The notes beneath the pieces were generated by a model that ran no database searches, was not told the DNA's origin, and saw only the letters and a program-made list of their open reading frames with translations. A program made the position numbers and the translations under genes. This document shows positions 1-64,000 of a stretch of 64,000 bases of DNA, in pieces (positions within the stretch are counted from its first letter, which is position 1; every line of letters begins with the position of its first letter). The DNA lies in IMG/VR virus record IMGVR_UViG_3300048693_000367, positions 1 to 64,000 of that record, one strand, 5' to 3'. This DNA is from a virus. Taxonomy: Duplodnaviria; Caudoviricetes.

Positions 1-137
1 AGCAGATATTACAGAATATATTAGTTCTGATTTTTGTACTAATTGTGTACAGATGTATAAACAAAGAGAAGTCTTAGAAAAAGAACTCAAGGAATTAGAA
101 TCAACAAAAAACCAATCTTAACACTTTGATTCAAGTA

Positions 138-166
138 TTGACACTAATGTGTCGATCATGTATAAT
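138..166 (+). promoter_or_regulatory. sigma70-type promoter for tRNA-Ile
   Basis: TTGACA (138-143), 17-nt spacer, TATAAT (161-166), ending 8 nt before the tRNA. Confidence 0.85.
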
Positions 167-174
167 ACAAATAC

Positions 175-250
175 GGGGGATGCGACCGCCGGTAGTGGTC
201 ACCTGTCTTATAAGCAGTTCAAGAGAAAGGTTCAACTCCTTTATCCCCTA
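175..250 (+). tRNA. tRNA-Ile with UAU anticodon
   Basis: Acceptor GGGGGAT/ATCCCCT + discriminator A; D stem GACC/GGTC; anticodon loop CT-TAT-AA; T arm AAAGG-TTCAACT-CCTTT; CCA not encoded. Confidence 0.8.
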
Positions 251-251
251 T

Positions 252-767
252 TTATTTTTGAATTATAAAATATTTTCTATAACTATTACCTTTATTTTTT
301 GCTTTGTAAGTTGGTAGTTGACAATCACAATTTGGACAGACTATACGCAAATTTTCTAATTTATTATTATCAGACTTACCATCAATATGATCCACAATAA
401 GAGTAATAGGTTTTCCATGCCAATTGTCTCCAGACTGTCCACAAATCATACAATTATTACCATATTTTCTAATTAGATATTTTCTAATTGTTGCATTATG
501 GTAATATCCATTTCCAAATCCTTTTTGTTCTATTATTTGATCTTTTTTAAATCTTCTGTATTCTGTTGAACATTGTTTGGAACAACAAATTTGAGAATTA
601 TATTCGTCTTTAAATGATTTTTTACAATTTGGACATTCTATTGTTTTAGATTTATTTAACTTACGTTGTCTCTTTGGATGAGTACGATTAGTATATGTGG
701 CACTGCAAGACAAACAACAAAATTTAGGATTATTAGTTTCTTTTAGGCAATTTGCACAATGATTCAT
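252..767 (-). CDS. HNH homing endonuclease with N-terminal Cys-rich Zn motifs
   Basis: VDHIDGKSDNNKLENLRIVCPNCD HNH motif; CxxC repeats; GGAG RBS on the minus strand. Confidence 0.85.
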   Translation of the reverse strand: MNHCANCLKETNNPKFCCLSCSATYTNRTHPKRQRKLNKSKTIECPNCKKSFKDEYNSQICCSKQCSTEYRRFKKDQIIEQKGFGNGYYHNATIRKYLIRKYGNNCMICGQSGDNWHGKPITLIVDHIDGKSDNNKLENLRIVCPNCDCQLPTYKAKNKGNSYRKYFIIQK

Positions 768-844
768 AGTCGAACTCCAGTATAATGTTTTGATAAATTA
801 TATTACACCAATTTCGACTGATGACAAGGTTTTTTAAAAACCTA

Positions 845-872
845 TTGACAACCACTGACTGCCGTGTATAAT
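845..872 (+). promoter_or_regulatory. sigma70-type promoter for tmRNA
   Basis: TTGACA-16 nt-TATAAT, ending 8 nt before the tmRNA 5' end. Confidence 0.8.
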
Positions 873-880
873 ACAGTTAT

Positions 881-1235
881 GGGCGAGTAAAGGTTTCGAC
901 TACATAAATAAGATTATGTTAGCAAGTAGTGGTTGGTAGAAGGGCCACTATAAAAATCTACTAAACGCTTTAACTGGCGAAACACAGTTAGCACTTGCTG
1001 CCTGATAAAAAAGCGTAGCAACAGACTGCGATACCGAATGGGGGTAGGGATCAAAAGTCTGTCGTTAAATCCCTCTGCACTTACAATGTCCAACGGGTTG
1101 TAGGTTAAGAGCAGTTGGTAAGACGGGATTAGTCTTGTTTGTTCTGTAAGCCCGTTTAATTTATGAACAAAATAAACTTGTAGAAAATATAATTTGAAGT
1201 ATGATAGGACGGGGATTCGATTTCCCCCTCGTCCA
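881..1235 (+). ncRNA. ssrA: tmRNA, tag peptide (A)GETQLALAA
   Basis: 5' GGGCGAGTAAAGGTTTCGAC; 3' GGACGGGGATTCGATTTCCCCCTCGTCCA; acceptor stem with G3-U70 alanine identity pair; tag ORF 976-1005 after TAACT, ending ALAA-stop. Confidence 0.95.
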
Positions 1236-1419
1236 CTTAAAGGGGTAACTTATGAGTTTCTGGAAAAAAATATTAGATAAATATAGAAACAAAAAAAAGA
1301 AAGATTCAAATGCCTTATTGGAAAATAAATATCTTCAACAACTTCAAAATAAACTAAAACTAAACAAATACAAAGATAAAAGTTAGACCTGTCAAGTCTC
1401 AACAGCAGATTACCGATAC

Positions 1420-1448
1420 TTGACAATAGGATTGGCGTATGGTAGAAT
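1420..1448 (+). promoter_or_regulatory. sigma70-type promoter (ligase)
   Basis: TTGACA-17 nt-TAGAAT. Confidence 0.75.
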
Positions 1449-1473
1449 ACGCTAAACACAGGAGACTATTTGG

Positions 1474-2787
1474 ATGACTCACGATTTTAATTATGTTTGG
1501 GGAATGGTTCGTGATCTTCGTGCTACGAGTAGCACTAAAGATAAGGAAGGAATTATTCTGGATTATTGCGGACACAATAGTGCCGCAGCATCTTTTGCTA
1601 AGAATATTTTGCTGTATACCTATCATCCGTTGTGGCAGTATAATGTCACCAGCGACAATCTGAAAAAGAAGAATCATCTTGTAGCGAGAAAGAACGAATA
1701 TAAGAATTTCTTCGATCTACTTGATGCTCTAAAGAGTCGTAGAATTACTGGTCACGACGCTATTGCTGCTGTTAATAGTTTTATTGAGCATTATTCTGAA
1801 TACGAAGAACTTATCCATTGTGTTATCGACAAGGATTTGAAAACCCGTGCTGGTGACAAGATTATCAACAAGGCTATTCCTGACCACATTCCAGAGTTTA
1901 GTGTTGCTTTGGCAGATAAGTACGAGCCTAAACTTGTAAGTTGGAAGGATGGGTGGTATGTTTCACGCAAGTTGGACGGTTGTAGACTTATTGCTATTGT
2001 TGATTCTGATGGCGATACTACCTTCTATTCCCGCACAGGAAAAGAGTTTGATACTCTTGGTGTTGTTAGCGATGGTATTAAAAATCTTGGTGTTACTGAT
2101 GTAGTATTTGATGGTGAACTTTGTCTTGTAGATGAAGACGGTAATGAGGATTTTCAAGGAATTATGAAACAGATTAAAAAGAAGGATCATACTATTCCTA
2201 ATCCGTCATATAAGATTTTTGATATGATCTCTCATGATGAATTTTATAGTAAACGTGGAACTCCCGGTAACACATACAAGCATCGCTATAATAGTCTTAG
2301 ACACACAATGAAAGACAATACTTGTACTTGTCTTAGTATACTTGGTCAAGAACTTATTAAAGACGATGATCATTTTGCTGAGTGGACAGGAAAAGCCAAG
2401 GAATATGGTTGGGAGGGTTTAATGCTTCGTGCTGATGAACCATATAAAGGTAAGAGAAGCAAAGACCTCCTAAAATTTAAGAGTTTCTTTGATGACGAAT
2501 ATGAAGTAGTCGATGTTGAGATGGGGCCATTTAGATATGTTCTTAATGGTAAAGAGCATGAGGAAACCATGCTTTCTTGTGTGATGATTAGTCACAAAGG
2601 ATATATTGTGAGAGTCGGCAGCGGATTTACTATAGAACAACGAAAAGAATTGTATCAAAATCCTGAGAAAATTCTTGGAAAACTAATTTTAGTGCAGTAT
2701 TTTGAGGAAACTAAGAACCAAGACGGAGGTATCTCTTTAAGATTTCCTACGTTTAAATATCTTTATGGAGAACAGAGGGATACTTAA
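1474..2787 (+). CDS. lig: ATP-dependent DNA ligase
   Basis: SRKLDGCR (motif I), FDGEL, EGLMLR, LLKFK, VGSGF, SLRFP motifs. Confidence 0.95.
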   Translation: MTHDFNYVWGMVRDLRATSSTKDKEGIILDYCGHNSAAASFAKNILLYTYHPLWQYNVTSDNLKKKNHLVARKNEYKNFFDLLDALKSRRITGHDAIAAVNSFIEHYSEYEELIHCVIDKDLKTRAGDKIINKAIPDHIPEFSVALADKYEPKLVSWKDGWYVSRKLDGCRLIAIVDSDGDTTFYSRTGKEFDTLGVVSDGIKNLGVTDVVFDGELCLVDEDGNEDFQGIMKQIKKKDHTIPNPSYKIFDMISHDEFYSKRGTPGNTYKHRYNSLRHTMKDNTCTCLSILGQELIKDDDHFAEWTGKAKEYGWEGLMLRADEPYKGKRSKDLLKFKSFFDDEYEVVDVEMGPFRYVLNGKEHEETMLSCVMISHKGYIVRVGSGFTIEQRKELYQNPEKILGKLILVQYFEETKNQDGGISLRFPTFKYLYGEQRDT

Positions 2788-2828
2788 TTCTTCTAATTTG
2801 TAAAATCTTGCATGGAAATATAAAATAA

Positions 2829-3515
2829 ATGCTTCAACTACTCCGTACTCATACTTGTTATATTGAAGAGTTTGTTATTTACGGAGAAAGACACTCTGGA
2901 ACCAATTTTTTAGAACAATGTATTAAGAATCAATTTGGTTTAGAGAGAACTGAGTTCTATGATAATAAACATTTTTTTGGATGGAGTAAACCAGAAGTTA
3001 TAACCTATAAAGGTAGACATACTCTTTTTATAGGAATAGTGCGTAATCCTTACGATTGGATTTCTGGTATGATAAGTTTTCCTCATCATGTTGAACATAC
3101 AAGAATTTTAAATATTGATAAGTTTTTATTAGATGAATGGTATTCTATAGATTATCATGGTAAAGAAATTTTAACTGATAGAAACTATACCAATAGAAAT
3201 AGATACAAAAACATATTTGAAATGAGAAAATATAAGCATGTTTTTCTTTCTCAAATAATGCCACTTATTGCTAGAAACTATGTTCTATTGTCTTATGACA
3301 GTTTTCTGAAAAATCATAATAATTATCTCAATATAATTGGGAATAGATTTGATTTAAAAACCAAAGGCACTCCACCAGAAGTAGACAAAAATAAAAAAAT
3401 GTATATAGTTAATGATCATATATTAGATATTATCAACAATAATATTGATTGGGAAGTTGAGGCTAGTTTGGGTTTTTTAGAAAGTCTCAAGAACGATGAC
3501 TTGACAAGCCGATAG
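2829..3515 (+). CDS. sulfotransferase-like protein
   Basis: GERHSGTNFL (5'-PSB-like) and IVRNPYDWISG (3'-PB-like) motifs. Confidence 0.6.
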   Translation: MLQLLRTHTCYIEEFVIYGERHSGTNFLEQCIKNQFGLERTEFYDNKHFFGWSKPEVITYKGRHTLFIGIVRNPYDWISGMISFPHHVEHTRILNIDKFLLDEWYSIDYHGKEILTDRNYTNRNRYKNIFEMRKYKHVFLSQIMPLIARNYVLLSYDSFLKNHNNYLNIIGNRFDLKTKGTPPEVDKNKKMYIVNDHILDIINNNIDWEVEASLGFLESLKNDDLTSR

Positions 3516-3529
3516 AAGTAATGTAAAAT
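3501..3529 (+). promoter_or_regulatory. sigma70-type promoter
   Basis: TTGACA-17 nt-TAAAAT, GCCGATA in the spacer. Confidence 0.75.
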
Positions 3530-3566
3530 CAGAACATACAGTTTGGAACTAAACCTTGGAGAAACC

Positions 3567-4262
3567 ATGAGCGAAGCAGTAGTCGAAAAAAAGCCGGTTA
3601 TTATGAGCGCTTCAAAAGCCGATGAGTTTTTTAAGAACTTTCCAAAAGAGAAAGTTGTTGCTTATAAGGACTATTGGGAGAGTGTTCGTCCTAAGAACAA
3701 CGAAGATATTTTCCGACGCTATCTCTTTGCATATATGAGCGTTCATACCACATGGAAATCCAATGTGAATGGATATAATTCTATTAAGAACTTCAACGAA
3801 TGGATTGACGATAAAGAAATTCTTAGAGAAAAGATTAAGAACAGCGGTTGTGGGCTTTATAATAATCGAACAAGGTTTATTTGGGATTTTAAAGATAAGT
3901 TTTGGGCTAACCCCAAAGATTTTTATCTCACAACTAAAAAATATCATGTGAAAAAGCGAGACTCCATTGTGCATAAAATTAGCGGTCTAGGTTCTGCCAA
4001 GGTTTCATTTTCTTTGGAGCAGTGCCATCCTAATGAGTGTAGAGTTTTTTGTGGAGACACCCATATGCTTGAATTGTACGGTATGAAAACTCTTACATAT
4101 CAGAGTAAAACAGGATTATCTTTGTATAAGAAAATGGAAAGACATTGGAGTATCAACTGTGGAAAACTTGGTGTTCCTTTGTATATTGCTAGGTGCATTT
4201 TTTGGGATGCAAAACAAAACAAGGCCGATTCTCGATACTGGTCTTATGTCTTTGAAGAATAG
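3567..4262 (+). CDS. HhH-type N-glycosylase/AP lyase-like protein (Ogg2-like)
   Basis: GLYNNRTRFI ... SGLGSAKVSFSL ... CGDTHML resembles the HhH hairpin plus conserved D-x-H of 8-oxoG glycosylases; ATG at 3567 follows GGAG. Confidence 0.55.
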   Translation: MSEAVVEKKPVIMSASKADEFFKNFPKEKVVAYKDYWESVRPKNNEDIFRRYLFAYMSVHTTWKSNVNGYNSIKNFNEWIDDKEILREKIKNSGCGLYNNRTRFIWDFKDKFWANPKDFYLTTKKYHVKKRDSIVHKISGLGSAKVSFSLEQCHPNECRVFCGDTHMLELYGMKTLTYQSKTGLSLYKKMERHWSINCGKLGVPLYIARCIFWDAKQNKADSRYWSYVFEE

Positions 4263-4295
4263 TCTACTGATCATATAATATAAAGAAAGACCAAT

Positions 4296-4415
4296 ATGAG
4301 CCAAAATGGTAAGGGATCAAAACCTAGACCCAAAAGCGTGGATCAAAAAACCTGGGAAAAAAACTACAACAGGATTTTTAAACATGGGAAGTGTGACAAA
4401 ACTACAAGAAAATAA
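4296..4415 (+). CDS. small basic hypothetical protein (39 aa)
   Basis: MSQNGKGSKPRPKSVDQKTWEKNYNRIF; the GKGSKPRP...W..NY.RIF pattern is typical of small phage ORFs; below the ORF-track cutoff. Confidence 0.5.
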   Translation: MSQNGKGSKPRPKSVDQKTWEKNYNRIFKHGKCDKTTRK

Positions 4416-4659
4416 AACTTTGTTTATACCGTGCGACTGTAGAAGTGAAATACTTTTAATAGAGTACGATCACGAAATGAAAATGGCTGATTTCGCTATC
4501 TATGAAACAAATATATCTAATAAGATGTCATTATGGCAGAGACTGGAGTATTGTTGGCAGATTTTAGTAAAAAAGAAACCGTATGCAGATGCTATAATAT
4601 TGAACAATAAGCAGTTAATAGACTTAAAAATTTTTCTAGATAGTTTAGATCTAAGATGA
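4384..4659 (+). CDS. hypothetical protein
   Basis: ORF, likely start at ATG 4384; CDC motif. Confidence 0.6.
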   Translation: MGSVTKLQENKTLFIPCDCRSEILLIEYDHEMKMADFAIYETNISNKMSLWQRLEYCWQILVKKKPYADAIILNNKQLIDLKIFLDSLDLR

Positions 4660-4722
4660 ATGGGTGTATTAATATACTAGCATAATAATTTGCTCTTCCT
4701 ATATTAATTAGGAGATGTTGAT

Positions 4723-4914
4723 ATGGTTGTTAAATCACTAAATAGTTATGTTGCTGATGAACTAGTCAACAAGGTCTTTCACTTGAATAACGCTCTAATT
4801 CAAGCAAAAAATATTATTTCTATTTTGGAAGAAGAAAATCAAAAACTAAAAAATCTATTATTTCCAAGTAATAGAGAAAAAGAGCAAACAGATAAAATTC
4901 AATTCGTGGACTGA
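4723..4914 (+). CDS. small coiled-coil hypothetical protein
   Basis: AGGAG RBS; GGTGTAT motif upstream at 4663. Confidence 0.6.
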   Translation: MVVKSLNSYVADELVNKVFHLNNALIQAKNIISILEEENQKLKNLLFPSNREKEQTDKIQFVD

Positions 4915-4931
4915 AAATAAAGTTTTACCAG

Positions 4932-4959
4932 TTGACAGGCCGATATAGGATGATAGAAT
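4932..4959 (+). promoter_or_regulatory. sigma70-type promoter, extended -10
   Basis: TTGACA-16 nt-TAGAAT with TG at the extended -10 position; GCCGATA in the spacer. Confidence 0.7.
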
Positions 4960-5037
4960 GAGGAAGTCGATGCGAGGGTTTCAGTCGAGTGACTGACTTG
5001 CTGAGACATAATTTTGGAAATGATTTGGAGGTTGATT

Positions 5038-5319
5038 ATGGCAGAGGTTACTACTGTTACTAAGCAGAAGCGTGTTCGTTGCTCTGATGAGCAGTTTCTT
5101 GAGGCTGTTTTTTCGTCTAGGACTTATGCGGAGATTGCCGCTAAGACTGGTCAAAAGGTTCCTACTACAATGGCTCGTTATGCCCGTGTAAAGGCCGCTC
5201 TCTCTAAGAGAGGCGAGGAACTTCCTGCGATGGAGCGTGCAAAGCCAACCAAGACCATTGATAATGTAGAGGCTATGGCAGAGGTTGTTCGTCGCCTCAA
5301 GGCCCATGCAAACGGTTGA
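5038..5319 (+). CDS. small basic protein, possible HTH DNA-binding
   Basis: GGAGG RBS; TYAEIAAKTGQKVPTT resembles an HTH; strongly biased codons. Confidence 0.7.
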   Translation: MAEVTTVTKQKRVRCSDEQFLEAVFSSRTYAEIAAKTGQKVPTTMARYARVKAALSKRGEELPAMERAKPTKTIDNVEAMAEVVRRLKAHANG

Positions 5320-5329
5320 TTTAAAATCT

Positions 5330-5414
5330 AAAACATTCCGACTACAGTAGTTTAAATGAGAGAGGCACACAATAATCAACCTCAGATCATAAGACTATTG
5401 TAGTTGGGTGTTTT
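5330..5414 (+). ncRNA. long rod-like RNA hairpin of unknown function
   Basis: AAAACAT-T-CCGACTACAGTAGTTT pairs with AGACTATTGTAGTTGG-GTGTTTT, then ATGA/TCAT and GAGG/CCTC inner stems. Confidence 0.5.
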
Positions 5415-5416
5415 AT

Positions 5417-5697
5417 GCCCCTATGATGAAATTGGCAAACATAGCGGACTTATTTAATTGAGTGCTTAAAGGGAAACTTTTAAAGTAGAACCTGTCAAAG
5501 TCGGTGAAGGCTTTAAAATGCTAATACCGAGCCAAGCATAGAAATATGAAGGTGTAGAGACTTGACGGCAGGAACCTAAAACGAAAGTTATGGTTAAGGT
5601 AAAGTCCAGACTACAAACAGAAATGGTAGTGAAAACTATAGTAGTAAGAAAATCCGTTGCCCGCAAGGGCTTGTCGGTTCAAGTCCGACTAGGGGTA
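5417..5697 (+). tRNA. trnL: tRNA-Leu(UAA) interrupted by a group I intron (exons 5417-5451 and 5649-5697)
   Basis: Spliced: GCCCCTA acceptor, GCGGA-CT-TAA-AA-TCCGT anticodon arm, GCCC-GCAA-GGGC variable arm, GTCGG-TTCAAGT-CCGAC T arm, TAGGGGT-A. Confidence 0.92.
5452..5648 (+). mobile_element. group I intron (197 nt, no ORF) at the U^AA anticodon position
   Basis: Follows exon U and ends in G; core elements AATACCGAGCCAAG, GGTGTAGAGACTTGACGG and AAGGTAAAGTCC resemble Q/R/S of the cyanobacterial/plastid trnL intron. Confidence 0.9.
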
Positions 5698-5739
5698 TTT
5701 AACTTTTTTATAAAAACCAAAAAGAATTTGAGGTATGGT

Positions 5740-6084
5740 GTGGTAGGAATACCTGATAGATTTTATCGTGGAGTTGTTCATAGCCCCAAAGATAAAAAGC
5801 ATCCTAATTTTCGCTATCTTTTAGTGGATACTGTTTATGAAAAACAGGATGAACATGGCAACTGGTACACCGAATCATTGGAATGTTATGATGACTATTT
5901 AATTCATAGTCTTGATAAAGAAGATATATTTTATGGAGTATACGCATCATATTATATTGATAATGTAAGAAGCGGCCTTAAAATTACCGAAACGAGTAGT
6001 TTGTCTGAGGCGATTAATATTGCAGAACAAATAATGGGTTCTAAAATCATCCCCATTCCACCGCCAGAACAACTTAGAAAATAA
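5740..6084 (+). CDS. hypothetical protein
   Basis: GTG start after GAGGT; the longer 5590 ORF overlaps the intron/tRNA and is not credible. Confidence 0.65.
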   Translation: MVGIPDRFYRGVVHSPKDKKHPNFRYLLVDTVYEKQDEHGNWYTESLECYDDYLIHSLDKEDIFYGVYASYYIDNVRSGLKITETSSLSEAINIAEQIMGSKIIPIPPPEQLRK

Positions 6085-6620
6085 TGATCAATAATCAATA
6101 TGAAATTGACTATAGTGATTGGTTTGATGAGGGTGGGTATTGTCAAGTATATCCTATAAAGGGAAAGTCAAACTGGATATTCAAAGAATTTCATACAAAA
6201 AAGAAAGCCAAAGACTCGTACAAATATCATAAACAATTAGCCAAGTTTGATTTAGCCCCAAAAATCTACAGCAATATTTGTAGATTAAAATTTGCTGACG
6301 ATGAACATATTTGTTTTGACGATCCTAGTGATTGGGGCTATATTACAGAATATGCTAAAACTCATGAAGCCAATACTATTATCACGATGAAAGATATACA
6401 AAATTTGGTTGATGAAATTTATGAAAAAACTGGACTAAAATTTTGGGATTGTCATTGGTATAATGTGGGGGTTGTAAAAAGAAAAAATAAAAAGAAAGTT
6501 GTTTGTATTGATACCGGGAAAGAAAGTTTTAGCGGCATATCAAATGCTTGGGGGTTTTCTGCTCCTGGCCCAAAATGTAATTATTGTAATAAGTATCAAT
6601 GTAAATGTAGCGAGGACTAA
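6084..6620 (+). CDS. protein kinase-like fold protein
   Basis: EGGYCQVY glycine loop, FKEF lysine, DCHWYNVG catalytic loop, CIDTG (DFG equivalent). Confidence 0.7.
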   Translation: MINNQYEIDYSDWFDEGGYCQVYPIKGKSNWIFKEFHTKKKAKDSYKYHKQLAKFDLAPKIYSNICRLKFADDEHICFDDPSDWGYITEYAKTHEANTIITMKDIQNLVDEIYEKTGLKFWDCHWYNVGVVKRKNKKKVVCIDTGKESFSGISNAWGFSAPGPKCNYCNKYQCKCSED

Positions 6621-6622
6621 AA

Positions 6623-6952
6623 ATGCCATATATAGATGAATCTAATAGAAGTAAACTTGACGAGTGCGTAAGCGAACTCATTCTTTGTCTTAAAAATACG
6701 GTTCTGGATAAGTCTTTTGATACAACCGAACTGAGTAATGAACAACTATTAAAGATCGCGGGTAATATTAACTATGTTTTTAGCCGAGTTAGTGCTGGTT
6801 TAATGGGTACTCCATCCTATCCTAAAATAGCGATCATAACTGGTGTATTAGAAAACATAAAACAGGAGTTTTATAGGCGTATTGGTGTATGTCTAGAAGA
6901 GAGGAAAATAAGTGAAAATGGAGACATACCAGAATATAAAAAGCGATGTTAA
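6623..6952 (+). CDS. conserved phage hypothetical protein
   Basis: MPYI...R, GNINY, GVLENIKQEFYRR, ENGDI pattern. Confidence 0.7.
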   Translation: MPYIDESNRSKLDECVSELILCLKNTVLDKSFDTTELSNEQLLKIAGNINYVFSRVSAGLMGTPSYPKIAIITGVLENIKQEFYRRIGVCLEERKISENGDIPEYKKRC

Positions 6953-7668
6953 AAAACACTAAAAAAAATGACTATTCTCTAATTCCAAAAAAAGAACTTA
7001 AACAATTATTAGAGCAAGGTTTAAACTATACAGAAATTGGAAAAATATATAATAAAAATCTACACTATGTTAGAACAATATGTAAACTGTACGACCTAAC
7101 GCTTTCAAAAAAAGTTAGCAAATGTTTAAAATGTAATAATCAATTCAGTTATTCAGCATCAAAAAACCAAAAATATTGCTCAGACAAATGCCGGTCTGCC
7201 CATTGGCCAATATTATATCCAGAAAAATTCAAGAAACATAGTAAAAAATCACGCTTTAAAAATAATCCTATTAAATGTAAATATTGTAAAATTTTGATTC
7301 CTGATTCAGCAAGAAAGTCCGGTGTGACATACTGTAGCGATGTATGTAGAGCTAAAAATAGAAAAAATCAAAACTATTGTTATAGATCTAATATAAGTAC
7401 AAATTTTATAAAATATAAAAAAGATATAGGCTGTCAAAATTGTGGTTATAATAAGTGCGGTGCGTCGTTAGATTTTCACCATGTTGATCCGACAACTAAA
7501 TCCAGAAGAATCAGTGCTGGATTATGGAATAATAAAACACATCTATTTGAAACAGAATTAAATAAGTGTATATTATTATGTAAAAATTGTCATTATGAAG
7601 CACACAGCGGCGTATTGGAAATACTAAGAGTTGATAATAAATGGAATTGTCAATATAAAATTAGCTAG
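6946..7668 (+). CDS. HNH homing endonuclease
   Basis: CQNCGY...LDFHHVDP...KCILLCKNCHYEAH; YCSDxCR Zn motifs. Confidence 0.85.
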   Translation: MLKNTKKNDYSLIPKKELKQLLEQGLNYTEIGKIYNKNLHYVRTICKLYDLTLSKKVSKCLKCNNQFSYSASKNQKYCSDKCRSAHWPILYPEKFKKHSKKSRFKNNPIKCKYCKILIPDSARKSGVTYCSDVCRAKNRKNQNYCYRSNISTNFIKYKKDIGCQNCGYNKCGASLDFHHVDPTTKSRRISAGLWNNKTHLFETELNKCILLCKNCHYEAHSGVLEILRVDNKWNCQYKIS

Positions 7669-7676
7669 GAGTTAAA

Positions 7677-7997
7677 ATGTCCAAAGATCTTAGCGATATT
7701 CTAAAAGAGATAAATAAAAACCACAAAGAAATTTATCAAGTAGACACTAAATTGAATAAGGAGGTATCGTATCTAGGTAAAGAGTTAACGTCTCTTAAAA
7801 AAGAGGTGGGTACAATCTTAAGTAAACTAGATATTATTCTAAAAATGTTAATGACAATAACTCTTTTTATCGAAGAAAGTGTTGAGATAGGAGAATTAGA
7901 CGACCAGGAAGAAGATTATGACTCTAATGAAGGATGGATTCCAGATAATGAAGAGTGGAGAGAATCATTAGAGGATGAAGACTTAAATGATGATTAG
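7677..7997 (+). CDS. coiled-coil protein with acidic tail
   Basis: AGGAG RBS; ORF. Confidence 0.65.
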   Translation: MSKDLSDILKEINKNHKEIYQVDTKLNKEVSYLGKELTSLKKEVGTILSKLDIILKMLMTITLFIEESVEIGELDDQEEDYDSNEGWIPDNEEWRESLEDEDLNDD

Positions 7998-8256
7998 TTT
8001 AGCCTTATTGGTATCTGTTATTGTTTTGGTAGTATTAATATCGGGGCCGCTGTGTTTCGTGATGAGCGGCTTTAGTTCTATTCCAACGTGGTTTGTGGTT
8101 GTCGCATCTGTTTTAACCATGTTCGTAGGATTGTGGTTTTTTTGTTTACCAATACCAGCAATCAGATATATGGGAATTCTATCTATTTTACTTGGCGTAT
8201 TATCTATAAACAACCGCATAGGAAAAACTTTACACGCAACAACAACTAAAGGTTGA
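7987..8256 (+). CDS. small membrane protein
   Basis: About three hydrophobic segments. Confidence 0.6.
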   Translation: MMISLALLVSVIVLVVLISGPLCFVMSGFSSIPTWFVVVASVLTMFVGLWFFCLPIPAIRYMGILSILLGVLSINNRIGKTLHATTTKG

Positions 8257-8281
8257 CAACCCGACTTGCCGATGGTATACT
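8253..8281 (+). promoter_or_regulatory. sigma70-type promoter (rIIA)
   Basis: TTGACA-17 nt-TATACT, GCCGAT in the spacer. Confidence 0.75.
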
Positions 8282-8322
8282 TGGAACATCACAGGAAACG
8301 ATAACAATTTTGGAGAACAAAG

Positions 8323-11001
8323 ATGAAGTTGGCAGATCGCACAGTTGAAGTTCATAGTGCTGGTATTAGTAGTGCGAATCAGTTTACTATTGCACAAACC
8401 AGTAAAATGTTTAAGATTTTGTCGGATTCTCTTTATTCCGACAAAGTAATGGCAGTTATTCGTGAACTTGCCACAAATGCTTATGATAGTCATGTTAGTG
8501 CTGGCAATAAGAATCCTTTCTCTGTAAAGTTGCCAACCGCTGCTGATCCTAATTTTAGCGTGCGTGATTATGGCACTGGTCTTAGTCAAAAAGATATGGA
8601 GCATCTGTATACAACTTACGGTGCGTCCAATAAGAATGATAGTAATGACTTTGTTGGTTGTCTTGGTCTAGGTTCTAAGAGTCCGTTTGCTTATACCAAG
8701 AGTTTTACTACCACTTCTTATTTTAATGGCACTCAATATACTTATATTGCCGCTATTGATGATGCTGGTGTTCCTACTCTGAACCTTATTCATTCGTGCG
8801 AAACATCCGAACCTAATGGTCTTGAGATTAGTTTTGCTGTTAAGCAATATGACTTTACAGAGTTTAGTCAGAAGGCTATTAGGGTTTTTCATTATTTTAG
8901 AATTAAGCCAATTATTACTGGTGGAGTTCATTGGGATTTCACTAAGGATTATGACAATAAAAATATTGTTATTAGTGGTGAAGGATGGAGGGTCTGCCGC
9001 CTAAATAATGATACTAGACTTTTCCCGAACCATCATCACAAGATTAATAGTGGTGTTATTGCTCTGATGGGTAATATCGCCTATCCTGTTCAGGTAGAAA
9101 ATCTGATCGGTGAAGAGAAGGCTGAAACTCCAGACCATATTGCTCGTTGGAATAGGGCTTTTAACAAGGCGGATATTGCGTCTTGGAAGAGTTTTGTTGG
9201 CGAAGTAATTAATCATGGTCTGTATCTTGAGTTGGATTTTGGTATTGGCGAACTTGAAATGGATGTTAGTCGAGAAGGTTTGCAGTATACCAAAGATGTA
9301 ATCAAGAATCTTCGTCGAAAGACTCAGGAGATTTTTGCAGAACTAAAGGATATGTTTTCGGAAAAGATCGCCTCTGCTAAAACTAAGGTGGAAGCAATCA
9401 CTACCTATTATCAGTTGAACGACCTTGCTGGTGGATGGGGCGTTGGTGCTTCATGGACTGATAGTAATGGCAAGGTACATGATATTAGTTCAGGTTCTGA
9501 TCTGGAGTATAAGTTTAAGAAGAGTAAGAATCTGTATGTCTTTAATTATCGTACAGCGGGCTATCGTTCTCGTCGTATGGTTTATTTGACAGATAGAATT
9601 CATCACGAAACTCTTACTGGTAAGGGAGCCGCATATTGGAATTCCACAAGAAAGAGTGGAGAAATGAAATTCTTCTACTGTGATATGGCAGCAGTAGAAA
9701 CAGCAAAGAAGATTGCCACAAAGTATTCAAATCAAAATGATTGTTTTGTATACCTTATGGTAGACACAGAAGATCACAAAAATGTTACTAAGGGTTTTGA
9801 TGATCTAGTGTCTGATGTTGGAGAGGATAATGTACTCAATATATCAGACTATCGTGATCTTATTAAGTCAACACCAAAGAATAAGGGAAGTAAGGGTAGT
9901 AAGGGTAGTGTCAGCGATCAAGATGTTTTCTTGATTATTGGTGACCAAAAGAATACCAGTCCTTTGACTATTGGTTATAATTCTTCTCCGTATATGAGAA
10001 GCATGACAACTGATCGTCTGGATGACTTTTTGGAAGAGGACACTATCGTATATGTTCCTATTCTACGATATGCTTCTACAACTAATTTTCCATCAGTAAC
10101 TGAAATCTATAAGCAATTGTCTGGTGACAATATCAAGAGAATTCCAGATTTTCTTGGTGATACAAATATCTATGCTATCAAGCATAATTTTGTACAGAAA
10201 CTAGTCAATGAAGGATACAACCTTGTGGATTTTAATACTTGGATGCAAGAGCGTCTAAAGGATTATAATAAGAACAAGTTTGCTGACATGATTAAGTTTA
10301 ATACTATGGTGGAGAATTGTAAGAAAGAATTGTCTAGCGAAGATAGAACCACTTCAGATTACTATGGAAGAGGTTCAACAGACAAGACTGTTCTGTATCA
10401 TATTCTTAATATCTTTGGTCTGGAATATGAAAAGTATATTCCTAACAAGGAATTGGTCAAGTGTCTAGATAGTCTAATGGTTATGGAGTTTTTTGCGGAT
10501 ACTATTCATCGAGATAACTTTGATATGAGTAGATTTTCTGCCAAAGATTATTATGGTCTAATTACCAGACTATTGAGCGACATTGGAATCAATGGACTTG
10601 ATAGTAAAGAGATTAAGACCATGAATATCGCATATAATACTATTCTACATATGCTCGCTTGTTTGTATCATCTTGAGACTGACAACAAAGCATATGAAAA
10701 ATATACAGATATTATTAAGAGTAATTCTGGTGATTTGTACAAGATGCCCAGCATGGATACGATAAGAAATACTTTGAAAGTGGAACTTGACAAGAACCCC
10801 ATGCTCAAGTATATTATTGCCAGTGTCAGTGTTGATGGCAACATCAGAAGTCTGAACAAAAACCCAAATCCTCTAAAACAGGTTGAGGGTAATGGTAGTC
10901 GATATCATTACTATGGCAATACTGGTGGTAGAGAAAGTTGGTTTCAAAAACTGGATGATGTGGAGTCATTCAGACAACAATTGAGTAGCACAATCGGTTA
11001 A
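8323..11001 (+). CDS. rIIA: rIIA-like protein (N-terminal GHKL ATPase)
   Basis: LSDSLYSDK..AVIRELATNAYDSH, VRDYGTGLS, GCLGLGSKSPFAY, SREGLQY; followed by an rIIB-like gene. Confidence 0.9.
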   Translation: MKLADRTVEVHSAGISSANQFTIAQTSKMFKILSDSLYSDKVMAVIRELATNAYDSHVSAGNKNPFSVKLPTAADPNFSVRDYGTGLSQKDMEHLYTTYGASNKNDSNDFVGCLGLGSKSPFAYTKSFTTTSYFNGTQYTYIAAIDDAGVPTLNLIHSCETSEPNGLEISFAVKQYDFTEFSQKAIRVFHYFRIKPIITGGVHWDFTKDYDNKNIVISGEGWRVCRLNNDTRLFPNHHHKINSGVIALMGNIAYPVQVENLIGEEKAETPDHIARWNRAFNKADIASWKSFVGEVINHGLYLELDFGIGELEMDVSREGLQYTKDVIKNLRRKTQEIFAELKDMFSEKIASAKTKVEAITTYYQLNDLAGGWGVGASWTDSNGKVHDISSGSDLEYKFKKSKNLYVFNYRTAGYRSRRMVYLTDRIHHETLTGKGAAYWNSTRKSGEMKFFYCDMAAVETAKKIATKYSNQNDCFVYLMVDTEDHKNVTKGFDDLVSDVGEDNVLNISDYRDLIKSTPKNKGSKGSKGSVSDQDVFLIIGDQKNTSPLTIGYNSSPYMRSMTTDRLDDFLEEDTIVYVPILRYASTTNFPSVTEIYKQLSGDNIKRIPDFLGDTNIYAIKHNFVQKLVNEGYNLVDFNTWMQERLKDYNKNKFADMIKFNTMVENCKKELSSEDRTTSDYYGRGSTDKTVLYHILNIFGLEYEKYIPNKELVKCLDSLMVMEFFADTIHRDNFDMSRFSAKDYYGLITRLLSDIGINGLDSKEIKTMNIAYNTILHMLACLYHLETDNKAYEKYTDIIKSNSGDLYKMPSMDTIRNTLKVELDKNPMLKYIIASVSVDGNIRSLNKNPNPLKQVEGNGSRYHYYGNTGGRESWFQKLDDVESFRQQLSSTIG

Positions 11002-11026
11002 TTTCACAGGAAAACAGGAGTTTACA

Positions 11027-11884
11027 ATGAGCGTTCCTTTTATGTGGGTTGATGGTAATCTGACTCTGGTGCTTAATAATAAGACTTATCAGGTCTTGCC
11101 AGATCATATTAATTACAAGACGATCCTAGAGATTCTACCAACTGCTACAGCAGATGAACTTTTGGATATTGTGGATGTGGAAAAGGCTGTTGCTAGTTTT
11201 AGTGATGGTCTTGTGGAGATTAAGAACGGCCAAGTCACCTATGAGGGCGAGGTTGTTCATGGTAGTATCAGTAAGCGTATTCTGGAGTTTATGAGCAAGG
11301 GCTTGCCTTTCCAGCCTCTTGTTAATTTCCTGAATAATCTTATGGACAATCCTAGTATGCAAAGCCAAAAGGAACTTTATGATTTCCTTGAACATGAGCA
11401 TTTACCTATTACTGAGGATGGTTTTTTCCTTGCCTATAAGGCTGTTAGGAATGATTTTAAGGACAAGTATCGTGGCGTATTTGATAATAGCGTTGGTCAA
11501 ATAGTTAAGATGCAACGAGCCAAGGTCGATGATGATCGTGCCAGAGGATGTTCTGATGGACTTCATGCTGGTGCATTGAACTATGTGGCGAGTTATGGTA
11601 GTGTCGATGCTGGTGATCGTATTGTGATCGTCAAGATTAATCCCCGTGATGTTGTTAGCGTTCCGACAGATTGTAATTGTGAGAAACTTCGCACTTGCCA
11701 ATATGAAGTTGTTGGAGAGTATCAAGGCGAACTACTCAAGCCTCTTTACGCGGCCACCTTTAGCGAGGATGAATATGCCGATGATGAAGATGATCATGAT
11801 TACGATTGGGGTTGGAATGATGATGAAGAAGATGTTGATGAAGATTATTATGCTGACGAGGAAGATTACGACGATCAGTATTGA
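11027..11884 (+). CDS. rIIB: rIIB-like protein
   Basis: ITEDGFFLAYKAV, CSDGLHAG, VKINPRDVVSVPTD, KLRTCQYEVV. Confidence 0.9.
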   Translation: MSVPFMWVDGNLTLVLNNKTYQVLPDHINYKTILEILPTATADELLDIVDVEKAVASFSDGLVEIKNGQVTYEGEVVHGSISKRILEFMSKGLPFQPLVNFLNNLMDNPSMQSQKELYDFLEHEHLPITEDGFFLAYKAVRNDFKDKYRGVFDNSVGQIVKMQRAKVDDDRARGCSDGLHAGALNYVASYGSVDAGDRIVIVKINPRDVVSVPTDCNCEKLRTCQYEVVGEYQGELLKPLYAATFSEDEYADDEDDHDYDWGWNDDEEDVDEDYYADEEDYDDQY

Positions 11885-11895
11885 TACTAAAAAAG

Positions 11896-11984
11896 AAAGT
11901 GGAGTCTGGTGACTAAGATCATAACCTCTAGTTTTTACCCATCTAACTATGTTGTGTGAGAGGGTTCGATTCCCTCCCACGTTT
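11896..11984 (+). ncRNA. tRNA-like RNA with an elongated, non-canonical anticodon arm
   Basis: T arm GAGGG-TTCGATT-CCCTC, acceptor AAAGTGG/CCACGTT, D-like TCT-GGTGACTA-AGA, long CATAAC..TAGTT/AACTA..GTTGTG stem. Confidence 0.55.
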
Positions 11985-11998
11985 TTAAAGGATAAATA

Positions 11999-12406
11999 AT
12001 GCACGAAGATTATGACAATGAATATGATGATGATGAATATGATTACGATCATCCTTCATTAAATCCATACCAATGGTTTTTTAAGTTTGATGTTGGTCAG
12101 GATAGTCCATTGTCGTCTTGGATATCTGATCTTATTAATAGTGTAATGAATAATGATTTTGATATTCAAAATATTCCTGCTTTTCCTGTTAACAAGTTTC
12201 CTGTGAATAGTTGGAATCCCGATGCTGGTAAGGGTAAAATCTTCCAGTATTTGGGATCCAATTATAATGGTGAACCAATATGGAAAAGTAAATATTTTAT
12301 CCATGATGAATTACAATCAGAATATATTAATCATTTAAGTAGTCATGCCGCATATTTTGTAAAACAACCATCGTATTATAAGTCTTTATATGAAATTCTA
12401 AATTAG
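11999..12406 (+). CDS. hypothetical protein
   Basis: ORF with AAGGA RBS. Confidence 0.65.
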   Translation: MHEDYDNEYDDDEYDYDHPSLNPYQWFFKFDVGQDSPLSSWISDLINSVMNNDFDIQNIPAFPVNKFPVNSWNPDAGKGKIFQYLGSNYNGEPIWKSKYFIHDELQSEYINHLSSHAAYFVKQPSYYKSLYEILN

Positions 12407-12415
12407 AAAATATTA

Positions 12416-12844
12416 ATGAATAATCAATGGTATGCAATAAATAATTTTGAAGAATTTATTAATGCCTCTAGAGCATTAATCTTTAATAGTTTTGGTAAAA
12501 GTGTAGATGATTCTGATCAAGATCCTATTGATAGTCTAATAAATTGTACTCAACAATCAGATAAAGAAGAACTAGACAAATCATTATCATATGATGAGTC
12601 TGCTGTTATAGCCAAAACAATTTTTACATTTGATCAAGATAAATACTTAGTAAGCGATAAAGATTTTATGAAATTTTTAGAACTTCTAAACGATAGACTA
12701 GTCAGTAATATTTTAAATAACTTGGCAAACATGGGTCTAGTAGAATCAGCATATGACAATGATTCAAATGACTTTGTTTTTTGGATAAAAGATGAACATA
12801 AAGAAGACATCAAAAAAATTATTGAAAATCCAGAAACCGATTGA
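12416..12844 (+). CDS. hypothetical protein
   Basis: ORF in operon context. Confidence 0.7.
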   Translation: MNNQWYAINNFEEFINASRALIFNSFGKSVDDSDQDPIDSLINCTQQSDKEELDKSLSYDESAVIAKTIFTFDQDKYLVSDKDFMKFLELLNDRLVSNILNNLANMGLVESAYDNDSNDFVFWIKDEHKEDIKKIIENPETD

Positions 12845-13187
12845 GTACGACATTCATCTGAAATATAGATGTAAAAAATGTGCTCAAGATCATTGGCTAT
12901 CTTTAAATGAGGCATCTACCAAAAATTTTAAAGTAGTCTGCTGCTGTGGTGAAGTGTTTGGCGTTAGGCTAGTAAAAGGCTTTAAACTTAAATACGAACC
13001 ACAGACCACTAAAAAGATACATAAAATTCCGGTTGATCTACTGGACAAGTCTGTTAAATTATTGGTTGGTTATGGATTTACCAACACAGAAGCAACCGAT
13101 TTAATACAGACTTCTTATATGAAAAATCCTAATGATGATTTTGCGTCTTTGGTTAAACAAACTTTGGCATCAATGAGGAACGACTAA
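12792..13187 (+). CDS. Zn-ribbon protein with a RuvA domain III-like C-terminus
   Basis: CKKC...CCCG, then KSVKLLVGYGFTNTEATDLI...DFASLVKQTL; stop overlaps ruvB start; true start may be slightly downstream. Confidence 0.6.
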   Translation: MNIKKTSKKLLKIQKPIEYDIHLKYRCKKCAQDHWLSLNEASTKNFKVVCCCGEVFGVRLVKGFKLKYEPQTTKKIHKIPVDLLDKSVKLLVGYGFTNTEATDLIQTSYMKNPNDDFASLVKQTLASMRND

Positions 13188-14086
13188 TGGCAACTAATAT
13201 TATGCGACCCACAACTTTTGAGGATGTTATAGGCCAACAAGATGTTGTATCACGACTCCGTATCGTGGTGAGAGGCTGTTTAAACTCACAGGGGGTGATG
13301 CCCCATGTTTTAATAGATGGGCCACCGGGGCTTGGTAAAACAACCATAGCGGGTGCTATAGCCAGTGAGTTGGATACCAACCTATACACTGTGAACGCGG
13401 CAAACATTAGAAGTGTCAAGAATATTCTACCATATCTTATGGGTATAGAGGCAAAGTCTGTGCTATTTATAGATGAGATTCATAGGCTTCCTAAGATAGT
13501 AGAAGAATTCTTATATCCAGTAATGGAAGATTTTACGCTTAATATTACTCTGGATACTAAACCAGAAATTATTGACCTACCAATGTTCACTATTATTGGT
13601 GCTACAACTAGTGGTGGTAGTCTAAGCCAGCCATTTTATGATCGTTTCACAATAAAAGAACATCTTTCTTTTTATACCCCTGATGAGTTAGCCGAACTAG
13701 CCGGATTGAACGCAAATAAACTCGGACTAATCATTGACAAGTCTGATCTACTAGAAATAGCAAAAAGAAGCAAAGGCACACCAAGAATTCTAAATGCTAG
13801 ACTACAGTGGTATAAAAATTACACGGCATTTTATGAGAATCAAAAGACAGATATTGATGAAATATTTAACAGTCAGGGTATTGATAGTAGAGGATTAGAT
13901 GCTTATGATAGACTATATTTGGATGTGTTACAAAAATCCAGATGCAATCCTTTAGGGCTAAAAAGCATATCTTCTATGACGGGAATCGCAATTGAAACGA
14001 TAGAAAATAGTATAGAACCATATTTAATTAGAGAAAAATTTGTTATTAGAACACCGAAAGGTCGAGTAATAGGAAACAAAAAATGA
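13187..14086 (+). CDS. ruvB: Holliday junction branch migration ATPase RuvB
   Basis: MRPTTFEDVIGQ, GPPGLGKTT, LFIDEIHRL, LYPVMEDF, GATT, GTPRI, IEPYL, RTPKGR. Confidence 0.95.
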   Translation: MATNIMRPTTFEDVIGQQDVVSRLRIVVRGCLNSQGVMPHVLIDGPPGLGKTTIAGAIASELDTNLYTVNAANIRSVKNILPYLMGIEAKSVLFIDEIHRLPKIVEEFLYPVMEDFTLNITLDTKPEIIDLPMFTIIGATTSGGSLSQPFYDRFTIKEHLSFYTPDELAELAGLNANKLGLIIDKSDLLEIAKRSKGTPRILNARLQWYKNYTAFYENQKTDIDEIFNSQGIDSRGLDAYDRLYLDVLQKSRCNPLGLKSISSMTGIAIETIENSIEPYLIREKFVIRTPKGRVIGNKK

Positions 14087-14463
14087 AATTCATTCTATTC
14101 TCAATATTTGCTTTATTACTATCGTCCATAACATATGCTGTTGAACCGCCCGTTTTTGTATATGATATGGTAGATGCTTTAGCGTTGTCAGAAAATACTA
14201 ATAAACAAATACTAGTAGTATTTACAGCAGATTGGTGCAAACAATGTCAGATTATGAAAAAAGACATTACTGATAATCCAGGTATGGTTTCTGATACAAT
14301 AGTTTGTTATTTAAATCTTGATTCCAATCAAGCCCTAGCAAAAGAATATAATGTCAAATTTATTCCAGACTATTGTATCCTAAGAAAGACCATTCAAGTT
14401 AGAAGGCAGCGTGGATATACTACAAAAGAAAAATTTATTAAATGGTTTCAAGATGACAAATAG
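14083..14463 (+). CDS. exported thioredoxin-fold protein
   Basis: Signal peptide; FTADWCKQC. Confidence 0.8.
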   Translation: MKFILFSIFALLLSSITYAVEPPVFVYDMVDALALSENTNKQILVVFTADWCKQCQIMKKDITDNPGMVSDTIVCYLNLDSNQALAKEYNVKFIPDYCILRKTIQVRRQRGYTTKEKFIKWFQDDK

Positions 14464-14749
14464 TATCATTATTATTTTTATACTTTTAATTTTAAATGTT
14501 GTCTCTTTTATTTTAGGTTTACTATGCGGCAAGATTTTACTCTCTTCAACAACCACACACAATACAGAATCTTTTTTTAAGCAACAAAATAGAAAAGAAA
14601 AAAATACCATATCTATTGATGATACAAAATATGTTGTGGATATTAAAACAGATAATTTAGAGAAAAAATATGACAAATTGGGAGATACTAAACAATCCAC
14701 AGAACAGATATCCTCGTCCATAAACAAACTCAAGAATCTCAAAAAATAG
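14453..14749 (+). CDS. small membrane-anchored protein
   Basis: N-terminal TM helix; ISIDDTKYVVDIKTDNL; basic amphipathic C-terminus. Confidence 0.7.
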   Translation: MTNSIIIIFILLILNVVSFILGLLCGKILLSSTTTHNTESFFKQQNRKEKNTISIDDTKYVVDIKTDNLEKKYDKLGDTKQSTEQISSSINKLKNLKK

Positions 14750-14901
14750 GCTATTTATTAGGCAAAAACGCCAACCATAGTAATCATAATGGTGTATCTA
14801 ACAATGTGCGAACACAACAGATTAAGGACATTAAAACTAATCAATCTGTTTCTATTGATGAAACCAAGGTTGTAACTAGTATTAATACTGATAATATGTA
14901 A
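14749..14901 (+). pseudogene. start-less divergent copy of the preceding membrane-protein gene
   Basis: GYLLGK...VSIDETKVVTSINTDNM* versus GLLCGK...ISIDDTKYVVDIKTDNLE in 14453-14749. Confidence 0.65.
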
Positions 14902-14987
14902 AAAAATCTTTAAAAAAATTCGAAAAACAACAGGTAGAAAAAATTTCTAAATATAAGAGATACAATATCAGTAAAAACTATGATAAT

Positions 14988-15308
14988 TTGTATGGTATAA
15001 ATAATCCTTTTTATGGGAAAAAACATACAAAAACCCTAAAGAAAAAATTATCAGTTATTGCTAAAACCCGAACAGGTAATAAAAATGCAAATTATGGTAA
15101 TCAATATTCTACAGAAACACGAATTAAAGCTGGACATAATAAAAAAACTAAACTAACAAAACAAAAGGTATACAGAATTCTCAATATTAAAAATAAGACA
15201 CACCAAGAAATAGCAGATATATACAATGTGTCAAGAAGCGTTATTACTAGAATTAAAAACGGTAGTCGCTGGGGCTTAATAACTAATATTAAAGGAGATA
15301 ATATATGA
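14988..15308 (+). pseudogene. homing endonuclease DNA-binding remnant (NUMOD3 + HTH)
   Basis: NNPFYGKKHT NUMOD3 motif and THQEIADIYNVSRSVITRIKNG HTH; no nuclease domain; TTG start. Confidence 0.65.
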
Positions 15309-16312
15309 GTGGACGTGGATTAGATGTGGGGACATCTTATATAGTATTATCAACAGATAAACCCGATGGCACTGTTGAATATAAAGATTTTAGAGATGCT
15401 TTTTATATTATTAAACCAACAACACCTGTTGCTACAAAAATGATAGAAAAGGGCTTGTCCGGTAAAACTTTTATTAAAGATATAGATGGCTCTTTTATTC
15501 TTCTAGGAAAAGACGCTATCGAAAAGGCTATAGAAAGAAATGATACGGCTAAACGACCAATGTATAGGGGCGTAGTATCTGCAAAAGAAAAAGATGCTAA
15601 AAGAATTCTAGCCTTTATTCTTAAAGAGGTTGCTGGTCAAGCGTCCGAACAAAATGAAAAATTAGTATTTTGCGTTCCAGCACAACCAGTAGATCAAGAT
15701 GATGATGATTTCGACGTTGGATATCATGAAGATATTGTCAAAACAGTATTAGCAGAATGTGGGTATGATGCAAGATCAATTAATGAAGCAGAAGCATTAT
15801 GCTATGCTGAACTTGATAATGATGATTATACTGGTATAGCAATTAGTTGTGGTGCTGGCATGACAAATATTTGTGTTATGTTAAACGGCGAACCAACAGT
15901 AGTCTTTAGCACCACCAAGTCAGGCGACTGGGTTGATCGTATGAGCGCCGTGGCGACCGGAGAACCCGATAGTGTTGTTCAAGCAGAGAAGGAGGCTGGA
16001 GGTTTTAAAGTTGGCGAACCAAACGAAAATCCAGTGTTGTCTGCCGTGTCAGCGTATTATGATCGCCTCATAGAATATACTGCCAAACAACTATCAAGCG
16101 CATTATCTGATCACAAATCGCTTCCAAAATTTAAAAATCCATTAACAATTGTGGTAGCTGGTGGTACTTCTCAAGCAGATGGGTATATAGATTTATTTAC
16201 TAAAAAATTAATAGAAAATAATTTTCCATTACAAATAAAAGAGGTTAGACACGCAACAGATCCTTTGCACGCGGTTTCTAAGGGATGTTTAATAGCAGCG
16301 AAAGTGTTGTAA
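15305..16312 (+). CDS. actin-like ATPase (MreB/FtsA/ParM superfamily)
   Basis: GLDVGTS (phosphate 1), INEAEA (connect 1), SCGAGMTN (phosphate 2), VAGGTS (adenosine), DPLHAVSKG. Confidence 0.85.
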   Translation: MSGRGLDVGTSYIVLSTDKPDGTVEYKDFRDAFYIIKPTTPVATKMIEKGLSGKTFIKDIDGSFILLGKDAIEKAIERNDTAKRPMYRGVVSAKEKDAKRILAFILKEVAGQASEQNEKLVFCVPAQPVDQDDDDFDVGYHEDIVKTVLAECGYDARSINEAEALCYAELDNDDYTGIAISCGAGMTNICVMLNGEPTVVFSTTKSGDWVDRMSAVATGEPDSVVQAEKEAGGFKVGEPNENPVLSAVSAYYDRLIEYTAKQLSSALSDHKSLPKFKNPLTIVVAGGTSQADGYIDLFTKKLIENNFPLQIKEVRHATDPLHAVSKGCLIAAKVL

Positions 16313-16827
16313 TGATCTCGTTAGAGTCTTTAGGTTTTAAAATAATACCAAACTTTCTATCAGAGAAAGAAGAAAGAGAAATATTATCTCATTTAACACT
16401 ATCAAAAAAAGTATCTGGTGAAACCAGATCTAGTATTAAAAGATATGGATCTAATATTCCATATAAAAATCAAATAGTTTCTGATAAAATTCCTGAGTAT
16501 CTAGAGCATATAAGTAAAAAAATTTTTGCTCAAGGATTACTTAAAGAAATACCAGATTCTATCTCTATTAATGAATATCAAACAGGCAATGCTATAGCTC
16601 CTCATATTGATAGTTTATCTAGTGGTCCAATAATTACCATAGTCAGCTTATTATCGGATGCTGTTATGGTGTTTTCAAACAATAATCAACACATATCTCG
16701 CTTAGTCCCTGCTCGTAGTCTGGTTCAATTTAGCGGCCCGTTAAGATTTGATTGGGAACACTCTATAGAGCCTGTCGAATCCACAAGATTTTCTATAGTT
16801 TTCAGATCTGGGAAAAAGAGTGTATAA
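16312..16827 (+). CDS. AlkB-family 2OG-Fe(II) dioxygenase
   Basis: NEYQTGNAIAPHID (HxD), WEHSI, RFSIVFR. Confidence 0.85.
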   Translation: MISLESLGFKIIPNFLSEKEEREILSHLTLSKKVSGETRSSIKRYGSNIPYKNQIVSDKIPEYLEHISKKIFAQGLLKEIPDSISINEYQTGNAIAPHIDSLSSGPIITIVSLLSDAVMVFSNNNQHISRLVPARSLVQFSGPLRFDWEHSIEPVESTRFSIVFRSGKKSV

Positions 16828-16843
16828 CAATAGGAGGTGATTT

Positions 16844-17575
16844 ATGTTAAAAATATTATTTATGTTATTATTATTAATAGCTAGCATAGTTAATGCTGGA
16901 ACTATAGACCCAGAGGTTCCCGATCATAAATATACAGAATATGCCAAAGATTTTAATTATGTGGTTAGTCTATGTGGAAAAGGATCAGACGATAAAAACT
17001 ATTGTGCATCAGCAGTTGTTATTAAACCATTTTATATTCTAACAGCTGCCCATGTTATTAAGGATGCTCGTAGTGGAACGATAGTTGTAGACAACAAAAA
17101 ATATGATATTGAATATTTTAATTATCCCAATGAATATGAAGACAATAAATTTGGACAATATGATATTGCTATAGGTAAATTAAAGGATTCAGTTCAGTTA
17201 GAATTTTATCCACCATTATATAAAGATCGTGATGAGGCTGGTAAAATATGTTGTATATCTGGATTTGGATTAACTGGCACATTTAATACCGGGGCTATAA
17301 TCTCTGATAACAAACGTAGGGCAGGGTCGAATATTATTGATCATATAGATAGACATCTTTTAATATGCTCTCCATCAAAATCTAAAATGAAAACTAGTCT
17401 AGAATTTCTAATAGCGGTCGGAGATAGTGGAGGTGGACTATTTATAGACGGAAAACTCGCTGGTATAAATTCTTGTGTTATAGCAGACAAGGCTCCTAGA
17501 TCAGACTATTTAACAGAAAGTGGTCACACAAGAATAAGCAATTTCATAGAATGGATAGAAGAGAATACTAAATAA
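16844..17575 (+). CDS. secreted trypsin-like serine protease
   Basis: Signal peptide; LTAAH, DIA, GDSGGG catalytic triad motifs. Confidence 0.9.
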   Translation: MLKILFMLLLLIASIVNAGTIDPEVPDHKYTEYAKDFNYVVSLCGKGSDDKNYCASAVVIKPFYILTAAHVIKDARSGTIVVDNKKYDIEYFNYPNEYEDNKFGQYDIAIGKLKDSVQLEFYPPLYKDRDEAGKICCISGFGLTGTFNTGAIISDNKRRAGSNIIDHIDRHLLICSPSKSKMKTSLEFLIAVGDSGGGLFIDGKLAGINSCVIADKAPRSDYLTESGHTRISNFIEWIEENTK

Positions 17576-17713
17576 TATTATATCCACCCGCTGCATAATA
17601 AATATATCCAACACGGTCGTTTGTCAAGCGAAACAAAATCTTATTACTCACTTGACTTCAAAAATTCACAACCTAATAGTAAGTATTAGATTCATATACA
17701 AACTCAAACCAAT

Positions 17714-17893
17714 ATGTCAGATTCAGATAAAAAAGACGTTCGACGCCAAAAATTTTTAGATAAAAGCTTTAAAAAAGAAAAAGTTTCTGAAGAACAAAAG
17801 TTTGTTGCTAAAAATAAAAAACAACTCAAGCGACGTATGGAAAACATGAAAGCAGAAGAGTTGTGGGAAGATTGGGAAAATGAAATATATTGA
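17714..17893 (+). CDS. small charged hypothetical protein (59 aa)
   Basis: MSDSDKKDVRRQKF...EELWEDWENEIY; overlaps next ATG. Confidence 0.55.
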   Translation: MSDSDKKDVRRQKFLDKSFKKEKVSEEQKFVAKNKKQLKRRMENMKAEELWEDWENEIY

Positions 17894-18128
17894 AGAACTT
17901 TGCCCCGGAGACACTTTTCAGAGTAATAATAAATTTTTCTTATTAACTTCTGATTTTAAAAAAAGCGGAGCAAAACTAGCATTTTCCCTGCAAGACGGCT
18001 CTGCTAAATGGTTTGATAGTCAGACTATTATTGAGACCCTATCAATATATAGACTCGACAATGAAAATAATACTATTCCATTAAAAGTATCGTATAATGT
18101 TCCTAATCAAATTACAAACATTTCTTAA
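17880..18128 (+). CDS. hypothetical protein
   Basis: ORF in overlapping-gene run. Confidence 0.6.
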   Translation: MKYIEELCPGDTFQSNNKFFLLTSDFKKSGAKLAFSLQDGSAKWFDSQTIIETLSIYRLDNENNTIPLKVSYNVPNQITNIS

Positions 18129-18333
18129 GTCTTTATTTTGGCACGTTAGCAGAGGATTACCAAAAAGCGATAAAAAAACCTTATCTTATAGATTCTCTGT
18201 GTGTGTGGATTGTGATCAATACGATAAAACGAATAAAATATGTTGTATTTGTGGATGTAACATATCCGATAAAAGTATATTTGTAAATAAATTGGCTTGG
18301 GCCGACCAAAAGTGTCCACTACAGAAATGGTAA
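18097..18333 (+). CDS. small Cys-rich protein
   Basis: R..VCVDC...CCICGC....K......CPLQKW. Confidence 0.7.
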   Translation: MFLIKLQTFLKSLFWHVSRGLPKSDKKTLSYRFSVCVDCDQYDKTNKICCICGCNISDKSIFVNKLAWADQKCPLQKW

Positions 18334-18386
18334 AATAGTGGTGTATAATACAATAATAGCCAACAACACTAATTAAAGAGGACAAG

Positions 18387-19004
18387 ATGGGCGTTAAAAT
18401 TCAACTACGCAGAGATACAGCAACAAACTGGTCAACTATCAACCCTATATTAGCCCAAGGCGAACCTGGCTATGAAACAGATACTGGTAAACTAAAATTT
18501 GGTGATGGGTCGCTACACTGGAATGATTTATCGTATTTTGCTGATGGTGCATCATTAACTATTGAACAAATAGAGGACACATTTGGTACATCGTTTTTGG
18601 TGGCTGGTAGTGGAATTATTTTAAACTATAATGATAATGGTAATTCTCTAACTATTAGCGCAAGTGGTGGAGGTGGCGGATCAACAACAGTAGTAAACTT
18701 AACTTTTAATACATCATTAAATACCGACGCTAGCTCTGGAGATATTTTTGATGTGACGTTAACTGATAATGTAACAATTAATAATCCAACCAATCCTGTT
18801 AATGGCAAAACTATTAGATGGAGAATCAGCCAAGACGGATCTGGTAATCGTTCTGTGACTCTTGGTGATAAATTTGTTATTCCAAGTAGCGCATCATCAC
18901 CATTACCTTGGAGTACAGAACCAAATAAAATGGACATATTCGCCGCCACCTATCACTCTGGTCGTGACAAGTGGGATGTTGTTGCGTTCGTTCCGGGGTA
19001 TTAA
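18387..19004 (+). CDS. tail fibre/spike-associated protein with hyaluronidase/Mtd-type N-terminal anchor domain
   Basis: IQLRRDTATNW...LAQGEPGYETDTGKLKFGDG...WNDL is a common phage fibre N-terminal domain. Confidence 0.8.
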   Translation: MGVKIQLRRDTATNWSTINPILAQGEPGYETDTGKLKFGDGSLHWNDLSYFADGASLTIEQIEDTFGTSFLVAGSGIILNYNDNGNSLTISASGGGGGSTTVVNLTFNTSLNTDASSGDIFDVTLTDNVTINNPTNPVNGKTIRWRISQDGSGNRSVTLGDKFVIPSSASSPLPWSTEPNKMDIFAATYHSGRDKWDVVAFVPGY

Positions 19005-19051
19005 TAATATATATAAAAATTAAATTTTACTTTTACTTTAAGGAGACTACT

Positions 19052-19366
19052 ATGATTCTAGCTAATCCTATCACAATCACACCACCAAGCATCACCAAAA
19101 AAGATGGAAGTGTTAAAACTTTTAATCCAATAACTCTTACTGAACTTGATGTTACCATTATTGATAATTCTACTAGAAAGAGCGTGGTGGCTCAAATTCG
19201 TCCAGTACCAATGCCACTAGTATTATGGAGCGGGGCTGATTATGATGTTGCTGGTGATTATACTCAGGCTCAAGTTGAAGCTAGAGTTCTAGAACTACTA
19301 GGAAACGAACCGGCCAAGGCTTTAGAAAATTTGTTTGTTCCACCAGCTCCTCCGGTTAGAAAGTAA
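19052..19366 (+). CDS. hypothetical protein, possible fibre chaperone
   Basis: AAGGAG RBS; located in the fibre block. Confidence 0.7.
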   Translation: MILANPITITPPSITKKDGSVKTFNPITLTELDVTIIDNSTRKSVVAQIRPVPMPLVLWSGADYDVAGDYTQAQVEARVLELLGNEPAKALENLFVPPAPPVRK

Positions 19367-19372
19367 TAAATT

Positions 19373-20134
19373 ATGGCAACTCTGTACTTCAACGCCGCCG
19401 TCGATAGCGATTGGAACACGCTGGGCAACTGGTGGCTGGACGATACGTTCACCACGCCAGCGACGAGTTTGCCGACGAGCGTTGATGACGTTGTTATCAA
19501 GGCCAACGTATCCAGCAATAGCGGCAGCGATCCCACAGTTGCGAATCTGTTGATGCAGAGCGAAACATTCATCGCGCTCGGCGGCATGACGCTGACAGTT
19601 ACCGGGTTCTGCACGTTCAACGGCTGGTTGTACTACTACGGCACCATCTATGGCGACTGCACGTGCACGTTCGACAACGGTGCGCGCAACTATGGCACCA
19701 TCACCGGAGACTGCACGTTCGACACCGGCACGCAGAACAACGGCAGCATCTATGGCGACTGCACGTTCAACGACGATTCGACGAACGAGTTACCCGGCAT
19801 CATTACCGGCACCTGCACGTTCACCGACAATTCGCCCAACTACGGCACCATCTATGGCAATTCGTACAACAAAAACTACTATGGCGGCGGGCAGGGCGGC
19901 AGCGTCATCGGCAACTGCACGTTCAACGACGGTTCAGTCAACGACGATAACGCCTATGTCTTTGGAGATTGCGTCTTCAACGACAGTTCTCGCAACAGAG
20001 GTAACGTCACCGGTAGTGCGACGTTTCGCGGCTCGTCCTACAACAAACGCGGCATCTATGGTGATGTAATTCTTGCCTACGAAAAGGGCATCAACGGTAG
20101 TAGCATTCTTGGAATAGTCAGCTCCTCCAGCTAG
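19373..20134 (+). CDS. beta-solenoid repeat protein, copy 1 (putative adhesin/receptor-binding)
   Basis: DSDWNTLGNWW N-terminus; about 9 repeats of GDCTFNxxSxNxGTIx; GC-rich codons. Confidence 0.85.
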   Translation: MATLYFNAAVDSDWNTLGNWWLDDTFTTPATSLPTSVDDVVIKANVSSNSGSDPTVANLLMQSETFIALGGMTLTVTGFCTFNGWLYYYGTIYGDCTCTFDNGARNYGTITGDCTFDTGTQNNGSIYGDCTFNDDSTNELPGIITGTCTFTDNSPNYGTIYGNSYNKNYYGGGQGGSVIGNCTFNDGSVNDDNAYVFGDCVFNDSSRNRGNVTGSATFRGSSYNKRGIYGDVILAYEKGINGSSILGIVSSSS

Positions 20135-20147
20135 AAAGTAATAAATT

Positions 20148-21053
20148 ATGGCAACTCTGTATTTCAACGGTGCTGTCGATAGCGATTGGAACACGCTGGG
20201 CAACTGGTGGCTGGACGATACTTTCACCACACCGGCGACGAGTTTGCCGACCAGCGTTGATGACGTTGTTATCAAGGCCAACGTATCCAGCAATAGCGGC
20301 AGCGACCCCACAGTTGCGAATTTGTTGGTGAATGGCCCAGCACAAATGGGTTTCGGCGGCATGACGCTGACAGTTACCGGACTCTGCACGTTCATCAATG
20401 CCTATGTCATAAACAACAGCACGATCACCGGAGACTGTGAGTTCAACGACGGTTCGTACAACATCGGCACCATCACCGGCACTTGCACGTTCAACGGCTA
20501 TTCGTACAACAGCGGCACCATCTATGGCGACTGCACGCTCAACGGCTATTCGCTGAACAACGGCACCATCACCGGAAACTGCACGTTCAACGACGGTTCG
20601 ACGAACACCTTAACCATCACCGGAGACTGCACGTTCAACGACGGTTCGTACAACTTATTCGGCACTATCACCGGCACTTGCACGTTCAACAATTCGTACA
20701 ACGACGGCCCTATCACCGGCGACTGCACGTTCAACGACGGTTCGTACACCTGGAACAACAGCACCATCACCGGAGACTGCACATTCAACAGTAACGCCGT
20801 CAACTACGGCACCATCAACGGCAACTGTACGTTCAACGTAAACTCGCGCAATGACGCCATGACGTTTTATCCCTTCAGCACCGGCACCATCACCGGAGAC
20901 TGCACGTTCAACAACAGTTCGTTCAACGACGGCACCATCTACGGCAACGCGACGTTTCGCGGCTCGTCCTACAACAAACGCGGCATCAATGGTGATGTGA
21001 TTCTTGCCTACGAAAAGGGCATCAACGGATCATCCATTCTTGGAATAGTATAA
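20148..21053 (+). CDS. beta-solenoid repeat protein, copy 2
   Basis: N- and C-termini nearly identical to copy 1; about 12 repeats of 16 aa. Confidence 0.85.
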   Translation: MATLYFNGAVDSDWNTLGNWWLDDTFTTPATSLPTSVDDVVIKANVSSNSGSDPTVANLLVNGPAQMGFGGMTLTVTGLCTFINAYVINNSTITGDCEFNDGSYNIGTITGTCTFNGYSYNSGTIYGDCTLNGYSLNNGTITGNCTFNDGSTNTLTITGDCTFNDGSYNLFGTITGTCTFNNSYNDGPITGDCTFNDGSYTWNNSTITGDCTFNSNAVNYGTINGNCTFNVNSRNDAMTFYPFSTGTITGDCTFNNSSFNDGTIYGNATFRGSSYNKRGINGDVILAYEKGINGSSILGIV

Positions 21054-22051
21054 TGCCACCATATACCAAAGGAAATAGATTATATAAAAATAAATTACGA
21101 TATAGCATTTTGCCCATTAATAAAAATATTATCTCTAATCATATTAATTCAGCCACAGCCTCTAGACTACTTAATAAAAACGCATCAACAGATCGTTTAG
21201 TATACTCTAGTCAAAATCCATATGGTGGAGTTGGCGATGCTGGAATATGGGTTCGCAATCCGTCTTGTTGGATAAACGGAGTAAACAATATTAGTTGCTT
21301 TAGTCCAGCACAACGTAGCGGAGCAAATTGGTTTCAAAGAGGCGGCACGCTAATAACCAGAAAACACGTTTTATTTGCAAAACACTTTAAAACTAGCATA
21401 CTACCAAATGGTGGAACCCCACTCATATTTGTGGATGAAAACAATAATGCTATACGACGAAATATTATACAATATGGTGATGATATTTCTGGTAGTGACA
21501 TTTCTATAGCTTTGCTAGACAGTGAAGTACCAAGCAACATCAAAATAGCAAAAGTATTACCTCCTAATTTTACAGACTATATTAATTGTACCATTAGCAC
21601 CATTACCACTCCACTCACCGAGCAAGGAGATATTAATTTAGATCCATTATTATATGCTGTGGCGCTGGACCAACAAGAAAAAGCCGTATTTAAAATATGC
21701 TATAGTTTTGCTAAAAAATTCAGCACAGGATTCGTATCGTCAACTTCTATCATGGCCCTTGCTAATCTTTTCGATTCTAACCAAATTGCATCATATGGAT
21801 CCACAACTCCCGACCCTAATCAATTTGCTAGTTTTTGCGAGGCTGTGGTTGTTGGAGATAGTGGAAATCCCATGTTTTTAATTATAGATAATGAGCTTAT
21901 AGTTTTATCAGCTTGGTTCACACCACATTCTGGAACATTCATAACCAATAGATATAACGAAGTTAATAGTCTTATAGAAACTTTAAGCCCTGGAGAAGAA
22001 TACTCTTTAACGCCTATCGATTTAGAATTAGTCTATCATAAATATAGTTAG
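21053..22051 (+). CDS. divergent trypsin-like serine protease domain protein
   Basis: GTLITRKHVLFAKH, SDISIALL, GDSGNP. Confidence 0.65.
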   Translation: MPPYTKGNRLYKNKLRYSILPINKNIISNHINSATASRLLNKNASTDRLVYSSQNPYGGVGDAGIWVRNPSCWINGVNNISCFSPAQRSGANWFQRGGTLITRKHVLFAKHFKTSILPNGGTPLIFVDENNNAIRRNIIQYGDDISGSDISIALLDSEVPSNIKIAKVLPPNFTDYINCTISTITTPLTEQGDINLDPLLYAVALDQQEKAVFKICYSFAKKFSTGFVSSTSIMALANLFDSNQIASYGSTTPDPNQFASFCEAVVVGDSGNPMFLIIDNELIVLSAWFTPHSGTFITNRYNEVNSLIETLSPGEEYSLTPIDLELVYHKYS

Positions 22052-22115
22052 CCAATTTGCTTTTAGTGTATATCTAAATAGAAAAATTATCTATTAATAA
22101 CAATGGGGCCAAATT

Positions 22116-22514
22116 ATGAGTGCCGGACTATATAATTTTAATATTGAGCAAGGAACCAGTTTTACTTTATCTCTTATTTACAAAGATAATAGCGGAAATC
22201 CAGTTGATCTTACCGGATGGTGCGCCCGCTTGGTCTGGAAAAGTTCAGTGGGTGTTGAAACCTTTACAACAGAAACAACCAATGCTAATTATAGATTTGA
22301 TATTGATGAACCTAATGGTAAACTAACCCTACAGTTTCCAGCTTCTGTTACCAACAATTTTAGCTTTTCTACTGCTAAATATGATATAGAACTACAAAGT
22401 CCAAACGACTTATATCTTGGTGGTGGTAAATATACTACTCGTTTATTATCTGGCACTATTACTTTAGTGAAACGCTTTAGTCAAACAAATACCACTCTAG
22501 AGTGTGCAGTATGA
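22116..22514 (+). CDS. virion structural/baseplate-type protein
   Basis: YNFNIEQGTSF...PVDLTG...AKYDIEL...LLSGTI pattern common in phage tail/baseplate proteins. Confidence 0.65.
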   Translation: MSAGLYNFNIEQGTSFTLSLIYKDNSGNPVDLTGWCARLVWKSSVGVETFTTETTNANYRFDIDEPNGKLTLQFPASVTNNFSFSTAKYDIELQSPNDLYLGGGKYTTRLLSGTITLVKRFSQTNTTLECAV

Positions 22515-24892
22515 GCGATAATATTGTAGAAATTACAGAAACATCTGAATATACTGTTATTGTTGATACTAGTTTAGTAGTCAATGATAATAATATTTCT
22601 ATACAACTAGAATCTCCTAATACTATTGAAATCTCAGACAGCGATATTGTATTAGTTAGCGATATACCTCCAGGATATCCTATAAGCTATACAACAGGAG
22701 ACTTGCCAGTTAGTAGGGTGAGTGGATTAATTGGAGAAAGTGGAATTTATTATAACGATGGGAATATTGGTATTAGTGGTATTCCTTATGATCTAATTCC
22801 TGTTCATGATATAGTTGGCGGTAGCGGATTATCTGTAACTAGTAATAGTGGAATTTTTACTGTTGCTGTTACTGGAACTTTTGGATTAACAAGCGAACAA
22901 GTGGACGATAGAGTAAGCAGTTTACTAGTAGCAGGATCTAACATAGTTTTAAATTATGACGATAATAATAATAGTTTAACAATATCCACAAGCGGCCTTC
23001 AACCTAGTGGCGATTATAGCGTAGTGGGTCATTCTCATTCATCAACAGATATTAATGATTTTAATATTGCAGTTAGTGGTTTAATTCCACCTAGTAATTT
23101 CTCATCATTATCCGGGGTTAGTGGTATAGTTGTTACCAATAGTGGCACAGATTATGTGGTAGCATTAAGTGATCCAACCATCCAGTTGGCCGATATTACC
23201 GATCTATCTTCGGATGGTCGCACATTTTTATTATCGCCCTCAAGCTCTAATCTGCAAAACCTAATAACCAATGAAACTGGTAGTGGTTTATTAGTATTTA
23301 ATGATAGTCCAGCTTTTAGCGGAATACCAACAGTTCCAACAGCTCCCAGCGGAACCAATAATACTCAGATTGCTAATACTAGTTTTGTGCGAAATGAAAT
23401 TAGTAATCTTGTTAATTCGGCTCCAACTACTTTGGATACTTTAAATGAATTAGCTGCTGCGCTGGGTAATGATGCTAATTTTGCTACTACTATCGCCAGC
23501 GGATTAAGTCAAAAGGCTAACTTAGTTCATTCTCATTTTAGTAGTGATATTACAGACTTTAACAGCAGTGTGAGCGGATTACTACCGGTCAAAAATGTGA
23601 TAGGTAGTGGATATGTAAATGTATCAGATTCCAGCGGAGTTTATACTATTGGTATTAGTGGACTACAGCCTAGCGGAAACTATAGTATTGTAGGACATAC
23701 TCACGACTATAGTGATATTACTAACTGGGCTAGTGGAATAGAGGCGGAAGTTAGTACTTTATTAGTGGCTGGAAATTATATTAATATAGATTATGATAAT
23801 TTAGCAGATACTTTGACTATCAGCACTACAGGACTTCAACCCAGCGGCAATTACAGTTTAGTTGGTCATACTCATACTAGTTTATACATAACCGATTTTA
23901 ATAGTTCTGTTAGCGGACTACTCCCAGTTAAAGATATACTTGCTGGTTCTGGAATTAGTATTGGAGCAAGTAGCGGAGTTTATACTGTTACAGCATACGG
24001 AGTAGCAGCAGCTAGCGCATCGGCTCTTGTTACAGAATGTGATAATATGACAGGGGCCACAATTTCTAAAATGAGTGTGGTTTATATAAATGGCGGTCAT
24101 GGTAATAGGCCAACTATACAAAAAGCTATTGCTGATAGTGAGACTGGATCTAGTAAAACATATGGCCTTACCGCTAGTGCTATTAATGATAATCAAACCG
24201 GTAATGTTATATCATTCGGATTATTGATAGATGTTAATACTGATCAATTTGGAGTATCAGAAGGAAGCACACTATATCTTAGTCCAACAGTTTCTGGAGC
24301 TATAACAACAACCAAACCAACTGCTCCATATCATATGGTAACTGTTGGTAAAATTGTGCGTAATCACGCTAATCAAGGAATTATTGCTGTTAATATACAG
24401 AATGGCTTTGAATTGGGAGAATTACACAATGTTGCCACAAACGGAACAACAAATGGTCAATTTTTACAATACAGCAGTGCCAGTGGTTTATGGGTTCCTA
24501 CTAGTAGTGGCAATTTTACATCATTAAGCGTTAATGGTACTGGAGTTAGCATTAGTGGACATACTCATACAGTATCCAATATTACTGATTTTAATGTATA
24601 TTTAGAAAAATCAATTGTTCCACACTCAACCGCAGCCAATATCTCTGCTAGTGGATCCTCTCCTATAGAATACGTTTATATTTTTAGTGATTTAGCCACT
24701 AATTATGCTCTAATTCTACCAAACGCAGTTAACAATAAAAGCGAGTTTACGCTTAAAAATAACACAATTGGCACAGTGTATTTACAAACTTCTGCTGGTC
24801 AAACAATAGACGGATATTCTGATATCGGACTAAATAGACGATACATGAGTATTAGTGTAATTAGTGATGGGTCAAATTGGATTATCGTCTAA
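22511..24892 (+). CDS. long tail fibre protein
   Basis: APTTLDTLNELAAALGNDANFATT fibre motif; repeated GLQPSGNYSxVGHTH (HxH) and DFNSSVSGLLPV modules. Confidence 0.85.
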   Translation: MSDNIVEITETSEYTVIVDTSLVVNDNNISIQLESPNTIEISDSDIVLVSDIPPGYPISYTTGDLPVSRVSGLIGESGIYYNDGNIGISGIPYDLIPVHDIVGGSGLSVTSNSGIFTVAVTGTFGLTSEQVDDRVSSLLVAGSNIVLNYDDNNNSLTISTSGLQPSGDYSVVGHSHSSTDINDFNIAVSGLIPPSNFSSLSGVSGIVVTNSGTDYVVALSDPTIQLADITDLSSDGRTFLLSPSSSNLQNLITNETGSGLLVFNDSPAFSGIPTVPTAPSGTNNTQIANTSFVRNEISNLVNSAPTTLDTLNELAAALGNDANFATTIASGLSQKANLVHSHFSSDITDFNSSVSGLLPVKNVIGSGYVNVSDSSGVYTIGISGLQPSGNYSIVGHTHDYSDITNWASGIEAEVSTLLVAGNYINIDYDNLADTLTISTTGLQPSGNYSLVGHTHTSLYITDFNSSVSGLLPVKDILAGSGISIGASSGVYTVTAYGVAAASASALVTECDNMTGATISKMSVVYINGGHGNRPTIQKAIADSETGSSKTYGLTASAINDNQTGNVISFGLLIDVNTDQFGVSEGSTLYLSPTVSGAITTTKPTAPYHMVTVGKIVRNHANQGIIAVNIQNGFELGELHNVATNGTTNGQFLQYSSASGLWVPTSSGNFTSLSVNGTGVSISGHTHTVSNITDFNVYLEKSIVPHSTAANISASGSSPIEYVYIFSDLATNYALILPNAVNNKSEFTLKNNTIGTVYLQTSAGQTIDGYSDIGLNRRYMSISVISDGSNWIIV

Positions 24893-24929
24893 AAGGTGTA
24901 TATTATACTACAGCAACACAGAGGATCAT

Positions 24930-25259
24930 ATGACATATTTTCCCCAAAACCCAAACGGTCAAAACACAAACGAGAATAGTTCTCCAGTAACTATTAGTAG
25001 TGATCAAATAGGTCTAAATCAACTAGCCTCAGAAGAAGCAAATATTCTTTTGAGACGAATAGTTAAATTATTGGAAAGTAATGCGGTAGTTGATAGTGCA
25101 AATAGACAAAAGGTGGCAATCGAGGGCACATCAACGGTTACTACCGTGTCAACTGTTTCTAACATAACGGCGGTCGCAGGATTAGATCAAAGACAATTCA
25201 TAGACATTTCTCGCAACACATATGCAAACTGTATTCGCAGCAAACTTAATTTTTCTTAA
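24930..25259 (+). CDS. hypothetical virion-associated protein
   Basis: GAGG RBS; GGTGTAT motif upstream. Confidence 0.65.
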   Translation: MTYFPQNPNGQNTNENSSPVTISSDQIGLNQLASEEANILLRRIVKLLESNAVVDSANRQKVAIEGTSTVTTVSTVSNITAVAGLDQRQFIDISRNTYANCIRSKLNFS

Positions 25260-25279
25260 TATAATAGGACAAATAAATT

Positions 25280-27886
25280 ATGGCTTTAATTAATACTCTA
25301 AGAACCCAAGTAGACCTTCCGGTATGGGAATGGTTAAGATTTGCTCCAGCAGCATCCTCTGCTGTGAGTTCGGCCTGTTCTGCGGACAATAGTTTATATC
25401 ATGTTAATCACGGAAGATATATTTATTATTTAATTGGTATTAGTAGTTTTTGGAGATACGACACATACACTGATACATATTTACAACTAGCGAGTCCAGT
25501 TGTGACTCCAACAACATTTAGTAGCATGAAATTTGCTGGCGCTGCTGGTCATAATGGTAGAGTTATTAGTGCTACTTCTAATACTATCACAACAGATACT
25601 TTATATGATAAAATTTTAAAGGGATTTGATATTAAGATAGTTGGCGGAACCGGTGCTGGTCAACAAAGAACCATAGTAAATGTTTCAGATGTTGTTGTTG
25701 CCGACACTGGCGTATCAACCGCTGTAACAAATAGCACATCGTTAGTTAGAATCACCGACACGACTAAAAATTGGGCCATCAATCAGTGGGTAGGATATCA
25801 AGTAAGAATTTTATTTGGTTCTGGTATCTCTCAAATTAGAAAAGTTTTATATAATGACGCCACAAGCGTAACGTTGGCAGATATTAACCAATTAGCACAG
25901 AATGTTGATGCGATGGCCCCAATGGCCACCACTATTACTGCCGCGGCAGGATCGCAGTCAATATATACCATAGAGTCTGGCACTATTACCGTAGACTCCA
26001 ACTGGACCACACAACCAGACGAAACATCAAGATTTGTTATTCAGTCTGGTGGCATATATCTATATACAAACGCAACACCAAATTTAACATACTATGATAT
26101 TGCTGCTGATATTTGGTATTATCGCACAGCGCAAGGCAGCGTTCTTAGTAACATTACCCCAACAGACAGCACCATAGAAAGAACAACAGAAAATTCGTCT
26201 ATATGGTCAAAGGGTGCAGCAACTTCTGGAACAACAACCTCTTTGGTTGATACATCAAAAAGCTGGACACCAAATCAATATGCTGGTTACTGGGTTCGTA
26301 TTTTTAGTGGAACTGGTGTTGGACAACTTAGACAAATAGTTTCTAATACTAATAATACGCTAACGTGGAGCAACACTGGTACTGCCCCCGATTCAACTTC
26401 TCAGTATATGATAGAAGGTTTTGATGCTGGTACAGCATCGTCTGGAACCAGCACGTCCATTACCGACTCGTCAAAAAGTTGGTCAACCAACAGATGGGCA
26501 AATTATGCTGTTATTATTACTGGTGGCACCGGCGCTGGTCAACAGAGAGTTGTTCTTAGTAATACGGACACATCTATAACTGTTGCGACACCTTTTGATG
26601 TAACACCAGATAATACATCAACCTTTAAAATCCAAGGAGATACTGATCTTTTATATTTGGCTTTTGGCGCACACGCTAGTATTTATAGTTATTGCATAGA
26701 AGAAGATATGATTGTGGGCAACAAAAAAATAGATGGCGGCGTTGCAAGAAGTGGTGCGGCAGCATATGGGTCGCATAAACCCATAGCCATATCATCAACA
26801 ACAAGGTCTGGAACAACAGCTACTGTAACAACGGTACAGAGTCACAACTTTAAAACCGGATACTCTGTTACTCATTCTGGTGCAACAGGAGTTGACGCCT
26901 CTTTATATAACATAACAGCAACAATTACTGTTACTGGCGCTACAACCTATACTTATACTATGAGTGGAACTCCTTCGGCTAATGCTACATTTACGGCTCA
27001 CAGCTCTACCACATTGGTTGATTCTACAAAAAATTGGACAACAAATCAGTGGGCCGGATATGTTTGTTATATGACAACATCATTAAGCGCATCAGGAACC
27101 GGCCAATCTTTTAGAATAGCTTCTAACACAGCTAATTCATTAACTTTTACTACATCGGTAACCACCACGCCAGTTAGTGCCACAACGAAATATATTATCT
27201 CAAAACCAAATGCTTTTGGAGCATTAGACAATGGTATCGCAATCGGTACACATTCTACAACAACGCTGCAAGACACATCCAAAAACTGGGTTACAAACAT
27301 TTGGGCCGGTCGCAGAGTAAAGTTTACTGGTGGTGCCGGTGTTACACAAGAGGCTACTATCTCATCTAATACGGCCAACACGTTAACATTTTCTGCTGCG
27401 GTAACAACGGCGCCAACAAGTAACAACACAACCTATTCGATTCTAGCCCCAGTTGCAAAGGGTATAGGTCTTAATTTTACATGGAATTATGGTGTTTCAG
27501 AGGCTACCAAAAAGGGTAATCATCTAATTATATCTAGAGGTGGCGGCTCTCTTGGTTTTGAAAGATATAACATTAATACCGATACTTGGGACTTGATTTC
27601 AACCACGCCACAAACAGAAACGCTCGGTGGTAGCTCACAATATGCTTATGATGGTAATAACCGTATTTATTTTAGTAAAGATTTAACACAAAGATGTTAT
27701 TATCTAGACTTAGATACTAATACCTTACATGGCGCAGGATTATTTCCTTACACCCCATCAACAACAAATACCGGATTAGGTATAGGCAATAGAATGGAAA
27801 TTTTTGAAACCCCAGATCATTTAAAATATTTGTGGATAAATCGACAAACCGGTGCGGAGTGTTTTAGAGCCTTATTGTTTTACTAA
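25280..27886 (+). CDS. large Thr/Ser-rich repeat virion protein
   Basis: Five or more repeats of T(S/T)LxDxxKxWxxNxWAGxxV..GTGxGQ; propeller-like FWRYD/FERYN ends. Confidence 0.75.
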   Translation: MALINTLRTQVDLPVWEWLRFAPAASSAVSSACSADNSLYHVNHGRYIYYLIGISSFWRYDTYTDTYLQLASPVVTPTTFSSMKFAGAAGHNGRVISATSNTITTDTLYDKILKGFDIKIVGGTGAGQQRTIVNVSDVVVADTGVSTAVTNSTSLVRITDTTKNWAINQWVGYQVRILFGSGISQIRKVLYNDATSVTLADINQLAQNVDAMAPMATTITAAAGSQSIYTIESGTITVDSNWTTQPDETSRFVIQSGGIYLYTNATPNLTYYDIAADIWYYRTAQGSVLSNITPTDSTIERTTENSSIWSKGAATSGTTTSLVDTSKSWTPNQYAGYWVRIFSGTGVGQLRQIVSNTNNTLTWSNTGTAPDSTSQYMIEGFDAGTASSGTSTSITDSSKSWSTNRWANYAVIITGGTGAGQQRVVLSNTDTSITVATPFDVTPDNTSTFKIQGDTDLLYLAFGAHASIYSYCIEEDMIVGNKKIDGGVARSGAAAYGSHKPIAISSTTRSGTTATVTTVQSHNFKTGYSVTHSGATGVDASLYNITATITVTGATTYTYTMSGTPSANATFTAHSSTTLVDSTKNWTTNQWAGYVCYMTTSLSASGTGQSFRIASNTANSLTFTTSVTTTPVSATTKYIISKPNAFGALDNGIAIGTHSTTTLQDTSKNWVTNIWAGRRVKFTGGAGVTQEATISSNTANTLTFSAAVTTAPTSNNTTYSILAPVAKGIGLNFTWNYGVSEATKKGNHLIISRGGGSLGFERYNINTDTWDLISTTPQTETLGGSSQYAYDGNNRIYFSKDLTQRCYYLDLDTNTLHGAGLFPYTPSTTNTGLGIGNRMEIFETPDHLKYLWINRQTGAECFRALLFY

Positions 27887-27900
27887 CTAAAGATATAATC

Positions 27901-28056
27901 ATGTTATTATTAGAAGCTCTTAATATTGTTATAGACTTAGCCACAAAATCAAGTGCGAACAATTCTGGTGTTCCTAAACAGAGAGAAGAAGAAGCAATAG
28001 AACTAGTACAAAAAACAGTTTTAGAGCTTATCAATCGTTCTGAAGAAAACGCTTAA
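27901..28056 (+). CDS. small hypothetical protein (51 aa)
   Basis: MLLLEALNIVIDLA...; below the ORF-track cutoff. Confidence 0.45.
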   Translation: MLLLEALNIVIDLATKSSANNSGVPKQREEEAIELVQKTVLELINRSEENA

Positions 28057-28129
28057 TGATCAAATGCTTTACTTGATTAATTGGTGTATACTCATAATAG
28101 TACAAATTTTTAAATAAGGAATAATAAAC

Positions 28130-28345
28130 ATGCCAACACGTCCATTTACAGATATTACTAATGCTACAGCATCCACAACAATTCGTAATGGATTATCTGT
28201 TGTAACTTGCTCTAATACTGGCAAACACTCTGTATTATCAACCTACGAACAAAATACTCCTATAATCACTGACATTGATAATAAGTACGGAAACCGTTTC
28301 TATAATGGTGTCTTTATCAGTGGCGTGGATGGTGGCGGCGCTTGA
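28130..28345 (+). CDS. small hypothetical protein, probably late
   Basis: AAGGA RBS; GGTGTAT at 28083; ends VDGGGA. Confidence 0.65.
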   Translation: MPTRPFTDITNATASTTIRNGLSVVTCSNTGKHSVLSTYEQNTPIITDIDNKYGNRFYNGVFISGVDGGGA

Positions 28346-28401
28346 ATTTTGATAGTTTGACTATTCTCTGCTTGAGGCTACTATGAGCATAGGAGAGTCA
28401 A

Positions 28402-28935
28402 ATGAAAACTATTACCAAAACCAAGACACAGCTGCCAGTTATTCACGGCGATCTATTTGATCATATCGGAAAATTTATTCATCATAATCATAATGGTTGT
28501 AGCATAATTGTTCCTCATGTTTGTAATAATATAGATCTTTTTGGTGCGGGTTTTGCTGGTGCTGTAGCCAAACACTATCCAATAGTAAAAAGTAACTATC
28601 ATTTACTAGGAAAAAAACAAGTTCTAGGATATACTCAATTTGTAACCGTAGAAACCAATAAAGAATACGGCCACAAATTAATTTTTGCTAATATGATAGC
28701 TCAAAATGGCGTAATATCACACAATAATCCTAGACCTCTTAATTATGGTGCTTTGGTTAGAAGCATGATGCTTGTGAATCAATTTATACAACAAAATTTT
28801 GACGCTACTAATCCGGTACAAATTCACGCTCCAAAATTCGGCTGCGGTTTGGCTGGCGGAGACTGGGGTTTCATTTCTGATCTAATAAAAGATATATGGA
28901 ATAATATTCCATTATTTGTTTATTCATATAAATAA
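28402..28935 (+). CDS. macrodomain protein (ADP-ribose processing)
   Basis: GDLF, HVCN...FGAGFA, NMIAQ, PKFGCGLAGGDW. Confidence 0.85.
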   Translation: MKTITKTKTQLPVIHGDLFDHIGKFIHHNHNGCSIIVPHVCNNIDLFGAGFAGAVAKHYPIVKSNYHLLGKKQVLGYTQFVTVETNKEYGHKLIFANMIAQNGVISHNNPRPLNYGALVRSMMLVNQFIQQNFDATNPVQIHAPKFGCGLAGGDWGFISDLIKDIWNNIPLFVYSYK

Positions 28936-29573
28936 TGTATAGCCAACTAGGACAAGATTTGTGGATACTTGAGTCCACAAACTTTAAAAACAATGGATAT
29001 TTTATAGATATTGGTGCTTATGATGGCATATATCATAGCAACACATATCTCTTAGAAAGAGACTATGGATGGAATGGTGTTTGTGTAGAGCCATCATATA
29101 AATATGCAGACCTTTGTAATAATAGAAAATCTTCTTTATCTAATAAACTAGTTTATTCTCAAGATAATATAGATATAGAATTTTATGAAACACCAGGCAA
29201 TATGGAATTATGTGGTATTCCTAAACACTTTAATAATGATGGACACCAAAATACCCGATCTAACTTTATAGCAAAAACCATAAATACCGTATGCTTAACT
29301 ACTCTGTGTCAACAATATAATAGTCCATCGGTAATCGATTACTTAAGTATTGATACAGAAGGTTCGGAGTTATTCATATTACAACACCATGATTTTGATC
29401 AATATCGTTTTAACTATATCTCTATAGAACATAACCGATGTATAGAATATAGAAAAAATATAGAAAATTTTCTTAATAGCAAACAATATTATCTAGATAC
29501 TAGCGAAAGATTTACTATCATCAATAATAATTTAAATACTAATTTTGATGATTGGTATGTATACAGAGGCTAA
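28935..29573 (+). CDS. FkbM-family methyltransferase
   Basis: SQLGQD, FIDIGAYDG...SNT, VEP, IDYLSIDTEGSE. Confidence 0.9.
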   Translation: MYSQLGQDLWILESTNFKNNGYFIDIGAYDGIYHSNTYLLERDYGWNGVCVEPSYKYADLCNNRKSSLSNKLVYSQDNIDIEFYETPGNMELCGIPKHFNNDGHQNTRSNFIAKTINTVCLTTLCQQYNSPSVIDYLSIDTEGSELFILQHHDFDQYRFNYISIEHNRCIEYRKNIENFLNSKQYYLDTSERFTIINNNLNTNFDDWYVYRG

Positions 29574-29575
29574 AT

Positions 29576-30442
29576 ATGAACATTCTTATTACTGGACACA
29601 AAGGATTTGTTGGTGGATACTTCCTAAGAAAATACGCTAATCATAATATACTAGGAATAGACATAAAAGAAGGCAATGATGCTAGATATTTTTTTAAACA
29701 AGATAATTCTTCTTTTGATCTAGTAATACACTTAGCCGCTATAGTTGGTGGTCGCCAAACAATTGAAAACTCTCCTATATCTGTGGCTGTTGATCTGTCT
29801 ATAGATGCGGAATTTTTCGGATGGTGTTTACGATCAAAACCAAAACACATAGTCTATTTCTCGTCTTCTGCTGCATATCCTATAGAATACCAACACAGAG
29901 ATTCGGGAATTTTATTACGCGAGGACATGATAGATCTCGATAATATAAAGTCTCCAGATTTAACATATGGTTGGGCCAAATTAACGGGCGAGTATCTTGC
30001 TAAATTTGTATCCAACGAAGGAATAAATACCACAATTTTTAGACCATTTTCTGGTTATGGTACAGATCAGGATTTGTCTTATCCATTTCCTTCATTTATG
30101 CAAAGAGCATTATTAAAGAAGGATCCATTTGAGATTTGGGGAGATGGTTGTCAAGTAAGAGATTTTATTCATATGGAAGATGTGGTGGATGCTGTGGATA
30201 CTTGTGTGCAAAATAAAATATATGGTACTTATAATTTAGGCACAGGGCGACCGATATCTTTTAATCAGTTGTGTCATATGGTGTGTAAGCAATGTGGATA
30301 TAGTCCTACTATCAAGCATATGCCAGCAGCACCAACTGGAGTAATGTATAGGGTATGTGACCCATCACTTATGTTAAAGTTTTATCAACCTAAAATTAGT
30401 TTAGAAGAAGGCGTAGACAGAGCACTAAAAGAGATTATCTAA
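29576..30442 (+). CDS. NAD-dependent sugar epimerase/dehydratase
   Basis: ITGHKGFVG, HLAA, FSSSAAY, YGWAK, RDFIH. Confidence 0.92.
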   Translation: MNILITGHKGFVGGYFLRKYANHNILGIDIKEGNDARYFFKQDNSSFDLVIHLAAIVGGRQTIENSPISVAVDLSIDAEFFGWCLRSKPKHIVYFSSSAAYPIEYQHRDSGILLREDMIDLDNIKSPDLTYGWAKLTGEYLAKFVSNEGINTTIFRPFSGYGTDQDLSYPFPSFMQRALLKKDPFEIWGDGCQVRDFIHMEDVVDAVDTCVQNKIYGTYNLGTGRPISFNQLCHMVCKQCGYSPTIKHMPAAPTGVMYRVCDPSLMLKFYQPKISLEEGVDRALKEII

Positions 30443-30443
30443 A

Positions 30444-32240
30444 ATGTCTATAGCTAAAGCAAAAAAAGAAATCCCTAAAACTAATGTTATGTTGAGTAAA
30501 AATAACATTCATATATATGATATTTCTGATATTGAAGTTAAATATCATAATATAAATCTATTAAATACTAAAATTTTAATATTGTCCTTAATCAAAGATC
30601 CTATAGAGAGTGCAAAATATCTAGATAATTTTATAAATAATATTTCATCAAAAGTCCCACACACCCAGTTTAGCTTTTTTACTAATAATAATAGTGATAG
30701 TGGAGAATTATTTTTACAATTAATTATATCTAAACATAAAAACATCCAATTAATTAAATACAAAAACGAACACATAGATCTGGATAATAGAATACATAAA
30801 TTTGCAGAATATCGTAATTTAAATTTTGAATATGCTACCAAAACACTAGGAACTGATTTTGATTATGTAATAGTTTTTGATTCTGATTTATTTAGCGATA
30901 TACCAGTAGATAATATAATTAAAAGCTTATCATTAGATGAAAAATGGTCGTGCATATCGGCTAACTGCACCTATGCTAACTCTAATTTTTACTATGATGA
31001 ATTAGCTTTAAGATTTAAAAATGACTCTAAAGATATTTCTCTTCTACATCCACTATTTAAAGAATATTATGGAGTTAGTCAACAATGGTTAGAATCCATC
31101 AGAATATTCAACTCTTGGATAGAGGTAGATAGTGCTTTTGGATGTTTGAGTATCTATAAAATGTCAGAGTTATTAGACATACATAATAAATATGGTAAAC
31201 TATATGACATAGATAATTATCCACCATATACCGCAGAACACGTATCCCTGCACGATAAATTATCAAATAAAAAATTAATTAGTCCAATAATTAAATATAC
31301 TAATAATGTACCAATAGAGGATAATATGATTAATATACCTATCGCCTTTGTTCCAAGAGATGCTGGATTTTTTTCAGTATTTAATTTTTATATTGGCTGC
31401 TTGACGCAAGGAGGTAGGCCATATCCTTTATGGAATAAACAAGAATTACTTAATATGCATAGAACCAATGATCATTTCGCATATTGGACAGAGAATTTTA
31501 ATTGTTGGTTTGATTATTTTGAGCCTGTTGAATTTTTTGCGAACGACACAACCCATACCTCTCAAGACTATTTAAAGCTTCCAAGATATTCTGGCGAACA
31601 AGGACCAGAAGAATTTAGGATACCTAATAAAACTAAAGAACTATTAAAGGGAGATAAAGAAACTTTTAAACAATGGCGAATCAATGTTAATAAGTTTTTC
31701 AAAACTTTTGTAAAGTTCAAGCCTGAGATTGTCGATAGTGTTAATGAAATTTGGAATGATAATTTTGCTGATAGTCAAAACATTATTGGGGTCCATTATA
31801 GACATCCCAGCCACTTTATAGAGAGCGGGAAAATATATCTAGAAGATTATTTTGATAAAATAGACACTATTTTAAAACAATATCCTAGATCAAAGATTTT
31901 TTTGGCATCTGATAGTCAATTTGGTATTTATGCTTTTATGGAACGATATGGTAATAGAGTTTTTTATATCCAAGATATTGATAGACTAAGTATGGCTGAA
32001 TTTTTACAGTGGGCCTTTGGATTAGCGGATGGCAAAGCCGATCATGTTGGTTTTATTAATGGAAAAGGATATGAACTTCACCACAAGCGTGTTGGTAAAA
32101 CAGATAATAAAAAAATGACCATAGACCTTCTAAAAGAAGTTCTGTGTCTATCTCGTTGTAATCAAATCGTTAATAATATTTCGAATATTCCTTTGGCAAT
32201 CAGCTATATGAATCCAGATGTAGAGATTATTACACTATGA
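30444..32240 (+). CDS. two-domain glycosyltransferase (CAP59/GT69-like GT-A + NodZ/fucosyltransferase-like)
   Basis: N-half FAEYRN, VFDSD, YYDELA, SAFG, EHV; C-half AGFFSVFN, IGVHYR, IFLASDS. Confidence 0.7.
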   Translation: MSIAKAKKEIPKTNVMLSKNNIHIYDISDIEVKYHNINLLNTKILILSLIKDPIESAKYLDNFINNISSKVPHTQFSFFTNNNSDSGELFLQLIISKHKNIQLIKYKNEHIDLDNRIHKFAEYRNLNFEYATKTLGTDFDYVIVFDSDLFSDIPVDNIIKSLSLDEKWSCISANCTYANSNFYYDELALRFKNDSKDISLLHPLFKEYYGVSQQWLESIRIFNSWIEVDSAFGCLSIYKMSELLDIHNKYGKLYDIDNYPPYTAEHVSLHDKLSNKKLISPIIKYTNNVPIEDNMINIPIAFVPRDAGFFSVFNFYIGCLTQGGRPYPLWNKQELLNMHRTNDHFAYWTENFNCWFDYFEPVEFFANDTTHTSQDYLKLPRYSGEQGPEEFRIPNKTKELLKGDKETFKQWRINVNKFFKTFVKFKPEIVDSVNEIWNDNFADSQNIIGVHYRHPSHFIESGKIYLEDYFDKIDTILKQYPRSKIFLASDSQFGIYAFMERYGNRVFYIQDIDRLSMAEFLQWAFGLADGKADHVGFINGKGYELHHKRVGKTDNKKMTIDLLKEVLCLSRCNQIVNNISNIPLAISYMNPDVEIITL

Positions 32241-33091
32241 ATATACAAGAATTACTACCTCCATCAGCAGAATTTATGAGTCGATACAACACCAATATCG
32301 ACTTGGGTAGATCTTTTTTGGCAAATAAAAAAATAGCGATAGTTGGTTTGGCTAGAAACATTGGGGCATCTATATCTAACTCAATCAAAAAATTAAGTAG
32401 TTTTGCTCAAAATGCCCAAGAATATAAAATTATTATTTTTGAAAATGATTCAGAGGATAATACTAGAGAAATATTAGAAAGTCTTAAGAAAGATAACCAA
32501 AATATTGTCACAATCCACGAACAATACAATAGGCCACAATTTGGACAAGTGCAGGATACAGAAAGAACTAACGCATTAGCTGAATATCGCAATCGTCTTA
32601 AAGACTACGTTAAACAACATCTAGCAGACTACGATTTTATAATAGTGTCTGATATGGACTTTGTTGACTTCAGCGATCTAGGGTGTTATAATTCTTTTGG
32701 GTGGTTGGCTCGTCATCCAGACACCATTGATGCTGTAGCCGGTAACTCTTTTGAATATAAAAATGTAACATTAGCCAATCAAAAAAGTTTATGGAATTAT
32801 GATAGTTGGGCTTTTAGATATACTTGGTGGAATCAGTTGCCTGTTTTAGATTCTATGACTTATAATGGAATGTTATGGTTTGGATTTTTTATTATGCCAG
32901 TTGGTTCTCCAATAATACCTGTAAATAGTGCTTTTGGTGGCATGACTATTTATAAAACTAATCAATTTATTCAAGCCACATACGATGGCTATGATTGTGA
33001 GCATGTATGTTTTCATTATAGTTTAAAACAAAACATACCGTCATTTCAGCTTGTATTAAATCCTTCTCAAATAATGTTGTTGGACTCATGA
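32237..33091 (+). CDS. CAP59/GT69-like glycosyltransferase
   Basis: GLARN, FENDSEDNT, LAEYRN, SDMD, YDSWAFR, VNSAFGG, CEHV. Confidence 0.75.
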   Translation: MNIQELLPPSAEFMSRYNTNIDLGRSFLANKKIAIVGLARNIGASISNSIKKLSSFAQNAQEYKIIIFENDSEDNTREILESLKKDNQNIVTIHEQYNRPQFGQVQDTERTNALAEYRNRLKDYVKQHLADYDFIIVSDMDFVDFSDLGCYNSFGWLARHPDTIDAVAGNSFEYKNVTLANQKSLWNYDSWAFRYTWWNQLPVLDSMTYNGMLWFGFFIMPVGSPIIPVNSAFGGMTIYKTNQFIQATYDGYDCEHVCFHYSLKQNIPSFQLVLNPSQIMLLDS

Positions 33092-33228
33092 AAATTATAT
33101 TAATTATTTCCTGTCTATTAGGTATTTATAAAGGACTATTACAAATACAACAAACCGAAAAAGGATACCTCAAAGGAGTTATGCCATCTAATAGTTTGTT
33201 AGAATTTATTTTTCTGAATAGATAATTT

Positions 33229-33762
33229 ATGTATCAAAGACTTAATAATCAAAGAGTTTATTTAGCGGGTGCTATGGACAGAGTAGCAGATCGTGGAAAT
33301 GGATGGCGAGATAATATTACGCCATTTTTAGAAGATTTGGGCATTATTGTTTTTAATCCAATAAAGAAGCCAACGATTGTTGGTCAGGAAGATGAAAAAA
33401 CACATAAACATAAGCTTAAATTAAAAGCAGAAAAAAACTACGATGAACTGTCCGAGCTAATGAAAGTAATTCGTTCTGTTGATCTTAGACTGGTTGATAT
33501 TAGTGATTTTCTTATAGTCAATCTAAATCTAGAGCATTATGCTTGTGGTACATGGGAAGAATTATATCTTTGTAATAGATCGAAAAAGCCAATACTTGTG
33601 CATATTGAACAAGGTAAACAACACATTCCAGATTGGCTATTTGGTACGTTACCTCATGAATGGTTTTTTTCTACTTGGGATGAATTAAAAAAATATTTAC
33701 TTTTAGTAAACTCTGAGAATGATATAGATCTAAAAAATAGATGGAGATTTTTTGATTTATAA
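33229..33762 (+). CDS. nucleoside 2-deoxyribosyltransferase-like protein
   Basis: VYLAGAM, WR, FNP, DL..V..SD, GTWEE. Confidence 0.8.
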   Translation: MYQRLNNQRVYLAGAMDRVADRGNGWRDNITPFLEDLGIIVFNPIKKPTIVGQEDEKTHKHKLKLKAEKNYDELSELMKVIRSVDLRLVDISDFLIVNLNLEHYACGTWEELYLCNRSKKPILVHIEQGKQHIPDWLFGTLPHEWFFSTWDELKKYLLLVNSENDIDLKNRWRFFDL

Positions 33763-33972
33763 TTTATTTGATTTTATTAAATTATCTTTAGCCCATAAAG
33801 GCTGTAAATTGGTATAATGAAAACAAATTTTTTGTTTTATTTTTTTCTCTATATTTTTTTGACAAACTTTACAATAATTATTCAATCCGTCTTTTTTAGT
33901 GATATTTTTACTAAAACTACTATACAATTTAGACTGTTTGCAGCATACGCATAGTTTATAATGTCTTGACAT
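33757..33972 (-). pseudogene. internally deleted HNH endonuclease
   Basis: N-terminal CVCC...CKVC Zn finger joined directly to C-terminal CFHYTNLQPLWAKDNLIKSNK; the catalytic DH segment is missing. Confidence 0.7.
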
Positions 33973-34031
33973 ATAATCTCCTTCGGCTAATATATAGCAC
34001 ACCAAATTCGTCAATAGGCAAAAAAACCAAA

Positions 34032-35132
34032 ATGCAAAAAATAATTAATGAAACCAAATTAGACTTTAATGATGTATTGATCGTTCCACAAAGATCAACA
34101 TTAACTAGCAGATCACAAATAAATCTTAATAGATTATTTTATTTTTATCATTCTCCTAGGGTGTGGACAGGCGTCCCTATAATTTGTGCTAATATGAGTT
34201 TTTGTTCTTTTAAAATAGCCAAAGCCTTAGCGAGTCATAAAATGATAGCTTGCTTGCATAAATATCATTCAATAGATCAACTATCTAATTATTTTATAGA
34301 AAATATCAAAAATTTAGATTATACTTTTGTGTCTATTGGATATAAAAAAAGCGACTTAACACATCTATTACAATTTAAAGATAAAACAGGCATACAGCCG
34401 AATATTTGTATAGATGTACCAAATGGACACATGGATGCTTTTGTCAAATATTGTAAAAGGGTTAGGGATAATTTTCCAGAAAGTATTATTATTGCTGGAA
34501 ATGTTACCAACACCTCATCTACTCAAGAGCTGATTATTTATGGTGGCGTAGATATTGTAAAGTGCGGAATAGGTGGAGGTTCTGCGTGTACAACTCGTTT
34601 TCTTACCGGATGTGGTCTGCCTCAATTATCTTGCTGTTTAGAAAATGCTTATGTCGCACACGGTCTTCAAAATGGAAATAAAAAACTTGGTTTAATGTGC
34701 TCAGACGGAGGACACAAAACTGTTGGTGATGTTTGTAAGGCTATATGTGCGGGTGCGGATTTTGTTATGCTTGGTGGCTATTTCGCAGGTGTTGATGAAA
34801 GTGAAGGAGAGTGGGAATTTGGAGGAGACTATTCTAAAATATTAGGATCAAATGAAAAAACCAAAGGTAGATTCACATACTACGGTATGAGCAGCCACCA
34901 TGCTCAAGAAACTTATGAAGATAATATCAAGAACTACAGAGCTTCTGAAGGAACCAAAATTACTGTTCCATATAAGGGAAGTTTAGATGTTATGGTTCAA
35001 GAGCTATTGGGCGGTATAAGGTCATGCTGCTGCTATATAGGATCAGACTGTATAAAAAATATGAGTAAATGTGGACAGTTTTGTAAAGTTAATCAAATCC
35101 ATTCCAACAAAAATCCAATTTTTGGTGTATAA
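34032..35132 (+). CDS. guaC: GMP reductase
   Basis: LDFNDVLIVPQRSTLTSRS, PIICANM, IDVPNGH, GIGGGSACTTR, SDGG, YYGMSS, YRASEG. Confidence 0.92.
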   Translation: MQKIINETKLDFNDVLIVPQRSTLTSRSQINLNRLFYFYHSPRVWTGVPIICANMSFCSFKIAKALASHKMIACLHKYHSIDQLSNYFIENIKNLDYTFVSIGYKKSDLTHLLQFKDKTGIQPNICIDVPNGHMDAFVKYCKRVRDNFPESIIIAGNVTNTSSTQELIIYGGVDIVKCGIGGGSACTTRFLTGCGLPQLSCCLENAYVAHGLQNGNKKLGLMCSDGGHKTVGDVCKAICAGADFVMLGGYFAGVDESEGEWEFGGDYSKILGSNEKTKGRFTYYGMSSHHAQETYEDNIKNYRASEGTKITVPYKGSLDVMVQELLGGIRSCCCYIGSDCIKNMSKCGQFCKVNQIHSNKNPIFGV

Positions 35133-35155
35133 ACTATATAAGGAGAAAAAACCTT

Positions 35156-35854
35156 ATGAGGCGTACCATACCTCCAATTGATAAAAAATATAGTCACTAT
35201 ACAGTCATATCTGAATGTTATTTGATTGATAAAACATGGTATGTCGATGTTCAGTGCAAGTGTGGAAAAATAAAAAAACAACCAACAAGTAGTCTAAAAA
35301 GACTCAGCCAATGTAAAAAATGTAATGCCATAGAAAAATATAGAAAATATAAAACTGGAGATAAAAAACATAATTTAACTGTTATTGATTATTTAGATAG
35401 TTGTGGCAATTCTCATAGTCAAATCAAAGTAAAATGCGACTGTGGTAATACCAGTAATATATCAACATATCATTTTGGTAAAACAAAAATGTGCAAAAAA
35501 TGCTTTTTATCTAAAAATGGAATAAACCATCCGTCGTATAAAGGAACAAAAAATATAACAAAAACATATTTTTCTCAAATAAAATTGAATGCAAAAAAAA
35601 GAAATTTAAGTTTTAATCTTACTATAAATGATTTAGATAAAGTATTAAAAAAGCAAAATTTTTACTGTTATTTAAGTGGTCAGATAATTGGAGTACACAA
35701 TAAAACAGCTTCTTTAGATAGAATAGATTCTACTAAAGGATATACAAAAGATAATATAGCATGGATACACAAAGATATTCAACGTATGAAAAGCGATTTT
35801 AATTTAGATTACTTTATTGAGATATGTAAAAAAATTACCTCCCACAACTCCTAA
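35156..35854 (+). CDS. free-standing endonuclease (SLDRIDS.KGY family)
   Basis: CxCG repeats, CYLSG, ASLDRIDSTKGYTKDNIAWIHKDIQRMK. Confidence 0.8.
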   Translation: MRRTIPPIDKKYSHYTVISECYLIDKTWYVDVQCKCGKIKKQPTSSLKRLSQCKKCNAIEKYRKYKTGDKKHNLTVIDYLDSCGNSHSQIKVKCDCGNTSNISTYHFGKTKMCKKCFLSKNGINHPSYKGTKNITKTYFSQIKLNAKKRNLSFNLTINDLDKVLKKQNFYCYLSGQIIGVHNKTASLDRIDSTKGYTKDNIAWIHKDIQRMKSDFNLDYFIEICKKITSHNS

Positions 35855-35867
35855 TGATATAAAACCT

Positions 35868-36983
35868 ATGAAAAACATTAATCTAAATTGTCCAATTAAT
35901 AGTACCGGATATGGTATAACATCTTGTAATATTTTAAAAAGTCTATTAAAGCAAGATATGAATGTGTCTTTGTTTCCAATAGGTACAAATATAGAATTAA
36001 ATTCAGAACAAGATAAATTATTAATTCAACAGTGTCTAAATAACAGCAATTCTTTTTCATACTCAGCGCCGTGCCTAAAGATTTGGCATCAGCACGATTT
36101 GGCACTGAGGATTGGTAATGGGCATTATTATACGTTTCCGTTCTTTGAAATTGATAAATTAACACCTAGAGAAGTACATCATCTAAATTATTCAGACTAT
36201 ATTTTTGTTGCGTCAAAATGGGGCAAAGAAATATTAATAAATAATGGGGTTACAAAACCCATCTATGTTGCACCATTGGGTGTAGATTCTAGTATTTTTT
36301 ATGATCCAGTAAAAATTAAACTGGAAAAACCCAACTATATATTTTTTCATATCGGTAAATGGGAGCATAGAAAAGCTCAAGACTTTTTACTAAAAGCGTT
36401 TGATACAGCCTTTTCTACCACAGATAATGTAGAATTGTGGCTTTTGCCATTCAACCCATTCCTATCTGAACAAGAGAATAATTATTGGTTTAGTTTGGTA
36501 GATCAATGCAAGCTTAAAGATAAGATTAAAATTTTTGACAGACTGCCAACCCAAAAGCATGTTGCAGAATTTATTTATCATGGAGACTGTGGTGTGTTTG
36601 TCTCAAGAGCAGAAGGTTGGAATAATGAAATTATAGAAAGTATGGCTATGAATAAGCCAGTTATAGTCACAAACTATTCGGCGCATACTGAATATTGTAA
36701 CGATAAAAATTCTTACTTGGTAAGTATTGATGAAATAGAGCCAGCAAATGATGGTAAATGGTTTTTTGGTCAAGGTAATTGGGCAAAATTGGGTCAAAAT
36801 GAACTAGATCAAACTGTTCATTACATGAAATATGTGTATACTAATCGTATAGAAACTAACGAGGCTGGAGTTCAAACAGCACAAGAATATAGCTGGGATC
36901 AAACGGCCAATATTATTACTAAAACTTTTACCAAGAATAATAGCTATTATGCCAATACCAAAGCCAAAACCAAACGAAGATAA
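35868..36983 (+). CDS. GT-B (family 4-like) glycosyltransferase
   Basis: TGYG, PLGVD, GKWEHRK, SRAEGWNNEIIESMAMNKPVI. Confidence 0.88.
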   Translation: MKNINLNCPINSTGYGITSCNILKSLLKQDMNVSLFPIGTNIELNSEQDKLLIQQCLNNSNSFSYSAPCLKIWHQHDLALRIGNGHYYTFPFFEIDKLTPREVHHLNYSDYIFVASKWGKEILINNGVTKPIYVAPLGVDSSIFYDPVKIKLEKPNYIFFHIGKWEHRKAQDFLLKAFDTAFSTTDNVELWLLPFNPFLSEQENNYWFSLVDQCKLKDKIKIFDRLPTQKHVAEFIYHGDCGVFVSRAEGWNNEIIESMAMNKPVIVTNYSAHTEYCNDKNSYLVSIDEIEPANDGKWFFGQGNWAKLGQNELDQTVHYMKYVYTNRIETNEAGVQTAQEYSWDQTANIITKTFTKNNSYYANTKAKTKRR

Positions 36984-37518
36984 TCAAAAATTCGTTGCTC
37001 GTTGTATGGGTAACGAAACCATGAAAAAAGATTATCCAGACAATAAACAAAGAGTTGCAATTTGTCTAGGACAAACTCGTAAAAAGGGACAAGGCGGTAT
37101 CTTTGGTCAAGTACTAGATATCCTAGGATTATCCTTACAATACGACGAATGTGAAGAATGTGGTTCAGTAGAGGAACTATCGTCTGCTAATTTAGTTATT
37201 CCACAAGAATATGAAGATGCTGGCGAAATATCTGAAGATTACTCGGTTGAGTATCTTTTCGAACATTCCAAATCATCAGAATATCAAGGTAGAAGAGTAA
37301 CACTAAATAAACCATTTAGAACACCAGATGGTCCTAAAAAATTTGCTGTTTATGTCAAGAACGGTAGTGGAAAAGTTGTTATTGTACGATTTGGTGATCC
37401 AAACATGAAGATTAAAAAAAATATTCCAGAACGCAGAAAAAGCTTTAGGGCAAGACATAAATGTGATCAACAGAAAGACAAAACAACTCCCGCATACTGG
37501 AGTTGTAAGATGTGGTAA
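36949..37518 (+). CDS. conserved phage protein, possibly head-associated
   Basis: MPIPKP...FVARCM module plus KKFAVYV...FGDPNM...RRKSFRARHKC...YWSCKMW module. Confidence 0.7.
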   Translation: MPIPKPKPNEDNQKFVARCMGNETMKKDYPDNKQRVAICLGQTRKKGQGGIFGQVLDILGLSLQYDECEECGSVEELSSANLVIPQEYEDAGEISEDYSVEYLFEHSKSSEYQGRRVTLNKPFRTPDGPKKFAVYVKNGSGKVVIVRFGDPNMKIKKNIPERRKSFRARHKCDQQKDKTTPAYWSCKMW

Positions 37519-37559
37519 TCTAACCGTTGTGGTGTATAGTATCACAACGGAGACTCTTT

Positions 37560-38129
37560 ATGTTTAAATTATGCCAAACTTGCAATAAAGACATATCTTC
37601 TAAAAAGAAAAAATCAAAATTTTGTTCTTTATCATGTTCTACAAAGTATAATAGATTATTAGTCTTACAAAAAGATGTTCCAAAATTACATAAAAAATGC
37701 GGCAGATGTTTGGAAATAAAACCCTTCCGTGAATTTAGAAAAAACAAAAACTCAGCTTTTGGCTATTCTTATTTTTGTAGGAAGTGCGATAAGCAAAGAA
37801 CTTATACAAGAGATAAAAGAAAAATTTTATTTAATGCAGCAAAAAAAAGAGCTAAAGATAACAACATAAATTTTAATCTAGAATTAGAGGATATTGTACT
37901 ACCAATTAAATGTCCAATCCTTGGTATGGAATTAGTATTTAATACTGGTAAGGCTAGAGATAATTCATATTCTATAGATAGAATAGATTCCAATTTGGGT
38001 TATATAAAAGGAAATATACAAGTCATAAGCTTTAAAGCTAATACAATAAAAAATAATGCATCGTTATTAGAAATAGAAAAAGTGTATTTATACATGAAAA
38101 ACAATCATTACAATAAGGATTTATTATGA
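37560..38129 (+). CDS. free-standing endonuclease (SIDRIDS.GY family)
   Basis: Zn fingers; CPILG; SIDRIDSNLGYIKGNIQVISFKANTIK. Confidence 0.8.
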   Translation: MFKLCQTCNKDISSKKKKSKFCSLSCSTKYNRLLVLQKDVPKLHKKCGRCLEIKPFREFRKNKNSAFGYSYFCRKCDKQRTYTRDKRKILFNAAKKRAKDNNINFNLELEDIVLPIKCPILGMELVFNTGKARDNSYSIDRIDSNLGYIKGNIQVISFKANTIKNNASLLEIEKVYLYMKNNHYNKDLL

Positions 38130-38725
38130 AACCGATTGAAGATTTAATTAAAGAGCAAGAACAAACACTAGACAATACAAACGAAACAGTTATTGAACCA
38201 GTAGCGATCTCAGAGGAAATCACCACAGAAGAACCAGCCGAGTCACAAGAGGTTGTTAATTATTCATCCGAAGAAGTAATCTCTTTACTAAAGCAATCTT
38301 TAAATGTTCATTGGCAGCAAGCCACAGCATTAACAGCACAAGCCGTGCATCTAGAAAGATGGGGATATAAGAAACTAGCAGAAGTAATTAAAGCAGACGC
38401 TGAACAAGAACACAAACACGCTGCTGAAAACATTAAAAGACTAGAATTTTTTGATGTTGATTATCAACCGCTTGTAGTTTCTCAACCATCATGGACACGA
38501 CACGATATGGTGGCTTTGATTCAATATAATTTAAATTCCGTGAGAGAAGCAGCAGCAGCAGAAAGAGAAACAATTGTTGCAGCAAGAGCTATTGGGGACG
38601 AAATGACAGCCAATATGATGATTCCACTCCTACAAGGAAGTGAGGACGGTATTGTTCTTTATGAGGCTTATTTAAAGTTAATTGAACAAATGGGTCTTGA
38701 TAACTTCTTAAGTATTCAGATCTGA
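38126..38725 (+). CDS. bacterioferritin/ferritin-like protein
   Basis: HLERWGYKKLA, EQEHKHA, GDEMTANM, IEQMGLDNFL; N-terminal acidic extension. Confidence 0.8.
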   Translation: MKPIEDLIKEQEQTLDNTNETVIEPVAISEEITTEEPAESQEVVNYSSEEVISLLKQSLNVHWQQATALTAQAVHLERWGYKKLAEVIKADAEQEHKHAAENIKRLEFFDVDYQPLVVSQPSWTRHDMVALIQYNLNSVREAAAAERETIVAARAIGDEMTANMMIPLLQGSEDGIVLYEAYLKLIEQMGLDNFLSIQI

Positions 38726-38727
38726 CC

Positions 38728-39150
38728 ATGTTTAAATCACGAGCAGACGAACTATTAGAACAAGTACAAACCAACGTGGAATGCCCACCAGCAACACAAG
38801 ATATTAGTCTAAATTTAGCTAATCGTAAAATTTGTGTTGATAAAGCAAATTATGGTCCTGCTAATCCAGAGTTAGACAGTCCACAATTTTGGCAACAAAA
38901 AGCAGATTTATTTAAGACATCTATAGAAGAAGCACAAACTATGAGATGTTCTAATTGTGCTGCTTTTATTATAAAAGACAAGATGCGTAAATGTATCGAA
39001 AAAGGTATTTGTGAAGAAGATATGAATGAGGCAGGAAAGATTGTTAATTTAGCCAACCTAGGCTATTGTGAACTATTCGATTTCAAATGTGCTGGTGATA
39101 GAACTTGTGATGCTTGGATTACGGGTGGTCCTTTAACTGACGAGGTATAA
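38728..39150 (+). CDS. Cys-rich hypothetical protein
   Basis: CPPATQD, CSNCAAF, GYCELFDFKCAGDRTCDAW. Confidence 0.7.
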   Translation: MFKSRADELLEQVQTNVECPPATQDISLNLANRKICVDKANYGPANPELDSPQFWQQKADLFKTSIEEAQTMRCSNCAAFIIKDKMRKCIEKGICEEDMNEAGKIVNLANLGYCELFDFKCAGDRTCDAWITGGPLTDEV

Positions 39151-39153
39151 AAA

Positions 39154-40302
39154 ATGGATCGTATACATGATATTCTTAATTCTGTAAATGAAATATTAGT
39201 CAACGCAGCTCAAAAAACCTATAAGGGCCAAAAGCGTAGCGAACTTAAAGATAGTGACTTTCTATTTCCTGAAACACGATCTTTTCCAATAGTTAGTCCA
39301 CAAGATATTCCAGACGCTATTAGTAATTTTGGACGCATGAAAGGACAAATGAGTTATGATGCTTTCTTAAAAAAGCTATACAATATGGCTAAGCGTAAAG
39401 GTCCAGAGTTTGTTGCTGCTTTACCCGACGCGAGTAAAGAACAATTAGGGCTTAATAAAACAGTAAAAGCTCAAGAAGAAGAAAACGACGAAATATCTGA
39501 AATGGATGATTATAAAGAAAGTTTTTATGATATGAGTGTTGGTTCACTAAAAGCCATAGCGGCGCACGCTCAAGATATCATTAATAATCTAGAAAATGAG
39601 ACTGTAAAAAATAATCTAACAGCACCACATCTACAAGGTATGATAGCTGTTGCTGAGGATCATATGCGCAGTATTCATGATTTTGTAATGTATGTAGAGT
39701 TTGAACAGGAAGATGAAGAAGAGGAGGAAGAAGAAGAGACAGAGGAACCAACGAATGAAGAATCTAAGGTAGAACCAATTGAACAAAAGAAGAAAAAACT
39801 CAAAAGAGTAAGAATTAAAGATCTCCCACACTATACATTTGTTATGCCCGATGCTCCTGCGGAAGCAGATTCTTATAATGATATTAATCAATTTGAACTC
39901 GGTCCATCAACCATGAAAAATCTTGATGATCTATATGGTGATGATGAGGAAAATACTAAGCTTAATGATACTAATGCTATGAAAACCATGATGGAACTAT
40001 ATGCTAATATATATACTATTATAGAGAACATAGCAGACCCGGTTGTAAAAAAGAAGTTGACAGATGCTATGAAAAATGTTAGAATGACCGGCATGGTAGA
40101 AGCAATGAAAAAATTTGAAGATTTTCTAATGTTTTTACCATTGGCTGACGATGATAAAACTATGTTCGCAGCAGAAAAACGTCCCGGCTTATGGGATAAT
40201 ATCCGTAAAAAGAAAGAAAGAATGGGTAAAAATTATCGTCCAGCCAAACGTGGAGATAAAGACAGACCCGATCCTGATCAATGGGAAAAATTAACTAAAT
40301 AA
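39154..40302 (+). CDS. multi-module acidic protein, possibly head-associated
   Basis: RSELKDSDF...RSFPI module, E-rich linker, GLWDNIRKKKER...DRP module. Confidence 0.7.
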   Translation: MDRIHDILNSVNEILVNAAQKTYKGQKRSELKDSDFLFPETRSFPIVSPQDIPDAISNFGRMKGQMSYDAFLKKLYNMAKRKGPEFVAALPDASKEQLGLNKTVKAQEEENDEISEMDDYKESFYDMSVGSLKAIAAHAQDIINNLENETVKNNLTAPHLQGMIAVAEDHMRSIHDFVMYVEFEQEDEEEEEEEETEEPTNEESKVEPIEQKKKKLKRVRIKDLPHYTFVMPDAPAEADSYNDINQFELGPSTMKNLDDLYGDDEENTKLNDTNAMKTMMELYANIYTIIENIADPVVKKKLTDAMKNVRMTGMVEAMKKFEDFLMFLPLADDDKTMFAAEKRPGLWDNIRKKKERMGKNYRPAKRGDKDRPDPDQWEKLTK

Positions 40303-40316
40303 TAAATTGGAATTTT

Positions 40317-40616
40317 GTGATCGGTGATAGGATAAATTTTATAGAGTGGCTAATTAATAGACTTATTTATAAGCATCATTATGCTGAGAATGATTCTATT
40401 ATCGAATCTCTAGCAGACATTAAGTACATACTTAAGTATAAACCAGCTATTGATATTAATGATCAGTGCTTGGATAAGATTATATCTAAGTACTATGTGG
40501 ATTTTTACCTAGACAAGTGCGAAGATATGACGATAGGATTTACAGATGATGAAAGAAAATCATTAAGACAATCTATTAAGAATATAGTAAATGATATTTT
40601 AGGAACTCTTTATTAA
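40317..40616 (+). CDS. hypothetical protein
   Basis: ORF with GTG start. Confidence 0.55.
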   Translation: MIGDRINFIEWLINRLIYKHHYAENDSIIESLADIKYILKYKPAIDINDQCLDKIISKYYVDFYLDKCEDMTIGFTDDERKSLRQSIKNIVNDILGTLY

Positions 40617-40627
40617 AAAGGAATATA

Positions 40628-41290
40628 ATGTTATTACAATTAAATGGTATTGGTAATCAAAAAATTGAGTACAAAAACCACAACGATATTCAGTTTGATC
40701 ATTTAAATGAATATATCTTATTAGCTAAAAAATCCATCGCTAAATTTTCTAATAAGTTTTATCATGGTCTATCAACAAAAATGTTAAAAGATGAGGATGC
40801 TATCTCGTCTGTTGCCACCGCTATTATGATGGCTGATTGGCGTTGGGATGCAGACTACAAAAACGATAAAGGCACAAAAAAGACACGCTATTCATATAGA
40901 AATCAATGTGCATTATGGGCTATTCAAACATATGTTTCCAAAGACCACAAAAAGAACAAAAAGTTCAAGAAAAAAGTATATTCTTTAAATCATGTTTTAG
41001 GGGACGAGAATGATTCTGAATCAACACAGTCTTTTACAGAAGATTCAAAAGCACTAAATCCAGAAGAAATTCTCATAGAGAAAGAAAATAAAGAACAGCT
41101 ATCCTCTCTAATAGATAATCTACTATCCCTAGACTGTTTAACATCTAGACAAAAAGACTATATACGACTATATTATTTTGAGTCTTATACTTTTGAAAAG
41201 ATTGGCCAAAAATATGGCATCACACGCGAAGCAGTTAGACAGGGCTTAAATAAAGCCATAGAAATGATTAAGGGTGTTATTAATGTTTAA
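40628..41290 (+). CDS. phage RNA polymerase sigma factor (sigma70 family)
   Basis: Region 2-like WRWD...RYSYRNQCALWAI; region 4 LTSRQKDYIRLYY..TFEKIGQKYGITREAVRQGLNKAI. Confidence 0.85.
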   Translation: MLLQLNGIGNQKIEYKNHNDIQFDHLNEYILLAKKSIAKFSNKFYHGLSTKMLKDEDAISSVATAIMMADWRWDADYKNDKGTKKTRYSYRNQCALWAIQTYVSKDHKKNKKFKKKVYSLNHVLGDENDSESTQSFTEDSKALNPEEILIEKENKEQLSSLIDNLLSLDCLTSRQKDYIRLYYFESYTFEKIGQKYGITREAVRQGLNKAIEMIKGVINV

Positions 41291-41660
41291 TCTTAAAATA
41301 CATTGTGTAGTATTTTCTACAAATATTAATCTGAATAAAAGATTTGTTTTATCATCAGATCCAAACAATATTGTTTTTCCGTGTTTTGATCTAAGCATAG
41401 AACATCTGAAAGACATTAATCATCAAATTATTGAATTTTTAAAGAGCTTTGTTTTTGTTAGTGATTTAGAGTTACTACCACAAATTATCAATATACATCA
41501 TGGAGATTTATCAGAAAATCCAAATGATATAAATACTGTTTATGGTTTTATTATCAATCACACAGATAGTTTGAATAATGCCCATTGGATAGAATTCGAA
41601 TTACTGAAAGAGCAAAAAATTAGTCCAGTATTATTTGAAGTTATTCAAAAACTAAGATAA
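41283..41660 (+). CDS. hypothetical protein
   Basis: ORF in operon. Confidence 0.6.
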   Translation: MFNLKIHCVVFSTNINLNKRFVLSSDPNNIVFPCFDLSIEHLKDINHQIIEFLKSFVFVSDLELLPQIINIHHGDLSENPNDINTVYGFIINHTDSLNNAHWIEFELLKEQKISPVLFEVIQKLR

Positions 41661-41664
41661 TATA

Positions 41665-42051
41665 ATGATATATCAATATATAAAAAACTTGCTTGGATAT
41701 TCAAAGCAAACAAAGCAGAAAGAGCATATAAGTTCAGAAAATCAACTTATTATATCTTGCGATGAGGATGGTCTTGTAAAAGTTAAAATTGCTATTAATC
41801 ATGTTGGAAAACAAGCTTCAACAAATTTTGGTAATATGCTATTTTTAATGAACGAAGGATATTATGTTCAGTCTATACTTGATATCTTCGAAGAAATTAA
41901 AGATTCTAATACCGATCATGCTAAATTTATAGAAGATATTACAAATACATGGTCTATGTGTATGTTACAAATTCAAAAACTAGAGGAAGAAGAAGAAAAT
42001 AATCCTATAGTATCTCCAACATTTTTTGATAAAGGATCGAAAAACCAATGA
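41665..42051 (+). CDS. hypothetical protein
   Basis: ORF in operon. Confidence 0.6.
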   Translation: MIYQYIKNLLGYSKQTKQKEHISSENQLIISCDEDGLVKVKIAINHVGKQASTNFGNMLFLMNEGYYVQSILDIFEEIKDSNTDHAKFIEDITNTWSMCMLQIQKLEEEEENNPIVSPTFFDKGSKNQ

Positions 42052-42473
42052 AACCAATTATAGTGTGGGAAAAATGGATAGATCCGTTTGGAGCAGATAT
42101 GGACGAGGTAAAATGGACCGATTATGATAATAAAATCGATGATCTAGATGAAGATATTGAAAATGAAGATGAAGATGGACCCAAAATTATTCAGAATAGT
42201 AAACCTATAAAGGTTATAGCTTCCCCAATGGGATTAATACCATATAACGAACATACCGCTAGTAGTAAAATTTTTAACTTTTGGCTTGGGCATACTAATT
42301 TTAACATATCTGAAAAAATACAAAAAATTATTGAAACTTGTGATGGCGTAGAAATACTAGACATATTTACACGATATCGCTTTAGAATTGCTATAGGTAA
42401 ATGCTTTAATGACTCAGATACTATGAAAGATATTAATGATAAAGTATACAGAGTTATAAATAATCATGACTAA
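42048..42473 (+). CDS. hypothetical protein
   Basis: WEKWIDP, FWLGHTNFNI, GVE..TRYRFRIAIGK. Confidence 0.65.
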   Translation: MKPIIVWEKWIDPFGADMDEVKWTDYDNKIDDLDEDIENEDEDGPKIIQNSKPIKVIASPMGLIPYNEHTASSKIFNFWLGHTNFNISEKIQKIIETCDGVEILDIFTRYRFRIAIGKCFNDSDTMKDINDKVYRVINNHD

Positions 42474-43146
42474 TCATAATCATCATAATAATATTCTTAA
42501 TGATATTCATTCTTATAATATAGATGTTGAAAATAGAGAAATTTATTTACATTCATACTTATCCGACAATGATGAAGAACCCGGTGTAGACTATCGTTCT
42601 GCTATTATCTTTCAAAAAAATATGAGATATCTTAATTTGATATCTTTAGATCCTATTTTGATTCATATGCACATGCCCGGTGGCGATTGGCAAGATTGTC
42701 TCGGAATATACGATGTGATAAAAAATAGTAAAAGCAAAGTTATTATAGTGGCTTATGCAAAGGTGGAGTCTAGTAGTACTGTTTTATTGCAGGCTGCTGA
42801 TCTTAGAATTCTAAGTCCTAATACTAATTTTTTGGTACATTATGGTTCTATTAGCGTAGACAATGAACACAAAGCGGCTCTTAGTATGGTTCAATGGAGC
42901 GAAAAAGAGAGCGAAAAGATGATAGATATATTTACAGAAAAGTGTATGAATAGTAAGATTTGCAAAGAAAAAAATTGGAAAAGATTAATGGCAAGAAAGC
43001 ATATTGTAACACAATTAGCCACTAAAAGAGATTGGATTCTTACAGCAGAAGAGGCCGTGGACTATGGCTTCGCTGATGGTATTCTTGGTACTAAAAGATT
43101 TCCAAATTTAGACTATATTAAGAACGCTATAAAGAAAGCTAAATAA
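42466..43146 (+). CDS. clpP: ClpP-like protease
   Basis: REIYL, PGGD, VESSSTVLLQA (catalytic Ser), VHYGS, DWILTAEEAVDYGFAD. Confidence 0.85.
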   Translation: MTNHNHHNNILNDIHSYNIDVENREIYLHSYLSDNDEEPGVDYRSAIIFQKNMRYLNLISLDPILIHMHMPGGDWQDCLGIYDVIKNSKSKVIIVAYAKVESSSTVLLQAADLRILSPNTNFLVHYGSISVDNEHKAALSMVQWSEKESEKMIDIFTEKCMNSKICKEKNWKRLMARKHIVTQLATKRDWILTAEEAVDYGFADGILGTKRFPNLDYIKNAIKKAK

Positions 43147-43811
43147 TGTATATTGATTTTGCTATAACAGATACGGAAATCAACGAAGCAGAGTCGAAAA
43201 CTCTTGTTAATGAAATACAGCAGTATCCGATAAATAGTATCACACTACCATATTACCTAATTAAATCTGTAAAAAATTTAGTACCAACCGATAAAATTGT
43301 CATTTCTTGTTTGGTCGATTATCCACTTGGTATTTCTGACACCAAAACTAGACGATGCGCTATTGAGCAAGCCTTTAAAGCCGGAGCAAACGCTGTTGAC
43401 ATAGCGATGCCACAAAACTTAGCCGCCAATAGAAAATATGATAAAATTAGAGATGATGTAAAAAGCGTTATGGAATATTGTGCTGAAAGTGGACTTCACG
43501 CTAGATATATCTTAGAATATCGATTTTTTGACCATCATTGTTTAAAGAAAATATGTGAAATTTTTGAAAATTTTAATATCAAATATGTTTATCCGTCCAC
43601 AGGATATTTTCTAGATAATTTAGCCGATAATATCTTGGCATCCATTTTCCTATATGAAAACTCTAAAGATCTCAATATTATTTGTACTGGAAATATTTGG
43701 GCAGAAAAACACTTTAGTACCATGATAAAATCTGGTCTATTTGGCTTTAGAACCACATCAATCCATAGTCTGCGTAATTTTATACAGTTCAATTCGACGC
43801 ATAAAGAGTGA
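43146..43811 (+). CDS. deoC: deoxyribose-phosphate aldolase-like protein, probably inactive
   Basis: VDYPLG, AGANAVDI, YILE, YPSTGY where DeoC has KTSTGF. Confidence 0.7.
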   Translation: MYIDFAITDTEINEAESKTLVNEIQQYPINSITLPYYLIKSVKNLVPTDKIVISCLVDYPLGISDTKTRRCAIEQAFKAGANAVDIAMPQNLAANRKYDKIRDDVKSVMEYCAESGLHARYILEYRFFDHHCLKKICEIFENFNIKYVYPSTGYFLDNLADNILASIFLYENSKDLNIICTGNIWAEKHFSTMIKSGLFGFRTTSIHSLRNFIQFNSTHKE

Positions 43812-43863
43812 TGTCGGTGTATATACAAAAGTCTTAAAATTCCCTTTATTACGGAGTATACTA

Positions 43864-44433
43864 ATGGCCACAGCTCAAGTTAACGGTTCAGCCCTAACAG
43901 GCAATGGATTTGGCTCATTTTTAGAAGCCAACAACGCTCACGGAACAATGAAAGCCAATGGTACAGCAACATCGAATGTTTTAGAGAGTGTAACAACACC
44001 AGATCCCAAAGTTGCAGTTTTTGCATCAACAGTTATCCCAGATACTACAACACAGGTTGATTATGCTGGCAAAGCTGTTTCTGCTGGTACATTTGCTCAC
44101 AATAATACAAAGCCAGTTTCAAGTTTAATCACAGATGAACTTGCTGGCGTTGCTAATAGTGCTATCAAAACACCGGGCAATGATGGTGATATAATCCGTA
44201 GCATCAATAAAGTAGAAAGTAATGCTTCTGATCTATTTACTACAGCTCTTAGAGCCAATAAGTACAATAGAACAACTGGCGAATGGGATGTTGGTTATCC
44301 AGCCGCAACAACAATTTCGTTTAGTACAGACGAAGCAGCCACTCCAACAGCAGCAGTTCCTGGCGAACTGACCTATATGAGAGGCGCTAAGACTCCATAT
44401 AACGATAACTACAAGGCTAAAACTAATTATTGA
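43864..44433 (+). CDS. Ala/Thr-rich late (virion) protein
   Basis: GGTGTAT promoter at 43816, GGAG RBS, terminator downstream. Confidence 0.7.
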   Translation: MATAQVNGSALTGNGFGSFLEANNAHGTMKANGTATSNVLESVTTPDPKVAVFASTVIPDTTTQVDYAGKAVSAGTFAHNNTKPVSSLITDELAGVANSAIKTPGNDGDIIRSINKVESNASDLFTTALRANKYNRTTGEWDVGYPAATTISFSTDEAATPTAAVPGELTYMRGAKTPYNDNYKAKTNY

Positions 44434-44470
44434 TTAATGAATTTATGTTTATAATCCGAGGCCAATAGGG

Positions 44471-44508
44471 AAAGAGCCATCATACACAGTGTATCGATGG
44501 CTTTTTTT
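44471..44508 (+). terminator. rho-independent terminator
   Basis: AGCCATC/GATGGCT stem with inner ATACA/TGTAT pairing, followed by a T-run. Confidence 0.85.
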
Positions 44509-44525
44509 CTTGAAGGATAAATATT

Positions 44526-44846
44526 ATGTCAGAAACGATTATTCATTTTTGGGAAAATATAGCTACCACTAGTATCGGTATAATAGTTACTATGGTAGGT
44601 TTTTGGGTTGCAATAGGTCGCAATATGGCTACTAAAAGCGAGGTTGCTCACATGATAGAAACCCAAAGTCCCTACAACGAAGATCGTCAGTTTATAATGG
44701 AACGATTAGCTAGCAACAAAGAGACACAAGCGGCCTTCGCTTCTGCTTTACAGCGAAACACAGAGGTAATGACAGAACTTAAAATTCAAATAGCCACACT
44801 TGGTAAAACTCTGGAAGCTTTAGAAGATAGAATAGAGCGCGCCTAA
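44526..44846 (+). CDS. membrane-anchored coiled-coil protein (holin/lysis-like)
   Basis: One N-terminal TM helix followed by a coiled coil. Confidence 0.65.
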   Translation: MSETIIHFWENIATTSIGIIVTMVGFWVAIGRNMATKSEVAHMIETQSPYNEDRQFIMERLASNKETQAAFASALQRNTEVMTELKIQIATLGKTLEALEDRIERA

Positions 44847-44863
44847 TGGTGTATAATCATAAC

Positions 44864-45226
44864 ATGAATACAAAATTAAAGCCAGGATATAAAACTAGTG
44901 AATTTTGGTTTACATTGGTTAGTTTTATTTTTAGTGGACTTTATCTTACCGGATTAATTACAGAGAATTCACATAAAGAAGATCTTATTCAAGAAACCAG
45001 TAGAGGATTAGAGGCTGTTATTTTAATTATTGGACAATTAACTGTTCTATATAGATATGTGAAAGGTAGAACAGAAATTAAGAAAAGTTGGTGGAATAAT
45101 GATGATACAAAAGTAGTACCACCAAAGAAAAAAACCAACACTAAAACTAAACCCAAACCCAAACCAGGGGTAATTTATGACTCCTCAAGAATTAGTAAAA
45201 GTAGAAATAGAAAAACTAATAAATAA
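44864..45226 (+). CDS. holin-like membrane protein
   Basis: KPGYKTSEFW, two TM segments, basic C-terminal tail. Confidence 0.6.
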   Translation: MNTKLKPGYKTSEFWFTLVSFIFSGLYLTGLITENSHKEDLIQETSRGLEAVILIIGQLTVLYRYVKGRTEIKKSWWNNDDTKVVPPKKKTNTKTKPKPKPGVIYDSSRISKSRNRKTNK

Positions 45227-45602
45227 TACCAAAGATTCTTTGGGTATTGTTAAAAAGGTAGCATTAGCTCAAGCATGGAAAATTTTACAATTAGCAGTAG
45301 CGTCTGTGGTACAGATTATAGAGCAAATTGCTACTGATTTAGCGGGACCGGATAAAAAGGTTATCGCTATGGAAGCATTATCCAAGTTTTATGATAGCGT
45401 TTTTGTAGTAATAGATATACCCTTTGTTCCAAATTTTTTCGAGCCTATTATACATAAGTATGTGAAATCTATTCTCATGATAATGGTCGGTGCTACAATT
45501 GATGCTATGGTAACAACCTTTAGAAATACCGGAGTGTTTATTGATTCGCAGGCCAAGATAAATTCACTAATTGACATTATCCCAAAGACTTCAGATAAAT
45601 AA
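45177..45602 (+). CDS. hypothetical protein
   Basis: GPDKK...IDIPFVP; overlapping-gene run. Confidence 0.65.
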   Translation: MTPQELVKVEIEKLINNTKDSLGIVKKVALAQAWKILQLAVASVVQIIEQIATDLAGPDKKVIAMEALSKFYDSVFVVIDIPFVPNFFEPIIHKYVKSILMIMVGATIDAMVTTFRNTGVFIDSQAKINSLIDIIPKTSDK

Positions 45603-45613
45603 GAGGCTTTACA

Positions 45614-46000
45614 ATGAATTATGTTACTCAAAGTTTTGATGAATTTAGTAGTAGTTTAGCACCAGTGGATATCGCATTATATGCTGGTGTTGGTTTAGTA
45701 TTATGGGTAGTGTTTAAGGATAAACTTAGTCCAGTACAACAACTAGTTAATCCATTGGTTGATAAGCTAAAAAATACGCTTGGTAATAAAACCAGTGTTG
45801 CTGGTATAGTCACTAAACCTGTTACCACAGCACAGATTAATGCTAAGAATGATTTGTTTTTTAGGCTTGTAGAATCTTGGAAACAAACAAGAGACTTGGC
45901 AGAACAAAGTGGTTGTCAGGAAGCCATTAAGGTGGCGGATCAAATGTTTCCTTATCTTAGTCCCAAGGTCTGTGCAGAAGCAAAGGATAATTCGCTATGA
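45614..46000 (+). CDS. membrane-anchored protein
   Basis: GAGG RBS; one TM helix. Confidence 0.65.
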   Translation: MNYVTQSFDEFSSSLAPVDIALYAGVGLVLWVVFKDKLSPVQQLVNPLVDKLKNTLGNKTSVAGIVTKPVTTAQINAKNDLFFRLVESWKQTRDLAEQSGCQEAIKVADQMFPYLSPKVCAEAKDNSL

Positions 46001-46491
46001 ATAACAAGATACTATTAGCTATTGCTGCTGCTTTGATCTTAGTTGGTTTTTTAAAACCAGACCTATCTTCTATTATTAATAATAACACAAGAGACAGAGT
46101 AGATGTTGTCAATGTTATAAAACCAACAAACAAAGGATTATTAGATGCTTGTTTTGATGTAATAAAGTCATTTAAAAATGGTCCATCGTCTAGAACAGCA
46201 GACGCTAAAAGGCTATCGTCTCTATATTCCGACATTGCTACACTAATTGAATTGGATGGCGAAGACGCAGTAATCAAGACTACTGATGAGGTTAGACAAG
46301 CAAATAGTCTTTCTGGAGTTATGCTAAAGCTAGACATGAAAGGAAAATATAAAGATTTGGCAAGTTCTTGCAATAGTGTTATTCAAGCTGCTATTGGTGA
46401 TGATAGTGTATTATTAGATAAAGATCTAAGAGCTAAAGCCGCAGACGGATTTAAAGCATTAGCATGGGCTTGTAATGAAGGTAGCAAATAA
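45997..46491 (+). CDS. exported/membrane-anchored protein
   Basis: Signal-like N-terminus. Confidence 0.65.
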   Translation: MNNKILLAIAAALILVGFLKPDLSSIINNNTRDRVDVVNVIKPTNKGLLDACFDVIKSFKNGPSSRTADAKRLSSLYSDIATLIELDGEDAVIKTTDEVRQANSLSGVMLKLDMKGKYKDLASSCNSVIQAAIGDDSVLLDKDLRAKAADGFKALAWACNEGSK

Positions 46492-47417
46492 TGGCTCGTT
46501 TATCACCACAAGAATTATACAATAATTACCGTAAAGGTTTTTCTGGATGTATTTGGGAACAAAACATCTTTGATCATTTGATGGAAACATCAAAGTATGC
46601 TCTTTTTGGTGATGCTAGTAAAAAAATTAAGAACAGCGGCAAGGGTAAACTTAGTACACCATATAAAAGCGTATTAAAATTTGATAAGAATCCTTATAAT
46701 GAAAGACAGGTAACTGGCGATTGTGTTTCACATGGAACGCGTAATGCATGTGATATAACTAGAGCCGTAGAGATTGATGTTCATGGTGAAAGAGAGGGTT
46801 GGATAGCAAGAGGCGCTACAGAAGCAATTTATGGTGCTCGTGGATGGGCCGGTCAGGGAATGAGTTGTGCTAGAGCAGCAGAATTTGTTAGTACCGTTGG
46901 TGGTATTGTTGTAAGACAAAACTATCCGGGGATTGCCGATTTTACAAAATATAATGGTAATCTTGGCGCGGGGTGGGGCGGTCGTGGATTACCAGATAAG
47001 GTTATTGATCTTGCAAATGATCACCAAATCAAAACTGTTAGTTTGGTTAAAACCATAGAAGAAGCTAGAGATGCGCTTGCTAATGGTTATGGCATAGCCG
47101 TTTGTTCTAATTATGGTTTTAGTAATAAAAGAGACAAAAAAGGATTTGCAGCACAATCTGGTAGTTGGGCTCATTGTATGGCTTGGATAGCCTGTGATGA
47201 TACCGGCGACGAACCAGCATTTTTAGTCCAAAATAGTTGGGGTAAATGGAATGATGGTGGTCATCCAGAATGGGGTACAATTCCAGACGGCTCCTTTCTT
47301 ATCCATGCTGATGTAGCAGAAGGTATGTTAAAGCAAAGTGGCTCTTATGCCTTTAGTCAATTTGATGGTTTTCCATTACAAAAACTACCATCTTATGGTT
47401 TTGAGGATTATCTATGA
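46491..47417 (+). CDS. papain-like (C1) cysteine peptidase
   Basis: QVTGDCVSH (catalytic Cys), WAHCM (His), VQNSWG. Confidence 0.85.
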   Translation: MARLSPQELYNNYRKGFSGCIWEQNIFDHLMETSKYALFGDASKKIKNSGKGKLSTPYKSVLKFDKNPYNERQVTGDCVSHGTRNACDITRAVEIDVHGEREGWIARGATEAIYGARGWAGQGMSCARAAEFVSTVGGIVVRQNYPGIADFTKYNGNLGAGWGGRGLPDKVIDLANDHQIKTVSLVKTIEEARDALANGYGIAVCSNYGFSNKRDKKGFAAQSGSWAHCMAWIACDDTGDEPAFLVQNSWGKWNDGGHPEWGTIPDGSFLIHADVAEGMLKQSGSYAFSQFDGFPLQKLPSYGFEDYL

Positions 47418-47569
47418 GAATTATTGATAAAATAGCACTTCAAAAACTTATCTCAATGATATTGAATTTTATTATTAAACTAGTTGAAATTTGTGCTCCC
47501 AAACCAGACGGACAACCAGATTCTGATAAAAAGATTTGGTTGCCTCGTATTAGAAGGAAAAAGCAATGA
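47414..47569 (+). CDS. small hypothetical protein (51 aa)
   Basis: MRIIDKIALQKLISM...; overlaps both neighbours by 4 nt. Confidence 0.5.
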   Translation: MRIIDKIALQKLISMILNFIIKLVEICAPKPDGQPDSDKKIWLPRIRRKKQ

Positions 47570-47916
47570 AAACCGCCTTCGCACTATTGTTATTATCGGT
47601 TGTGGTATTTAGTTCATCTCCTTATACTGGTTCCACCAAAGCCGTAGTAACATTGGTTGGTGGTATTATTAAAAATCAACATATAGACAATAATGTCAAA
47701 TTTAAAAGAAAAGACTGTCCTGTATGCAAAGGTAGTGGTAAATATCTCAGTGGCGATGGAATAAAGATGGTGGATTGTGGATACTGTGAACCAGAAACTA
47801 AAGAAGCCCCATTAGGTAGCGGTAGTTCACAGATTATCTCATCCCCAAAACCAGCATGCAATGGTCCAGAATGTACTCATAATAATCAACGCCCAGTTAT
47901 TATAAAGAGATATTAA
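47566..47916 (+). CDS. exported protein with DnaJ-type Zn motif
   Basis: Signal peptide; CPVCKGSG...CGYC. Confidence 0.65.
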   Translation: MKTAFALLLLSVVVFSSSPYTGSTKAVVTLVGGIIKNQHIDNNVKFKRKDCPVCKGSGKYLSGDGIKMVDCGYCEPETKEAPLGSGSSQIISSPKPACNGPECTHNNQRPVIIKRY

Positions 47917-47917
47917 T

Positions 47918-48316
47918 ATGAATAAAAAAGTTAATGAGCCATTAAAAAATATTGCTGAAAAAGTTTTAGACAAAGTACCTAATAAAGATCCTGAAAAATT
48001 TGGTAGCGTGATTGCTATTCTCATGGTCATTAGTATCATACTAACCGTTATAAGAGTTATTCAGGAATGTAATAAAAAGAAAATTCAATTATTTAATCGT
48101 AGACAAAAGACAGAATTTTATGGTCAAGAAATTAAAAATCTGAGTCTACGCAGATCGTGGTTTACTAGAATGACTGTAAAAAAAGTTATTCGTAAAGAAC
48201 TATCTCCAGATAATTACAAAGCGTATGGTATTCAACTAATGAATGCCATTCTAGACACAGGAGAAACTCTCACGGAAGATGAAATTAAAACCTTAGTGGA
48301 GGCCGCAAATGTTTAA
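47918..48316 (+). CDS. membrane protein
   Basis: One TM helix. Confidence 0.65.
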   Translation: MNKKVNEPLKNIAEKVLDKVPNKDPEKFGSVIAILMVISIILTVIRVIQECNKKKIQLFNRRQKTEFYGQEIKNLSLRRSWFTRMTVKKVIRKELSPDNYKAYGIQLMNAILDTGETLTEDEIKTLVEAANV

Positions 48317-48554
48317 TATTATCATATGGTGCGTGTATGGTTTGTTCGTTGGTAGTATAGCAAAAAGTTTAGTTCCAGGAGAAGAAAATTTCGGATTCTG
48401 GAAAACAATAGCACTGGGGGTTGCCGGATCATACTCCGGTGGTATAATAACTTATCTGCTGGGCATGACTGCACTACAACCAGCAGGGATATTAATGGGA
48501 GTTGCTGGAGCAACTTGTTCATTAATCTTTTATAAGAAGTTATTAGAAAAATAA
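48309..48554 (+). CDS. GlsB/YeaQ/YmgE-family small membrane protein
   Basis: GLFVGSIAKSLVPG...TIALGVAGSYSGG. Confidence 0.8.
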   Translation: MFNIIIWCVYGLFVGSIAKSLVPGEENFGFWKTIALGVAGSYSGGIITYLLGMTALQPAGILMGVAGATCSLIFYKKLLEK

Positions 48555-48560
48555 AATTTC

Positions 48561-49028
48561 ATGCGGCCAAGTTGGACTGATTATTTTTTAGGACTTGCGA
48601 AAGTCGTTTCGCAACGTAGTCATGATATGCAAACACAACACGGTTGTGTGATCACAGACACCCACAACAGAATACTGGGTGTCGGATATAATGGTTTTCC
48701 AAGAGGTCTAGACGATAAATTACTACCAAATACTAGGCCAGAAAAATATCCGTGGATGATACACGCTGAAAGAAACGCTCTATCAAACTGTGTGGTCAGA
48801 CCAGACAACGGTATTGCATATGTCACAGGACAATGCTGCAACGACTGTATTATGGCTTTATGGCAAGAAGGAATAAACACGGTTATTATGACAAATAATC
48901 ATGGTACACATCTATTTGATGAAAATGCACAAAAAAGATTTGACGCTTTTATACAAATGAGCGGTATTAAAATTTCATATATAGAACCAAATCTTTCTTG
49001 GATCAAAGAACTTGGCGGTGTATTATGA
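48561..49028 (+). CDS. dCMP deaminase
   Basis: RPSWTDYF, GYNGFPRG, IHAERNAL, CCNDC. Confidence 0.92.
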   Translation: MRPSWTDYFLGLAKVVSQRSHDMQTQHGCVITDTHNRILGVGYNGFPRGLDDKLLPNTRPEKYPWMIHAERNALSNCVVRPDNGIAYVTGQCCNDCIMALWQEGINTVIMTNNHGTHLFDENAQKRFDAFIQMSGIKISYIEPNLSWIKELGGVL

Positions 49029-49160
49029 ATACATTAGCATTCTATATTAGTTTATTCGTTTATTTTTATTATTTAATCAGTGGTAATACAGAAATGGTTA
49101 ATTTTTCTTTTCATATGACTGTATTACTAGGAATTCTCGCAATTTTAAATAGGAGATAAT

Positions 49161-52100
49161 ATGTCCGCGCTTCAAGAACTGCAAAATTATACATTTGTTA
49201 GTAAGTATGCTCGTTGGTTAGAAGATAAAAGCCGTCGTGAAACTTGGAAAGAAGCAGTCGAGCGCGTTAAAAATATGATGCATACTAAGTATGCGGATTT
49301 TGGTATTTCGGAAGAGATAAATTGGGCATATGATATGATGTACAAAAAGAAAGTACTAGGAAGTCAAAGAGCACTTCAATTTGGTGGCGACCCTATTCTT
49401 AAGAGACACGCCAAGATCTATAACTGCACCAGTTCATATTGTGATAGACTAAGATTCTTCCAAGAATGTTTTTGGTTATTATTGTGTGGTAGTGGCACAG
49501 GATTCAGCGTACAAAAACACCATGTTTCTAAACTACCAAATCTAGAACACAACCCACCAGAAGGCGAAGGAACAAAATATACGATAGATGACAGTATTGA
49601 AGGATGGGCTGATGCTCTTGGTGTTTTACTCAGCAGCTATTTTAGTAAACCTGTTGAAGAGTTTAAAAAGTATAAAAATACATACGTCGTTTTTGATTAC
49701 AGCAATATCCGTGCAAAAGGATCATCACTAGCAAGCGGAGTAGGCAAAGCCCCTGGATTTGAACCATTAGCCAATGGCTTAGAGAAGATCAGAGCATTAC
49801 TTGATCGCTGTATTGTTAATGGACAAAAGAAACTACGCCCTATTGACGCTTATGATATTGTGATGCATAGTAGTGATGCTGTATTAAGTGGTGGTGTTCG
49901 TCGTTCTGCTAGTCTTGCACTATTTAGTCCAGATGATGAAGAAATGGCGAAGGCTAAAACTGGCAACTGGTATATTGATAATCCACAAAGAGCGCGTAGT
50001 AATAATTCAGCTCTTTTATTAAAAAACGAAACAACTTTTGAAGAATTCCAAGTCCTTATGGAAAGTGTGAAAGAATTTGGAGAGCCTGGATTTATTTGGA
50101 GCGAATCCACAGAAATGATTTTTAATCCTTGTGTTGTTGACGATTCCACTGTAGTCACTGATCGTGGTTTACAGATGGTATCAGACCTAATCAACAAAGG
50201 TTTTAATGCAATAGTTGATGGAATTTCTTATCCAAGTTACAAAGGGTTTTGGAAAACCGGAACCAAACAAGTTATAGAACTTGAATTTAAATCTGGTAGA
50301 ACATTAAAAGTAACACCAAATCATAAAATTATGACCACTACTGGATGGAAAGAAGCAGGATCTATAAACTTCGGAGAATCTGTTGTTATTAATAATCATA
50401 GATCATATGATTATACAGCTAATATAAATTTTGAATCACAAGACTGGAAAAAGGGCTACTTATTAGGACTATTTTTAGGAGACGGCAACAACTCTAAGTC
50501 AGCCGCTCAGCTAAAGTGGTGGGGGGAATCAAAAGAACAATATAGAAAAGACGCTTATGATATGTTGTCTGATGTTGGATTTATCAATAATCTTCATCAT
50601 GATACACAGAGTACAGTGGCTGTCTATAGCTCAATAGAATCCAAGCAGTTAATGGATTTTGCTATCAGTAAAAATTGTATGGTTGGCACCTCAAAGAAGG
50701 TTACAAAAGAATCTGTTTGTGGTTCATGGAGTTACATCTCAGGATTGGTCGCCGGATATTTTGATGCTGACGGAACAGTTTTAGTAAATAATACAAAAGG
50801 TTCATCACTTAGAATCTCCTCGGTTCAGCTTGAAAATTTACAAAATTTACAAATAGCACTCAATTCCTTTGGTATTTATTCTAAGATTTACAAGAATCGC
50901 AGAATAGAAGGTGAAAGATCAATGCCAGACGGTAGAGGCGGCACAAAAGACTATTTCTGTCAAGCCTCTCATGAACTAGTAATTAGTAATGATAATATTG
51001 TAAGATTTGCGAAGTATATACCAATAAAAAATACTAATAAACTAGAAAAAATTCAAACGATTGTTAGCAACTATAAAAGAATGCCAAATAGAACCAATTT
51101 TACCGATATACTAATTAATAAAGTTGTAGTTGGTGAACTAGACGTTTATGATTGTACAGTAGAGAATATACATGCTTTTGACAATGACGGAGTATATGTT
51201 CATAACTGTGTGGAAATTGGTATGTGGCCAATCGACGAAGAGAGCGGCAAAAGTGGCTGGCAAGGATGCAATCTATCAACCATCAATTGCTCTAGCGTAA
51301 CAGACGAGGAAGATTTTTATGAAAGGTGCAAAGCCGCAGCTATTATAGGCACTTTACAGGCTGGTTTTACTAAGCTTGCTTATCTTGGTGACATTAGTGA
51401 AAAGATTTTTGAAAGAGAAGCTTTATTAGGCGTATCTCTAACGGGTACTATGGAAAAGCACGAATTAGTTCTTACAGAAAAAGTATTAACTAAAGGCGCA
51501 AAAATCGCAGTAGAAACCAACAAATCTATTTCTGAAAAGATTAATATCAATCAGGCTGCTAGAGTAACATGCCTAAAACCAGAAGGCACCAGTAGTAGTA
51601 TGTTGGGTACAAGTTCTGGTATCCACCCACACCATGCTAAACGATATATTCGCCATGTACAGGCAAATATTTTAGAAGCACCATACCAACACTTTAAGAA
51701 ATTAAACCCGCAAGCCTGCGAAAAATCATCGTGGTCGGCAAATAACACCGATGAGGTAATTAAATTTCCCATAGAAGTACCAGATGGTGCCAAACTTAAA
51801 AATCAATTACCAGCAGTAGAAATGCTTTCAGTGGTAAAAGAAACACAAAAAAATTGGGTCAACTCTGGAAAAAATAAAGCATTATGTACTCAGGATTATC
51901 TAAGTCATAATGTGAGCAATACGGTAACAGTAAAACCAGATGAATGGAATGAGGTTACCAAATATATCTATGATAATAGAAAATATTTTGCTGGCATATC
52001 TCTTATTCCACAAAGCGGAGACAAGGATTATCCACAAGCACCATTTACTACTGTTTATACCAGTAGAGAAATTGTTAAAGAATATGGGGATGCTGCTTTG

Positions 52101-52430
52101 TGGTGTTCTGGTTTAATAGAATTAGGATTAAATGCATTTGATAATAATCTTTGGGCAGCATGTGATTATGTAACATTGAATCAGGCGCACAAAGATCATC
52201 CCGAATCAAAGCTTGTGTTTGTTACCAAAATGAAGAATTTTGCTGGCAAATATTTTGATGGAGACGTAAGAAGACTAACTTATTGCATGAAAGATGTTTA
52301 TAATTGGAAGATTTATTGTGATTTATTTAATAGTTTCAAAAAGGTTGATTACACACAACTATCAGAAACAGAGGATAACACAGTCGGGATCGAGGAAATT
52401 AGTTGTGCCGGTGGCGCTTGTCTAATTTAA
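49161..52430 (+). CDS. nrdJ: class II (B12-dependent) ribonucleotide reductase with intein
   Basis: YNCTS, GVRRSA, GEPG, NP|CVEI, CNLS, TCLKPEGT, C-terminal CAGGAC. Confidence 0.92.
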   Translation: MSALQELQNYTFVSKYARWLEDKSRRETWKEAVERVKNMMHTKYADFGISEEINWAYDMMYKKKVLGSQRALQFGGDPILKRHAKIYNCTSSYCDRLRFFQECFWLLLCGSGTGFSVQKHHVSKLPNLEHNPPEGEGTKYTIDDSIEGWADALGVLLSSYFSKPVEEFKKYKNTYVVFDYSNIRAKGSSLASGVGKAPGFEPLANGLEKIRALLDRCIVNGQKKLRPIDAYDIVMHSSDAVLSGGVRRSASLALFSPDDEEMAKAKTGNWYIDNPQRARSNNSALLLKNETTFEEFQVLMESVKEFGEPGFIWSESTEMIFNPCVVDDSTVVTDRGLQMVSDLINKGFNAIVDGISYPSYKGFWKTGTKQVIELEFKSGRTLKVTPNHKIMTTTGWKEAGSINFGESVVINNHRSYDYTANINFESQDWKKGYLLGLFLGDGNNSKSAAQLKWWGESKEQYRKDAYDMLSDVGFINNLHHDTQSTVAVYSSIESKQLMDFAISKNCMVGTSKKVTKESVCGSWSYISGLVAGYFDADGTVLVNNTKGSSLRISSVQLENLQNLQIALNSFGIYSKIYKNRRIEGERSMPDGRGGTKDYFCQASHELVISNDNIVRFAKYIPIKNTNKLEKIQTIVSNYKRMPNRTNFTDILINKVVVGELDVYDCTVENIHAFDNDGVYVHNCVEIGMWPIDEESGKSGWQGCNLSTINCSSVTDEEDFYERCKAAAIIGTLQAGFTKLAYLGDISEKIFEREALLGVSLTGTMEKHELVLTEKVLTKGAKIAVETNKSISEKININQAARVTCLKPEGTSSSMLGTSSGIHPHHAKRYIRHVQANILEAPYQHFKKLNPQACEKSSWSANNTDEVIKFPIEVPDGAKLKNQLPAVEMLSVVKETQKNWVNSGKNKALCTQDYLSHNVSNTVTVKPDEWNEVTKYIYDNRKYFAGISLIPQSGDKDYPQAPFTTVYTSREIVKEYGDAALWCSGLIELGLNAFDNNLWAACDYVTLNQAHKDHPESKLVFVTKMKNFAGKYFDGDVRRLTYCMKDVYNWKIYCDLFNSFKKVDYTQLSETEDNTVGIEEISCAGGACLI
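50130..51206 (+). mobile_element. intein with LAGLIDADG endonuclease in NrdJ (359 aa)
   Basis: CVVDDSTVVT...TPNHKI...LLGLFLGDG...GYFDADG...VYDCTV...VHN|C. Confidence 0.93.
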
Positions 52431-52452
52431 CTCTATCCATAAAGGGTATACA

Positions 52453-53184
52453 TTGAGAAAAAAAACCAAAAATGCACAAAAGAAATCTAAAACTATTGAC
52501 CTTACAAACAATATTGTACAATCAGGACCATTCTATAGAAATAGATTAAGACCACGTACAGATAATCAAAAAGATTATATTCGTACCGTTTCAGAAAACC
52601 ATATTACTTTCTGTCAAGGTGTTGCCGGTAGCGGTAAAACACATATAGCAATAGGTATGGCTCTGGAATATCTATTAGAAGAAAAGGTTAAAAAAATAGT
52701 TATTACTAGACCAGTAGTTGAGTCCGGAGAAAAAATTGGTTATTTACCCGGTACAGCAGAAGAAAAGCTACATCCATACCTATTACCTCTCTTAGATGAA
52801 GTGAATCATTTTATAGCACCAGCACAGTATACTAGCTTAAAAACTAATAATAAAGTAGAAATTGTGCCACTAGGACTGATGAGAGGTCGTAATTTTCATG
52901 ATTGTTTTATTGTGGCTGACGAGTGTCAAAATGCTTCGTATGATCAATTAAAAATGTTATTGACAAGACTTGGTAATGGTAGTAAAATGGTATTGACAGG
53001 TGATGTCAGCCAATCAGATCTTCATAAGCATATGCAGGGTGGTTTTTACACCATGACTCAAGTATTAGATGGTGTTGATGGTATAGGTATTTCTTATTTA
53101 GATATGAAAGATATTGTGAGAAATCCTATTATCGGGAAAATTTTAGGACGATTGGACTCATACGAAAATGAACCTAAGTCATAG
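52453..53184 (+). CDS. phoH: PhoH-like ATPase
   Basis: GVAGSGKT, ITRPVVE, GYLPG, MRGRNF, DECQN, TGDVSQSD, VRNP. Confidence 0.95.
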   Translation: MRKKTKNAQKKSKTIDLTNNIVQSGPFYRNRLRPRTDNQKDYIRTVSENHITFCQGVAGSGKTHIAIGMALEYLLEEKVKKIVITRPVVESGEKIGYLPGTAEEKLHPYLLPLLDEVNHFIAPAQYTSLKTNNKVEIVPLGLMRGRNFHDCFIVADECQNASYDQLKMLLTRLGNGSKMVLTGDVSQSDLHKHMQGGFYTMTQVLDGVDGIGISYLDMKDIVRNPIIGKILGRLDSYENEPKS

Positions 53185-53749
53185 TAGATGTTTGGTACTT
53201 AATGCTGATTATACTCCTTTGACCATTATTAATTGGAAAAAAGCCTTTATTTGGTCTATGAGATATGAGCACGAAAAAAATAGTGTAGAAATTGTAGACT
53301 TTTATAAAAATGATTATATCATTGGTACTAACAATAAAAAATATCCAATCCCAGCAGTAGCCAAAACAAGAAAATATTTTAGGATCAATCTTCATAGTGT
53401 AAAATTTTCTCGTAAAAATCTATTTATTAGAGATAATCATACTTGTCAATATTGTAATAATATATTTGATACTACAGACTTAACATATGATCATGTGATA
53501 CCAAAATCTTTATGGAAGAGTCAAATAGGAACACCAACATGCTGGACTAATATAGTAACAGCGTGTGTGCATTGTAATAGCAAAAAGGGTAATCGTACAC
53601 CCAAACAGGCTAATATGCCACTTAAGACCATGCCTATTGTTCCACAAAAAAATTGTAAATACTTGCCCGTTACACACCACCTGTTTAAGATAAAGAAAGA
53701 CATTCCACAGGAATGGATGGTTTACCTACCGGAATCTTATTTAATATAA
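53168..53749 (+). CDS. HNH endonuclease (McrA-like)
   Basis: LVLNADY, RDNHTCQYC, TYDHVIPKS, WTNIVTACVHCNSKKG. Confidence 0.88.
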   Translation: MNLSHSRCLVLNADYTPLTIINWKKAFIWSMRYEHEKNSVEIVDFYKNDYIIGTNNKKYPIPAVAKTRKYFRINLHSVKFSRKNLFIRDNHTCQYCNNIFDTTDLTYDHVIPKSLWKSQIGTPTCWTNIVTACVHCNSKKGNRTPKQANMPLKTMPIVPQKNCKYLPVTHHLFKIKKDIPQEWMVYLPESYLI

Positions 53750-54096
53750 TGCCAACATATTCTTATTTTTGTTCAGAATGTAATATTGATTTTGAATTAT
53801 TTTTTCATATAAAAGACTATACAGATAATCCAGCTTGTATAGACTGTGGTAAAAAAGAAACCCATAGACTATACTGTAAAGATGTTTCCACACAAATGGC
53901 ATCTGTTAAGAAATCTGATAGTGAATTAAAAACCATAGGCGATTTAGCAAATCGTAATCGAGATAGACTCAGCGATGATGAAAAAACATCACTATACGAA
54001 AAGCATAATTCTTATAAAGAACACAAAGAAGAAGCGCCTCTTCCAACGGGAATGTCACGAATGAAAAAAGGAGTCAAGACAATATGGCCGACCTAA
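53749..54096 (+). CDS. FmdB-type Zn-ribbon protein
   Basis: MPTYSYFCSEC...CIDCG. Confidence 0.8.
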   Translation: MPTYSYFCSECNIDFELFFHIKDYTDNPACIDCGKKETHRLYCKDVSTQMASVKKSDSELKTIGDLANRNRDRLSDDEKTSLYEKHNSYKEHKEEAPLPTGMSRMKKGVKTIWPT

Positions 54097-54479
54097 AGAA
54101 TGATCAATTTATATTTCATCAACAAAACACACCGCCAATAAATAGAATTAATAGTTATTATACTCTGTTGGGCGAACACGATTTTTTGGATACAGATAAT
54201 AAACCCAGGGCTAATGAAGAAAATAATGCCGTGGTAGCCAAGTCCGTACAAGTAGACAATAAGCCATTAAGATACTATATTAAAGTAGGAACATATGGGA
54301 AAATATATAATCCCATTGGCTTATATAGCGAAGGTCAAAATACAAAGTTCTTATCTAAAATTGGTAGAAAACAATTTGAATTTAAGGAAGTCAATAAACA
54401 AATTTTTGATTTGTATGTCAATTTCTTGGCAACAAAAAACTTAGCATGGTTAAATAATGCAGAAAGAGAGTTGAACTAA
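54084..54479 (+). CDS. hypothetical protein
   Basis: ORF in operon. Confidence 0.65.
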   Translation: MADLKNDQFIFHQQNTPPINRINSYYTLLGEHDFLDTDNKPRANEENNAVVAKSVQVDNKPLRYYIKVGTYGKIYNPIGLYSEGQNTKFLSKIGRKQFEFKEVNKQIFDLYVNFLATKNLAWLNNAERELN

Positions 54480-54805
54480 TGGCCAGACTATCTAAAGACA
54501 CAGAGTATGCTATTAAATATTTACTTGAATCCCAAAAGATGGATCCAAAAGACGTAGCTAAAGAATTAGGAATTAAAATCACCACCGTCAACAAGTTTTT
54601 GCCAAAAGAAGAAACAAAAACAGCACCGGCTAAAACAGATAAGACAAAAGACCTCATGATCAGGCAAACATCAGCTAAAAAGAACAATACTGTTAGCATT
54701 ATGACCGAAGCAGCGTCACAACTATCTGATGAGTTTATGAAAACAGTACACTCTGAACAAGTAAAAAGAACTCAAGGATATATTTTCCGTCCAAAAGCAA
54801 ATTGA
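54479..54805 (+). CDS. HTH-containing protein
   Basis: PKDVAKELGIKITTVNKFL; SIMTEAAS. Confidence 0.65.
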   Translation: MARLSKDTEYAIKYLLESQKMDPKDVAKELGIKITTVNKFLPKEETKTAPAKTDKTKDLMIRQTSAKKNNTVSIMTEAASQLSDEFMKTVHSEQVKRTQGYIFRPKAN

Positions 54806-54806
54806 G

Positions 54807-55235
54807 ATGTCTGCTAAAAAATATCCATCGAAATATTCGAATGGCAAAAGTGTAACTTCTGCTCAGTATATCACAGAATTAATTTGTGAAAAATGGGCAA
54901 AAAAGGAAAAGAAAGATTTACACTATAGATTTTGGTTAACTCCAGAGTGGGAAAAATATTATCGTAACCAGATACCTTCTGCAAATGCATTATTAAAAAA
55001 ATACTCTGATACAGCGATTATTAGAGCATTGAATAATCCAAAAACAGAAAGAATATACTCACTGCGAGCACCACACCTTCCCGCTATCATAGAACAAGAG
55101 CAGAGACATATAGAGACAGAGAATCAAACCCTGTCTAAGGTTTATGAAAGACCAGAGAATGTATCATTTGGTCACACGCCACCAATCAAACGTAATATTA
55201 TTTCAAAATTAAAGGATCTAGATAATGAGTCTTAA
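54807..55235 (+). CDS. hypothetical protein
   Basis: ORF in operon. Confidence 0.65.
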   Translation: MSAKKYPSKYSNGKSVTSAQYITELICEKWAKKEKKDLHYRFWLTPEWEKYYRNQIPSANALLKKYSDTAIIRALNNPKTERIYSLRAPHLPAIIEQEQRHIETENQTLSKVYERPENVSFGHTPPIKRNIISKLKDLDNES

Positions 55236-57261
55236 AGAAGATGTTGTAAAAAACTTTGGCGATGATATTATTCTTACTGGCAATGCTATTGTTGATCGCA
55301 AGAGTATAATTATTCCGGTTAGCCCATCATTAGACATAGTATTAAATGGCGGTATACCAGAAGGTAGTTTCGTTGTACTAACAGGTCAACCAAAATGTGG
55401 TAAAGATTTAGCAATTAGCGAAACAGTTTATACTCCAAACGGTCCAATAAAAATGGGCGATATAAAAGTTGGAGATATTGTATGCAACGCTAGTGGCGGA
55501 ACGTCGAGGGTCATAGGTGTTTATCCTCAAGGCAAAAAAGATGTCTATAAAGTCACCTTTAATGATGGAACAACGTCGTTGTGCGGACTTGAGCATAACT
55601 GGACAGTATCTCGAAATAATAGAAACACAAAATATTTTACCATCACACTACAAGAAATTATAAAAGAAGGATTATATTATAGCGATAGACCAAAATGGAA
55701 AATTCCAATAACTAAACCTGTTTATTTTAAGCAAAAAAATAAGCTATCGATAGATCCTTATATATTAGGATGTCTACTTGGTGATGGTGGCTTAACACAA
55801 AAAACTCCTAGATTTACAACATCAGATAAATTTATAGCTAAAAAATTTCAAAGGTTTTGTCAAAATAGAGGATTGTTTTTTAAGCATATTAGTAAGTATG
55901 ATTATAGTATAAACGGAAATGTCGAATCTAGTACTCTTGTCAAAAACACACTAACAAAAGACCTAAAAAAAATGGGACTTATGGGAAAATCTTCCCACAC
56001 AAAGTTCATACCCACATCATACAAATATGCGTCTATTCAAAATAGATTAAATCTTATCAAAGGACTCATGGACACAGATGGACATAACGATCATGGAAAA
56101 AGAGCAGAATATACCTCTACCTCTACTCGTTTAATAAAAGATGTGAAAGAAGTCTTAGAAAGTTTAGGATACTCTGTTGCCACTAAACAAAGAACAACCC
56201 GATGCAATAATAAATCATTTATATCATATAGATTATATATTCATGGAGATGACATAGATAGGCTTTTTTCGTTGCCCAGAAAAATCAGTGGACATAAAAG
56301 ACAAAAGCCAATATTACATAGAACCATTAAAAATATTGAAAAAATGCAACCAGTATTGACCCAGTGTATAGAATTAGATTCTTGCGATGGATTATTTTTA
56401 ACTAATAATTTTATTGTAACACACAATACAACAACATCTTTAGATTTTGCCGCAACCGCTCAAAGACCAGAGTATCAGGGCGGATTAAAAACTCCACGCG
56501 AAGTGTACTACCTAAACATTGAAGGTAGACTGAAGAAGCGAGACTTAGAAGGAATACCAGGACTTAATCTAGATAGATTTCATGTTATTGGTAGTCAACA
56601 AGGTAAGATTTTACACGCAGAAGAATATTTACAGATTGCAGAAAAAATTATTAATGAAATTCCAGGATCAGTTCTTATCATAGACTCTTATTCCGCTTTG
56701 TGTACAGAAGCAGAAATTACCAGTGAAATGGATAAAATGCAAAGAGCAGATGGTGCTAAGTTGCTTGCCAAGTTTTGTCGTAAGGTTGCTAATGTTATTC
56801 CAGTAAATAAAAATATTGTTATTGGCATCACGCACTTAATGGGTAATCCAACCGGATATGGTGCAGAATTTAAGGAGAAGAGTGGGCAGGCCATTGCTTA
56901 TCAGACAGATATTAAACTTAGAGCAAAAACATTCAAGCCTTGGACTCTTAGTGCCGATAGTACACAAATAGGACAAGAGATCGAGTGGCAAGTTATATGC
57001 TCTGCTTTAGGGCCACCGGGAGGCAATATTACTAGTTATATTCGATATGGTCAGGGTGTTGACAAATACATGGAAGCTATTACACTGGCTTCTGATATGG
57101 GCATCATCCACAAAGGAGGCGCTTGGTATACTCTAACATCTTTAGAAGATAAGCCTAAATTTCAAGGAGCAGAAAAAGTTAGGCAATATCTATTAGAAAA
57201 TACCGATGCTTATAATGGTCTGGTAAAATCGATTAAAGAAACCATGGGCGTTAAATGCTGA
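55225..57261 (+). CDS. recA: RecA/UvsX-like recombinase with intein in the Walker A motif
   Basis: SLDIVLNGGIPEG, GQPKCGK|TTT, IIDSYSAL, KGGAWY. Confidence 0.9.
   Translation: MSLKEDVVKNFGDDIILTGNAIVDRKSIIIPVSPSLDIVLNGGIPEGSFVVLTGQPKCGKDLAISETVYTPNGPIKMGDIKVGDIVCNASGGTSRVIGVYPQGKKDVYKVTFNDGTTSLCGLEHNWTVSRNNRNTKYFTITLQEIIKEGLYYSDRPKWKIPITKPVYFKQKNKLSIDPYILGCLLGDGGLTQKTPRFTTSDKFIAKKFQRFCQNRGLFFKHISKYDYSINGNVESSTLVKNTLTKDLKKMGLMGKSSHTKFIPTSYKYASIQNRLNLIKGLMDTDGHNDHGKRAEYTSTSTRLIKDVKEVLESLGYSVATKQRTTRCNNKSFISYRLYIHGDDIDRLFSLPRKISGHKRQKPILHRTIKNIEKMQPVLTQCIELDSCDGLFLTNNFIVTHNTTTSLDFAATAQRPEYQGGLKTPREVYYLNIEGRLKKRDLEGIPGLNLDRFHVIGSQQGKILHAEEYLQIAEKIINEIPGSVLIIDSYSALCTEAEITSEMDKMQRADGAKLLAKFCRKVANVIPVNKNIVIGITHLMGNPTGYGAEFKEKSGQAIAYQTDIKLRAKTFKPWTLSADSTQIGQEIEWQVICSALGPPGGNITSYIRYGQGVDKYMEAITLASDMGIIHKGGAWYTLTSLEDKPKFQGAEKVRQYLLENTDAYNGLVKSIKETMGVKC
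55405..56427 (+). mobile_element. class 3-type intein with LAGLIDADG domain (341 aa)
   Basis: DLAISETVYTPNG start; EHNW (block B Trp), TQCI (block F Cys), VTHN|T; LGCLLGDG and GLMDTDG. Confidence 0.88.
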
Positions 57262-57662
57262 TTAAAGATTTAGATGGTAATAGTCATAATTGGTTATTAA
57301 CCGGTAATATGGCTAAAGGAAAAATTGTCAATAGATCATCATATCATTTAGCTGCCAGAGCCGCTATAATTAGTATATTTCCAACACTACAGGTATTAGA
57401 AGAAGTTCCAATTCCACTACGCAAAAGTGAAACGCTGTATCTAGATTTTTATTTGCCGCTAAAAAAGATATGCTTTGAAGTTCATGGGGAACAACATTAT
57501 AAATTTATACCATTCTATCACACTACTGTTTTAAACTTTCTCAAAGCCCAAAAGAGAGATAAAGAAAAACAAGAGTGGTGTGAACTGAATAATATACAAT
57601 ATGTTGCATTGTCTTATAATGAATCCGAAGAAGTATGGAGAGAAAAGATCAATAATGCTTAA
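57255..57662 (+). CDS. PD-(D/E)xK nuclease (Vsr/DUF559-like)
   Basis: LYLDFYLP...FEVHGEQHY...RDKEKQEWC. Confidence 0.8.
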   Translation: MLIKDLDGNSHNWLLTGNMAKGKIVNRSSYHLAARAAIISIFPTLQVLEEVPIPLRKSETLYLDFYLPLKKICFEVHGEQHYKFIPFYHTTVLNFLKAQKRDKEKQEWCELNNIQYVALSYNESEEVWREKINNA

Positions 57663-58143
57663 AACATCCAAAGAAGAAATAAAATACTGGGATGATATCC
57701 TTGATGAATATGAGCAATCTGTAGGATTACCATCTTATAAAGATGATAGTATGTCATCAGATGAACTTAATCAATATTTAACTATGAATAGAGATTCAAT
57801 AGAAAAGCTAGGACCAGAAGACTGTGCCCAAATAGCATACCGACTTGCACAGTATTCTTTTCATATTCAAAGAACAATCAATAGAGAAATTGCAAGATAT
57901 AATTGGGCTGATGAAACTATTAAAGAAACTATAGCGGATGAAATTAATAATTATAAGGGTTATGGTTATGTGGAAAAGTCTGGACAGGCTATAAAGCATA
58001 ATGACAAAGCTCAGTCATTGAATAATATAAAAAAGTATGCTAAACAAAGATCGGACAGATTGTCTTATTTAGCTAATGGTATTAAAAATCTATCAGATAT
58101 AATATTATCTGTACAAAAAACAAAGGTGAAACATGGGTCTTGA
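57655..58143 (+). CDS. helical hypothetical protein, possible recombination mediator
   Basis: Coiled-coil ORF between recA and dnaB; function is inference only. Confidence 0.6.
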   Translation: MLKTSKEEIKYWDDILDEYEQSVGLPSYKDDSMSSDELNQYLTMNRDSIEKLGPEDCAQIAYRLAQYSFHIQRTINREIARYNWADETIKETIADEINNYKGYGYVEKSGQAIKHNDKAQSLNNIKKYAKQRSDRLSYLANGIKNLSDIILSVQKTKVKHGS

Positions 58144-58489
58144 TAATGATGATATCAAAGCTCTAATAGCTATTCTACAAAAAGGACTTACTGATGGTGA
58201 AACATCAGAGTCTGGTCCCGTTAAGCGTACTACGAAGCCAAAGGTTACCAAGCCTAAAGTTAGAAAAACAACTAACAAATTTGAAAAAATGGCTGAATTT
58301 AATATGTGTAAAGAGGATGTGGAAATTGATAAAAAAATTAGAAAGCCACCGCCATCTGCTAGAAATAGACCGTTTGATCTTGTAAAAGTACGGTGTCGTA
58401 TTTGTGGAAAAAAAGAAAAAGTTGCACCATCACTGGTTGAATCCCATGATAGATATAAGTGCAACAAGTGTTCAACAGGAGCAGGCTGA
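58133..58489 (+). CDS. Zn-finger protein
   Basis: CRICG...CNKC. Confidence 0.7.
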   Translation: MGLDNDDIKALIAILQKGLTDGETSESGPVKRTTKPKVTKPKVRKTTNKFEKMAEFNMCKEDVEIDKKIRKPPPSARNRPFDLVKVRCRICGKKEKVAPSLVESHDRYKCNKCSTGAG

Positions 58490-59943
58490 TGATTTTGTGT
58501 GATCCCGCCGCAGAAAGAGCGGTATTGGCTGGCATATGTACATACGGCGAAAACGCTTATTTAGATGTGGCTGATATTGTACAAGAAACCTCTTTTACTA
58601 TTGATAGCAATAGTATTATATTTAAGTGTGTAAAAACACTTTGCGAAAACCATCAGAATACTATTGATATAGCGTCAATATATTCTGTGTCTCAAGAGTT
58701 GGGCGTTTCTCATATTCTATCCAAGAAAGAAGAAACACAACATCTTAAGGCTATTATGGATTTTCCAGTTAGCCTTGATAATGTTCGCAAGTTTGCTGCT
58801 AAAATTCGTAAGCTAGAAATAGCTAGATTATTACGTAAACAGTTGGAAACAACTCAGGATAAAATTCTTGAGATCACAGGCAATGAACCAATAGCGTCAA
58901 TTATTGGAATAGCAGAAGATAGTATTTTTAATTTTACGTCTCTGTTAAATGATGCTGATGACAAGCCCGTATCTATAGGATCCGACATAGAAGAATATGT
59001 CAAAAATCTTGAAGAAAATAAAACAGATCAAGTTGGTATTCCAACCGGCTTTCCTATCTATGATCAAGCCATAGGTGGCGGTTTGCGTAAAGGAACAATC
59101 AATGTTATTGGTGCTAGACCAAAAACCGGTAAAACCTTATTGTCAGATAATATGGGTTTCCATATTGCCAATAAATTAGGCTTGCCAGTACTCAATATGG
59201 ATACAGAAATGAACAAGGAAGATCATATAAATAGAGTACTTGCTATGATGACAGAAATAGAAATTAATAGTATTGAAACCGGCAAGTTTGCGGAATCACC
59301 AGATAAAAAGAATAAAATTAATAATGCTGTCAAGTCTTTAAAGGACACAAAATTATTTTATAAAACTATCGCCGGTAAACCATTTGAAGATCAATTAGCA
59401 ATTATGCGACGATGGTTAGTAAAAGAAGTAGGATTAAACGACGATGGTACAGCAAAAGATTGTGTAATATTTTACGACTATTTGAAACTCATGGATAGTG
59501 CTGGTATTAATCAAGATCTAAAAGAATATCAAGTTCTTGGATTTATGATGACCAGTTTACATAATTTTGCAGTTAGGTACAAGGTGCCTATTGTTGCTTT
59601 TATCCAATTAAATCGTGACGGTATCACAAAAGAAAGTACAGACTCGGCAAGCGGATCTGATAGAATTATTTGGTTATGTAGTAATTTTAGTATCTTCAAG
59701 CGTAAAAGCGATGAAGAAATTGCAGAAGATGGTCCAGATAATGGTAATAGAAAACTATTGCCTCTAGTAAGCCGCCACGGCGGAGGTCTTGATGATAACG
59801 ACTATATTAACTGCAACATGAAGGGATGGTGCGCTAAAATCACAGAAGGTAAAACACATCTTGAAATTAAAAACAATTCTAAATCTGAGAGCGAGGGCTT
59901 CGTAATCGATGACGATGACAATGACCAAATCCCATTTGAATGA
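58489..59943 (+). CDS. dnaB: replicative DNA helicase
   Basis: AERAVLAG, GIPTGF, GARPKTGKT, DTEM, YDYLKL, QLNR. Confidence 0.93.
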   Translation: MILCDPAAERAVLAGICTYGENAYLDVADIVQETSFTIDSNSIIFKCVKTLCENHQNTIDIASIYSVSQELGVSHILSKKEETQHLKAIMDFPVSLDNVRKFAAKIRKLEIARLLRKQLETTQDKILEITGNEPIASIIGIAEDSIFNFTSLLNDADDKPVSIGSDIEEYVKNLEENKTDQVGIPTGFPIYDQAIGGGLRKGTINVIGARPKTGKTLLSDNMGFHIANKLGLPVLNMDTEMNKEDHINRVLAMMTEIEINSIETGKFAESPDKKNKINNAVKSLKDTKLFYKTIAGKPFEDQLAIMRRWLVKEVGLNDDGTAKDCVIFYDYLKLMDSAGINQDLKEYQVLGFMMTSLHNFAVRYKVPIVAFIQLNRDGITKESTDSASGSDRIIWLCSNFSIFKRKSDEEIAEDGPDNGNRKLLPLVSRHGGGLDDNDYINCNMKGWCAKITEGKTHLEIKNNSKSESEGFVIDDDDNDQIPFE

Positions 59944-61063
59944 TCAGGCTAAACTAAAAATAGTATGTGATGAGGTGTGTGATAACATCGAAACGTTACT
60001 AGATTCTTTTGGTTTAGACTATAAATTCAATAATAAGATGATCACAATGCCATGTCCAATTCATGGTGGAGATAATGTATCCGCTCTTAATCTATATCCA
60101 GAAGGAGATAGTTATAGAGGAAATTGGAAATGTAGAACACATAATTGCGAAAAGATCTTTAAAGGATCCGTTATAGGTTTTATCAGAGGAGTCATATCTA
60201 ATCAAAAATATAATTGGAAGGAATCTGGCGATGAAACATGCTCCTTCAAAGAAGCTGTAGAATATGCTACATCTTTTATTAACAAAGACCTAAGTAGTAT
60301 TAAAATTAGTCGAAAAGAAAGAGAAAAGAAACAGTTTACTGCTGTGGTAGGTTATCTTAATAAAGATCAAACCACATCATTATCCAAAGTCACTAGACAA
60401 CAAATCATTAAGTCTTTGAATATTCCAGCACAATATTATTTGGATCGTAAATATTCTAAAGATATTTTGATGAAATATGATGTTGGTATGTGCGAAAAAG
60501 AAGGTAAAGAAATGTACAACAGAATAGTTGTGCCTATTTATGATAATGACCATAAATATATGGTAGGTTGTACTGGTCGTAGTATTTATGAAAAATGTCC
60601 ATCATGCAAAGGTTTTCACAATCCGTCTCATAGTTGTCCAAATAAGGATGATGTGTGGAAATTTTCAAAATGGAAGCATAATGCTGATTTTAAAAGCCAA
60701 AACCATCTTTACAACTTCTGGTTTGCTAAAGAACATATACTAAAATCAGGAATTGCTATTATAGTTGAAAGTCCTGGTAATGTATGGAGACTAGAAGAAA
60801 ATGGTATACATAATAGCGTAGCAATGTTCGGATCTTCTCTTAGCGACAGACAGAAAATTTTATTGGATTCTTCTGGCGCTATGAGTCTTATCGTTCTAAC
60901 AGATAATGATGAGGCTGGACGTAAAGCAGCAGATCAAATTAAGCATAAGTGCCAAAATACTTATCGTATATTTATACCACCAATTAGTGCATCAGACGTT
61001 GGAGAGATGACATCAGAACAAATTAATAATGAAATTAAAACCTACTTAGAAAGTATTGTATGA
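59921..61063 (+). CDS. dnaG: DNA primase
   Basis: CPIHGGDN...WKCRTHNC Zn finger; IVESPGNV and DNDEAG Toprim motifs. Confidence 0.9.
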   Translation: MTKSHLNDQAKLKIVCDEVCDNIETLLDSFGLDYKFNNKMITMPCPIHGGDNVSALNLYPEGDSYRGNWKCRTHNCEKIFKGSVIGFIRGVISNQKYNWKESGDETCSFKEAVEYATSFINKDLSSIKISRKEREKKQFTAVVGYLNKDQTTSLSKVTRQQIIKSLNIPAQYYLDRKYSKDILMKYDVGMCEKEGKEMYNRIVVPIYDNDHKYMVGCTGRSIYEKCPSCKGFHNPSHSCPNKDDVWKFSKWKHNADFKSQNHLYNFWFAKEHILKSGIAIIVESPGNVWRLEENGIHNSVAMFGSSLSDRQKILLDSSGAMSLIVLTDNDEAGRKAADQIKHKCQNTYRIFIPPISASDVGEMTSEQINNEIKTYLESIV

Positions 61064-61701
61064 CAAAAATCTTAGCATTTTCTGGCAGAAAACAATCTGG
61101 AAAAAGTACTTCCGGGGAATTTGTAGAAAACTTTATTAAGCAAAATTTCCTACCAATTTCTTGCAAGCTATATAGTTTTGCTGATCCATTAAAGCAAGAT
61201 ATCTGTATGAATCTGCTAGGATTAACATACGAGCAATGTTATGGTACAGATGACGACAAGAATACATTGACACATATACGTTGGTCTGATATGCCAATAG
61301 AGATTCAGCAAAGACACCATAATGACACGGTGGTTAATGACTACTTAACATCAAGACAGGTTATGGAGGTCGTTGGCACAGAAATCTTTCGTAAAATGTA
61401 TGGTAATATTTGGGTGGACGCTACTATATCGAAAATATACAGAGAGGAATATGATTTAGCTATCATTTTAGATAATCGCTTTCCTAATGAGGTAAATAGC
61501 GTATTAGATAATAATGGAATAGTTATCAGACTAACCAAAGACATATTCAACTCAAACTCTGAACCAGAACGAGCATTAGATCCAGATAATTATGATTGGA
61601 GTAAATTTACTCTGGTATTAGATAACTCTAATATGACGCTCGAACAAAAAAACAACGCAATTCTTACTTTTCTTCAAAATCAAGGAATACTACCATTATA
61701 A
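61060..61701 (+). CDS. deoxynucleoside monophosphate kinase
   Basis: SGRKQSGKST, FADPLK, RQVMEVVGTE, DNRFPNE. Confidence 0.9.
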   Translation: MTKILAFSGRKQSGKSTSGEFVENFIKQNFLPISCKLYSFADPLKQDICMNLLGLTYEQCYGTDDDKNTLTHIRWSDMPIEIQQRHHNDTVVNDYLTSRQVMEVVGTEIFRKMYGNIWVDATISKIYREEYDLAIILDNRFPNEVNSVLDNNGIVIRLTKDIFNSNSEPERALDPDNYDWSKFTLVLDNSNMTLEQKNNAILTFLQNQGILPL

Positions 61702-61757
61702 ATGATGTGTCTATAATATCTTTGGTGTATATCATATAGAACACAAAAGGATTGTTT

Positions 61758-62276
61758 ATGCAAAAACTCTATGATATATCTAAAGAATATTTAGAAGAAC
61801 ATTATATAAAACAGCAAAAAAGCGCACAACAAATTTGCAACGAACTAAATATTAAATCCAAAACCGTTATCTTAAGACTCCTTAAAAAATATAATATTCC
61901 TTCCAATAGTCAATTCGGCAAACCCAACAAAAACACTAAAAAATTTGGAGATATTCATCAGTCTTATATTTGTACTTTACGACTCAGAGCAAAAAATAAA
62001 AAAATTGACTTTAATTTAGATGGGGACTATTTATGGAAATTATTTTTAAAACAAAAACGTAAATGCGCATTGTCTGGTTTATTATTAGTATTCCCAAAAG
62101 CGTGGGGAATTAAATCAAAAACCAATATCACAGCATCTTTAGACAGAATTGACTCTAAACTTGGCTATGTTAAAGGTAATGTTCAATGGGTACACAAAAC
62201 AATTAACACAATGAAAATGAACATGAGCGATAATGAATTTATTTACTTTTGTAAAAAGGTTGCTGACTATTCATGA
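61758..62276 (+). CDS. free-standing endonuclease (SLDRIDS.GY family)
   Basis: N-terminal HTH; CALSG; ASLDRIDSKLGYVKGNVQWVHKTINTMK. Confidence 0.82.
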   Translation: MQKLYDISKEYLEEHYIKQQKSAQQICNELNIKSKTVILRLLKKYNIPSNSQFGKPNKNTKKFGDIHQSYICTLRLRAKNKKIDFNLDGDYLWKLFLKQKRKCALSGLLLVFPKAWGIKSKTNITASLDRIDSKLGYVKGNVQWVHKTINTMKMNMSDNEFIYFCKKVADYS

Positions 62277-63316
62277 TTATAACCTATCTAAGGAGTTCAA
62301 GTTATGGAACTCATTCTTTTTGTCCAATGCAATATTTTATTGAATATAATTTGGGCATTAGATCTCCCTCAAATAAAAAAGCCGATAAAGGCACTATTTG
62401 TCATAAGGTATTAGAAATTTTAGCTCATATTAAATTATGCACCCAGAATAATCAAAGTATTTATATTGACGATATTATTGGCGATGTTGATATAAATAAG
62501 TATAATTTGACCCATATCATCGAGCAGGTTTACAAATACTATACTGCTCAGTTTAAACACCACGAATGGACGGCCAAAGACTATAAAGACTGCCTCCTAT
62601 GGGTAAATAAAGCAATCACAGACCACAATGGTAACTTTGATCCACGCAACAGAGACATACTACAACCAGAACAACATTTTGATATCGTGATCAATAAGCC
62701 TTGGGCTTATTATAAATATAAAACTAAAACTGAAGATTTAGAAGGTCATTTAGCCATAAAAGGAACAATTGATCTTATTACTAAAGTAAATGATGATACA
62801 ATAGAAATTATAGACTGGAAAACTGGTCGTAGATTAGATTGGGCAACCGGAGAGGAAAAAACTCTCGCCAAGTTGCAAAATGATCCACAATTAAGAATTT
62901 ATCATTATGCTGTTAGCGCATTGTATCCAAATATATCACATATAATTTTTACAATCAATTTTATAAATGATGGTGGGGCTTTCAGTGTTTGTTATGACAA
63001 ATCGGATTTGCCTAAAACAGAAGATATGATTAGGCAAAAGTTCGAAACCATAAAAAGCACCAAAGTTCCTCAGTTGAATAAAAGCTGGAAGTGCAATAAG
63101 CTATGTCATTTTGGAAAAACAACTTTTGAAAATACCCATGTTCTGCCGATACTAGAATATAGAGATGGACAATTATGTAAAGTTGATACGCATATGACCA
63201 AGTGTGAACAGCTTAAGCACGATATCGAACTAAAAGGTATGGATGTGGTGGTTGACGAATACACTTTTCCAGGTTATAGTATTGGTGCCTACAAGGCCCC
63301 AGGATCTGCTGAATAG
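62273..63316 (+). CDS. Cas4/RecB-like PD-(D/E)xK exonuclease
   Basis: CPMQY, GTICHKVLE, GTIDL, IIDWKTG, QLRIY, C...LCHF. Confidence 0.85.
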   Translation: MIITYLRSSSYGTHSFCPMQYFIEYNLGIRSPSNKKADKGTICHKVLEILAHIKLCTQNNQSIYIDDIIGDVDINKYNLTHIIEQVYKYYTAQFKHHEWTAKDYKDCLLWVNKAITDHNGNFDPRNRDILQPEQHFDIVINKPWAYYKYKTKTEDLEGHLAIKGTIDLITKVNDDTIEIIDWKTGRRLDWATGEEKTLAKLQNDPQLRIYHYAVSALYPNISHIIFTINFINDGGAFSVCYDKSDLPKTEDMIRQKFETIKSTKVPQLNKSWKCNKLCHFGKTTFENTHVLPILEYRDGQLCKVDTHMTKCEQLKHDIELKGMDVVVDEYTFPGYSIGAYKAPGSAE

Positions 63317-63464
63317 AATTGATAGTTCAAAAGGATACATCCAAAGCAATGTTTGGTGGGTCAAAAAAGATATCAATAAAATGAAACTAGACTTTCCTTT
63401 GCATACGTTTATTGCATTATGTGAAAAGGTCGTAGCCAACAAGGAGAAAATTGGATGGACATGA
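63309..63464 (+). pseudogene. C-terminal remnant of a DRIDS-family endonuclease
   Basis: LNRIDSSKGYIQSNVWWVKKDINKMKLDF...FIALCEKV with no N-terminus; stop overlaps dnaE ATG. Confidence 0.75.
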
Positions 63465-64000
63465 GCAATTATATACCGCTTCATGTCCATTCCTAAGTGG
63501 GCCATGTTCTCACTTCTGGATGGACTCTCAAAACCTGAGCAAATTGCAGAGCGTTGTAAAGAGATAGGTGCAAAAGCATGTGCGCTAACTGATCACGGTA
63601 ATATTGCCGGAGCAGTTAAGTTTTATTCGGCCATGAAAAGCGCCGGTGTGAAACCTATTCTTGGTTGCGAACTATATATATGTGATCAAGACCCAACCAT
63701 AAAAGAAAAAGATAACAAAAATCTTAGTCATTTTATAGTGTTGGCCAAAAACTATAATGGATGGAAAGATCTAATTAAGATTGTTTCTGAATCTAATAAG
63801 CCAGAACACTATTATCATAAGCCAAGATTAGATCTTAAAACTATACAATCTTTGAATCGTGGTAATCTTATTGCTGTTACCGGGCATTTAGGATCAACAT
63901 TAGCAGATATTATTCTGGATAATTATAGTCTCAAATCTGATTGGTTGGAATTGGGCAAACAGCATATCTCAACATTAAAGGATATTTTTGGAGATTTTGT
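63461..64000 (+). CDS. dnaE: DNA polymerase III alpha subunit, PHP domain (partial; interrupted by a 10-nt insertion at about 63494-63503)
   Basis: MSNYIPLHVHS-stop, then in the +1 frame MFSLLDGLSKPEQ...ALTDHGN...KPILGCELY...LAKNYNGW...YHKPR, open to the window end. Confidence 0.9.

Follow-up and report, generated by a model that had tools for sequence, protein, structure and literature searches.

RuvAB is a textbook recombination motor, and the locus described here raises the question of what serves as the partner of a phage-encoded RuvB when the gene overlapping the ruvB start does not encode a canonical RuvA. The window, by which we mean the whole stretch of DNA that was analysed, covers the first 64 kb of an IMG/VR virus record of 122,198 bp from an uncultured freshwater phage, with an estimated completeness of 88%. 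It is AT-rich, with a G+C content of about 30–38% except for richer stretches at 18–22 kb and 26–28 kb, and nearly all of its genes lie on the + strand. The original prediction, made from the DNA sequence of the window, was that ruvB is coupled here to a zinc-ribbon protein carrying only a RuvA domain III-like module, and we will refer to this protein as mini-RuvA. The features on which the argument draws are as follows.

8323–11001: rIIA
11027–11884: rIIB
11999–12406, + strand: co-conserved upstream gene, 135 aa
12416–12844, + strand: co-conserved upstream gene, 142 aa
12792–13187, + strand: mini-RuvA gene, 131 aa, with zinc ribbon, linker and RuvA domain III
12852–12971, + strand: four-cysteine zinc ribbon, residues 21–60 (C27, C30, C50, C52)
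12972–13028, + strand: variable linker, residues 61–79 (pLDDT 65–76, no conserved columns)
13029–13184, + strand: RuvA domain III homologue, residues 80–131, three helices (from sequence, profile and structure)
13175–13189, + strand: coupling site, GAGGA and the mini-RuvA TAA overlapping the ruvB ATG (read from the sequence)
13187–14086, + strand: ruvB, 299 aa
13538–13579, + strand: presensor-1 beta-hairpin of the phage RuvB, residues 118–131 (from alignment with E. coli L135–L152)
14083–14463: thioredoxin gene
15305–16312: Volactin-type actin homologue gene
55225–57261: RecA/UvsX-like recombinase gene, 678-aa frame

Coupling of the mini-RuvA gene to ruvB

The overlap that had been predicted between the 131-aa gene and the start of ruvB amounts to one shared base. 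In the sequence TAATG the last A of the mini-RuvA TAA stop codon (13185–13187) is also the first base of the ruvB ATG, and 8 nt ahead of this start codon, inside the mini-RuvA gene, there is a GAGGA. Conservation of the gene pair, which had been put forward as a check, is complete among related loci, as mini-RuvA is encoded directly upstream of ruvB in 88 of 88, a set made up of 82 loci fetched first and six reached through the most distant members (29–36% identity). Relatives of mini-RuvA as a whole are encoded at 180 loci in IMG/VR. The gap between the two genes ranges from −32 to +5 nt in 82 loci, and the mini-RuvA/ruvB junction carries zero insertions across the loci examined. Insertions are seen between rIIB and the 135-aa gene and between ruvB and the actin gene, and two loci have a 608-nt insertion between the 142-aa gene and the mini-RuvA gene.

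The two genes upstream of the pair are also widely retained, the 135-aa gene in 84 of the 88 loci and the 142-aa gene in 85, the missing cases being three loci truncated upstream, and both are always collinear with the mini-RuvA–ruvB pair. Neither product matches Pfam, PHROG or NCBIfam, and against the Atlas clusters the 142-aa product finds low-score unnamed clusters only. Both products contain acidic stretches, and hhalign detects no similarity between either family and RuvA (P 0.56 and 0.91).

The wider synteny is common to all 88 loci and places them in one phage clade, and for this reason the adjacency of the two genes in 88 loci is not independent evidence of a functional link. Across this clade RuvB is 66–97% identical, whereas mini-RuvA is only 29–92% identical. 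Among 185,579 species genomes the mini-RuvA gene is found in only three contigs, all from freshwater MAGs and one of them 141 kb in length. Because only these three match, we regard the family as effectively viral; it is large and, on the sequences searched, appears to be essentially a virus family. No match to the 131-aa protein was found by tblastn in 50,697 phage records. The best RuvB matches in the same records have about 40% identity and lie on bacterial-like contigs.

Two conserved blocks joined by a variable linker

All of the motifs on which the prediction had been based are present in the 131-aa reading frame just as they were given, namely LVGYGFTNTEA...DFASLVKQTL in the C-terminal part (the protein ends ...LVGYGFTNTEATDLIQTSYMKNPNDDFASLVKQTLASMRND), C27-K-K-C30 and C50-C-C52-G53. 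Gene callers have also used a start 10 codons downstream, which gives a protein of 121 aa. Queried alone, the 131-aa protein has no match in Pfam (even at E 1), PHROGs or NCBIfam. The JGI pipeline names one family member a RuvABC DNA-binding subunit.

The family alignment shows two conserved blocks, one N-terminal and one C-terminal (the latter of about 50 residues), on either side of a variable linker. There are 81 close homologues of 119–193 aa, and at E<=1e-3 the family at large comprises 496 clusters (50% identity). All of the top 150 among these clusters are 105–184 aa in length; in 148 of them a single profile stretch covers both domains, and the remaining two are an N-terminally short form and one that matches in two stretches. 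The linker varies from fewer than 10 to about 70 residues among homologues. No fused forms were found among proteins of 231–2000 aa, which is weak evidence. An AlphaFold2 model of the 131-aa protein has a mean pLDDT of 80.6.

The C-terminal block is related to RuvA domain III

A profile of the family searched against 177,635 PDB sequences has as its top match domain III of Thermus thermophilus RuvA as found in the RuvA–RuvB complex (1ixs_A, E 2.5e-4), followed at rank 2 by full-length RuvA (1ixr_A, E 0.002). RuvA accounts for 8 of the 11 matches listed in this search (E up to 10), those to the S. thermophilus and E. coli chains being below significance (E 0.3–0.8). Profile–profile comparison, which had been proposed as the check on the C-terminus, gives the same answer. 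With hhalign the alignment of 228 family sequences matches database RuvA sequences at 81.7% probability, rising to 89.7% (P 1.8e-6) when E. coli RuvA is added to make eight RuvA sequences, and residues 80–127 are placed in register with residues 156–201 of E. coli RuvA, that is, with domain III.

The predicted structure is in agreement with this assignment. AlphaFold2 places helices at residues 81–93, 98–111 and 117–129, with pLDDT of 86–93 over residues 81–130. In Foldseek ranks 1–9 are all RuvA (probability 0.93–0.99), with TM scores of 0.76–0.78 to isolated domain III, and VIA-align, an independent all-against-all aligner, gives Z scores of 7.9, 7.5 and 6.5 to M. tuberculosis RuvA, 7pbp_G and 1ixs_A respectively, the RuvA matches having an rmsd of 1.5–2.2 Å over 48–51 residues. 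The VIA-align list also includes UBA, CUE and other three-helix bundles with Z scores of 4.4–5.8, and unrelated UBA-like bundles, a common fold, reach Z 5–6.5. Because unrelated bundles score nearby, the fold match would not be conclusive by itself, and the assignment is settled by its concordance with the sequence comparisons.

The residues that matter for activation of RuvB in E. coli can be followed in this alignment. Substitutions L167A and L170A in E. coli RuvA abolish RuvB activity in vivo and leave junction binding unaffected (Nishino et al. 1998, as reported in PMC2628435). The equivalent positions and their conservation in the family are as follows.

E. coli L167: L91, with L in 208 of 228 sequences and otherwise M, F or I
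E. coli L170: Y94, with Y in 168, F in 32 and L in 25 of 228
E. coli G171: G95, in 228 of 228
E. coli Y172: F96, with F in 186 and Y in 40 of 228

The domain III-like module that had been predicted is therefore borne out by the profile, hhalign and fold searches, although no single-sequence match above the gathering cut-off of the Pfam family RuvA_C is obtained: the window protein has none at E<=1, and 1 of 32 family members matches (2.7e-4). In one look-alike Atlas cluster RuvA_C is found in 50% of the members. Judged by these sequence comparisons and by the predicted model, true homology to RuvA domain III extends over the last 52 residues of the protein.

The N-terminal block is a basic zinc ribbon

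The prediction was also that the N-terminus would not consist of OB and HhH domains, and this is upheld by the absence of a Pfam match and by the AlphaFold2 model, in which a four-strand zinc ribbon is followed by the disordered linker. The ribbon (residues 21–60) has a pLDDT of 91–93 (92–93 when it is folded alone), with strands at 22–26, 33–37, 47–49 and 55–57 and cysteine knuckles between strands 1 and 2 and between strands 3 and 4. C27, C30, C50 and C52 are invariant in two alignments and are present in 225–228 of 226–228 sequences in a third; H34, W35 and Y25 are conserved beside them.

Fold matches to the ribbon are weak and mixed. They include the ZitP zinc finger (probability 0.92, Z 3.5), archaeal eS27, RNA polymerase subunit P and LysW, and none of the fold searches matched a zinc-ribbon family with a known ligand. 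At the sequence level there are weak matches to Ribosomal_L44 in 10 of 32 family members (best E 0.0097). Residues 1–66 carry a median net charge of +7 across the family (range +4 to +13), and domain III has a net charge of about −1. The N-terminus as modelled is thus clearly a generic, strongly basic zinc ribbon, and its basic composition is consistent with nucleic-acid binding.

The phage RuvB retains the motor motifs and a shortened RuvA-binding hairpin

On sequence grounds the phage RuvB is a real RuvB. It matches RuvB_N (1.1e-44), AAA_lid_4 (2.1e-8) and RuvB_C (8e-18) in Pfam, scores 294.9 bits against NCBIfam NF000868 (above the cut-off of 282) and 276 against TIGR00635 (slightly below the cut-off of 299), and aligns end to end with solved bacterial RuvBs at 183–210 bits. 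When aligned with 47 RuvB sequences from phages and four from bacteria, it proves to keep every ATPase motif (Walker A and B, sensors 1 and 2, and the arginine finger) as well as the C-terminal winged helix with its RTxKGR hairpin. P. aeruginosa RuvB contacts DNA through its C-terminal hairpin (PMC10071043). The N-terminus of the phage protein is about 17 residues shorter and retains the (I/M)-R-P motif.

The RuvA-binding region needs closer consideration. By standard AAA+ helix numbering we take alpha-3 of RuvB to be the helix just before the presensor-1 hairpin. The hairpin itself (E. coli RuvB L135–L152) binds RuvA (PMC2628435, PMC9477746), and it is present in the phage RuvB with a tip 4–5 residues shorter than in the bacterial proteins and with only 3 of the 7 columns that are invariant in four bacterial RuvBs. 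In the segment containing the helix that precedes the hairpin, 17 of the 19 columns invariant in the same four sequences are retained, and the segment matching E. coli residues 85–107 is remodelled, with 1 of 11 such columns kept (again from four sequences). We had considered the latter segment as a remodelled domain III-binding helix, and this reading was dropped because, on the helix numbering that we adopt, the helix to which PMC9477746 refers comes just before the hairpin, in the conserved segment.

Mutual information computed over 42 paired, closely related loci gives as its top pair mini-RuvA residue 108 and M133 of RuvB, which lies at the hairpin base; with sequences so few and so similar, we attach no weight to this pairing.

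Recombination genes elsewhere in the record

The window had been described as lacking ruvC and a canonical ruvA, and six-frame HMM searches extend this statement to the whole 122,198-bp record. The 88%-complete record has no match to RuvA_N, RuvA_C or HHH_5, nor to RuvC, endonuclease VII or RusA, in searches for which control genomes gave the expected matches. As there is no Holliday-junction resolvase in the record, at this level of completeness, a full junction pathway is not evident. The record does encode the RecA/UvsX-like recombinase listed above, together with a DnaB helicase, a primase, an exonuclease and an ATP-dependent ligase. The central part of the 678-aa recombinase frame matches non-RecA profiles, and from its sequence the frame may possibly hold an intein.

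A model for mini-RuvA and its alternatives

In bacteria, RuvA domain III recruits RuvB, and according to recent cryo-EM work it serves, even on its own, as an ATPase activator and nucleotide-exchange factor for the motor, tethering the motor and wedging its subunits apart, with release of ADP and stimulation of hydrolysis at a distance (PMC9477746). What the analysis establishes for the phage locus is a zinc ribbon joined to a genuine RuvA domain III, without OB or HhH domains, and encoded in close coupling with an intact ruvB. We infer that the protein touches RuvB, that its ribbon binds DNA and what the substrate may be. The role originally predicted, a re-wired adaptor that would load RuvB onto a different substrate or partner, is reasonable as a hypothesis.

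We think it probable that mini-RuvA is a cut-down RuvA whose domain III docks on the phage RuvB and whose basic ribbon anchors the motor on DNA or on a phage protein. Domain III would dock on a hydrophobic surface of the phage RuvB formed by the helix before the presensor-1 hairpin and by the hairpin, and in this way mini-RuvA would both regulate and anchor the motor. The flexible linker would tie domain III to the basic ribbon, a stand-in for the tetramer-forming, junction-binding domains I and II, and the ribbon end would hold the motor on DNA, which is the simplest arrangement, or on some other phage protein of replication or recombination. Alongside the RecA/UvsX-like recombinase the pair would carry out branch migration or fork remodelling, and the setting would be recombination-dependent replication of the large phage genome. 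The tetrameric junction platform is missing, and therefore the complex may use other substrates or recognise junctions differently, and a Holliday junction is still conceivable as the substrate. A further step in this direction, which we hold to be possible and rather doubtful, is that mini-RuvA frees RuvB from Holliday-junction specificity altogether and makes of it a general phage DNA translocase, with monomeric domain III modules as stand-alone activators and nucleotide-exchange factors of the hexamer. The ribbons would then bring the motor to, or fix it on, plain duplex DNA, forks or a component of the phage replisome, and RuvB might serve in fork reversal, protein displacement or concatemer processing.

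There are other explanations. The C-terminal domain could be a generic UBA-like bundle with a ligand other than RuvB, its adjacency to ruvB being conserved synteny and nothing else. UBA, CUE and other three-helix bundles do appear in the same fold list, the 131-aa query alone has no Pfam match and all of the loci come from a single syntenic clade; however, RuvA domain III and not UBA ranks first in three kinds of search, the hydrophobic positions needed for RuvB activation are conserved and the mini-RuvA–ruvB junction is uninterrupted where other junctions in the block are interrupted, so that we consider this reading improbable. It is equally hard to credit that domains I and II are supplied from elsewhere, either by the 142-aa or 135-aa upstream product or by the host RuvA, to reconstitute a conventional RuvAB. 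The upstream genes accompany the pair in 84 and 85 of the 88 loci and overlap it, but hhalign relates neither family to RuvA (P 0.56 and 0.91), neither product has a Pfam, PHROG or NCBIfam match, the record is without RuvA_N or HHH_5, and the acidic stretches in both products are unlike a DNA-binding platform.

A different possibility is that mini-RuvA acts as a decoy and does not partner the phage motor: its free domain III would bind the host RuvB and block the host RuvAB, or would hijack the host RuvB. That domain III is the sole part of RuvA retained would suit such a role, as would the cross-species complementation of RuvA and RuvB in bacteria, which implies a conserved interface (PMC9477746). 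Against this, the gene is constantly coupled to a phage-encoded RuvB that is apparently active, to judge from its motifs, and a conserved basic zinc ribbon on a tether would be needless for a decoy, and we therefore give the decoy little credence. The cut-down RuvA acting on the phage RuvB is the reading that we carry into the comparison below.

Comparison with known systems

A full-text literature search returned one unrelated review and found no paper describing a phage zinc-ribbon mini-RuvA together with RuvB. The only other protein to come up, the 221-kDa 'RuvB helicase-like' virion protein of phage PaBG, is something different.

As a natural protein that has retained domain III alone, on a tether, mini-RuvA is a ready separation-of-function variant, and it could separate the functions of RuvA that need the junction-binding tetramer (fulcrum, strand separation) from those that need domain III only. 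The locus also shows that freshwater phages of a large, widespread clade have a RuvB-based system of their own.

The closest known systems are the bacterial RuvA proteins of E. coli, T. thermophilus (1IXR/1IXS), S. thermophilus (7PBL series) and P. aeruginosa (7X7Q), which likewise have a flexible linker followed by domain III. Mini-RuvA shares with them the three-helix domain III with its hydrophobic motif L..L/Y-G-Y/F and a gene immediately upstream of and coupled to ruvB. In contrast to these proteins of about 200 aa, the 131-aa mini-RuvA has neither domain I (the OB fold) nor domain II (two HhH motifs), and with them it lacks the known tetramer platform and junction-binding surface; a 40-residue basic zinc ribbon stands in their place. 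Because two of the three RuvA domains are absent we do not class mini-RuvA as a RuvA, although by analogy we infer that the pair works like RuvA–RuvB at the interface between motor and adaptor. The motor itself is nearer to its bacterial counterparts (NF000868, TIGR00635), with which it shares the full three-domain architecture, the ATPase motifs and the DNA-contacting C-terminal hairpin, and it is 36–40% identical to RuvB genes of bacterial-like database records; it differs in being encoded by a phage and in its shorter N-terminus, shorter hairpin tip and remodelled segment equivalent to residues 85–107. Isolated RuvA domain III fragments (1IXS, 7X7P) also present a RuvB-binding domain III away from the junction-binding core, but these are laboratory constructs, whereas mini-RuvA is a natural gene product in which the domain is joined to a zinc ribbon.

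Genes flanking the mini-RuvA–ruvB pair

11960–11985: tRNA T-arm-like hairpin GAGGGTTCGATTCCCTC, then a T run, between rIIB and the 135-aa gene
11999–12844: genes for 135-aa and 142-aa proteins with acidic stretches
14083–14463: thioredoxin gene, overlapping the ruvB stop (ATGA)
15305–16312: 335-aa actin-fold protein (Pfam Volactin)
16844–17575: protein with the trypsin-type motifs TAAHV and GDSGG

The two genes preceding mini-RuvA (the 131-aa protein joining a zinc ribbon to a RuvA domain III homologue) encode proteins of no recognisable family, and the second of them, the 142-aa gene, runs 53 nt past the start of mini-RuvA. Across the 88 related phage loci examined, the 135-aa gene is collinear with the pair in 84 and the 142-aa gene in 85; the loci without the 135-aa or 142-aa gene number three, all truncated upstream. 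Both genes may be parts of the mini-RuvA–ruvB module.

Upstream of the 135-aa gene, the hairpin and its T run are terminator-like by score. The hairpin also gives a hit to the 3'-terminal part of the tmRNA model (E 0.011), and ARAGORN called no tRNA at this position. The transcription unit containing the RuvB module may begin here.

Downstream, the actin-fold protein scores 2.5e-63 against Pfam Volactin, which passes the family cut-off; it is 69–96% identical among the related phage loci, where its gene usually lies a short way downstream of ruvB. The Volactin family was described from haloarchaea. The thioredoxin and the protein with trypsin-type motifs both have hydrophobic, signal-peptide-like N-termini, which are unusual among phage products.

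Other features of the window

175–250: tRNA-Ile, anticodon TAT
881–1236: tmRNA gene, tag peptide GETQLALAA
49161–52430: ribonucleotide reductase, 1089-aa frame
55225–57261: RecA/UvsX-like recombinase, 678-aa frame

Two long frames may be interrupted, judging from how their family matches are distributed. In the RecA/UvsX-like frame RecA is matched by the C-terminal portion, and terminase and helicase-type profiles by the middle; because of this pattern the middle is a possible intein. The family match of the ribonucleotide reductase frame is split into two stretches, which points to a possible insertion, for example an intein. The tmRNA and tRNA-Ile genes, both phage-carried, are situated close to the start of the record.

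A divergent stretch in the phage RuvB

13439–13507: RuvB stretch that follows strand two of the ATPase domain, approximately residues 85–107 in E. coli numbering

Within this stretch the phage RuvB retains only one of the 11 columns that are invariant in the four bacterial sequences aligned with it. The stretch is well conserved inside the phage clade, as IRSxKNILPYLMGI, and its bacterial counterpart reads TSGPxLEKAGDLAAxLTNL.

Follow-up and report, generated by a model that had tools for sequence, protein, structure and literature searches.

To our knowledge, programmed translational bypass is a near-unique event, confined to gene 60 of phage T4 with its homologues and to one yeast mitochondrial lineage. 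The take-off codon of gene 60 lies in the 5′ side of a stem-loop and is followed by a stop codon (bioRxiv 10.1101/2022.08.31.505936). Decay of the endonuclease, a "hit and run" mode and loss of the gap following loss of the endonuclease have been described for the MobA/gene 60 system, and as of the 2022 preprint similar bypassing had been reported in no other phages (bioRxiv 10.1101/2022.08.31.505936). The mitochondrial byp elements of Magnusiomyces capitatus, as cited in that preprint, are many mobile short inserts that are bypassed and tolerate imperfect matches between take-off and landing sites, as the gaps described here would; they differ in being 27–55 nt long, mitochondrial, GC-cluster-like and spread over many genes, and in having an unassigned sense codon instead of a stop and no endonuclease cassette (bioRxiv 10.1101/2022.08.31.505936).

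Here we describe a 10-nt gap in a phage dnaE gene and, with a probability that we put at roughly 70%, read it as a short, programmed bypass in translation that is borne by a mobile endonuclease cassette. The resemblance to T4 gene 60/MobA would extend over most of the system: an untranslated gap within an essential DNA-metabolism gene, a stop directly 3′ of the take-off codon, a take-off codon within the 5′ side of a stem-loop that is conserved and covaries, take-off and landing triplets that are matched or wobble-matched in part of the junctions, an N-terminal extension borne by the element, an adjacent free-standing HNH-type endonuclease gene that is often decayed or lost, gap-less derivatives that retain the extension, and a patchy, mobile distribution. 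In contrast to gene 60, to which it has no sequence relationship, the site lies in dnaE rather than a topoisomerase gene; its gap is 5–12 nt rather than ~50 nt across variants, its take-off codon is Ser UCN rather than Gly GGA or Asp, its putative landing site falls inside its own hairpin loop rather than 3′ of the hairpin, its nascent chain has 13–14 rather than 46 residues, a conserved mini-Shine-Dalgarno (SD) element in the gap is absent, and the endonuclease gene does not interrupt dnaE but is located 5′ of its start. The dnaE bypass is also a predicted one. Membership of the MobA/gene 60 group by descent was rejected on account of the host gene, the 5–12-nt gap and the different take-off codon and flanks, which leaves gene 60 as an analogue only. 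The dnaE gap is probably a programmed bypass without homology to that of gene 60, located in a different gene and shorter by a factor of five to ten.

The window, i.e., the whole stretch of 64,000 nt that was analyzed, covers the initial 64 kb of a 122-kb phage record in IMG/VR whose completeness is put at 88%. Its 3′ end is a replication module in which genes for a primase, a dNMP kinase, an HNH-type endonuclease and a PD-(D/E)XK nuclease are followed by dnaE. The features around the gap are as follows.

63330–63464, + strand: remnant of an HNH-type homing endonuclease gene, ~44 C-terminal codons plus stop (phrog_3322)
63441–63446, + strand: Shine-Dalgarno sequence AAGGAG, read directly, 8 nt 5′ of ATG 63455
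63455–63493, + strand: dnaE ORF1, 13-codon leader M-D-M-S-N-Y-I-P-L-H-V-H-S, ending with the putative take-off codon TCC (63491–63493)
63494–63503, + strand: coding gap, 10 nt, TAAGTGGGCC, with stop TAA at 63494–63496 and putative landing triplet GCC at 63501–63503
63504–64000, + strand, continuing past the window end to G000 64893: dnaE ORF2, M-F-S-L-L-D-G..., resuming at ATG 63504

We placed the dnaE start in frame A because the strong AAGGAG lies 8 nt before ATG 63455. From this ATG (or from 63461), frame A runs to CAT GTC CAT TCC and then meets TAA at 63494–63496, while frame B (+1) reads ..K-W-A-M-F-S-L-L-D-G and encodes the PHP and DNA_pol3_alpha domains. The part of ORF2 within the window matched Pfam PHP with an E-value of 2.9e-32, and full-length ORF2 contained PHP, DNA_pol3_alpha and N-intein. 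When nucleotides 63494–63503 are left out, dnaE reads H-V-H-S-M-F-S-L-L-D-G, with the spacing of all uninterrupted relatives and of Thermus aquaticus Pol III alpha (PDB 2HPI). A reading made from the window's sequence only, hereafter the sequence-only reading, had claimed that excising these 10 nt restores the PHP motif, and the relatives and the Thermus enzyme bear this out. It had also listed an assembly error as an alternative, which is refuted by the finding of the same 111-nt junction in 10 assemblies that were made independently from 7 SRA runs and 3 JGI metagenomes; the 10-nt insert is real and no artefact. The 88%-complete record carries no family A or B polymerase, this dnaE being its sole polymerase, and no phage-encoded tRNA(Ser) of a kind that might promote hopping, with tRNA-Ile(TAT) and a tmRNA the only such genes present.

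To look for the insert in related dnaE genes, as had been proposed, we scanned IMG/VR for codons of P-L-H-x-H-S, followed by any 4–34 nt and then codons of [FY]-S-L-L-D-G. The scan returned 78 loci, 77 of which were dnaE genes with a gap at exactly the site seen in the window, and a second scan that used GAC for Asp gave 3 further matches and added one junction type. Altogether we obtained 55 homologous distinct junctions, window included, in dnaE genes of uncultured phages, all directly 3′ of the H-x-H-Ser codons. Since many of these variants are mutually related, their counts are not counts of independent events, and the main sample came from a pattern that demanded the flanking codons. A protein-similarity search gave 41 relatives, 39 of them uninterrupted; the other two, L037 and L038 (65% identical), carried a different 10-nt insert, TAGGGAATCC, in the same place as the window gap.

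The first three bases of the gap formed a stop codon in 55/55 junctions (TAA in 28, TAG in 23 and TGA in 4), a feature that the scan pattern did not demand. Gap lengths of 5, 6, 7, 8, 9, 10, 11 and 12 nt were all represented and, taken modulo 3, fell into classes of 14, 19 and 22 junctions, so that all three frame classes occurred. Both a 10-nt (TAAGTGGGCY) and an 11-nt (TAAGTGGGTCT) version were present even within the sub-lineage of the window, which shares the M-D-M-S-N-Y leader and the same endonuclease. It follows from the presence of gaps in all three frames that neither a frameshift of fixed sign nor readthrough fits all of them, and, judging from these sequences, only a frame-independent event can serve every variant. 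Skipping the gap would give, across the family, the universal spacing H-x-H-[ST]-x-[FY]-S-L-L-D-G. Two relatives, L175 and L178, have kept the leader of the cassette and the arms of the outer stem described below and have lost precisely the gap; both read H-V-H-S-H-F-S-L-L-D-G in one 621-codon ORF, which is the predicted product of the hop.

The RNA around the gap was predicted to fold into an outer stem of 8 bp, a 2 × 2 internal loop, an inner stem of 6–8 bp and a loop in which the landing triplet and resuming codon are found. Its parts in the window are as follows.

63485–63492, + strand: 5′ arm of the outer stem, GUCCAUUC, formed by the Val-His-Ser codons and including the first two take-off bases
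63495–63501, + strand: 5′ arm of the inner stem, AAGUGGG, formed by two stop-codon bases and the gap
63502–63508, + strand: apical loop, CCAUGUU, containing positions 2–3 of the landing triplet and the resuming AUG
63509–63515, + strand: 3′ arm of the inner stem, CUCACUU, formed by the Phe-Ser-Leu codons of ORF2
63518–63525, + strand: 3′ arm of the outer stem, GGAUGGAC, formed by the last Leu base, Asp, Gly and the first base of the next Leu codon

The minimum-energy fold of the window site had a free energy of −18.7 kcal/mol and a z-score of −4.46 and accounted for 65% of the ensemble, while the antisense strand folded more weakly (−15.4 kcal/mol). Nearly all variants gave the bipartite stem-loop, with predicted energies from −14 to −24 kcal/mol; with the take-off codon in its 5′ arm, directly ahead of the stop, it has the geometry of the gene 60 take-off stem-loop. 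In a covariance-model alignment of 50 distinct rows, which was fitted to the structure model, 98.9% of cells pair and 6 pairs have changed on both sides; none of 500 shuffles equalled the alignment, and slid controls paired in 29–51% of cells. Because this alignment had been fitted to the model, we also counted pairs on unaligned folds. There A-U, G-C, U-A and C-G pairs all occur at the wobble positions of the Tyr/Phe, Ser and Leu codons, the gap bases changing accordingly, and G-U pairs are common where coding fixes the 3′ base. The frequency of G-U pairs points to RNA rather than duplex DNA as the molecule that folds. Exchanging the Y-S-L arm among variants costs ~3 kcal/mol.

The sequence-only reading had drawn a different hairpin, in which GTCCATT (63485–63491) pairs with AGTGGGC (63496–63502). 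This pairing is present in the sequence and absent from the minimum-energy fold. As a conserved element it did not hold up either, since 86% of cells can pair, yet there are no compensatory changes and shuffles do equally well. The compensatory changes that related dnaE genes were expected to reveal do exist, in the bipartite stem, where the gap pairs with the downstream Y-S-L codons and V-H-S with (L)-D-G-(L); there are none for the upstream pairing. An Rfam search of the gap region gave no match at E-values up to 1.

Codon choice in the flanks follows the same structure. Which of the three stops is present covaries with the Leu codon paired to it, and CTG or TTG as the first Leu codon, which would be unable to pair with the stop, was found in 1 of 42 distinct carrier flanks vs. 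15 of 67 uninterrupted ones. Likewise, Val was GTC in 39/42 carriers and 2/67 uninterrupted relatives, Ser was TCY in 39/42 vs. 33/67, and Asp was GAT in 41/42 vs. 51/67, and the full outer stem was present in 29/42 carriers compared with 1/67 uninterrupted relatives. These synonymous sites are fixed in carriers and free in non-carriers.

We also compared the codons on either side of the gap. The take-off codon was a TCN codon for Ser in every one of the 55 junctions, and no second TC occurred within any gap. The triplet before the resuming codon was identical to the take-off codon in 16 junctions, another TCN in 18 (hence a TCN landing triplet in 34/55), NCN in 19 and a poor match in 2; its variation was mostly at the third base and thus codon-like, though under a bypass this triplet would not be translated. 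The window belongs to the less well-matched junctions, with take-off UCC and landing GCC agreeing at positions 2–3 only. The resuming codon was CAY in 39 junctions, ATG in 13, GAA in 2 and CAA in 1, and His and Met are also the residues that occupy this position in uninterrupted relatives. A 4-nt SD-like word was present in the gap of just 13/55 junctions, and an SD-like element 5′ of the landing site is therefore not conserved. The two shortest types, TCT-TAA-TCT in L103 and TCG-TAAA-TCG in L122, would be matched hops with no inner hairpin. These have exactly the form of the low-level tRNA hopping in Escherichia coli constructs, which is a short, frame-independent hop over a stop to a nearby matched codon (bioRxiv 10.1101/2022.08.31.505936, refs 5–8). 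Hopping in E. coli is unprogrammed and inefficient, whereas the dnaE site lies in an essential gene and is conserved in dozens of lineages, mostly with a dedicated hairpin and leader.

The anatomy of the site can be read directly from the DNA, and from it we infer the following course of events. An HNH-type homing endonuclease gene would have installed the cassette at the 5′ end of the phage dnaE. Ribosomes would initiate at AUG 63455 behind the strong SD and translate the 13-codon leader, which would bring peptidyl-tRNA(Ser) on UCC 63491–63493 into the P site and UAA into the A site. As in T4 gene 60, the UAA would be decoded slowly because it is embedded in the 5′ arm of the stable inner stem. 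The peptidyl-tRNA(Ser) would then release UCC, the mRNA would slide by 10 nt, and the anticodon would re-pair, at two of three positions, with GCC 63501–63503 at the junction of stem and loop, so that decoding would restart at AUG 63504. The predicted product is a single polypeptide, M-D-M-S-N-Y-I-P-L-H-V-H-S-M-F-S-L-L-D-G..., with PHP motif I intact. Hopping from TCC to GCC had been one of several options in the sequence-only reading, and the evidence from the family makes it the best supported of them: skipping the gap gives a product collinear with homologues, a stop stands immediately 3′ of the take-off codon in all 55 junctions, and a conserved stem-loop has the take-off codon within its 5′ side and the stop where its upper part begins. 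Several observations count against a bypass. The landing triplet of the window, GCC, is not a Ser codon, and 19/55 junctions match at positions 2–3 only and 2 poorly; an in-frame AUG lies 3′ of the window gap, and a TTG at the second Leu is available in 50/55 junctions. The landing site is also within the hairpin loop rather than beyond the hairpin, the nascent chain has just 13–14 residues vs. 46 in gene 60, and a conserved SD-like element in the gap is absent (13/55).

The body of DnaE has seven invariant PHP metal ligands (D, H, E, H, H, D and H), and the remaining two, both His, lie 5′ of the gap in the leader. A sample with less bias, made up of the best 80 among at least 563 relatives, had H-x-H-[ST] in 80/80, of which 68 were uninterrupted and 12 gapped. 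The leader of carriers has 13–14 codons and reads M-[DG]-[VM]-x-x-x-Y-x-P-L-H-V-H-S; its Tyr, which the scan pattern did not demand, was kept in all junctions listed, and the same SD with the same 8-nt spacing preceded it in nearly all gap-bearing relatives. In uninterrupted relatives the gene begins M-N-Y-I-P-L-H-C-H-S, and its start overlaps the upstream gene in an ATGA. Over eight leader codons, the window and L038 differ at six bases, all of them silent. On this comparative evidence, the upstream leader peptide must belong to the DnaE enzyme. Gene callers place the start of this dnaE at the internal ATG and so omit the H-x-H motif.

These observations bear on the alternative that survives best, though we regard it as unlikely, namely that ribosomes terminate at UAA 63494 and reinitiate 10 nt on at AUG 63504, producing a DnaE without strand 1 and the H-x-H motif of the PHP domain, with the leader serving as a coupling device. 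In 13 junctions, that of the window among them, an AUG does stand directly 3′ of the gap, a TTG at the second Leu is available in 50/55, and the hairpin would mask the restart site until it was opened by an upstream ribosome. Against this, the resuming codon is CAY in 39/55 junctions, 22/55 have no canonical start in the downstream frame before [FY], and L107 has none at all; because of these last two findings, reinitiation fails as a general explanation. A restart at ATG 63504, which the sequence-only reading had offered as an alternative, is therefore possible in the window and fails across the family. A coupling device would also leave several features unaccounted for: the Y-x-P-L-H-V-H-S peptide has been preserved through synonymous changes only (window vs. 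L038), conservation extends to the TCN landing triplet, the [FY]-S-L codons remain coding, and the gap-less derivatives L175 and L178 are one continuous ORF. The other seven PHP ligands are invariant, and reinitiation would discard a conserved catalytic motif.

The covarying hairpin also raises the question of whether the gap is removed from the mRNA. Excision of 5–12 nt at the RNA level, with the bipartite hairpin guiding an endonuclease and ligase or other editing, would account for a conserved structure that covaries on the RNA strand and joins two coding ends, and structure-guided cutting would tolerate an excised length that varies. We nevertheless consider it very unlikely, and the same goes for the idea that it would be a phage counterpart of unconventional mRNA splicing of the HAC1/XBP1 type or a micro-intron. 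Excision would need neither a leading stop, yet 55/55 junctions have one, in three forms, nor a gap that ends in a Ser-like triplet, and the inner hairpin is missing from L103 and L122, whose codons nonetheless match. The gap is, moreover, far too short for a self-splicing core and has no Rfam match. We know of no gap-excising RNA activity of this kind in bacteria or phages; if excision were true, a micro-intron or unconventional mRNA splicing would have been found for the first time in a phage or bacterium. The claim that the insert is a micro-intron or a group I relic was not sustained, given gaps of 5–12 nt that are all led by a stop, the negative Rfam result and a P1-like upstream pairing that does not covary. 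Group I, group II and other self-splicing introns were rejected on the same grounds, as 10 nt cannot hold a core.

Programmed +1 frameshifting at UCC-UAA-G, in the manner of prfB, would instead retain the gap in the product, which would read H-V-H-S-K-W-A-M-F-S-L-L-D-G with three extra residues in the PHP motif. The 10-nt gap of the window indeed sets ORF2 in the +1 frame, and a stop in the A site is the classic +1 stimulator; the prfB (RF2) site resembles the dnaE site in using an A-site stop as a pause signal early in recoding. We hold this explanation to be highly improbable, for UCC-U gives no +1 re-pairing, and an SD 3 nt upstream is absent. It fits only gaps of 3n+1, while relatives that carry the same cassette with 9-, 11- and 12-nt gaps would require shifts of 0 or −1. 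The three extra residues would furthermore be lineage-specific and would disrupt a spacing that does not vary between this dnaE family and Thermus. Assignment to the prfB-like class was rejected, since prfB needs the shift-prone CUU-U and an upstream SD and always shifts by +1, whereas the dnaE gaps fall into all three frame classes and have neither signal.

For the bypass reading, the neighborhood of the gap is informative as well, in that it suggests how the insert arrived. The endonuclease remnant aligned with positions 115–153 of the 162 in the phrog_3322 profile (E-value 3.5e-6) and is 50% identical to the C-terminus of a full paralogue at 61752–62276. In L083, an intact HNH-type endonuclease gene of 253 codons (positions 1582–2343; PHROG 3322, 374 and 3118) lies between the nuclease gene and dnaE, and the remnant is collinear with the C-terminus of its 253-aa product. 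A tie between the gap and the adjacent remnant, suggested from the window's sequence, was thereby upheld, since relatives have at this position an intact HNH-type gene of which the remnant is the 3′ end. In both L083 and the window, the SD and the start codon of the dnaE leader fall within the last endonuclease codons. A full or partial endonuclease gene lies directly 5′ of the leader in ~15 of the 78 carriers and has been lost in most.

The distribution of the gap is that of a mobile element. On a DnaE tree made by a quick search, which included the close relatives L082 and L083 in place of the window's own row, carriers and non-carriers were interleaved, and well-supported branches forced at least 8 changes. 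Sliding identity showed L071 to be like the window over the first ~60 nt and then like its gap-less sister, a weak signal given the high divergence. As in homing-endonuclease cassettes, a free-standing gene lies beside an altered target and is patchy among close relatives. By analogy with MobA and gene 60, the gap and the recoded flanks would probably protect the genome of the carrier from the cassette's own endonuclease.

A cassette that is selfish and patchy on the tree, in a dnaE that bears further parasites in the form of a split intein and an endonuclease gene, could be thought to have left a tolerated scar, with the gap inactivating the PHP N-terminus or the whole gene and replication relying on, e.g., a host polymerase, but this is hardly tenable, and so is the notion that the conserved features reflect mere common descent of the cassette: ORF2 is intact and conserved in every carrier (50–90% identity), the hairpin has been kept by compensatory changes, the stop and the landing triplets have been retained, another polymerase is absent from the 88%-complete record, and the identical junction recurs in 10 samples.

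A full-text literature search found no description of a dnaE bypass, and there were no cultured relatives with an annotated recoding site, the best DnaE match from a cultured phage being 35% identical. Should the bypass be confirmed, it would represent an independent origin of bypassing in phages, and the dozens of natural variants would make up a mutational series for ribosome take-off and landing, spanning gaps of 5–12 nt, three stops, matched and mismatched landing triplets, and the presence or absence of the hairpin. It would also mean that homing endonucleases have again colonized the most conserved part of an essential gene by importing a decoding trick. At ~45 nt the cassette is small and could therefore be a portable translational control element. 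For annotation, the practical consequence is that the internal ATG start chosen by gene callers costs dnaE its H-x-H motif.

The fractured genes of Dassa et al. (2009, PMC2677866) offer a parallel, in that a homing endonuclease resides in a phage replication gene without killing it; there repair takes place at the protein level by trans-splicing, while for the dnaE gap we propose repair at decoding. The dnaE of the window phage also has a split intein and an endonuclease gene ~1.1 kb downstream of the gap.

In L175 (1456-3321) and in L178, two loci of related uncultured phages, dnaE lacks the gap, that is, the counterpart of the 10 nt beginning with TAA that we propose ribosomes hop in the window's dnaE, and no endonuclease gene is present. 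The leader at these loci is nonetheless of the cassette type (M-G-A-K-L-N-Y-V-P-L-H-V-H-S) and both arms of the outer stem are retained, and this allele is apparently the product of a precise loss of the gap. Two further relatives carry minimal gaps, of 6 nt (TAATCT, L103, about 3784-3834) and 7 nt (TAAATCG, L122, about 4858-4909), each lying between perfectly matched Ser codons and each without the inner hairpin. These may represent either the simplest working form of the element or a decaying one.

In another pair of relatives, L012 and L014, an endonuclease remnant lies ~270 nt upstream of an uninterrupted dnaE, whose motif reads H-C-H-S-M-L-S-L-L-D-G, with Leu replacing Tyr/Phe and AGT as the Ser codon. 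Here the endonuclease target may have been changed through substitutions rather than by a gap. Several homing-endonuclease copies are present in the window's genome, including a full-length paralogue of the decayed gene that precedes dnaE:

61752-62276, 174 codons, phrog_3322 (E 1.5e-24), flanked by a dNMP kinase gene and a nuclease gene

Two more related stretches, weaker, were found elsewhere in the window, near 35552-35848 and 37848-38063.

Apart from the tRNA-Ile listed here, no tRNA gene, tRNA-Ser included, was found across the entire 122-kb record:

175-250, tRNA-Ile, anticodon TAT
881-1236, tmRNA, tag peptide GETQLALAA

Throughout the window's phage family, Pol III alpha is split over two genes, the first comprising PHP and palm and the second fingers, HhH and OB, with an RNase_T (epsilon-like) exonuclease gene between them. 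This organization is seen in L002, which continues the record past the window, and also in the relative L038:

L002, 6720-7427 and 7420-9036
L038, 5023-5715 and 5621 onward

The window's dnaE is also "fractured", ~1.1 kb downstream of the gap and outside the window:

L002, 4618-4893, 4944-5738 and 5668-5826 (about 64617-65825 of the whole record), site of the fracture

After the extein end (...P-G-R-G) comes an N-intein of 91 residues, followed by a separate endonuclease-like ORF (264 codons, phrog_945) and then by a C-intein, with resumption at S-A-A-G-C. This insert is absent from L038 and from L083, a relative with an intact HNH-type gene upstream of dnaE. The split-intein arrangement looks similar to that of the fractured genes described previously (Dassa et al., 2009, PMC2677866).
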